Shown: piece by piece, positions 1 to 14,703 of the stretch
Layout of the letters: each line of letters starts with the position of its first letter
Numbering within the stretch: position 1 is the stretch's first letter
NCBI GenBank assembly: GCA_043814095.1
Contig: JBDRKI010000086.1
Coordinates: 1 to 14,703, forward strand
Direction of reading: 5' to 3'
Origin: Armatimonadota bacterium
GTDB lineage: Bacteria; Vulcanimicrobiota; JACPDS01; JBDRKI01
DNA length: 14,703 nt
Translations under genes and position numbers: made by a program
Notes under the pieces: model-generated
Told to the model about the DNA's origin: nothing
Databases searched by the model: none
Seen by the model: the letters and a program-made list of their open reading frames with translations, nothing else

Positions 1-1
1 T

Positions 2-3000
2 AAGACGGGTAATGTAAGGTTGAATTCCCATAAGACAGAAGCAATATTCACAGAATTAGGCGAGCTGGGTATTGTACCTAAAGGAGGCAGTTTCGCTCTT
101 GAAGTAAGGGATACTAAAGAAGGGCTCAAATTCTACATTAACAATACCCCTCTTACCAGAGAACAGACCGATACTGTCTTAAAATTAATAACAATGCACG
201 GTTTAAAGCCTAAGAATATAGATATAGCCGTAAGAAGCGGATTAGCCCTTCTTACTTCAGACGGTAAAGTAGTAAAAGTAATGCACCTGAAAGCTCCTAC
301 AGATACCGCTATTCCGGAATCTGTAAGAACGCATACTAAAACCAAAGCAAAAGCAAACCCTGATAATGTTATTGACTTTAATAAATACAAAGAAGCAAAG
401 AAGAAGAAAACTGAGAAGAAAAAGAAAGATAAAAGCGGCAAGCCGCCTTCCGCACCTACTGCTACAGGCACTGATAAACCGGCTCCGCATAAAGTGCCTG
501 AAAGAAAAATGCCCGCTGCCGCTAAAGAAGCGCTTGCCGCGGCTAAGAAGTGCGCAAAATCTACTCTTGATACTTTTAAAAAAGGTTTGGGTAATATTAT
601 ACCTCAACCCCAAGCTGCGGCTGAAGGGCCGGCAGGTGTAAGCCCGCAGGGTATGAGAGTCCCTGTTGTTCCTCCTATTATGCAGAATAATGCAAGCCAC
701 CCGGGAGGCATAAACCCAAGGCATACACAGACTACAGGCTTGGGAGAAATTGATACTAAATATATGCCTTCATATATAGCAACCGAACCGGTAACAGCCA
801 AGAGTGTATTAAATAAAACACCTACTATCAATAATCTTAATGAGCTAAAAGCAGAAGTAGATAAAACTTACAGCAGATATAAACTTCTTGTAAGCCATGC
901 GGGTGAAGATTATTTCAATGTTGATTCTTTTAAAGGATATCTGCAGGGCTGTAACGCGCTTGATAGATTAATAACCGATATTCTATGGCAGGCAGAGAAA
1001 ATCCCGGGCAGTGAAAAACTTATAGACCGGCTTGTTACTATCAGAGCAAATATGATTATTCTCTGCTATACGCCCCTTTTAAGAAAAGCCGACAACTTAT
1101 CAATGTTAGACATGCTAGATTTTAAAAACGCCTTTAAAAGAAATACTGCCAGCACAACACAAGAAGAGGTATATCTGGCTCTGAATGATCCTGAAAAATT
1201 AGAGATAGATCTGTTTATGCCCAGGCTTGAAAGAGCTTCAAACCTTTTAGATCAATTTAAAAACTTAAACGATCTTAGTTTTGAAGAATTAAAAGAATAT
1301 ATTGAAGCGTGTGAAGTAGCCTGGAATACTGCCGACAAACTTCTTAATCTGAAGAATCTAAAGCCTGCGGATATAGAATTGCTTAAAGCAGAAGCCGATA
1401 AAGCCGTTGAAAATTATAAAGAAGCACTTAAGATAACACTTGAACATGACGGGTTAAACTTAGGCGAAAAATTCTTAATACTCGCCGAGTTTATAAAGAA
1501 TACGCATGAAGAAGTCTGGAACCTTAAAGAACTGCAAAATGCAGCCATTCAGATTCTTGATGCTCTAGTAAAGAAACGCCAAGATGAAAGTAGATCCATT
1601 GAATCTTATACCAGATTAAAGATAAGGGTTAAAGATATATTTAACTCCGACACAAATGAAGCGATATCAGTAGCAATTATAAATACGCTAAGAAATTATC
1701 TTACCAAAAAACTAACAGAGAAAAGTGATAGAAGAACTTACCTGCAAATAGGGCCCTTCTTACAAGAATTCTCTGAAACAGAAAAACGAGGAAACAATAT
1801 TCCAAAGTCTCCTTCTAAAGATAATATTCCAAAACCGCCCTCTGCGGGAAATGCTTCTAAAAATACAAATTTGTGGAAAGCAACAAACGAATTCGCTAAA
1901 AAGGTAGCAGACGGCTTAAAGAATCTGCTGGGAACAGAAGCTGTCACTCCCGAAGGCATAAAAATGCCTGCAGGTATACCTGAAAAACCCGTATCAATGC
2001 GGATGGACGGCAGAGCACTCGGGGCTAATCCTGTAGTAGCTGTATTCAGAAAAGACTTATTACATGTATATTCCTTAAGCTCCAGGGAAAACTTCGGATA
2101 TTCTGATGCATTAGAATACGTAACCGGCTGCAGCCGGATTTATAAAGAATTAAGTACGGCTATAGATAATGCGGGAACAGATACTTCTACAAGGTCAACC
2201 TTAGCAGACCTTAAAAAAGAACTGGTGAATACTATATATCCCGACCTTATAAACTGCTTTGAAAAATTACCTAACCACGACCAGTCCCCGTTCCTGCTTG
2301 AGATTATTAATAACTGCCCTGATGAAATATTTAAAAAACACCTGAATCTTTTAATAACAAAAACTTCTACGCTGGGTGCTGTAGAAAGAGAAAATTTTGA
2401 CATCAAAAACGCGATAAAATACCTCAGGGTATGCAATACCATATATAAGAAAGCTTCCGCTTTTATAGAAGCAGAACAGGATTCTCCCAGTAGAACAAGC
2501 TTAAAACTTGCCCTTGCAGATTTAGATAAAGTCTATACCGATGTTATAAACTGTATTGTAAAATTAGGTAAGAACCAGCAGGCTAGATTTTTATTAAAAT
2601 TTTTATCAGACTGCCCTGATGAAATTTTCAAAAAACAGTTAAACACCCTTACCTTCCTTGCAAGAATAACTATAACCGATAGAATAAGCTCTTTAAATTT
2701 TTATAAAGAAAAGACAGTTTTAAGCGAAGCAGACTTCCAGCTTTATCTTGAAGAATGCAACCGCAGATTTGATGAGCTTACACGCTTAATAGAAATATTT
2801 GAAGGAAAATCAGAAGACAAAAATTACTTACTTGATAGAATAAGATTAATCTATAATGCAATTGATGCCGAATTTGTATTAAAAAATGAACAGGAAAAAA
2901 TAGTTAAAGAATATTACACGGATTTACTGAAAAAGGCGGATGCACTTGCTGATTCACAACAAAAAACAAAACTTATTAATCTTATACATAATTCCCTGCC

Positions 3001-6000
3001 TTCTAATGTAAAAAAACACTATGAAATAACCACTCATATATCACTGACACGGACCGGGAGCTTAACACCAGAGCAGACAGATATACTGAATATAATAAGG
3101 CATGATATGAGATCTCCTTTAGCTTCTCTGGATGCAGCCCTGCATTTATTAATAAGCGGTTATCCTAAATATGAGTCTGTTTTAGGATACATCCGCAGTG
3201 AATTCGACAAAATCTCAGAAAATTTTGCTAATATTTTCAGCCCGTATAATCCCGAGTTTAAAGATTCTAATTTTGAAGAAGTTCTGGACAAGAAATTTGA
3301 AGAGCTTACAAAGCATGTAACTGCTTTAGAAAGCGTGGTTAATGCAATTAACTTCAGCCAGTGGGGCAAACTTTCAGAAAAGGAAATAGATCTTATAAAT
3401 ACTGTAAAAAGAACATTACAGGATACAAAAGATACTTTTGAAAAGAGAACAGACTATCTTAACTTAACTACCGAATACATTCAGTCAAATATAAGTAAGG
3501 TCAACCTCAAAAGCCTGGTAGAAAAAATCTGGGAAGAATTCTGCTGGGAAAAGCCGAACGGTAAACCCGTTAATTTAAAAACAAACATATATGAAACCCT
3601 TCAAATACCCGGAAACCAGCTCTCCTTCATAGTCGTATTAAGAAACATATTCCAGGATATCATGGATGAATTTAAACAGAATAAGTCCGGCTACTATGAA
3701 ATAATTGTCGGCGCTCATAAAGACGGCACTTCCGGCAAATTCATATTAACCGTAGAAGACAACGGACCCGGCATACCCGAAAACAGAAGAGAGAGTGTAT
3801 TTGAAGGCGACTCCAGTAAAGGTGAAGGAAGAGGGTTCGGTCTTAAGAGAGTAAAGCGGCTCGTACATGACAACGGCGGTCGCATCTGGGCGGCAGAAAG
3901 AACATCCGAAGACGGGGAATCGGTACCCGGCAACAAATTTATAATGGTATTTGATAAGGGTAAAGCTCCGGACAGAACTCCCGACCCCGGCAGAAGAAAC
4001 CTCAACGGTATAAACGGGCAGGATCCCGGAATAGTACGTGATCCCCTATTTGACGGCGCAAGAACCCCGGTGCCGGCAGACACCTTAAATGAAACTAAAG
4101 CGCCTGCCGCAATTGATAAAGAAGCAGGCACGGAAGCACTCCATTTTATAAGACATGACTTTAACTCTCCGATTAACTCAATACGCGCCTTCCTTGATAT
4201 GGCTCAACTCATAAATTCCGGACTGCGTGATAATCCTGATTTTAAAACTGCTCTGGAAAAAGTTGATTATTTGGAAAAAGAATTTGATAATTACTTCCCG
4301 CACCCCGGCAGTATTAACAATTTTTCATCCTTCTTAGACTCGCTGGAGGGAAAATTTAGAAAATTAAGCTCTTCCATTAATGAGATTGACAGACTGTTAA
4401 ATACATTTGAAATTTATAGATCTTTAACCCCTGAAAAAATCAAAATCCTGCTAAATGACTATTATCATCCGGAAAAGGGCAGAAAATTTACTCCGGAAGA
4501 AGAGTTAGAAGCCGCTTTCGCCGCGGTTAAAAGCAATATAAATAGCGCAAAAAGAAATTTTGAAGCGGAATTAACTGATATTATTGATTTAACGCCCGCA
4601 AACATAATGAAAAACTCCAAACAGTTCAACCTTACCGAACTTGTGCAAAACACAGTCAACCGCACAGGCGGCAGAAGGATAAAATTTGAGACCCAAAACA
4701 ACTATCCTGTTGTTGCGAACGAAGAAAAAATCGGTTTTGTTGTTGCGGAATTAATTAATAACGCTTTGAGGATTTTTAATCAGGAAGGAAAAGGAGACAG
4801 AGTAGAAATCCTCATAGAAACCGGAAAAGAAGCAAATACAATACAGATTTTTGTATCAGACAACGGCCCGGGCGTCCCTGATAATATGAAGCGGCGGATC
4901 TTCGATGAAGGAGAAACCACCACCCAAAAATCAGGCGGCACTGGCGGCGGTTTATATGTAGCAAATAAAATCATAGCGGCGCATAAAGGAACAATTGAAG
5001 CTACGGACACCCCCGGCGGAGGCACTACTTTTGTAATTGAGCTTCCTTGTGGAGGAGAAATACCTCAACCCGAGATGAGCCTGACGGAAAGCTGGATAGA
5101 TAAGGCAACCCGCTACTGCGAGAACGGTCATATAACAGAAGGCATTAAAGATGCTTTTGTTATGCTGTTACAGGAATACTACGGAAAACAGGACCTAAGC
5201 CATGCCCAGCTTAAAGCATACCTCCATTTCTGCGATATTATAAATGAAAACCTAAGCAAGCTGGATTCCATTACAAGAGCAGAGTTTAAAACATTCCTGT
5301 CCGGTGAAGAAACTGGACATATAAATCCTTACCTTGATATTATACATAATATTACCAACCCCAACCCCAGGTTTGAAGTGCGCCAGAGAGTGAATTTCCT
5401 TATTGAATTTATTGAAACCTGTCCTGAAGAAATATTTGAAGCGCATCATGCAAAGCTTGCATACCTTGTAAACAATCTGGTTACAAACGCAGTTAAAGGA
5501 GGTCTTGATTATTTCAAAGATAATACTTCAGACCTTCAGGGACTGCTTTATTATTTCTCGGAATGCCAGGAAAAATTCCATGAAGTATCAAGATTAATAA
5601 CTCTATCAGAAAAAAGACACCAGATTGATCCCGGGAACAGGCTTCCCGAGCTGCGTAAAGATCTAGTAGATATATATTATAAGGATACTCTTGATAAGGC
5701 TGAGAGTCTTCCCGAAAAAGACAGAAGAGAATTCCTTGAACAGGCCATGGGCAGACTGCCCGATATGGCAAAAGAAAATAAAGATATCGCTAAGCGCCTG
5801 ACAGGCCATAGAGATGTTATAACTGCCACAAGCCCTGAAGGAAGAATACTGGCAGAAATAAGGCATAATTACAGGGCTCCTCTTAATTCATTAAAAGGGC
5901 GCTTAAGACATATAATCGAGAGCACACAATCTGCAGATCTTCAGGAAAAACTTGAGCCCCTGCTTAATGCGGCAGACAATCTCTATAATGATTTTGACCA

Positions 6001-9000
6001 TACATTCAGAGCCGGCAACCCCTTATTCACAACTTCAGGATTTAAAGATACCCTTGACCGGCAGTGCGGGAGAATGCTGGGATTACTCAATACCATTGAA
6101 ATAGGATTAAAGGAAATAAATTTCTCGGTTATACCCGCAGAGAATAAAGATCTGCGCTCAAATGTAGATGAATTACTAAAGACCCCTGCTAGTATAAGAA
6201 GAGAGTTTGATAAAAGGAATAAACTGCTTGATCTAAACCCCGGTTTTGTAGAAAGAAACAGGGTTAAAGTAGGTCTTAGCACTATAGTTGAGAAAGCTGC
6301 AACTGACTTTACACATATATATATAAACAATAAACGGGTTAAATTAATCATAGACATACCCGAAGGCCTTAATGTTTATGCACATCCGTTCTCACTTGTA
6401 TCTGTATTCAGGAATCTTCTGGAAAACTCTAAAAATGCTCTTGAGACAGTTAAACAAGATGAGTATGTAATATCCATTAAAGCCCGGGAAGATGCAAATA
6501 CCGGCAATATTATGGTTTCTTCGTCCGATAACGGACCCGGCGTACACGCAAAAAGAAAAAAGGCAATATTCACGGGAGACAGCACAACAAAAGGCGGCAC
6601 CGGATTCGGGCTACCCAAAATAATGGAGCTTGTTACCGCAAACGGCGGTACAATCAAAGAAAACGGAAAGTTCGGGAAAGGCGCTGAATTTAATATTGAA
6701 CTGCTTTCCAAATCCCCTACAGAAGCTTTTGAATCTAAAAGAGTATCTGTAACCAAAGCCCTTAAAGAACTTGCTGTCATAACACATGATTATAAGCCGA
6801 GAGTTAATGCCCTGCTTATGGCAGTCCGTAACATTAATACTGATTATCCGGAACTCCTTGCCAAAAACCCTGAATTAAATAATATATTTACGGAACTTCT
6901 TGAAACAGCCGAAAAATTAAACCAGGCTGTAAACAGACTCCATGAAAAATACAGCAAGAAGTTTAAAGCTGCTTGTGATTATGATTCCAGAACAGTATCT
7001 CTTGCTGAATTAACTGCCTTTAAAACAGAACTGAATGCCTTTAAAAAAGACGCAAGAAAAATAAAAGAGCTTAATGCTGAATTTAACAGAGTTCTATCTT
7101 TTGAAATAATAGAGCAAGAGCCTACTGGCCGGCTGCAGACTGATCTTATTCTTATGCAGGAAGCCGTCAAAGAATTTACAGAGACAAATCTCTTTAACTT
7201 AACGCCTGAATATATAAGCTCAAATAAAACCAGGATTAACCTTCAGAAATTCTTTGAAGCATTAATGTTCAGAACAGCCAAAGGGCGGAAAATATCGCGC
7301 CAAACAAAAGACGGTATAATCACCCTGCAGGCAGAACTTGATCCCGTAAGAGGAAACAGGCCATCTACACTTACCGTAAGCCTGCCACAGAACTCCTTCT
7401 TATACGGTAATAACCACTCCTTATTAGTTATATTCGATAACCTTATAGCAAACTCTCAGAATATGATAAGTCTTGCAGACAGAGCCGCCTATAATATTAA
7501 TATAGCTATAACACCTGACCGCAAAACCAATAAAACCATATTTAACTACTCGGATAACGGATTAGGCATTGAAGCAGATAAAAAACAGAAGGTGTTTAAC
7601 GGATATAGCTCAAGAGAAGACGGCACGGGATCAGGCCTCCAGAAAGTAGCAGAACAGACAGAAGCACACGGCGGCAAGATATATGAAAACGGAGACTACG
7701 GCGAAGGTGCAAAATTTGTACTGACAATCCCGACAATGCCTCCTGAAGCATATCCTTTCGGCAAGGCTAAGGCTGAAAACACAAAGGCAAAGCCCGGAAG
7801 AGCTCCTTTTGAGAAAACAGAACTTCAGAAGGGTACTGTCGGTTCCGACCTGACACAGGCAAGAGCAAAAGCAAATAAACCCAGAGAATACAGATCCCAT
7901 ACCGGCATGCCTGTAAAAAGCGCAGACGGCACAATAACTACGCCTCATAGCAGTAAAAACATACACATATTAAGAAAACTTAAGGAAAAGGTAATATTAG
8001 CAATCCTTAATAAGAAATCAGCTGTTGAACAGACTCTTAAAGAACACAAAATAAAGGTAAAAGCAAATGAATTCTACGATGCAGAAACAAAAGAATACCG
8101 TTTATACCATTTGGTTGATCATATAATAAACAGCGGGTACAACGGGCCTGAGAATGCAATGCTATTCTGTGTTAAATTAATAGGGCTCTACAGGAAGAAA
8201 CAGGGTGAGCTTTTCACTAGATCAGAAATAGCCTTGCTGGAAGCAGGTGCTGTAAGGGCCGCGGTACACGATGTGCTCCAGGAAAAACAGCCTAACCTGC
8301 ATGATACTTATGGCAGTAATTCTATACTTGCCAAATACATTCTGGAATTAAAAGAAGATTTCCTTATGGATTTCTTCTGGAATAACCAAAAATTCGGAGT
8401 AAACAAAGATGAACTACTAGATGCAATATACTATAGATTACGCTGGTTTAGCCGCCAGACCGCTGAAGATTTCAAGCTGGCATTCGAAAATAAAAGACCT
8501 GAACTTACACTTGAACAGAAAAAAGCACAGCTTCTTGTATGTAACGGATTCTTTACAGAAGTTACAAAAGTAGGGAGTAATGCTACCGACGATCAAAAGC
8601 TTAAAGGGAACTTAAGATTCGTAAAAAGTACCTTGTTGCACAATTATTATGATTTTATCCTGCTTGATTTTGAAGGAATTCGAGATTCAGATAAAAGTAG
8701 AGCGCTTGTTGAATACTTCCATAATAATATACCTGCCGAAGTAAAAAGACACTACGAGATACAGACTGACCATCCGAATTATGAAAAGCTGCAGGAGATA
8801 AGGCATGGGCTTAGGAGTCATATTGCAAGTCTTAAAATGAACTTAACTTCTTTAGCAAGGCGCACAAAAGACAGTCCCGAAATTAAAGAAAAAGCACTCT
8901 CTATAGTTGATAAAGCCGACGCCTTAGAAGCATATGAAACCGGTTTCAGTGATGATAACTACACTGGAGAAAACTTAAATGAACCTCAATTCAGTAATTT

Positions 9001-12000
9001 AATAAAAGCTCAACTAAGATTACTGACTACGCATACTCTTGAAATAAATGCTTTAATGCTGGAGGCAATGCCTGAAAAAATATTTAATCTGCCTGCCCAA
9101 ATAATAGAAAAAATACTGGAATACGCAGACGAAAAAACTGCAGAGAGAATAAAAAGCAGACTGCCTGAGAATATTACTGAATACCTCAATACGGAAAAAG
9201 ATATGCCTTTCAAGGCCGTTAAATCTACTTTTATTTTATTTAAAGAAACCGTTCTTGATAATAACACCAATGTGGGATTCAGTATATTAGGAAACAAGGA
9301 CTGCAGAAAGGTATTATCTCCTCAAGACTTCTCCTTTATAATCGAAAACATTATCCAGAACTCCATAAGCGCGTTTAACAGGCAGATTGCAGAAGATCCT
9401 GAGAGATACAAAGATAAACAGTATGAAGTTACCGTACAGTTTGCAGGCGCAAAAGAAGGTGAAGATGGTCCTGTAAATATAACATTAAGCGATAACGGCC
9501 CCGGCATACCTCCTGCTCTGCCTTCTGCAGATGGCAATATACCGAAAGTTAATAAAGAAACCATCTGGTATGCAGGCGTAACAGAAGGCGGGAAAGGATA
9601 CGGCCTTAGCCTTGTAAAGGAAAAAGTGGAAAAAGCAGGCGGCAGAATCTATGAAAACGGCAAATACGGAGAAGGCGTGCAGTTCTGTATAGAACTCCCC
9701 GGCAAAGAATCTAAACCGGCTGAGGTTAAACCCGAAGTTAAAATAACAGAGAAAGCCCCCGGAGATGGATTAATAAAAGGAACCGAGATAAATCTACAGC
9801 AGAGCGGCAGAAGTAAGGTACCGGGCAGCCCTGCGGAAACAAAAATAGGGCTTACAGAGACGCCAATTTCCTCATCGGAATTCGGCGGCAAAGCACCCGG
9901 CGCGGCCGGTATGTCTACAAGAAAGCCCGGCATGCATAACGGGGTAAATATAGGGATACCCATTTCCAAGCTTAACGTATTTCACGGGATCTTAAGAAAA
10001 ATAACCAAAGGATTGGAAAAACCAACCGTCAGAGTAGATAATTTTGAAATATTTTTCTACACACTTGCTAAAGAGAATGCAGAAGTAGCGGTAGAGATCT
10101 TAGAAAGATTGCTGGAAATAAATAATGAACAGGGATGGAATTTAAATAACCTTATTGATATATATAACCAAATAGCGCGTCTTGCGTCCGTAAGATTCCC
10201 TGAAGGAAGAGAAGCGCTTAAATCCTTATTTAACTGCGGTAATATAGAAAGAATAAAAGAAAATATTGCTAAAGTTTCTAGAGAAGAAGAATATAACCCA
10301 ATACTTAAAAAAGATAAAATATTAACCGCTAAAAACGGTAGAACCCCGGATATGGAAGTTGAACAAAGCCCCTTTGTAAATTCCATACTTAGTTCGCCCA
10401 TTTTGAGCGGCTTAGACAAAGATACCATGGGGCAATTAGATGTCTTTGCCCGCAGGACATCGAATCTGGCAAAACATCTTGCGACAAAACACAACCACCC
10501 GGATCCTAAGCTCCTTACTTTCAATATAGAAAAAGGATTAAATATAAATAAAAAGTTTAAAAAAGTTTTAAATATTGAAGAATTAGATGCTCTGGAAAAG
10601 ACAGCCACGGTATTTAACAGAAAATTCTATAAAGCTAAAACAAGTATGATCTTAACTAAATTAGAGCTGGACAGCATGCCTGTAAAGGATGCGCATAATA
10701 TGATTGTGACCTTCCTTGTCGCGGCATTTAATTATACTTTTTCTTCCCATTACAAAGTGGAAAACTTCATTGCTGAACTGCGCGAGCTCCAGGAAATATA
10801 CTTAGAAAACACAAAACAGTTCCAGAAGACCCTTACCCCTGAAGAAAATAAGATAAACAGTATAATCCTGGGAGTTACCCGCCAAGACCAGCGCCTGGCA
10901 ATAATAAAAGAGATAAAAAAGCTTCCTTCTAAATTAATAAATGATCTTATTGATAATAACTGCATAATTGTATTTGCGGAAGATGACACACTCTCAGAAC
11001 CTGTTTTAAATATGTATCTGGACAGAGAATCCGGACATCCCGAAAGTAAAAAATTAGTAATACTGGGACGGGATTCCAGAATGGATCTTACCTCGGCAAT
11101 TTTCAGGGAAACATCCTACCGCATACTGCATTCAAAAGGATTAGGATTCTTAAAAGAAGAGATTGAAAATATACAGACTGTTGCGGAAAAAGAATTCGGC
11201 CTTAAAGGAGAAGATTTTGAAGAATTCTTTGCCTCATCTTTCGGAGCTTTTTTAACAAATACTTATAAGACATATTTTTATACGGAAGTACTGTTGAAGG
11301 ATCTGTTTAAATGTCCGCTTATTAAAGGCAGGGGTATTAAAAAAGACTCTGCCAATAAACCCCTTGAAGAAATAATCAGGCTCTTAACTGAAATATATGA
11401 AAAATCAGGCGGAAAAGACATACCTTACGGAGAACAGCTTAATATAAAAGAAGTTCACACGGTTAAGCAGGAGCCGGCAAAAGACCACGGTAAAAGATGG
11501 ATGGGCGGAAAACCGGATAAAGAAATAACCCCTAATCCGGAATTTGAACGCCCGGGCCTTATGCCGGAAACACCTCCGGATGCCGAAATAAGCGAATACA
11601 ACAAGAAGCTTCTGCTGGCTTTATGGGAAACGGAAGGTAATAGAGTAGAGGCGGCAAAAACTTTAAATGCAGCCCCAAAAACCATCGGAACGCATGCCAA
11701 TAATTTCATAGAAAGCGCAACGGCCAGACAGCTGGAAGCATGCGCGCTTCAATTAAGCAAAGAATCCGGAAAACATATTACGGCAACCCAGCTTCTTAAG
11801 TACTGCGGTTATCAAAAATTCAACCGCTTGCTAACAACGCTCGGAAAAAATCATGAATCAATTAATCCGGAGTTTATCCAGACCACTCTCGGAATTCAAG
11901 GATTAAGTCCGAGCAAATGCAGGCTTTACATATTAAAATTAAAAGACACAGGGGCTGACTTTGAGAAAGAATTCAATCTTTCAGAACAGCAGATTAACTC

Positions 12001-14701
12001 AATCCTTGTTATTTTATCTAAATGTACCAAAGTAGACAGGGGCACTTTTTATATTCCGAAAACAACAGAAATTGAAAACGAAGCAAAGACAGAAGGAACA
12101 TCCAAAGCAGAAACTGCAAAAAAAATTAAAGAAATAAAAGACACTGAATACCATAATACTCTGCAAGAGATAGGAAAAAATTACGAAAATTTATATGCGG
12201 CTTTAAGGTCAACTTTAAGTCAAAGACCGGAAACTATAATCGGACTTAGAAATTACATCCGAGAATTAAAACAAAAAGGCATTGATTTTAAAGCTCAATA
12301 CAATTTAACTGCCAAAGAGGTCGAAGCAATATTACTCATACTAAAAAGTGCCCATCTAAGCAAACTAAAAGCACAGTATATGGCCGGCAAACAAAAATTC
12401 GCACCGAATCAACCCGGACTTACTTTCCCGCAGGAAGCACTGCCGGCAGAGCGAGCTACCGGTCCCCTGGCAGAAAAAGTTCAAGAGCCTAAATTAGAGT
12501 CTGCTATTGATACGATAATTACTATGGCAAAACAGCCGCCGGCAGAAACAAAAACAGCAAAACCCTCAGGTGCAGCTGGTGGTGAAAAATACACCATAGA
12601 ACAAAAAGCAGCAGCAATGATACAGATACATAGACAAACCGGCAGATACAGTTCAACAGAAGCTGCAAAAATTTTGAAAAAAGAAAGCAAAGAAATAATA
12701 AATGAGAGCATTATCAGACAACCACTTAACAAATTTATAGAAGAAGCTTCTTTTGAAAAATTACAAGAATGTGCTATAAAAGTTTCTGAAATACTTGGAG
12801 AAACTGTAACGGACGGCGAACTTCTGCTTGCCTGTACCACTAAACATTTTAGAGCCGCATTAACTGACTTAGGAAACCATCTTGCTAAATTTGATAATAG
12901 AATAGAAGCATCGGACATACAAGACATCCTAAAAAAACACAACATCAGAGAAGAAGCTTTTAATGAGTATTTAATAAAATTAAGTAAAAGCAATGCAAAT
13001 CTATCAAAAACGCATAAACTATCCCATGAACAGATAGATAATTTGGCTAAATTACTGACCCCCGATACAGATACTGTGCTCAGACTTCTTATTGAAGATC
13101 CCTATAAATTACAGCCGGAGTTTACAGCAGTACTTAGAGGAGTCTGTGGAGACAGAGCTGTAACCGGAGCCATAATTAAGTTAAGAAACCTAATAAAAAC
13201 ACATAGAGAAGTAGTTGAAAAACTCCTTGCAGATCCACTGGGGGTTGATAAAACTCAAAAACTGCTAAATACACTTGATCCTAAACAAATAGGAATAACA
13301 AAAGCTCCTGCAGAAGCCTCGCCTGAGCAAGTAGTTACATCAACTGTATCTACGGGTGATATCATACACGATAATCTGTCTATAACCGAAAGAGATATAG
13401 AAACTTTATATCACCATTGGATGAACCCGCATATAACTCAGGTTCCAAATTTAACAAATGTAAAAAATCGTTGTAGTCAATTAGCCAAAAACAAGCAACG
13501 GGAACTAATATACAGATTAAACGCACTGGCTAAAAAACGCGGAAAAAACAAAAAGATTGATATGCCTGCTCTTACATGGCTTCTTAGTCTTAATCGAAAT
13601 ATAACCTTAAAAGAAAAAGCCCCTCCTATTGAAGGATCTACATGGAGAAGCTACCCCAAGTCCGCACAGCCGGCTTCTGTGCCTTCGCCAAAACCAGAAC
13701 CCGTATCTGCACCGGAGCAGATTGAAAAAGCGGCATCCGCAAAAGAAAGTATCATAGAAGAAAAATATACTATTGAACAAAAAATATCTGCTATGATTAA
13801 AGCACACAGGCAAACGAAAATTTACAGTCCCGTCAGGGCGGCTCAGATATTAGAAGAAGAACATGGAACTCAAATAAAATCAAATTCTGTCGGCCAGCAT
13901 CTTAACAAATTCATAGAAAAACCAACTACTACAATTGAAATTTTAAATGCTTTAGCAAAAAAACTCGGTGTAAAAACCGAAGAGGTAATACTTGCCTGCT
14001 GTAAACAGCAGTTTAGAGTTTCATTAATTGAATTAGGCAAAGAATTAGCGGATAAAAATATCGGCCTCCCGGAAATAAGGAGCATCTTAAATTCGCATTC
14101 TATTAGAAAACTCCCGGATGAAGTTTTCTATAGATATATCTCAAAACTAAGAGACTGCGAAGCAGATCTTTCAAAAGATTACAATCTCAACCGTGAACAG
14201 ATAACCTATTTAGCCGGTTTATTCGAAAAAGGTAATACCCCGGATAAACTTACAACTGGCGGGACAAGCGCACCCTTGCAGGCTTCCAAAGCAAAAGCCA
14301 ATAAGACAAGAAAAAGAGGGGTATTCCCTGAACCAACACGCCCTGAAAAATTGAGTCATGAAAAAGCGGAATTCAGCCAGTGGGATGACGGCCTTACCGC
14401 TAAAGAACATCTGGTAATATACCTTCTGGAAAACAATAAAAACACTTTTCTTAAAAACCCCAAAAAGTATGTCGCGGATCTTATACACACCTACTGCCAG
14501 AAAAAAATCAAAGCTATTGATAAACTCATACAGCTTATCAAGAATAAAGAGCTTGTTATTCAGGGATTCAAAACCAGAGACATTAATATATTATTAACCG
14601 CGCTGGGCCAAGTTAGAGATGATATATCTAAAAAATCAGGGACAGCGACAGTAAAACAAGACACAGAACCCCAAAAAATAACGGAACCAACGCAAGCAGT
14701 A
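2..14701 (+). CDS. Giant multidomain protein, partial at both ends (>=4900 aa): five histidine-kinase-like modules, helical repeats, degenerate zincin-like domain, HTH-containing repeats
   Basis: Manual translation of frame +2 runs from KTGNVRLNSHKTEAIF... to ...KITEPTQAV with no stop. All recognisable motifs (five DNGxG boxes, five H-boxes, HTH) lie in this one frame, and composition is Lys/Glu/Leu/Ile-rich as for a soluble protein. Start and stop codons lie outside the window. Confidence 0.96.
900..1565 (+). repeat. Helical protein repeat family A, copies 1-2 (divergent)
   Basis: YLQGC (938) ... CYTPLLRKADNL, and YIEAC (1298) ... FLILAEFIKNTHEEVW. Spacing is 120 aa, and motif order matches the clearer copies at 2080-3028. 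Boundaries approximate. Confidence 0.6.
1796..1843 (+). repeat. Short imperfect tandem duplication (27-nt period) in a linker
   Basis: aatattccaaagtctccttct (NIPKSPS) at 1796 and aatattccaaaaccgccctct (NIPKPPS) at 1823. Confidence 0.7.
2080..3028 (+). repeat. Helical protein repeat family A, copies 3-5
   Basis: RENF..YVTGC (2117)..IYPDLINCFEKL..FLLEIINNCPDEIFKKHLN; RENF..YLRVC (2420)..VYTDVINCIVKL..FLLKFLSDCPDEIFKKQLN; YLEEC (2744)..YYTDLLKKADAL. Periods are 101 and 108 aa. The DNA actgccctgatgaaat occurs identically at 2313 and 2610. Confidence 0.85.
3083..3952 (+). other. Histidine kinase module 1 (HisKA-like + HATPase_c) within the giant CDS
   Basis: H-box IIRHDMRSPLASL (His codon 3101); N-box VLRNIFQD (3644; second Asn replaced by Asp); G1 VEDNGPGIP (Asp 3758); F/G2 VFEGDSSKGEGRGFGL; then NGGRIW...GNKFIMVF. 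Confidence 0.9.
4136..5047 (+). other. Histidine kinase module 2 (HisKA-like + HATPase_c)
   Basis: H-box FIRHDFNSPINSI (His 4154); N-box VAELINNALR (Glu 4748); G1 VSDNGPGVP (Asp 4859); RIFDEGETTTQKSGGTGGGL; C-terminus AHKGTIEATDTPGGGTTFVIELP, the most canonical of the five. Confidence 0.93.
5170..5800 (+). repeat. Helical protein repeat family A, copies 6-7
   Basis: YLHFC (5219)..PYLDII..FLIEFIETCPEEIF (Cys 5420); YFSEC (5552)..YYKDTLDKAESL. Period 111 aa. Boundaries approximate. Confidence 0.75.
5846..6706 (+). other. Histidine kinase module 3 (HisKA-like + HATPase_c)
   Basis: H-box EIRHNYRAPLNSL (His 5864); N-box VFRNLLENSKNA (6413); G1 SDNGPGV (Asp 6527); IFTGDSTTKGGTGFGL; NGGTIKENGKFGKGAEFNIEL. 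Confidence 0.9.
6767..7732 (+). other. Histidine kinase module 4 (HisKA-like + HATPase_c)
   Basis: H-box VITHDYKPRVNAL (His 6785); N-box VIFDNLIANSQN (7439); G1 SDNGLGIE (Asp 7553); VFNGYSSREDGTGSGL; AHGGKIYENGDYGEGAKFVLTIP. Confidence 0.88.
8480..8761 (+). repeat. Helical protein repeat family A, copy 8 (divergent)
   Basis: QLLVC (Cys 8540)..YYDFILL..HNNIPAEVKRHYEI (8720-8761), matching HNSLPSNVKKHYEI (2987-3028) at the end of copy 5. Confidence 0.65.
8786..9700 (+). other. Histidine kinase module 5 (divergent H-box + HATPase_c)
   Basis: H-box EIRHGLRSHIASL (His 8804); N-box IIENIIQNSISA (9347); G1 LSDNGPGIP (Asp 9491); IWYAGVTEGGKGYGL; AGGRIYENGKYGEGVQFCIELP. Confidence 0.87.
10880..11260 (+). 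other. Degenerate zincin (ATLF / Pro-Pro endopeptidase-like) metallopeptidase-fold domain, probably inactive
   Basis: Ordered motifs IKKLPSKLINDLIDNNCIIVF ... KKLVIL ... AIFRETSYRI (11105-11119, at the expected HExxH position) ... EEFFASSFGAFL (11219-11254, resembling the EFFAESF helix). Pattern match by eye only. Confidence 0.5.
11594..14224 (+). repeat. Protein repeat family B (~140-160 aa): three full copies (11594-12016, 12584-13057, 13760-14224) plus a C-terminal half copy (12146-12343)
   Basis: EKYTIEQKAAAMIQIHRQT..EAAKIL..LNKFIE..LLLAC vs EKYTIEQKISAMIKAHRQT..RAAQIL..LNKFIE..VILAC vs EAAKTL..ANNFIE..LLKYC. Shared tails: YILKLKDTGADFEKEFNLSEQQI / YIRELKQKGIDFKAQYNLTAKEV / YLIKLSKSNANLSKTHKLSHEQI / YISKLRDCEADLSKDYNLNREQI. 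Confidence 0.85.
11609..11686 (+). other. Fis-type (HTH_8-like) helix-turn-helix
   Basis: LLLALWETEGNRVEAAKTLNAAPKTI fits the Fis/NtrC C-terminal pattern ALxxxxGNxxxAAxxLGxxxxTL, with the turn Gly replaced by Asn. Confidence 0.7.
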
Positions 14702-14703
14702 CC

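Follow-up and report, generated by a model that had tools for sequence, protein, structure and literature searches.

Giant bacterial genes other than those encoding NRPS/PKS enzymes and adhesins are, to our knowledge, barely understood. MARTX proteins are very large, lack a Sec signal and carry an array of effector cassettes that is freed by an internal protease after delivery. The polyvalent proteins of phages and conjugative elements combine 2-15 domains, the commonest of which, as far as the main text of the source goes, are interspersed zincins resembling lethal factor that were proposed to process them; neither 'histidine kinase' nor 'phosphatase' appears in that main text (Iyer et al. 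2017, PMC5512222). Archaeovorins, the giants of Omnitrophota, are described in the available part of a preprint as having many transmembrane (TM) regions, a SecA DEAD domain, glycosyl transferases and hydrolases, C39 and S8 peptidases and HEAT repeats; they adjoin a type II/IV-like secretion locus, and embedded peptidases were proposed to cut them into smaller products (West-Roberts et al. 2023, bioRxiv 10.1101/2023.11.21.568195).

The stretch of DNA analysed here, hereafter the window, is an entire contig (C86) of 14,703 nt and lies inside one real gene, chromosomal and protein-coding, that runs to 8,565 codons or more. Its product contains five HisKA-type kinase cores, one degenerate zincin, four copies of a helical unit and several orphan blocks.

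A reading frame open at both ends

The coding content of the window and its connection to a second contig (C106) are as follows.

2-14701, plus strand: internal fragment of a giant ORF of 4900 codons, open at both ends, 0 stops (other frames 115-520)
14563-14703, plus strand: 141-nt exact overlap with the start of C106, where the frame continues 3711 codons further

Translation of frame +2 over nt 2-14701 gave 4900 codons and 0 stops, the remaining five frames holding 520, 391, 115, 351 and 240, and the GC content at the three codon positions of the ORF (0.476/0.348/0.337) is coding-like. The final 141 nt of the window are the first 141 nt of C106 with the frame kept (aa 4855-4900 are 100% identical to aa 1-46 of C106). 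The combined ORF amounts to 4854 + 3711 = 8565 aa with neither end closed, and because of this in-frame overlap the gene must comprise at least 8,565 codons. An earlier sequence-only reading, which had proposed a stop-free frame across 14.7 kb belonging to a gene larger than the window, was thus right on both counts. It had also called the ORF hidden, being missing from a track of open reading frames; this proved to be an artefact of the track, which takes closed ORFs only, and a 4901-aa partial protein (P0002) had already been called on the 14,703-nt contig in a public protein collection.

Promoter-like and terminator-like sites inside the ORF are as numerous as in shuffled sequences. Short public contigs at least 99% identical to the gene lie along it (two groundwater runs, two studies, one RNA library), those from the RNA library being possibly contaminating DNA; no public contig covers the whole window. 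The tetranucleotide correlation of the window with the rest of the genome is 0.95, and 50 other contigs span 0.915-0.993; the minimum of 0.915 belongs to C63, another giant piece, the giant pieces being alike in their slightly atypical composition. Between nt 696 and 14562 there is no match of 100 nt or more elsewhere in the genome, which makes a repeat-driven misjoin within the window unlikely.

Modules strung on proline-rich linkers

The protein is built of independent modules strung on Pro-rich linkers, and its description as a giant beads-on-a-string multi-enzyme ORF was borne out. All nine of the Pro/Ala/Lys/Gly-rich linkers that had been proposed are compositionally distinct.

300-790, plus strand: linker 1, rich in Pro, Ala, Lys and Gly (P+A+K+G 0.47, Pro 12%)
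1780-2030, plus strand: linker 2 (P+A+K+G 0.45)
3960-4135, plus strand: linker 3 (P+A+K+G 0.42, Pro 14%)
7735-7960, plus strand: linker 4, from composition
9700-9960, plus strand: linker 5, from composition
11455-11590, plus strand: linker 6 (Pro 17%)
12400-12583, plus strand: linker 7, from composition
13615-13760, plus strand: linker 8 (Pro 18%)
14225-14380, plus strand: linker 9, from composition

Pooled, the nine linkers have a P+A+K+G fraction of 0.45 against 0.24 in the remainder, with Pro at 12.8% against 3.1% and hydrophobic residues at 17% against 34%. The window holds 8 Pro-Pro dipeptides against 9.8 expected; seven of the eight lie in linkers, with no consensus around them. Since Pro-Pro is not enriched and no consensus surrounds it, cleavage in the linkers finds no support in the sequence.

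The signalling cargo that had been proposed for the ORF is present as five complete histidine-kinase cores.

3074-3961, plus strand: histidine-kinase core 1, His1034 (nt 3101-3103), HisKA at aa 1025-1072, HATPase_c catalytic domain at nt 3620-3955
4142-5050, plus strand: histidine-kinase core 2, His1385 (nt 4154-4156), catalytic domain at nt 4718-5050, HATPase_c 80.3 bits, motifs intact
5840-6703, plus strand: histidine-kinase core 3, His1955 (nt 5864-5866), catalytic domain at nt 6392-6703, from Pfam and motifs
6761-7735, plus strand: histidine-kinase core 4, His2262 (nt 6785-6787), catalytic domain at nt 7418-7735, from Pfam and motifs
8780-9703, plus strand: histidine-kinase core 5, His2935 (nt 8804-8806), catalytic domain at nt 9329-9703, from Pfam and motifs

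The H-box His and the G1 (DxGxG) and G2 (GxGxGL) boxes are present in 5/5 cores (in core 1, HDMRSP, DNGPG and GRGFGL), with 219-256 residues between H-box and G1. The five HATPase_c domains score 42.7-80.3 bits, all above the Pfam cut-off of 26.4, and account for 5 of the 37 matches found in the genome by profile search. HisKA reached 30.8 bits on the whole protein (Pfam cut-off 26.9) and, under that cut-off, 20.2, 16.8 and 12.2 bits on single modules. Like HK853 and WalK/YycG (PDB 2c2a, 3sl2), which they match at E 1e-11 to 1e-12, the cores have H-box, G1 and G2. Kinases of the YycG/WalK and HK853 types are the nearest solved chains to core 2 (E 4.5e-12), in which the stretch from the H-box to the part matching the second DHp helix is some 90 residues longer than in HK853 (query 20-137 vs chain 44-71). 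The H-box of core 4 (HDYKPR; G1 DNGLG) is the most divergent of the five, and core 5 is the nearest to the cores of a paralog on contig C32 (40-47% identity to its aa 2729-2895 and 3139-3283).

Unlike ordinary sensor kinases, the protein carries five cores per chain without sensor, TM segment, receiver or HPt domain. No HAMP domain was found by Pfam in the window protein, and PAS, GAF, receiver and HPt domains are absent from the ~24,000 aa of family sequence searched in the same way. The genome has 26 receiver domains against its 37 HATPase_c matches, and 0/26 fall in giant ORFs; one (C127:16938-17276) lies about 9 kb from the head of a family member on C127. In a tree of 34 of the 37 HATPase_c domains, a single branch (support 94/91, recovered in 96% of bootstrap trees) sets the eight catalytic domains of the family apart as one group, which shows that the modules multiplied inside the family. 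A literature search at title level returned no description of five sensor-less histidine-kinase cores on one soluble chain. The intact H-boxes would fit ordinary intracellular phosphotransfer.

The protein is soluble, given that eight family pieces (~24,000 aa) contain 0 TM-like windows (Kyte-Doolittle of at least 1.8 over 19 aa) and that the known N-termini of the family lack a signal peptide. As had been anticipated, Pfam revealed no NRPS/PKS or adhesin-repeat domains; neither were Ig, cadherin, beta-helix, dockerin or RTX repeats found by Pfam across the giant pieces, RTX_C giving a noise-level match (E 0.14).

Downstream of the kinases lies one copy of a domain (domX) that recurs in the family.

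10679-11281, plus strand: degenerate zincin, lethal-factor/PPEP-like, aa 3560-3760, from jackhmmer, alignment and AF2

The assignment of domX as a zincin is made with moderate confidence. The AF2 model (pLDDT 70.3) retrieved in Foldseek 42 best rows that are all PPEP-1/2/3 or lethal factor, the latter from rank 38 (best match E 0.016, prob 0.99, TM 0.39); in VIA (Z 6.2, rmsd 5.2, 139 aligned) the best 32 rows are all M34, unrelated structures starting at Z 4.2. The fold matches include PDB 5a0p, 6fpc, 9g3t and 1j7n. The genome gave 11 matches to domX; of 11 aligned copies, five keep HExxH (two on C32, three on C78), and an E-F-F-A stretch downstream of it is conserved among the copies. The window copy has RETSY at the HExxH position, having lost both zinc-binding His residues, and keeps the downstream EEFFASSF; it is predicted to be catalytically degenerate. 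Profile ATLF (PF07737) gave no match in the window and a single one in the genome, on C30, at 23.6 bits, below its cut-off of 27.4.

Like PPEP-1/2/3 and anthrax lethal factor (MEROPS M34), domX measures about 190 aa, the alignment of its model covers nearly all of the PPEP chain, and five copies combine HExxH with the conserved downstream E-F-F-A helix. Unlike the known PPEPs, which according to the portion of the source available are small, secreted and reported from Firmicutes only (PMC8610288), it is embedded at least 11 times in giant proteins of another phylum, its sequence similarity to solved PPEPs is below significance, and the window copy lacks the zinc ligands.

The C-terminal part of the window is occupied by a repeated helical unit.

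11597-12031, plus strand: two-lobed helical unit, copy 1, from jackhmmer and alignment
12098-12349, plus strand: partial copy of the helical unit, second lobe alone, from jackhmmer and alignment
12584-13081, plus strand: two-lobed helical unit, copy 2, modelled with AF2
13760-14251, plus strand: two-lobed helical unit, copy 3 (46% identity with copy 2)

DNA-binding cargo had been proposed as well, and here the analysis does not follow the earlier reading: the units have no Pfam match at E up to 10, and the confident model of copy 2 (pLDDT 88.7, pTM 0.82, ten helices), for which Foldseek returned nothing, matches the winged helices of MntR, DtxR-like, LysR-type and Roco-COR proteins in VIA at Z 4.2-5.8, which is background for helical models.

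The remaining blocks are the following.

2-316, plus strand: small N-terminal module, aa 1-105, one of three near-identical genome copies, inside which the assembly broke
788-1786, plus strand: orphan block, aa 263-595, no detectable relatives
2030-3031, plus strand: block before kinase 1, aa 677-1010, paralogous to aa ~1740-1997 preceding kinase 3
7958-8701, plus strand: orphan block, aa 2653-2900, no Pfam match, no paralog
9962-10681, plus strand: orphan block, aa 3321-3560, no Pfam match, no paralog

The N-terminal module, recovered in three copies by jackhmmer, has no Pfam match. Nt 1-695 of the window are 95% identical to C32:54522-55216 (minus strand) and 91% identical to C63:1-524; the window and C32 copies differ at 32 positions, 19 of them third codon positions, and in 10 of 231 aa. 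For aa 263-595 we found no above-noise Pfam match, no family paralog and no usable ESM Atlas match. The block at aa 677-1010, likewise without a Pfam match, is 26-31% identical to its counterpart before kinase 3 (E down to 2.6e-12 by tile BLASTP).

A chromosomal paralog family of one genome

The gene has chromosomal paralogs in the same genome, and the family as a whole totals ~29,000 aa, about 3.5% of the genome, in at least seven paralogs whose pieces are spread across 14 or more contig ends. Five of the genes share a head of ~230 aa, and in others it is the following ~600 aa that are shared; the middles are variable and include pairs of M16 peptidases, HEAT repeats and at least 11 zincins, and three known tails end in a zincin. 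The C106 continuation of the present gene carries three low-molecular-weight (LMW) phosphatase domains (LMWPc) with an intact CX5R(S/T) loop, and this loop is found in 7 LMWPc copies, including the 3 of C106. Contigs bearing paralogs also carry rpoB (C48), asparagine synthase and radical SAM genes (C32) and an aldehyde ferredoxin oxidoreductase gene (C78); a gene for a retron-type reverse transcriptase adjoins one family head. The paralog on C63 carries a frameshift, on account of which part of the family is possibly decaying. Neither 300 genomes from its phylum nor protein searches at the billion scale yielded any relatives of the family, so that it appears, so far, to occur only in this one uncultured groundwater bacterium. 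In practical terms, ~29,000 aa of one family split over at least 14 contig ends of a '99% complete' MAG are a warning.

No secretion genes lie beside the family pieces examined, and the family contains no known trafficking domain or RTX repeat. We note that these absences, and that of a signal peptide, count against export. In the genome (98.97% complete), TssC, VirB4 and a C39 peptidase were not found; six TolC-type proteins and four secretin matches, none beside the family pieces examined, may provide export routes. Neither SecA DEAD, preprotein-binding, glycosyl transferase nor glycosyl hydrolase domains are among the Pfam matches of any piece, and PHROGs matches are confined to the kinase modules.

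Candidate functions and comparison with known giants

The explanation that we favour, tentatively, is that the family is a cellular counterpart of polyvalent and multi-effector proteins, with a conserved N-terminus for handling or export, variable enzyme cassettes and cutting by zincins. The conserved N-terminal part would serve handling or non-Sec export; the cassettes would target phosphorylation signalling (through kinases and phosphatases) and proteins (through peptidases), in another cell or in the envelope; interspersed active zincins would cut the chain, plausibly in the Pro-rich linkers, freeing the cassettes, and the zincin copy in the window would be left as a remnant with a structural or substrate-binding role. 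A conserved head with variable cargo, and tails that end in a zincin, support such a reading. Conflict systems tend to be fast-evolving or lineage-specific, and the lack of relatives is suggestive of the same. A bolder proposal, which we hold to be distinctly unlikely, is that these are private polyproteins of a free-living or predatory host, exported without Sec and cut by zincins, whose freed kinases and phosphatases would rewire the two-component signalling of another cell. We know of no histidine kinases that act as delivered effectors, and these would be the first.

Somewhat unlikely too, if the strongest of the competing explanations, is a cytoplasmic signalling mega-scaffold in which the five sensor-less cores would pair via their dimerisation helices and feed the cell's own response regulators, with the phosphatase domains resetting the system and the helical units docking partners. 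The phospho-acceptor His and the ATP-binding boxes kept in all five cores are what it would predict, as are the lack of TM segments, signal peptides and dedicated adjoining secretion genes, the 26 receiver domains available for 37 HATPase_c matches, and the shuffle-like counts of internal promoter-like and terminator-like sites, which are consistent with one long product. Against it, the ~24,000 aa of family sequence contain no receiver, HPt, PAS or GAF domain, none of the 26 receivers lies in a giant ORF and just the one on C127 is within ~9 kb of a head. Nor does a scaffold account for the zincins (11 or more), for the M16 peptidases, for a head that stays constant while the cargo varies, or for the total absence of relatives from the searches. 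Related organisms usually have their core signalling machinery in common.

A giant surface or extracellular structural protein, either of the adhesin/matrix type or a predation protein like the Omnitrophota archaeovorins, is quite improbable. Most bacterial proteins above 5000 aa that are not NRPS/PKS are, in the part of the source at hand, surface proteins (PMC11573180), and the genome does encode secretins and TolC-type proteins. The likeness to archaeovorins, within what the available part of the preprint describes (bioRxiv 10.1101/2023.11.21.568195), extends to giant ORFs that encode several enzymes, are found in uncultured bacteria of groundwater type with small genomes and are split by short-read assembly, with HEAT repeats, peptidases and proposed cleavage. 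However, the modules found here are mostly helical and accompanied by ATP-dependent enzymes of the cytoplasmic type, and the surface-type repeats sought by Pfam are missing. Neither the TM regions, SecA DEAD domain, glycosyl transferases and hydrolases and C39/S8 peptidases of archaeovorins nor any sequence relative of theirs was found, and no type II/IV-like locus lies beside the pieces examined (the window's own flanks are missing). The Omnitrophota parallel drawn earlier is unsupported, since a TM-like segment and a SecA DEAD domain, defining features of that type, are absent.

Less probable again is that the protein is a polyvalent one in the classical sense, encoded by a phage, plasmid or conjugative element and brought in with the invading DNA. 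Many unrelated enzymatic domains with interspersed lethal-factor-like zincins are the signature theme of that class as its main text presents it (PMC5512222), and the family shares with it kinase, phosphatase, M16 and zincin domains within one ORF family, a recurrent zincin (HExxH and a downstream Glu helix) both interspersed and terminal, and a fast-evolving, strain- or lineage-specific distribution; the retron-type reverse transcriptase beside one head hints at a variable region. Unlike polyvalent proteins, the family is chromosomal, members lying beside housekeeping genes (rpoB on C48, metabolic genes on C32 and C78), albeit in a fragmented assembly; it has at least seven paralogs per genome with shared N-terminal regions, greatly exceeds them in size (8,565 aa or more, where they have 2-15 domains) and carries histidine-kinase, LMW phosphatase and M16 cargo not found in that main text. 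No VirB4 was found, PHROGs match the kinase modules only, and Pfam detected no methyltransferase, ART, primase or anti-restriction cargo. The analogy with polyvalent proteins drawn from the window thus survives in the interspersed HExxH zincins of the paralog family, and its phage or conjugative origin is unsupported. Finally, an assembly or binning artefact, be it an in-frame chimera of separate genes or a contig of another organism, is hardly credible: the window does start inside a 91-95% repeat common to two other contigs, is spanned by no public contig and has a tetranucleotide r near the low end of the genome range, but random joins cannot yield 4900 stop-free codons, outside the terminal repeat and the C106 overlap no match within the genome reaches 100 nt, which leaves a misjoin nothing to act on, the paralogous sequence on C32, a 56-kb contig from the same bin, links the window to this genome, other giant pieces are equally atypical, and fragments at least 99% identical come from two independent studies.

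To return to the favoured cellular counterpart of multi-effector proteins, the family differs from MARTX in having no RTX repeats, no cysteine protease domain and no type I secretion genes beside the pieces examined, its cassettes being kinases and phosphatases. Should the bolder proposal be correct, the family would represent the cellular source, or the cellular equivalent, of phage and plasmid polyvalent proteins; should its zincins release modules, it would offer a tractable bacterial polyprotein system, with proteases and candidate linkers in one genome. The best-described other giants, those of Omnitrophota and the polyvalent proteins of mobile elements, differ from it in their contents, and the family shows a third flavour of giant gene: a chromosomal, multi-copy family with signalling-enzyme cargo.

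Extent and soundness of the giant reading frame

Frame +2 of the contig (C86) is free of stop codons over the entire window and encodes 4900 residues, as the sequence-only reading had claimed, each of the remaining five frames carrying 115 to 520 stops; GC content by codon position is 0.476/0.348/0.337. The 3'-terminal 141 nt of C86 are identical to the 5'-terminal 141 nt of another contig of this genome, C106, and the identity is in frame (aa 4855-4900 of C86 being aa 1-46 of C106). The ORF therefore extends over at least 8565 aa (4854 + 3711) with both ends still open, in agreement with the proposal that the gene exceeds the window. Its description as hidden was an artefact of a track restricted to closed ORFs; a 4901-aa partial protein of C86 is already in a public protein collection. 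The nine linkers proposed to separate folded blocks were confirmed by composition, with a pooled P+A+K+G fraction of 0.45 vs 0.24 elsewhere, proline at 12.8% vs 3.1% in the rest of the window and hydrophobic residues at 17% vs 34%. Promoter-like sites within the window number 33 vs 34.2 in shuffled sequences, and terminator-like sites 19 vs 16.8.

The giant ORF is overlapped on the opposite strand by three ORFs of 155-183 aa, with no evidence of being genes; stops are few (115) in frame -1, a common situation on the strand facing a long coding region.

257-724, minus strand: antisense ORF
10057-10608, minus strand: antisense ORF
12481-12993, minus strand: antisense ORF

C86 is one entire contig of a 2.50-Mb assembly (129 contigs, 39.3% GC, 98.97% complete). 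Outside the C106 overlap and a repeat that occupies the initial 695 nt, the window shares no segment of at least 100 nt with any other part of the genome, and there is therefore nothing inside it through which paralogs could have been misjoined. That repeat recurs at C32:54522-55216(-) with 95% identity and at the start of contig C63 with 91%; C63 and C86 start at a common position within it, which accounts for the assembly break there. The 32 differences from the C32 copy, 19 of them at third codon positions, change 10 of 231 residues, a pattern that fits purifying selection on both copies. The tetranucleotide profile of the window correlates with that of the remaining genome at 0.95, compared to 0.915 to 0.993 for 50 other contigs of 8-25 kb, the lowest value belonging to another giant-gene contig. 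Scattered contigs of 150-336 nt with at least 99% identity to the window were recovered in two groundwater runs, an RNA library and a DNA run, each from a different study. They show that this sequence exists elsewhere, and those from the RNA library hint at its transcription. None of these low-coverage contigs spans the window or either of its ends, so that they are no test of continuity and the parts they leave uncovered are uninformative. One odd joint among them links 417 to 12681; one of its sides measures 21 nt, under the reliability limit of the tool.

Kinase cores and other modules of the window

Pfam searches identified five HATPase_c domains, as well as HisKA, with one H-box phospho-acceptor histidine ahead of each catalytic domain.

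3620-3955, plus strand: HATPase_c of core 1, H-box His at aa 1034
4718-5050, plus strand: HATPase_c of core 2, H-box His at aa 1385
6392-6703, plus strand: HATPase_c of core 3, H-box His at aa 1955
7418-7735, plus strand: HATPase_c of core 4, H-box His at aa 2262
9329-9703, plus strand: HATPase_c of core 5, H-box His at aa 2935

All five cores retain the G1 (DNGPG/DNGLG) and G2 (GxGxGL) boxes, and core 2 matches solved kinases of the YycG/WalK and HK853 family at E values of 1e-11 to 1e-12. The distance from the H-box histidine to G1 is an unusual 219-256 residues in every core (window 3101-9703). Aligned with HK853, core 2 has about 90 additional residues between the H-box and the second helix, which implies a longer hairpin in its dimerisation domain. 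No sensor, transmembrane, receiver or HPt domain was found anywhere alongside the window kinases by Pfam or, for transmembrane segments, hydropathy; in C86 and in seven further pieces of the giant gene family, the Kyte-Doolittle mean stays below 1.8 for every 19-residue window. None of the 26 receiver domains of the genome lies in any giant ORF, the nearest (C127:16938-17276) mapping about 9 kb from the shared N-terminal region, or head, of a paralog on C127. The genome has 37 HATPase_c domains, and a tree was built from 34 of them after removal of the weak or partial matches on C1, C121 and C127. In this tree, the eight domains from giant ORFs fall on one side of a branch with support of 94/91 that recurs in 96% of bootstrap trees; the kinase modules have therefore multiplied within the giant family.

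The window also contains the following modules.

Window start: N-terminal module of 105 aa, three copies in the genome
aa 263-595, 2653-2900 and 3321-3560: orphan blocks
aa 677-1010: block with a second copy ahead of kinase 3
aa 3560-3760: single copy of a domain of about 190 aa that recurs in the paralogous giant genes
aa 3866-4750: 160-aa unit in four copies, one partial

The model of the 160-aa unit is all-helical with two lobes (pLDDT 88.7, pTM 0.82) and has no Pfam or Foldseek match. An exhaustive structure aligner returned winged-helix and helix-turn-helix proteins (MntR, DtxR-like, LysR-type DNA-binding domains, Roco COR) at Z 4.2-5.8, values that count as background for helical models by the aligner's own rating. 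The DNA-binding cargo suggested from the sequence is therefore, for this unit, a possibility and not a finding.

A paralogous giant family with a recurrent zincin-like domain

Besides the continuation on C106, paralogous pieces of the giant gene were found as ORFs at other contig ends; the summed pieces give the family a size of about 29,000 aa, equal to about 3.5% of the assembly.

C106: continuation of the window ORF, three LMWPc domains with intact CX5R(S/T) loops
C32, minus strand: 5533 aa, terminates in a stop
C90, minus strand: 3893 aa, has a start; another 141-nt overlap leads into C30 (1208 aa)
C63: 1153 + 1804 aa
C78, minus strand: 2075 aa, terminates in a stop
C61: 1474 aa
C56, C127, C48, C8 and C73: short starts

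Domains in these pieces include two pairs of M16 peptidases (C90), HEAT repeats and LMWPc, with four further intact CX5R(S/T) loops on C63, C30 and C32; C32 also carries three HATPase_c domains and one HATPase_c_5. Five genes have a head of about 230 aa in common, at 41-64% identity, and the approximately 600 aa after it also occur in C78, C73 and a complete gene of 894 aa on C120. The family is lineage-specific. It combines conserved N-terminal regions with a variable cargo and with interspersed copies of a domain of about 190 aa.

This recurrent domain was recovered in at least 11 copies by jackhmmer and alignment, five of which bear HExxH (two on C32, three on C78). Most copies keep an E-F-F-A stretch some 40 residues past the HExxH site, whose Glu we take to be the third zinc ligand of M34 enzymes. 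The window copy has RETSY at the place of HExxH, followed by EEFFASSF, and is rated catalytically dead. A model built from a 10-copy alignment (pLDDT 70.3) retrieved with Foldseek almost exclusively PPEP-1/Zmp1, PPEP-2 and PPEP-3, then anthrax lethal factor, over about 185 of about 195 columns and with modest scores (best E 0.016, probability 0.99, TM 0.39). With a second aligner (Z 6.2, rmsd 5.2, 139 residues aligned) the top 32 rows were all M34 enzymes, unrelated rows starting from Z 4.2. Evidence at the sequence level is weak: the ATLF score on C30 (23.6 bits) stays under the cut-off, the profile matches PPEP-2 at E 0.26, and phmmer of an HExxH-bearing copy against PDB sequences gave no PPEP match. 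Taken together, we consider it likely that the domain is a zincin of the lethal factor/PPEP type. Pro-Pro dipeptides, considered as cleavage sites, were neither enriched nor embedded in a consensus, and this analysis lends no sequence support to linker cleavage.

The C63 ORFs of 1153 aa (ending at 3460) and 1804 aa (from 3451) represent a single family ORF that a frameshift has split at L010 (C63) ~3449-3463; the site is A-rich (AAATATAAAGAAAAGAC) and lies inside a copy of the zincin domain whose conserved motifs run on across the break. Misassembly, a pseudogene or slippage could each account for the frameshift.

Upstream of all five heads lies a conserved region of (G)TTAACA-like boxes at exact 11-bp spacing, then TATAAT.

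L007 (C90):11700-11770, minus strand: TTAACA array
L030:8470-8560, plus strand: TTAACA array
L031:8080-8180, plus strand: TTAACA array
L036:2600-2700, minus strand: TTAACA array
L032 (C8):7120-7240, plus strand: TTAACA array

Strict TTAACA-N5-TTAACA occurs 189 times in the genome, on both strands and many contigs, where hexamer frequency leads to an estimate of about 2; none of the 189 is in C86 or C106. An OmpR-type regulon specific to the family was rejected on this genome-wide occurrence, which suggests a general promoter element or the site of a global regulator; the heads are therefore normal, independently promoted genes under no special regulon. ORFs that run in from contig edges end directly upstream of two starts, and at least some family genes therefore seem to be in tandem.

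L007 (C90):11799-13055, minus strand: 419-aa ORF end with a zincin at its end, 130 nt before the C90 start
L033 (C73):1703-3811, minus strand: 703-aa ORF end carrying HEAT repeats, separated by 12 nt from the C73 start
L032 (C8):5377-7037, plus strand: just upstream of the C8 head, a 290-aa reverse transcriptase, then a 279-aa ORF with a NAGPA phosphodiester-glycosidase domain

The reverse transcriptase matches the NCBIfam retron St85 model at 236.8 bits (cut-off 235), and the pair is possibly a retron defence unit. A diversity-generating retroelement was rejected, the enzyme being of the retron St85 type and BLASTN revealing no template/variable repeat pair.

Distribution, candidate function and comparison with known systems

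Searched against proteins of 2695-8575 aa, the whole window protein matched itself and its own paralog only; aa 3261-4900 found none of 8000 scored candidates among shorter proteins at E 0.001, the 856-aa head region matched its own paralogs only, and the N-terminal 676 aa were absent from 40 relatives' genomes. Across 300 genomes of the phylum, the head profile had no match and the zincin profile eight weak ones (E 1e-6 to 7.5e-4, ORFs of about 290-620 aa); among 1.84 billion representatives the latter had 15 matches, and all seven at E <=1e-10 belong to this genome. A contig scan of other genomes found three loci in unrelated MAGs, at the level of kinase domains, the ESM Atlas gave nothing usable for aa 263-595 or the head, and NCBIfam and PHROGs gave kinase and ArsC/LMWPc-type matches only. 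Generic kinase similarity aside, no relative emerged at any level searched, to which sparse sampling contributes: this is the sole genome of its taxonomic family in the reference set, and its order holds one further genome, 75% complete.

The window ORF is real, very long, soluble and modular, with intact kinase and phosphatase catalytic motifs. We infer that the logic of the family would match that of 'polyvalent' or multi-effector proteins. In the available text of Iyer et al. 2017 (PMC5512222), lethal-factor-like zincins are the commonest, interspersed domain of polyvalent proteins, with a proposed processing role, and in that of West-Roberts et al. (bioRxiv 10.1101/2023.11.21.568195) embedded peptidases are proposed to cleave Omnitrophota giants. 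On account of these two precedents we tentatively favour an exported or delivered carrier of cassettes that would be cut at its linkers. Nothing shows export; TssC (the T6SS sheath), VirB4 and a C39 peptidase were not found in this 98.97%-complete genome, which encodes elsewhere six TolC-type ORFs and four secretin matches. A cytoplasmic scaffold of kinases and phosphatases appears rather unlikely. A polyvalent protein of a phage or plasmid fails on context, the family pieces having ordinary neighbours (asparagine synthase, B12-radical SAM, aldehyde ferredoxin oxidoreductase, class-V aminotransferase, glycosyltransferases) and one head sharing its contig with rpoB.

The architecture is surprising, and the polyprotein hypothesis behind the cleaved carrier is testable. 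Bacterial proteins of more than 5000 aa are mainly NRPS/PKS and surface proteins according to the available text of PMC11573180. Giant cargo proteins that combine several enzymes and contain embedded peptidases are already known as a kind; the family differs from the archaeovorins of Omnitrophota in transmembrane, SecA and glycosyl-enzyme content. A literature search on tandem, multiple or dual kinase domains returned no such protein, judging by titles, and giants bearing kinases or phosphatases could figure in the supplementary tables of West-Roberts et al. or Iyer et al., on which the available main texts are silent. PPEPs are small secreted M34 enzymes described, in the available text of PMC8610288, from Firmicutes only, whereas the PPEP/lethal factor-like zincins of the giant family lie outside this phylum. 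What is new is the content, namely sensor-less kinase cores, five of them on a single chain, together with LMW phosphatases and zincins of this kind outside Firmicutes, as well as the chromosomal, multi-copy nature of the family and its complete absence of relatives.

Follow-up and report, generated by a model that had tools for sequence, protein, structure and literature searches.

Five histidine-kinase-type cores in one chain of a giant protein from an Armatimonadota bacterium

The window, meaning the whole stretch of 14,703 nucleotides that was analysed, consists of a single open frame of 4,900 aa that contains no stop and is open at both contig ends. Its contig (C86) and contig C106 have an identical end overlap of 141 b, which is found nowhere else in the assembly, and across this junction the frame gains at least 3,665 residues. 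The joined frame reaches at least 8,565 aa, is free of stops and is still open at both ends. By comparison with the paralogue on contig C32 (C32p), at least ~400 residues of the N-terminal part are missing. The preliminary description had presented the 4,900 aa as one polypeptide; the single frame is upheld, whereas the idea of a whole protein is not, since the window is a fragment of the longer gene, which also encodes three LMW-PTP domains. Base composition gives a probability of ~1e-149 for zero stops in 4,900 codons, which excludes chance. The GC content is 39% in the window and 39% in the genome, and among nine small contigs of a groundwater RNA library, eight match the window with an identity of at least 99%, at six separate places. 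The genome is 98.97% complete and its bin is fragmented into 129 contigs. The head of the window is common to contig C63 over at least 127 b, an overlap that is an assembly fork caused by paralogous repeats.

Table 1. Features of the window (positions counted from its first nucleotide; aa, residues of the window frame).
Feature	Position	Strand	Details
Open reading frame, internal part of giant gene	2..14701	+	runs on into contig C106
Region common to paralogous giant genes	2..1099	+	aa 1-366 67% identical to C32p aa 408-746
Helical rod 1, ahead of HK1	2084..3046	+	aa 695-1015; ~100-aa helical repeats, C-P-D/E-E-I-F motif
HK1 His-bearing helical domain	3059..3601	+	aa 1020-1200; His1034, codon 3101; insertion; HisKA 23.0 bits
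HK1 CA domain (ATP-binding)	3623..3955	+	aa 1208-1318; HATPase_c 52.7 bits; G1 DNGPG, G2 GRGFGL
HK2 His-bearing helical domain	4115..4711	+	aa 1372-1570; His1385, codon 4154; HisKA 18.5 bits
HK2 CA domain	4721..5050	+	aa 1574-1683; HATPase_c 80.7 bits, top score among the five
Helical rod 2, ahead of HK3	5075..5821	+	aa 1692-1940; all-helical, no sensor-like fold
HK3 His-bearing helical domain	5834..6376	+	aa 1945-2125; His1955, codon 5864 (H-N); four helices predicted
HK3 CA domain	6392..6703	+	aa 2131-2234; HATPase_c 45.1 bits; HK3 module Z 20.7 to HK853
HK4 His-bearing helical domain	6749..7405	+	aa 2250-2468; His2262, codon 6785; ITHDYKPRV; no Pfam HisKA match
HK4 CA domain	7418..7735	+	aa 2473-2578; HATPase_c 43.2 bits; G1 DNGLG
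Helical rod 3, ahead of HK5	8219..8776	+	aa 2740-2925; 2847-2951 similar to 919-1050
HK5 His-bearing helical domain	8777..9316	+	aa 2926-3105; His2935, codon 8804 (H-G); no Pfam HisKA match
HK5 CA domain	9329..9703	+	aa 3110-3234; HATPase_c 45.2 bits; ATP lid longer
Three diverged repeat-module copies, unassigned to a family	11648..14251	+	aa 3883-4015, 4195-4356, 4587-4751

It is clear that the chain carries a real array of five transmitter-type cores, as the preliminary description had proposed, in the order rod-HK1-HK2, rod-HK3-HK4, rod-HK5 (Table 1). Five stretches match HATPase_c in Pfam with 43-81 bits, each above the cut-off of 26.4 bits, and a second search found them in the same places. 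The five His codons all read CAT, and codons 3758, 4859, 6527, 7553 and 9491 encode the Asp of DNGPG or DNGLG, so that all ten positions first given are exact. The H-boxes of HK1 to HK5 read IRHDMRSPL, IRHDFNSPI, IRHNYRAPL, ITHDYKPRV and IRHGLRSHI. In an alignment, the modules are 24-30% identical to one another with the His, D-N-G-x-G and G-x-G-x-G-L invariant, and the F-box position is conserved throughout the five cores as well as in the paralogue and P0004, a relative from outside this genome. The invariance of the His, G1 and G2 boxes at such low identity argues for selection on catalysis.

The match to HisKA is less uniform. The cut-off of 26.9 bits is exceeded for the whole protein only (30.8 bits), single H-boxes reaching 23.0, 18.5 and 13.9 bits, and in 300-aa windows the Pfam profile has no match for HK4 or HK5 at E ≤ 0.1. 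The N-box of HK1 (NIFQD) has an Asp where the other four cores have the second, Mg-binding Asn, the H-box of HK4 is without the usual Pro position, and HK3 and HK5 have no acidic residue after the His. An acidic residue next to the His is needed for autophosphorylation. Given the deviations in HK1, HK3 and HK5, some of the cores may be inactive.

Every core has a family-specific insertion of 70-110 aa in its His-bearing domain, between the two usual DHp helices, and for this reason four helices are predicted instead of two. The spacing from the His to G1 is 219-256 aa across the five cores (longest in HK4), 204 aa in P0004 and 246 aa in one core of C32p, while 240 H-box/G1 pairs from 147 ordinary kinases have a median of 146 and a 5-95% range of 140-163, with a single pair at 200 or above. 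The AF2 model of the rod with HK3 (pLDDT 82.9) places four helices ahead of the CA domain (206-235, 239-262, 275-299 and 310-331); given that its pTM is only 0.57, the four-helix bundle is read from secondary structure and spacing alone. This model gives Z 20.7 to HK853 (212 residues aligned), Z 20.2 to ZraS (220 residues aligned) and fold Z 17-20 to CA domains; for BCKDK the value is 15.6, with 248 of 302 residues aligned at an rmsd of 9.0 Å. The top Foldseek matches are HisKA kinases throughout, with probability 1.00. By modelled fold, the cores are HisKA kinases.

The helical domains ahead of HK1, HK3 and HK5 are generic rods and not sensor folds. Within rod 1, residues 695-784 resemble 796-883 (44%), and residues 807-988 resemble 1740-1909. 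The model of rod 2 (pLDDT 77.2, pTM 0.71) most closely resembles designed repeat proteins and MUN/exocyst rods (best Z 10.4). At the start of the window, residues 1-171 are 87% identical to C63, and the conserved region there is followed by a Lys/Pro-rich linker. The three repeat modules towards the other end are 31-45% identical to each other and have no Pfam match and no PDB sequence match.

The visible chain is without input, receiver, Hpt or membrane domain. Pfam searches of 32 overlapping 300-aa windows returned no REC, PAS, GAF, HAMP or Hpt at E ≤ 0.1, and Pfam together with hydropathy revealed no Cache, PAS, GAF, HAMP or transmembrane sensor in the window. The maximum Kyte-Doolittle mean over 19 residues is 1.16, which means that there is no transmembrane segment. 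On C106, no REC or Hpt appeared at E ≤ 0.01 in 24 windows, and none of the genome's 26 REC matches, nor its single Hpt match, falls on C86 or C106. The preliminary description had recognised none of these domains and had named five HATPase_c hits and no REC in a Pfam search as support; both points are borne out, and the absence of receivers and Hpt extends to the rest of the gene as assembled. Given that both ends of the gene are unassembled, a sensor, a receiver, a signal peptide or an anchor could lie there.

The continuation on C106 carries the three LMW-PTP-type domains (LMWPc, PF01451), which score 28.7, 23.5 and 32.5 bits against a Pfam cut-off of 23.2. In each of the three, the C-x5-R-S/T phosphate-binding loop opens the domain: in the numbering of the joined frame, CSKNEIRS stands at aa 6040, CELHQVRS at aa 7196 and CEQNKLRS at aa 7566. 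No Pfam families other than HATPase_c, HisKA and LMWPc were found in the giant gene as assembled. A linker motif, H-S-K-M-P-x-x-R-P-x-x-P-P-x-A-K-L/M-H, occurs three times in the C106 part.

Beyond this gene, the genome holds further giant paralogues, which between them encode three additional cores of this type together with phosphatases, M16 peptidases and HEAT repeats. The paralogue C32p combines three such cores with LMWPc and HEAT and sits on a 56-kb contig, where its neighbours are housekeeping genes and a HEPN/NTase pair. The giant frame on contig C90 has two M16 and two M16_C stretches, and the paralogues' cargo further includes HExxH modules and a weak ATLF-like match. Outside this genome one module-level relative was found, P0004, with a rod and HK 26-28% identical over 469-544 aa; it is also similar to the N-terminal ends of the C90 frame (35% over 183 aa) and of C32p (32% over 318 aa). 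There was no relative in 400 genomes of the phylum. Of 12 proteins that were scanned, 11 have REC, the exception being P0004, itself a relative of the giant family. As to the rarity of many cores in one protein, the earlier expectation held in part: chains with three or four cores exist in public data, but all such chains scanned have REC. The five-core array is rare.

The genome has 21 HisKA matches above the cut-off, in frames of 315-796 aa, alongside its 26 REC matches. Receivers therefore exist as possible acceptors, although none is obviously spare, and because receivers roughly equal the ordinary kinases in number, the eight giant-borne cores are left without an evident dedicated partner. 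No signal peptide or transmembrane segment was seen in the 8,565 aa, in the paralogues, or in the N-termini of P0004 and the C90 frame. Within the genome there is no T6SS sheath and no C39 exporter, no PADLOC match, and no toxin-family match above its cut-off.

The reading that best accounts for the whole, and that we consider about evenly balanced between right and wrong, takes the window as a real stretch from the interior of a giant modular protein that is soluble and belongs to a small paralogous family within the genome, with self-contained autokinase cores and phosphatases. Each core, with its conserved phospho-acceptor His and intact ATP-binding GHKL domain, would be a self-contained ATP-dependent His autokinase, and its four helices may pack into a bundle within one chain where other kinases dimerise. 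Any switching of the cores would act through protein contacts made by the helical rods and not through a ligand sensor, and the phosphate would be passed to receiver-domain proteins encoded elsewhere. HK3 and HK5, whose His is not followed by an acidic residue, may have weak kinase activity or may instead serve as stations for phosphotransfer or phosphatase action. With the three Cys-phosphatase (LMW-PTP) domains further down the same chain, the whole protein would be a combined platform for phosphorylation and dephosphorylation. In this reading the identity, order and motifs of the domains, the extent of the gene, its paralogues and its rarity are observed, and catalysis, work as a monomer, partners and location in the cell are inferred.

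An unlikely alternative, which still has several observations on its side, is that the giants are exported or injected into prey or host cells, where the kinase cores would act on foreign response regulators by phosphorylation, dephosphorylation or sequestration. The LMW-PTP domains would remove phosphate from Tyr or Arg, and the sister genes' proteases would cut targets. The preliminary description had offered a delivered effector beside a scaffolded signalling hub. A common N-terminal head with variable enzyme cargo (P0004, C90, C32p), the mixture of kinases, phosphatases, M16 peptidases, HExxH modules and the ATLF-like match, the lack of sensors on the cores, and the balance already present among the genome's own kinases and receivers would all fit such a role, and the available text of a preprint proposes that the giant proteins of Omnitrophota act on other cells (10.1101/2023.11.21.568195). 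Nonetheless, neither an export signal on these chains nor a T6SS sheath or C39 exporter in this nearly complete genome was found, the C32 copy adjoins housekeeping genes and a HEPN/NTase pair, the PADLOC and toxin-family searches gave nothing, and a predatory or epibiotic lifestyle is only presumed.

It is rather improbable that the modules are degenerate and non-catalytic, binding nucleotides or partners, or serving as phosphate sinks or phosphotransfer stations, in a giant that is mainly structural. The deviations in HK1, HK3, HK4 and HK5 and the HisKA scores below cut-off for each single H-box point in this direction, and second transmitters that receive rather than autophosphorylate are described for the Red and TodS systems in the available text of a 2010 census (PMC3018481). 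However, the His, G1, G2 and F-box position are kept in the five cores, the paralogue and P0004 at 24-30% identity, which is hard to explain without nucleotide-dependent chemistry.

Little weight is given to a third possibility, a polyprotein precursor whose Pro/Gly/Lys-rich linkers would be cut, with M16 peptidases from the sister giant gene as candidate enzymes, so that separate small kinases and phosphatases are freed. Low-complexity linkers do lie between modules, the linker motif is conserved in its three occurrences, and the C90 giant frame could supply the peptidase, but cleavage is purely conjectural, neither the window nor the paralogues contain the strict motif (all three matches are in C106), and the linkers within the pairs HK1-HK2 and HK3-HK4 are no more than short ones. 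That the array is an assembly or binning artefact, a chimera of several kinase genes or several organisms, is barely credible, for although the bin is fragmented and the head forks to C63, the 14.7-kb stop-free frame, the GC content equal to that of the genome, kinase modules too diverged to be collapsed repeats, a C32 paralogue set among ordinary genes and the RNA-library matches at six separate places all speak against it.

Set beside known systems, the cores share with HisKA kinases such as Thermotoga HK853, ZraS, WalK/YycG and CpxA the H-box His on helix 1 and a GHKL CA domain that has the N, G1, F and G2 boxes. The overall fold is like that of HK853 and ZraS, as the Z values given above indicate. 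The present cores differ in the two-helix insertion between the DHp helices, in having no sensor, HAMP or transmembrane segment, in the five copies per chain, and in single H-boxes that fall below the Pfam cut-off. The mitochondrial protein kinases PDK and BCKDK have a four-helix bundle ahead of a GHKL domain within one chain, a layout to which the predicted four helices here are comparable, but they phosphorylate Ser on their substrate and have no H-box His; the invariant His of the present cores argues against membership, and the rmsd to BCKDK is 9.0 Å. In MARTX-type toxins a conserved head precedes several enzyme modules, unrelated to one another, on a single giant chain, and the analogy lies in that layout; in contrast, Pfam shows no RTX repeats, cysteine protease processing domain or nearby T1SS genes in the visible parts here.

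Multi-transmitter hybrids of the TRTR type (e.g., TodS; P0003, with four HATPase_c and four HisKA domains, P0006 and P0013) also have more than one core per polypeptide, but in those chains the cores alternate with REC, and PAS or GAF is present, whereas the five cores described here are without receiver or sensor. The available text of the 2010 census gives at most two transmitters per protein, and receivers in 96.2% of two-transmitter proteins (PMC3018481), so that the claimed departure from normal kinase architecture is sustained as far as that source reaches.

The giants of Omnitrophota ("Archaeovorins", "multi-enzyme metabolic clusters") likewise have very long ORFs broken by contig ends and many diverged repeats of one Pfam domain, with HATPase_c frequent. 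As far as the available texts report, HATPase_c is a top-20 domain in these proteins (10.1101/2023.11.21.568195, preprint), PF02518 occurs in 136 of 779 Pfam-positive proteins of at least 10 kaa (10.64898/2026.06.07.730766, preprint), and the giants are set apart by an ORF of at least 10 kaa, or at least 30 kaa in West-Roberts et al., with many enzyme domains along it. Omnitrophota giants have an N-terminal membrane anchor and extracellular HEAT-rich regions; HEAT repeats are shared, in the paralogue C32p only, and no transmembrane segment is visible here. The present gene, of at least 8,565 aa, has no glycosyltransferase or sugar-metabolism modules, and sequence relatives are lacking. The available text of both preprints contains no H-box or DHp analysis and no REC-less kinase array. 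Given that HATPase_c in giant multi-enzyme proteins is already reported in these two preprints, the earlier term "undescribed system" was too strong: giants with many enzyme domains, broadly of this type, were already on record, and it is the five-core array without REC that lies outside the classical census.

It is clear that the window encodes five histidine kinase cores (HK1-HK5), each made of a His-bearing helical (DHp) domain and a CA (HATPase_c) domain, within a single polypeptide, as the preliminary description had claimed. The Pfam search that it proposed returned five HATPase_c domains and no REC at E<=0.1, and its ten His and Asp codon positions were exact when checked codon by codon in the window. 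The HATPase_c scores range from 43.2 to 80.7 bits against a cut-off of 26.4, and the same five places were recovered by an independent six-frame search. Helical regions of ~100-aa repeats (rods) lie ahead of HK1, HK3 and HK5, and HK2 and HK4 directly follow HK1 and HK3, which gives the layout rod-HK-HK, rod-HK-HK, rod-HK. When modelled alone (254 aa), rod 2 is all-helical, with pLDDT 77.2 and pTM 0.71; its best structural matches are designed repeat proteins and MUN/exocyst rods, with Z of 9.6-10.4, under the bar of about 13 used for helical proteins. From the model, the rod is read as a putative scaffold or protein-contact element, with no recognisable sensor. The anatomy of this five-core giant protein is held with high confidence.

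Features of the window, of the frame that continues it into contig C106, and of paralogous giant frames in the same genome bin
Feature	Location	Strand	Description
Open reading frame	Window, frame +2, first to last base	+	4,900 codons, open at both contig ends
Rods 1, 2 and 3	aa 695-1015, 1692-1940, 2740-2925		Self-comparison
HATPase_c of HK1-HK5	aa 1208-1318, 1574-1683, 2131-2234, 2473-2578, 3110-3234		Pfam
Three diverged repeat modules	Window 11648-14251, aa 3883-4751		Family unassigned; self-comparison
Three LMW-PTP (PF01451) domains	C106 frame aa ~1186, 2342, 2712 = joined-frame aa 6040, 7196, 7566		Pfam LMWPc
Linker motif H-S-K-M-P-x-x-R-P-x-x-P-P-x-A-K-L/M-H	Joined-frame aa 6572, 7002, 7726		All in C106, between modules
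Paralogue C32p	C32:36500-56437 (L003)	minus	5,533 aa, open at contig end; three HATPase_c, one LMWPc, HEAT repeats
Paralogue C63	L002		Two frames; two LMWPc in the second one
Paralogue C90 + C30	L016+L017		Two M16 peptidase units, one LMWPc, ATLF-like match below threshold

The visible chain has neither input nor output domains of the usual kind. REC, PAS, GAF, HAMP and Hpt, which had not been recognised by eye, are also missing at E<=0.1 from 32 overlapping stretches scanned with Pfam. The lack of a membrane anchor holds as well, given that the top mean hydropathy over 19 residues is 1.16 across the 8,565 aa of the frame joined with C106, which is below the level of a membrane helix. The two-component set of the genome bin (G000) is an ordinary one: 21 HisKA matches, in frames of 315-796 aa, pass the cut-off, alongside one Hpt of the CheA type and 26 REC, and all REC matches and the sole Hpt match are on contigs other than those of this gene. 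The kinases and receivers of the genome are thus balanced, and the eight giant-borne cores are without an evident spare partner.

The five cores are set apart from ordinary kinases by a longer DHp region. The spacing between the H-box His and the G1 Asp is 219, 235, 221, 256 and 229 residues in HK1-HK5, whereas in a reference of 240 H-box/G1 pairs from 147 ordinary kinases found by database search the median is 146 (5-95% range 140-163) and only one pair reaches 200. The extra 70-110 residues follow the H-box helix and precede the one that runs into the CA domain. An AF2 model of rod 2 with HK3 (503 aa, 14-row alignment; mean pLDDT 82.9, pTM 0.57) has four helices in the DHp region (206-235, 239-262, 275-299 and 310-331) instead of the usual two. 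The kinase part of the model matches the solved HisKA kinases HK853 (Z 20.7, 212 residues aligned) and ZraS (Z 20.2, 220 aligned), and Foldseek gives a probability of 1.00 for HK853, ZraS, DivL, WalK, CpxA and EnvZ chimeras. ZraS and HK853 align across the insertion region, leaving about 70-80 model residues unaligned. BCKDK, in which a four-helix bundle formed within one chain precedes the GHKL domain, aligns with the model over 248 residues (Z 15.6, rmsd 9.0). Together with the long spacing and the four modelled helices, this alignment suggests packing of the inserted helices against the H-box hairpin, which would make each core a self-contained unit and not half of a dimer. Two runs of complex prediction on the adjacent cores HK3 and HK4, given as separate chains, each scored 0.00 where the mark is 0.32, which gives no verdict for or against pairing.

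The reading that we put forward, and hold at about even confidence, is that the window codes for part of a giant modular phospho-signalling protein whose five HisKA-type cores are probably active and possibly monomeric. In a groundwater metatranscriptome run, nine small contigs cover parts of the window, the uncovered parts carrying no information, and eight of the nine are at least 99% identical to it. Since RNA libraries can hold DNA, this is only a hint of expression and of a groundwater habitat. Three differences in these contigs, at a depth below 5 (window 826 T>C, synonymous; 9179 G>A, E3060K; 9244 A>C, K3081N), may be errors or strain variants.

Further frames of the giant family were found at L018 (contig C61), L019 (C78) and L020 (C17), and the family breaks the assembly. 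HExxH modules occur in C30, C32p, C78 and C90 and not in the gene of the window, and Pfam detects no REC in any of the paralogous giant frames. The first 100 b of C78 recur in six other contigs, at their ends or close to them (C29, C53, C83, C89, C108 and C129), which suggests a dispersed repeat or a mobile element. At the module level the sole outside relative found is P0004 (1,320 aa, Met start), with a rod and kinase like those of the window (26-28% identity over 469-544 aa). Over 183 aa the front of P0004 matches the N-terminus of the C90 frame at 35% identity, and over 318 aa that of C32p at 32%, which indicates a family built of a common head and variable cargo.

This architecture would fit a giant family that is delivered as a multi-effector, as had been suggested, with kinase, phosphatase and protease modules as the cargo behind the conserved head; we regard this as unlikely. 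The family head shows no signal-peptide-like or membrane segment, no secretion genes stand beside the C32 copy, and neither a T6SS sheath (VipB) nor a Peptidase_C39 exporter was found in G000, though export may still occur. The genes next to the C32 copy encode a HEPN/nucleotidyltransferase pair, a radical-SAM enzyme, an asparagine synthase and glycosyltransferases; the toxin-antitoxin-like pair lies just downstream of the giant paralogue (L024 18339-19749), together with a DUF6036 nucleotidyltransferase-like gene. PADLOC gave no match in either half of the gene of the window. It would be a long shot that the insertion makes monomeric, self-sufficient kinases that serve as cargo and that the delivered family hijacks or jams another cell's signalling by two-component systems and Tyr/Arg phosphate. 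There, the intrachain four-helix bundle would permit the concatenation of kinases as cargo, and these would be the first histidine kinases acting as effectors.

The motifs of the cores bear on whether they form a non-catalytic scaffold, which we consider improbable. The five modules align with 24-30% identity and 18 invariant columns, which include the H-box His, D-N-G-x-G and G-x-G-x-G-L. The five complete motif sets first described are therefore borne out for His, G1 and G2 in all cores, with departures elsewhere. HisKA passes its cut-off only as a whole-protein sum (30.8 against 26.9 bits). Taken singly, three of the H-boxes score 23.0, 18.5 and 13.9 bits, and no HisKA match is seen in HK4 or HK5 at E<=0.1. 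The N-box of HK1 reads N-I-F-Q-D, whereas the other four cores carry the second N-box Asn at that place, and the His is followed by Asn in HK3 (H-N) and by Gly in HK5 (H-G) in place of H-D. HK1, HK2 and HK4 would be expected to be active, and HK3 and HK5 to be weak or to serve as acceptors only.

Beyond the kinases, the C-x5-R-S loop is intact in all three LMW-PTP domains of C106, which score 28.7, 23.5 and 32.5 bits (cut-off 23.2). Should the cores be active, these co-linear domains raise the question of a signalling platform that combines His and Cys-phosphatase chemistry, and we know of no precedent for one. The C106 frame has more diverged repeats as well; its recurring linker motif, which follows G-G-I-G or a similar stretch, could be a docking or cleavage site. 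Cleavage would suit a processed polyprotein, a reading to which we give little credence. A Fis-like helix-turn-helix considered for the start of the repeats in the window was not supported: it had no Pfam match there, and a PDB profile search gave one match, at E 0.33, to an unrelated protein. A weak HTH_1 match is present only in C106 (18.7 against 26.6 bits).

The window is an entire contig of a bin of 2.50 Mb in 129 contigs (GC 39%), with a completeness of 98.97% and a contamination of 1.38%. From base composition, a stop-free run of 4,900 codons has a chance probability of about 1e-149. The last 141 b of the window are the first 141 b of C106, an overlap that is unique within the assembly, and the joined frame has 8,565 codons, no stop and both ends still open. 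The chain of 4,900 aa first reported thus spans the whole window, but the protein is longer. In the alignment with C32p, residue 1 of the chain falls on residue 408 of the paralogue, so that the visible gene lacks about 400 residues or more at its N-terminus. At least the first 127 b are common to the head of C63, which is an assembly fork from paralogous genes. That the array is an assembly or binning artefact is very improbable.

Relatives of the array are rare. An exhaustive HMMER search with aa 1030-2229 against 1.84 billion representatives gave 289,699 matches at E<=1e-3 and two at E<=1e-30, namely the window's own protein and P0003, an ordinary multi-core hybrid kinase with four HATPase_c, four HisKA, two REC, GAF and PAS. 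REC is present in 11 of the 12 matches scanned, P0004 being the exception, and among the matches listed, proteins other than those of the genome itself show at most four matched stretches. A set of 40 related genomes, one from the same order and the others from elsewhere in the phylum, gave matches at E<=1e-8 in 14, all confined to the CA part of the query (from position 308 on) and lying in frames of 166-1,167 aa, and a query of rod and DHp matched none of 400 genomes sampled from the phylum at E<=1e-5. A homology search that depends on shared 5-mers returned only the window's own protein with region 1020-3240 (lengths 2,695-8,575) and with a profile (A7; lengths 2,311-5,000), and with region 1692-2085 against shorter proteins it scored none of 7,999 candidates; as even P0004 escaped this method, all three blanks are weak. 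Related-locus searches of genome and metagenome contigs gave one generic kinase match each, on the same 94,556-b contig, and an atlas search returned for rod 1 with HK1 nothing beyond generic kinase clusters. Photo_RC (pufL/M-like) was seen only as adjacent pairs, in three of seven sampled members of f12, the phylum's dominant family (G011, G017 and G038), and not in G000. Fib_succ_major matched none of 41 genomes, its control matching in Bacteroides, and FlaA none of 41, with its controls equally without match.

An unrelated giant protein, P0149 (6,804 aa), has at least two HK-type CA domains that are 33-37% identical to those of the window, so that kinase cores in giant chains recur outside this family. 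In the available parts of two preprints, HATPase_c is a top-20 domain of Omnitrophota giant proteins (10.1101/2023.11.21.568195), and 136 of 779 Pfam-positive proteins with at least 10 kaa contain PF02518, within a 'signal-transduction' module, diverged intrachain repeats being 'the rule' in Omnitrophota giants (10.64898/2026.06.07.730766). As far as these sources reach, they and P0149 make the general phenomenon of kinase domains in giant proteins already known, and to that extent the earlier proposal of an undescribed system is too strong. A 2010 census of two-component genes recorded no protein with more than two transmitters and gives receivers in 96.2% of two-transmitter proteins (PMC3018481), and the available portions of a survey of proteins above 5,000 aa nowhere mention histidine kinase (PMC11573180). 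A chain with at least five transmitter cores and no receiver was not found in the accessible literature, although the supplementary domain tables of the preprints may list such; nor does that literature describe a five-core array that lacks REC, the insertion in the DHp region or the coupling with LMW-PTP.

Giant multi-enzyme proteins of uncultured bacteria are poorly understood, and the array, with modules of ~300 aa each that lend themselves to separate expression, is a tractable sub-problem within them. The usual view is that histidine kinases work as homodimers coupled to a sensor, each chain having one core. Compared with these, five sensor-less and receiver-less cores with an extra pair of DHp helices would provide a natural test of whether a HisKA core can act as a monomer, and of the role of a kinase that is cut off from any input.

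What the first reader, a model, noticed from the sequence alone, without database searches (positions are those of the whole stretch)
3101..9349. All five kinases have an over-long helical H-box-to-N-box spacer: possible self-contained four-helix DHp (monomeric kinases)
Seen: the distance from the His to the first N-box residue is 181, 198, 183, 218 and 181 aa, filled with amphipathic-helix-like sequence. Known: in canonical HisKA kinases this distance is roughly 110 aa and the two-helix DHp must dimerise; the monomeric kinase EL346 instead builds an intramolecular four-helix bundle. Inference: the extra ~70-105 aa supplies a second helical hairpin so each module works without dimerising, which would suit domains embedded in a giant chain.
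Basis: partly seen in the sequence, partly recalled or inferred. Interest (0 to 1): 0.8.

Follow-up and report, generated by a model that had tools for sequence, protein, structure and literature searches.

The report
Histidine kinases with a built-in four-helix bundle
Five histidine-kinase modules inside one giant bacterial protein each carry an extra pair of helices that is predicted to complete, within a single chain, the four-helix bundle that ordinary kinases can only build by pairing up.

Summary
The window is one open frame of 4900 aa, open at both ends, with five HisKA/HATPase_c modules. Their His-to-N-box distances are 181, 198, 183, 218 and 181 aa. In the same genome, 14 of 14 measurable ordinary kinases give 110-117 aa.

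A profile alignment to HK853 places a 72-95 aa insert exactly between the end of DHp helix 2 and the catalytic domain. AlphaFold2 models this insert as two further helices in module 1 (full module, pLDDT 79.7, pTM 0.70) and module 3 (helical part only, pLDDT 87.9, pTM 0.79).

The helical model's best structural match is the engineered single-chain ROP four-helix bundle (Z 12.2, rmsd 2.5 Å, 112 of 120 residues). Designed bundles and the N-terminal bundles of BCKDK and PDK2 follow.

The monomeric state is not shown. The EL346 precedent was misdescribed: EL346 has a two-helix DHp-like domain covered by its LOV domain.

The long DHp was found only in this genome: seven modules in two giant frames, and none in 1.84 billion representative proteins or 40 related genomes. 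I rate it a new variant of a known kind and moderately interesting. Modules 2, 4 and 5 were not folded.

The parts
2..14701 (+). Single open reading frame, open at both ends (4900 aa). The window is the whole of contig C86.
3029..3994 (+). Kinase module 1 (aa 1010-1331). The His1034 codon is at 3101-3103. AF2 helices are a1 3068-3160, a2 3164-3235, a3 3263-3346 and a4 3377-3442; the catalytic domain is 3488-3967. The Mg-binding N-box Asn position holds Asp1219.
3239..3457 (+). Module 1 insert relative to HK853 (aa 1080-1152, 73 aa): loop, helix a3, loop and most of helix a4.
4115..5098 (+). Kinase module 2 (aa 1372-1699). The His1385 codon is at 4154-4156. The insert is aa 1433-1527 (nt 4298-4582, 95 aa). 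Not folded.
5792..6751 (+). Kinase module 3 (aa 1931-2250). The His1955 codon is at 5864-5866 and is followed by Asn rather than an acidic residue. AF2 helices are a1 5834-5923, a2 5933-6004, a3 6032-6115 and a4 6146-6211. The insert is aa 2003-2075 (nt 6008-6226, 73 aa).
6737..7771 (+). Kinase module 4 (aa 2246-2590), directly abutting module 3. The His2262 codon is at 6785-6787. The insert is aa 2315-2397 (nt 6944-7192, 83 aa). A further stretch of about 20 aa lies before the N-box. Not folded.
8732..9721 (+). Kinase module 5 (aa 2911-3240). The His2935 codon is at 8804-8806 and is followed by Gly. The insert is aa 2983-3054 (nt 8948-9163, 72 aa), and its fourth segment is broken by prolines. 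There is an extra loop between the G1 and G2 boxes. Not folded.

Best explanation
Each module is a HisKA-type histidine kinase. A helical hairpin of 72-95 aa (helices a3 and a4) has been inserted between the C-terminal end of DHp helix a2 and the catalytic (CA) domain.

The inserted hairpin packs against the face of the canonical a1-a2 hairpin that would normally receive the partner subunit. One chain therefore forms a complete up-and-down four-helix bundle.

The CA domain hangs from a4. In such a bundle a4 lies next to the His-bearing a1, so ATP-dependent phosphorylation of the His can happen within one chain. Geometrically this resembles trans-phosphorylation in a normal dimer.

This would let the kinase cores sit as self-sufficient beads in a giant chain without a dimeric coiled-coil input. 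Helix a1 starts only about 10 residues before the His, and modules 2 and 4 follow directly on the preceding catalytic domain.

Shown: the spacing, the place of the insert, its helical and amphipathic character, and its conservation in seven diverged modules.

Predicted: the bundle fold, for modules 1 and 3.

Inferred: the same fold in modules 2, 4 and 5, the neighbourhood of a4 and a1, in-chain phosphorylation, and monomeric function.
For: Spacing is 181-218 aa in 5 of 5 window modules. It holds in 7 of 7 His-bearing modules of the two giant frames. Ordinary kinases of the same genome give 110-117 aa in 14 of 14 measurable cases.

The profile of the 7 modules aligns to HK853 in two pieces. Profile positions 6-71 match HK853 residues 12-79, which are helix 1, the loop and helix 2. 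Profile positions 163-324 match residues 82-247. About 90 profile positions are therefore inserted at one point.

Pfam HisKA matches aa 1025-1072 to model positions 2-51 of 66.

AF2 of full module 1 gives pLDDT 79.7 and pTM 0.70, with helices 12-42, 44-67, 77-104 and 115-136 followed by the CA domain. AF2 of the module 3 helical part gives pLDDT 87.9 and pTM 0.79, with four helices.

VIA-align against 48,161 chains gives as best match 1yo7_B, the single-chain ROP four-helix bundle (Z 12.2, rmsd 2.5 Å, 112 of 120 residues). Then come designed four-helix bundles (7m5t Z 11.7, rmsd 2.1 Å, 96 of 100; 9u78_B Z 11.3), the BCKDK N-domain (3tz0_A, Z 11.0) and the PDK2 N-domain (6lil_A, Z 9.9). The top Foldseek rows are also mostly single-chain helical bundles.

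Conserved hydrophobic columns have a 100-degree period in all four helices across the 7 modules. Hydrophobic-moment z scores are 1.8-2.9.

The modules share only 12-28% identity yet all keep the insert.
Against: All structural evidence is prediction from an alignment of only 7 paralogous sequences.

AF2 folding a single chain will tend to bury hydrophobic helices in a bundle whatever the true oligomer is.

The tool's own note says Z below about 13 is common among helical bundles. No Foldseek match reached E <= 0.001.

No coordinates were available. The order of the helices around the bundle and the distance from the His to the ATP site were therefore not measured.

Modules 2, 4 and 5 were not folded, and the fourth segment of module 5 is broken by prolines.

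Several modules deviate at catalytic positions: Asp for the N-box Asn in module 1, and Asn or Gly after the His in modules 3 and 5. Not all of them may be active kinases.

Module pairs 1-2 and 3-4, and C32a-C32b on contig C32, are tandem, which would also suit pairing between neighbours.
Confidence: 0.5

Rival explanations
1. The modules still dimerise. The inserted hairpin decorates or extends a canonical dimeric DHp, for example as a six- or eight-helix assembly or a domain-swapped bundle. Two giant chains would then run in parallel.
For: Dimerisation is the rule for HisKA kinases (passages read in PMC10359499). Helices a1-a2 still match HisKA and HK853. AF2 was run on single chains only.
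Against: The four helices are modelled as one compact unit with pTM 0.79. Helix a1 has only about 10 helical residues before the His, and modules 2 and 4 have no upstream coiled coil.
Confidence: 0.2
2. Neighbouring modules pair within the chain as an intramolecular pseudo-dimer. The helical domains of modules 1+2, 3+4 and C32a+C32b would pack together, and the insert would serve as the interface.
For: Three of the four units are tandem pairs with a linker of 0-40 aa. Deviant catalytic residues are spread unevenly between the partners of a pair.
Against: Module 5 stands alone yet has the same insert. The single-module models are already compact.
Confidence: 0.12
3. The modules are no longer autophosphorylating histidine kinases. 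They would be pseudokinases or scaffolds, or kinases of other substrates in the manner of PDK/BCKDK, which join a one-chain four-helix bundle to a GHKL domain.
For: The BCKDK and PDK2 N-domains are among the structural matches (Z 11.0 and 9.9). Foldseek aligns BCKDK over 319 columns of module 1. Catalytic positions deviate in modules 1, 3 and 5. No receiver or Hpt domain was found in the window's protein.
Against: The His is invariant in 7 of 7 modules within a recognisable H-box. G1 and G2 boxes are intact in 5 of 5 window modules. No Pfam match to the BCKDK/PDK N-domain was listed at E <= 1. In the rigid-body alignments PDK3 and BCKDK matched the catalytic domain only.
Confidence: 0.1

Closest known systems
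Canonical HisKA sensor kinases (for example Thermotoga maritima HK853, PDB 2c2a/3dge)
   Same: Helix 1 with its H-box, the loop, helix 2 and the whole catalytic domain align by sequence. They also align by fold, with Z about 18.
   Different: HK853 goes straight from helix 2 into the catalytic domain and needs a second subunit to complete the four-helix bundle. Here 72-95 aa forming two more helices are inserted at that junction. His-to-N-box is 181-218 aa instead of 110-117 aa.
EL346, the monomeric LOV-HWE/HisKA2 kinase of Erythrobacter litoralis
   Same: It is a kinase proposed or shown to work as a single chain, with the dimerisation face of the His-bearing helices occupied from within the same chain.
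   Different: In EL346 the face of a two-helix DHp-like domain is covered by the LOV domain's beta sheet (passages read in PMC10359499 and PMC13690264). Here it would be covered by an inserted helical hairpin. The H-box here is HisKA-type, and Pfam found no PAS or LOV domain.
Mitochondrial protein kinases BCKDK and PDK
   Same: They combine a one-chain four-helix bundle N-domain with a GHKL catalytic domain. Their N-domains are among the structural matches (3tz0_A Z 11.0, 135 residues aligned; 6lil_A Z 9.9).
   Different: There is no sequence-family match. The relative domain placement differs, as only the catalytic domain superposes. From general knowledge, not tested here: those enzymes phosphorylate Ser on other proteins and dimerise through their catalytic domains. 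The modules here keep an invariant H-box His.
Single-chain ROP (PDB 1yo7), an engineered fusion of a hairpin homodimer into one four-helix bundle
   Same: It is the best structural match to the module 3 helical domain (Z 12.2, rmsd 2.5 Å, 112 of 120 residues). The principle is the same: a bundle normally made by two hairpins is made by one chain.
   Different: It is an unrelated, man-made protein. Here the two hairpins show no detectable sequence similarity to each other (hhalign probability 0.5%), so a simple duplication is not supported.

Membership tests
HisKA-type histidine kinase (HisKA + HATPase_c) | GHKL catalytic domain with N, G1 and G2 boxes | tested here: met
   There are 5 HATPase_c stretches (E 6e-70). 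G1 is present in 5 of 5 modules and G2 in 5 of 5. Module 1 has Asp at the second N-box Asn, and module 2 has Glu at the first.
HisKA-type histidine kinase (HisKA + HATPase_c) | H-box His on helix 1 of a HisKA-like hairpin | tested here: met
   The His is invariant in 7 of 7 modules. Pfam HisKA scores 30.8 bits against a cut-off of 26.9, with 2 stretches. HK853 helix 1 and helix 2 align to profile positions 6-71.
HisKA-type histidine kinase (HisKA + HATPase_c) | Helix 2 leads directly into the catalytic domain (His-to-N-box about 110 aa) | tested here: not met
   The distance is 181-218 aa, against 110-117 aa in 14 of 14 measurable kinases of the same genome. A 72-95 aa insert sits at the junction.
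HisKA-type histidine kinase (HisKA + HATPase_c) | Homodimer through a two-helix DHp | not testable with these tools
   Oligomeric state needs solution measurements or confident multimer models. Only single-chain models were obtained.
EL346-like monomeric HWE/HisKA2 kinases | HWE/HisKA_2-type phospho-acceptor domain | tested here: not met
   The Pfam match is to HisKA (PF00512). No HisKA_2 or HWE family was listed at E <= 1.
EL346-like monomeric HWE/HisKA2 kinases | PAS/LOV sensor docked on the DHp-like helices | tested here: not met
   No PAS or LOV family was listed for the 4900 aa protein at E <= 1. Modules 2 and 4 follow directly on a catalytic domain.
BCKDK/PDK mitochondrial kinases | Family-specific N-terminal four-helix bundle domain (Pfam BCDHK_Adom3; name recalled) | tested here: inconclusive
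   The fold resembles at Z 11.0 and 9.9, which is within the range common for helical bundles. No such Pfam family was listed at E <= 1.
Hpt phosphotransfer domains (one-chain four-helix bundle with His) | Hpt profile match, with the His on the second helix of the bundle | tested here: inconclusive
   No Hpt family was listed. Here the His is on the first helix, within a HisKA-type H-box.

The most novel reading that the evidence does not exclude
These modules are natural single-chain DHp kinases. A HisKA kinase would have escaped the need to dimerise by acquiring a second helical hairpin, which made a portable and autonomous kinase cassette. That cassette was then multiplied, at least seven times, along giant multi-enzyme proteins of a deep-branching, poorly sampled bacterial lineage. 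If so, phosphorylation is strictly within one chain, and regulation cannot use the coiled-coil piston or scissor mechanisms of ordinary sensor kinases.
Probability: 0.4. Interest if true: 0.7.

Novelty: new variant of a known kind. Interest (0 to 1): 0.6.

Why it matters
Dimerisation through the DHp domain is treated as a near-universal requirement of sensor histidine kinases. It underlies current models of signal transmission and of cis versus trans autophosphorylation. The only well-characterised exclusive monomer named in the papers read, EL346, gets there by a different route.

A HisKA core that completes its own four-helix bundle would be a second, independent solution. It would fix the phosphorylation geometry by covalent topology. 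It would also offer a compact kinase cassette for protein engineering that needs no dimer.

It would further help to explain how enzymatic signalling modules can be strung along proteins of several thousand residues.

The case rests on one genome and on predicted structures, so its reach is limited until it is tested.

Tried and rejected
1. Homodimer prediction for the module 1 helical domain (2 copies, residues 9-152 of alignment A1). Scores were 0.00 and 0.03 against a mark of 0.42. The tool's verdict is 'no answer', so it is used neither for nor against binding.

2. Internal duplication as the origin of the second hairpin. hhalign of hairpin 1 (A4) against hairpin 2 (A5) gave probability 0.5% with 1 aligned column. 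Not supported.

3. Search for relatives with the same long DHp.
- The profile of 7 DHp regions was run against 1.84 billion representatives. It found 40 proteins at E <= 1e-3 and 2 at E <= 1e-10. Those two are the window's own protein and the contig C32 paralogue.
- A word-indexed search near module length gave 17 weak hits.
- The same search among proteins of 2695-8575 aa gave only the protein itself and C32.
- Of these 55 weak hits, 40 were measurable and all gave 105-117 aa.
- Among 40 related genomes (1 of the same order, the rest of the same phylum), 3 had weak matches (E 2e-7 to 2e-6) and none a strong one.
- Genome contigs gave 1 locus, matching the catalytic domain only.
- Metagenome contigs gave none.
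- The alignment itself was too divergent for a pattern scan.

4. ESM Atlas look-alikes of the module 3 helical part. Only short unnamed clusters scored 0.91-0.92, with recognition below the usual mark. Uninformative.

5. No Hpt domain, CheA P1 or Spo0B chain appeared among the 50 rows shown. This does not exclude them.

6. Literature searches found no report of a HisKA kinase with an intramolecular four-helix DHp. The terms included 'intramolecular four-helix bundle', 'pseudo-dimer', 'single-chain', 'DHp', 'monomeric histidine kinase' and 'tandem kinase'. The library lacks most subscription journals. The original EL346 structure paper (PMC4273353) is not held.

Its domain list comes from the precomputed column.
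Full report
WHAT IS THERE

The 14,703-base window is the whole of contig C86 of a 2.5 Mb draft genome (129 contigs, 99% complete). It consists of one reading frame, nt 2-14701 on the + strand. The frame has no stop and is open at both ends, giving 4900 aa.

Pfam finds five HATPase_c stretches (E 6e-70) and a weak HisKA match (30.8 bits, two stretches, best aa 1025-1072 on model positions 2-51 of 66). It lists no PAS, LOV, HAMP, receiver or Hpt domain at E <= 1. NCBIfam models of many sensor kinases match five times through their catalytic parts.

A profile built from the five modules delimits them at aa 1010-1331, 1372-1699, 1931-2250, 2246-2590 and 2911-3240.

CHECK OF THE OBSERVATION

The phospho-acceptor His residues are at aa 1034, 1385, 1955, 2262 and 2935. 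The first N-box residues are at aa 1215, 1583, 2138, 2480 and 3116.

As an internal control I measured the same distance in the other kinases of this genome. Of 21 catalytic-domain matches outside the giant frames, 14 had an H-box that my pattern recognised. All 14 gave 110-117 aa, and 7 could not be measured.

Among the 55 weak database hits collected, 40 proteins (43 kinase cores) were measurable. All gave 105-117 aa. The excess of 64-108 aa is therefore real and sharply separated from the norm.

WHERE THE EXTRA RESIDUES LIE

A profile of seven modules aligned to Thermotoga HK853 in two pieces. Profile positions 6-71 cover HK853 residues 12-79, which are helix 1 with the His, the loop and helix 2. 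Profile positions 163-324 cover residues 82-247, which are the end of helix 2 and the catalytic domain.

HK853 is continuous across this break, while the profile skips about 90 positions. So the canonical hairpin is intact, and one block is inserted just before the catalytic domain.

Mapped onto the window, the block is aa 1080-1152, 1433-1527, 2003-2075, 2315-2397 and 2983-3054. Its lengths are 73, 95, 73, 83 and 72 aa.

Module 4 owes the rest of its 218 aa to two other features: a longer helix1-helix2 loop and a stretch of about 20 aa inside the N-terminal part of the catalytic domain.

FOLD

AlphaFold2 on full module 1, with an alignment of seven paralogous modules, gave mean pLDDT 79.7 and pTM 0.70. 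It shows helices at module residues 12-42 (His at 23), 44-67, 77-104 and 115-136, followed by a normal catalytic domain.

The catalytic domain matches solved kinases at Z about 18-19. Some rows also include helices, for example 4kp4_A with 211 residues aligned at rmsd 2.9 Å over model range 11-311. HK853 (2c2a) aligned its residues 254-480 to model residues 84-310 at rmsd 7.2 Å. BCKDK chains appear in the Foldseek list with alignments of 316-319 columns.

AlphaFold2 on the helical part of module 3 alone gave pLDDT 87.9 and pTM 0.79, with helices 5-34, 38-61, 71-98 and 109-130.

Foldseek found no PDB match at E <= 0.001. Its top rows are mostly one-chain helical bundles: Dps/ferritin-like proteins, PilJ, single-chain ROP, pectin methylesterase inhibitor and designed maquettes.

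VIA-align against 48,161 representative chains gave these matches:
- 1yo7_B, the homodimeric ROP hairpin re-engineered into a single-chain four-helix bundle: Z 12.2, rmsd 2.5 Å, 112 of 120 residues. This was the best match.
- Designed four-helix bundles: 7m5t (Z 11.7, rmsd 2.1 Å, 96 of 100) and 9u78_B (Z 11.3, 118 of 118).
- The N-terminal bundle of BCKDK (3tz0_A): Z 11.0, 135 residues.
- The N-terminal bundle of PDK2 (6lil_A): Z 9.9.

The tool warns that Z under about 13 is common for helical bundles. These matches therefore establish the kind of fold in the model, not kinship.

Independent of AF2, columns that are hydrophobic across the seven modules recur with a 100-degree period in all four helices. 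Each module 1 helix has a hydrophobic moment above shuffles, with z 1.8-2.9.

WHAT IT MOST LIKELY IS

The modules appear to be HisKA kinases in which an inserted hairpin (a3-a4) fills the place of the partner subunit's hairpin. One chain then forms the four-helix bundle.

In a simple up-and-down bundle a4 neighbours a1. The catalytic domain, which is attached to a4, could then reach the His on a1 of the same chain. This neighbourhood is inferred, because I had no coordinates.

Two further features fit autonomy. Helix a1 begins only about 10 residues before the His. Modules 2 and 4 follow straight after the previous catalytic domain, with a linker of 40 aa or none. There is therefore no coiled-coil input of the usual kind.

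WHAT REMAINS OPEN

The oligomeric state is untested.

The modules come as tandem pairs (1-2, 3-4, and C32a-C32b on contig C32) plus a lone module 5. Pairing between neighbours is therefore a live rival.

Only modules 1 and 3 were folded. Module 5 and the two C32 modules have a proline-broken fourth segment.

Catalytic positions deviate in several modules:
- Module 1 has Asp1219 where HK853 has the Mg-binding Asn.
- Module 2 has Glu at the first N-box Asn.
- Modules 3 and 5 have Asn and Gly after the His instead of an acidic residue.
- Module 4 has Thr rather than Arg or Ser before the His.

From memory, not tested here: an Asn-to-Asp change at this N-box position abolishes kinase activity in EnvZ. 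Some modules may therefore be inactive or phosphatase-biased.

DISTRIBUTION

A second giant frame on contig C32 (5533 aa) carries two more modules with the same insert. Their His-to-N-box distances are 204 and 202 aa. It also carries a degenerate one without the His.

The long DHp was not found elsewhere:
- 1.84 billion representative proteins: only the protein itself and the C32 paralogue below E 1e-10.
- Word-indexed searches at module length and at giant length.
- 40 related genomes: 3 weak matches only. The genome is alone in its family, and only one genome of its order is held.
- Pattern scans of species genomes and of metagenomes.

The seven modules share only 12-28% identity. The insert is therefore old within this lineage and has been maintained.

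COMPARISON WITH WHAT IS KNOWN

EL346 is monomeric because its LOV domain covers the dimerisation face of a two-helix DHp-like domain (passages read in PMC10359499 and PMC13690264).

The nearest architectural parallel is BCKDK/PDK, which join a one-chain bundle to a GHKL domain. There is no sequence-family match, and only the catalytic domains superpose rigidly.

Three literature searches found no HisKA kinase with an intramolecular four-helix DHp. The library lacks most subscription journals.

VERDICT

This is a new variant of a known kind, with interest 0.6.

Noticed in passing
window 1-14703; G000 contigs C32, C90, C106, C78, C63: The frame runs off both ends of its contig. Five other contigs carry giant open frames at or near contig ends, of 5533, 3893, 3711, 2075 and 1804 aa. 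These may be pieces of a few giant genes broken by assembly. Pfam finds two M16 peptidase pairs in the C90 frame and low-molecular-weight phosphotyrosine phosphatase domains in the C106 frame (3 stretches) and the C63 frame (2 stretches).
   Followed up: partly
L001 (G000:C32:39838-56437, minus strand), aa 2600-2938, 2941-3265, 3453-3998: The paralogous giant frame has two tandem kinase modules with the same long DHp (His-to-N-box 204 and 202 aa). It also has a third, degenerate module that lacks the His and has about 280 aa between its DHp-like part and its catalytic domain. The precomputed Pfam column lists HEAT-type repeats in this protein.
   Followed up: partly
window about 2084-3028, 5219-5790 and 8438-8730 (aa 695-1010, 1740-1930, 2813-2910): Modules 1, 3 and 5 are each preceded by a related helical region with no Pfam match. 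The repeating unit is therefore 'helical region + kinase (+ second kinase)'. Self-BLAST aligns aa 883-1119 with 1819-2042 and with 2813-3002.
   Followed up: partly
window about 11648-12001, 12659-13042 and 13886-14203 (aa 3883-4000, 4220-4347, 4629-4734): There are three copies of a repeat of about 120 aa in the C-terminal third (31-57% identity). A stretch upstream (about aa 3790-3830) reads like a Fis-type helix-turn-helix motif. That resemblance is recalled, not tested, and Pfam listed no such family.
   Followed up: no
window 3653-3658 (aa 1218-1219); 5867-5869; 8807-8809: Catalytic-site deviations. Module 1 has Asp at the Mg-binding N-box Asn position. Module 3 has His-Asn and module 5 has His-Gly instead of His followed by an acidic residue. 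Some modules may be inactive as kinases.
   Followed up: partly
window about 9509-9550 (aa 3170-3183): Module 5 and both C32 modules share an extra loop of about 11 aa between the G1 box and the G2 box that modules 1-4 lack.
   Followed up: no
window about 360-520 (aa 120-175): A lysine-rich, low-complexity stretch lies near the N-terminal end of the frame. Similar Pro/Lys/Ala-rich linkers separate the larger units, for example aa 2595-2660 and 3240-3330.
   Followed up: no
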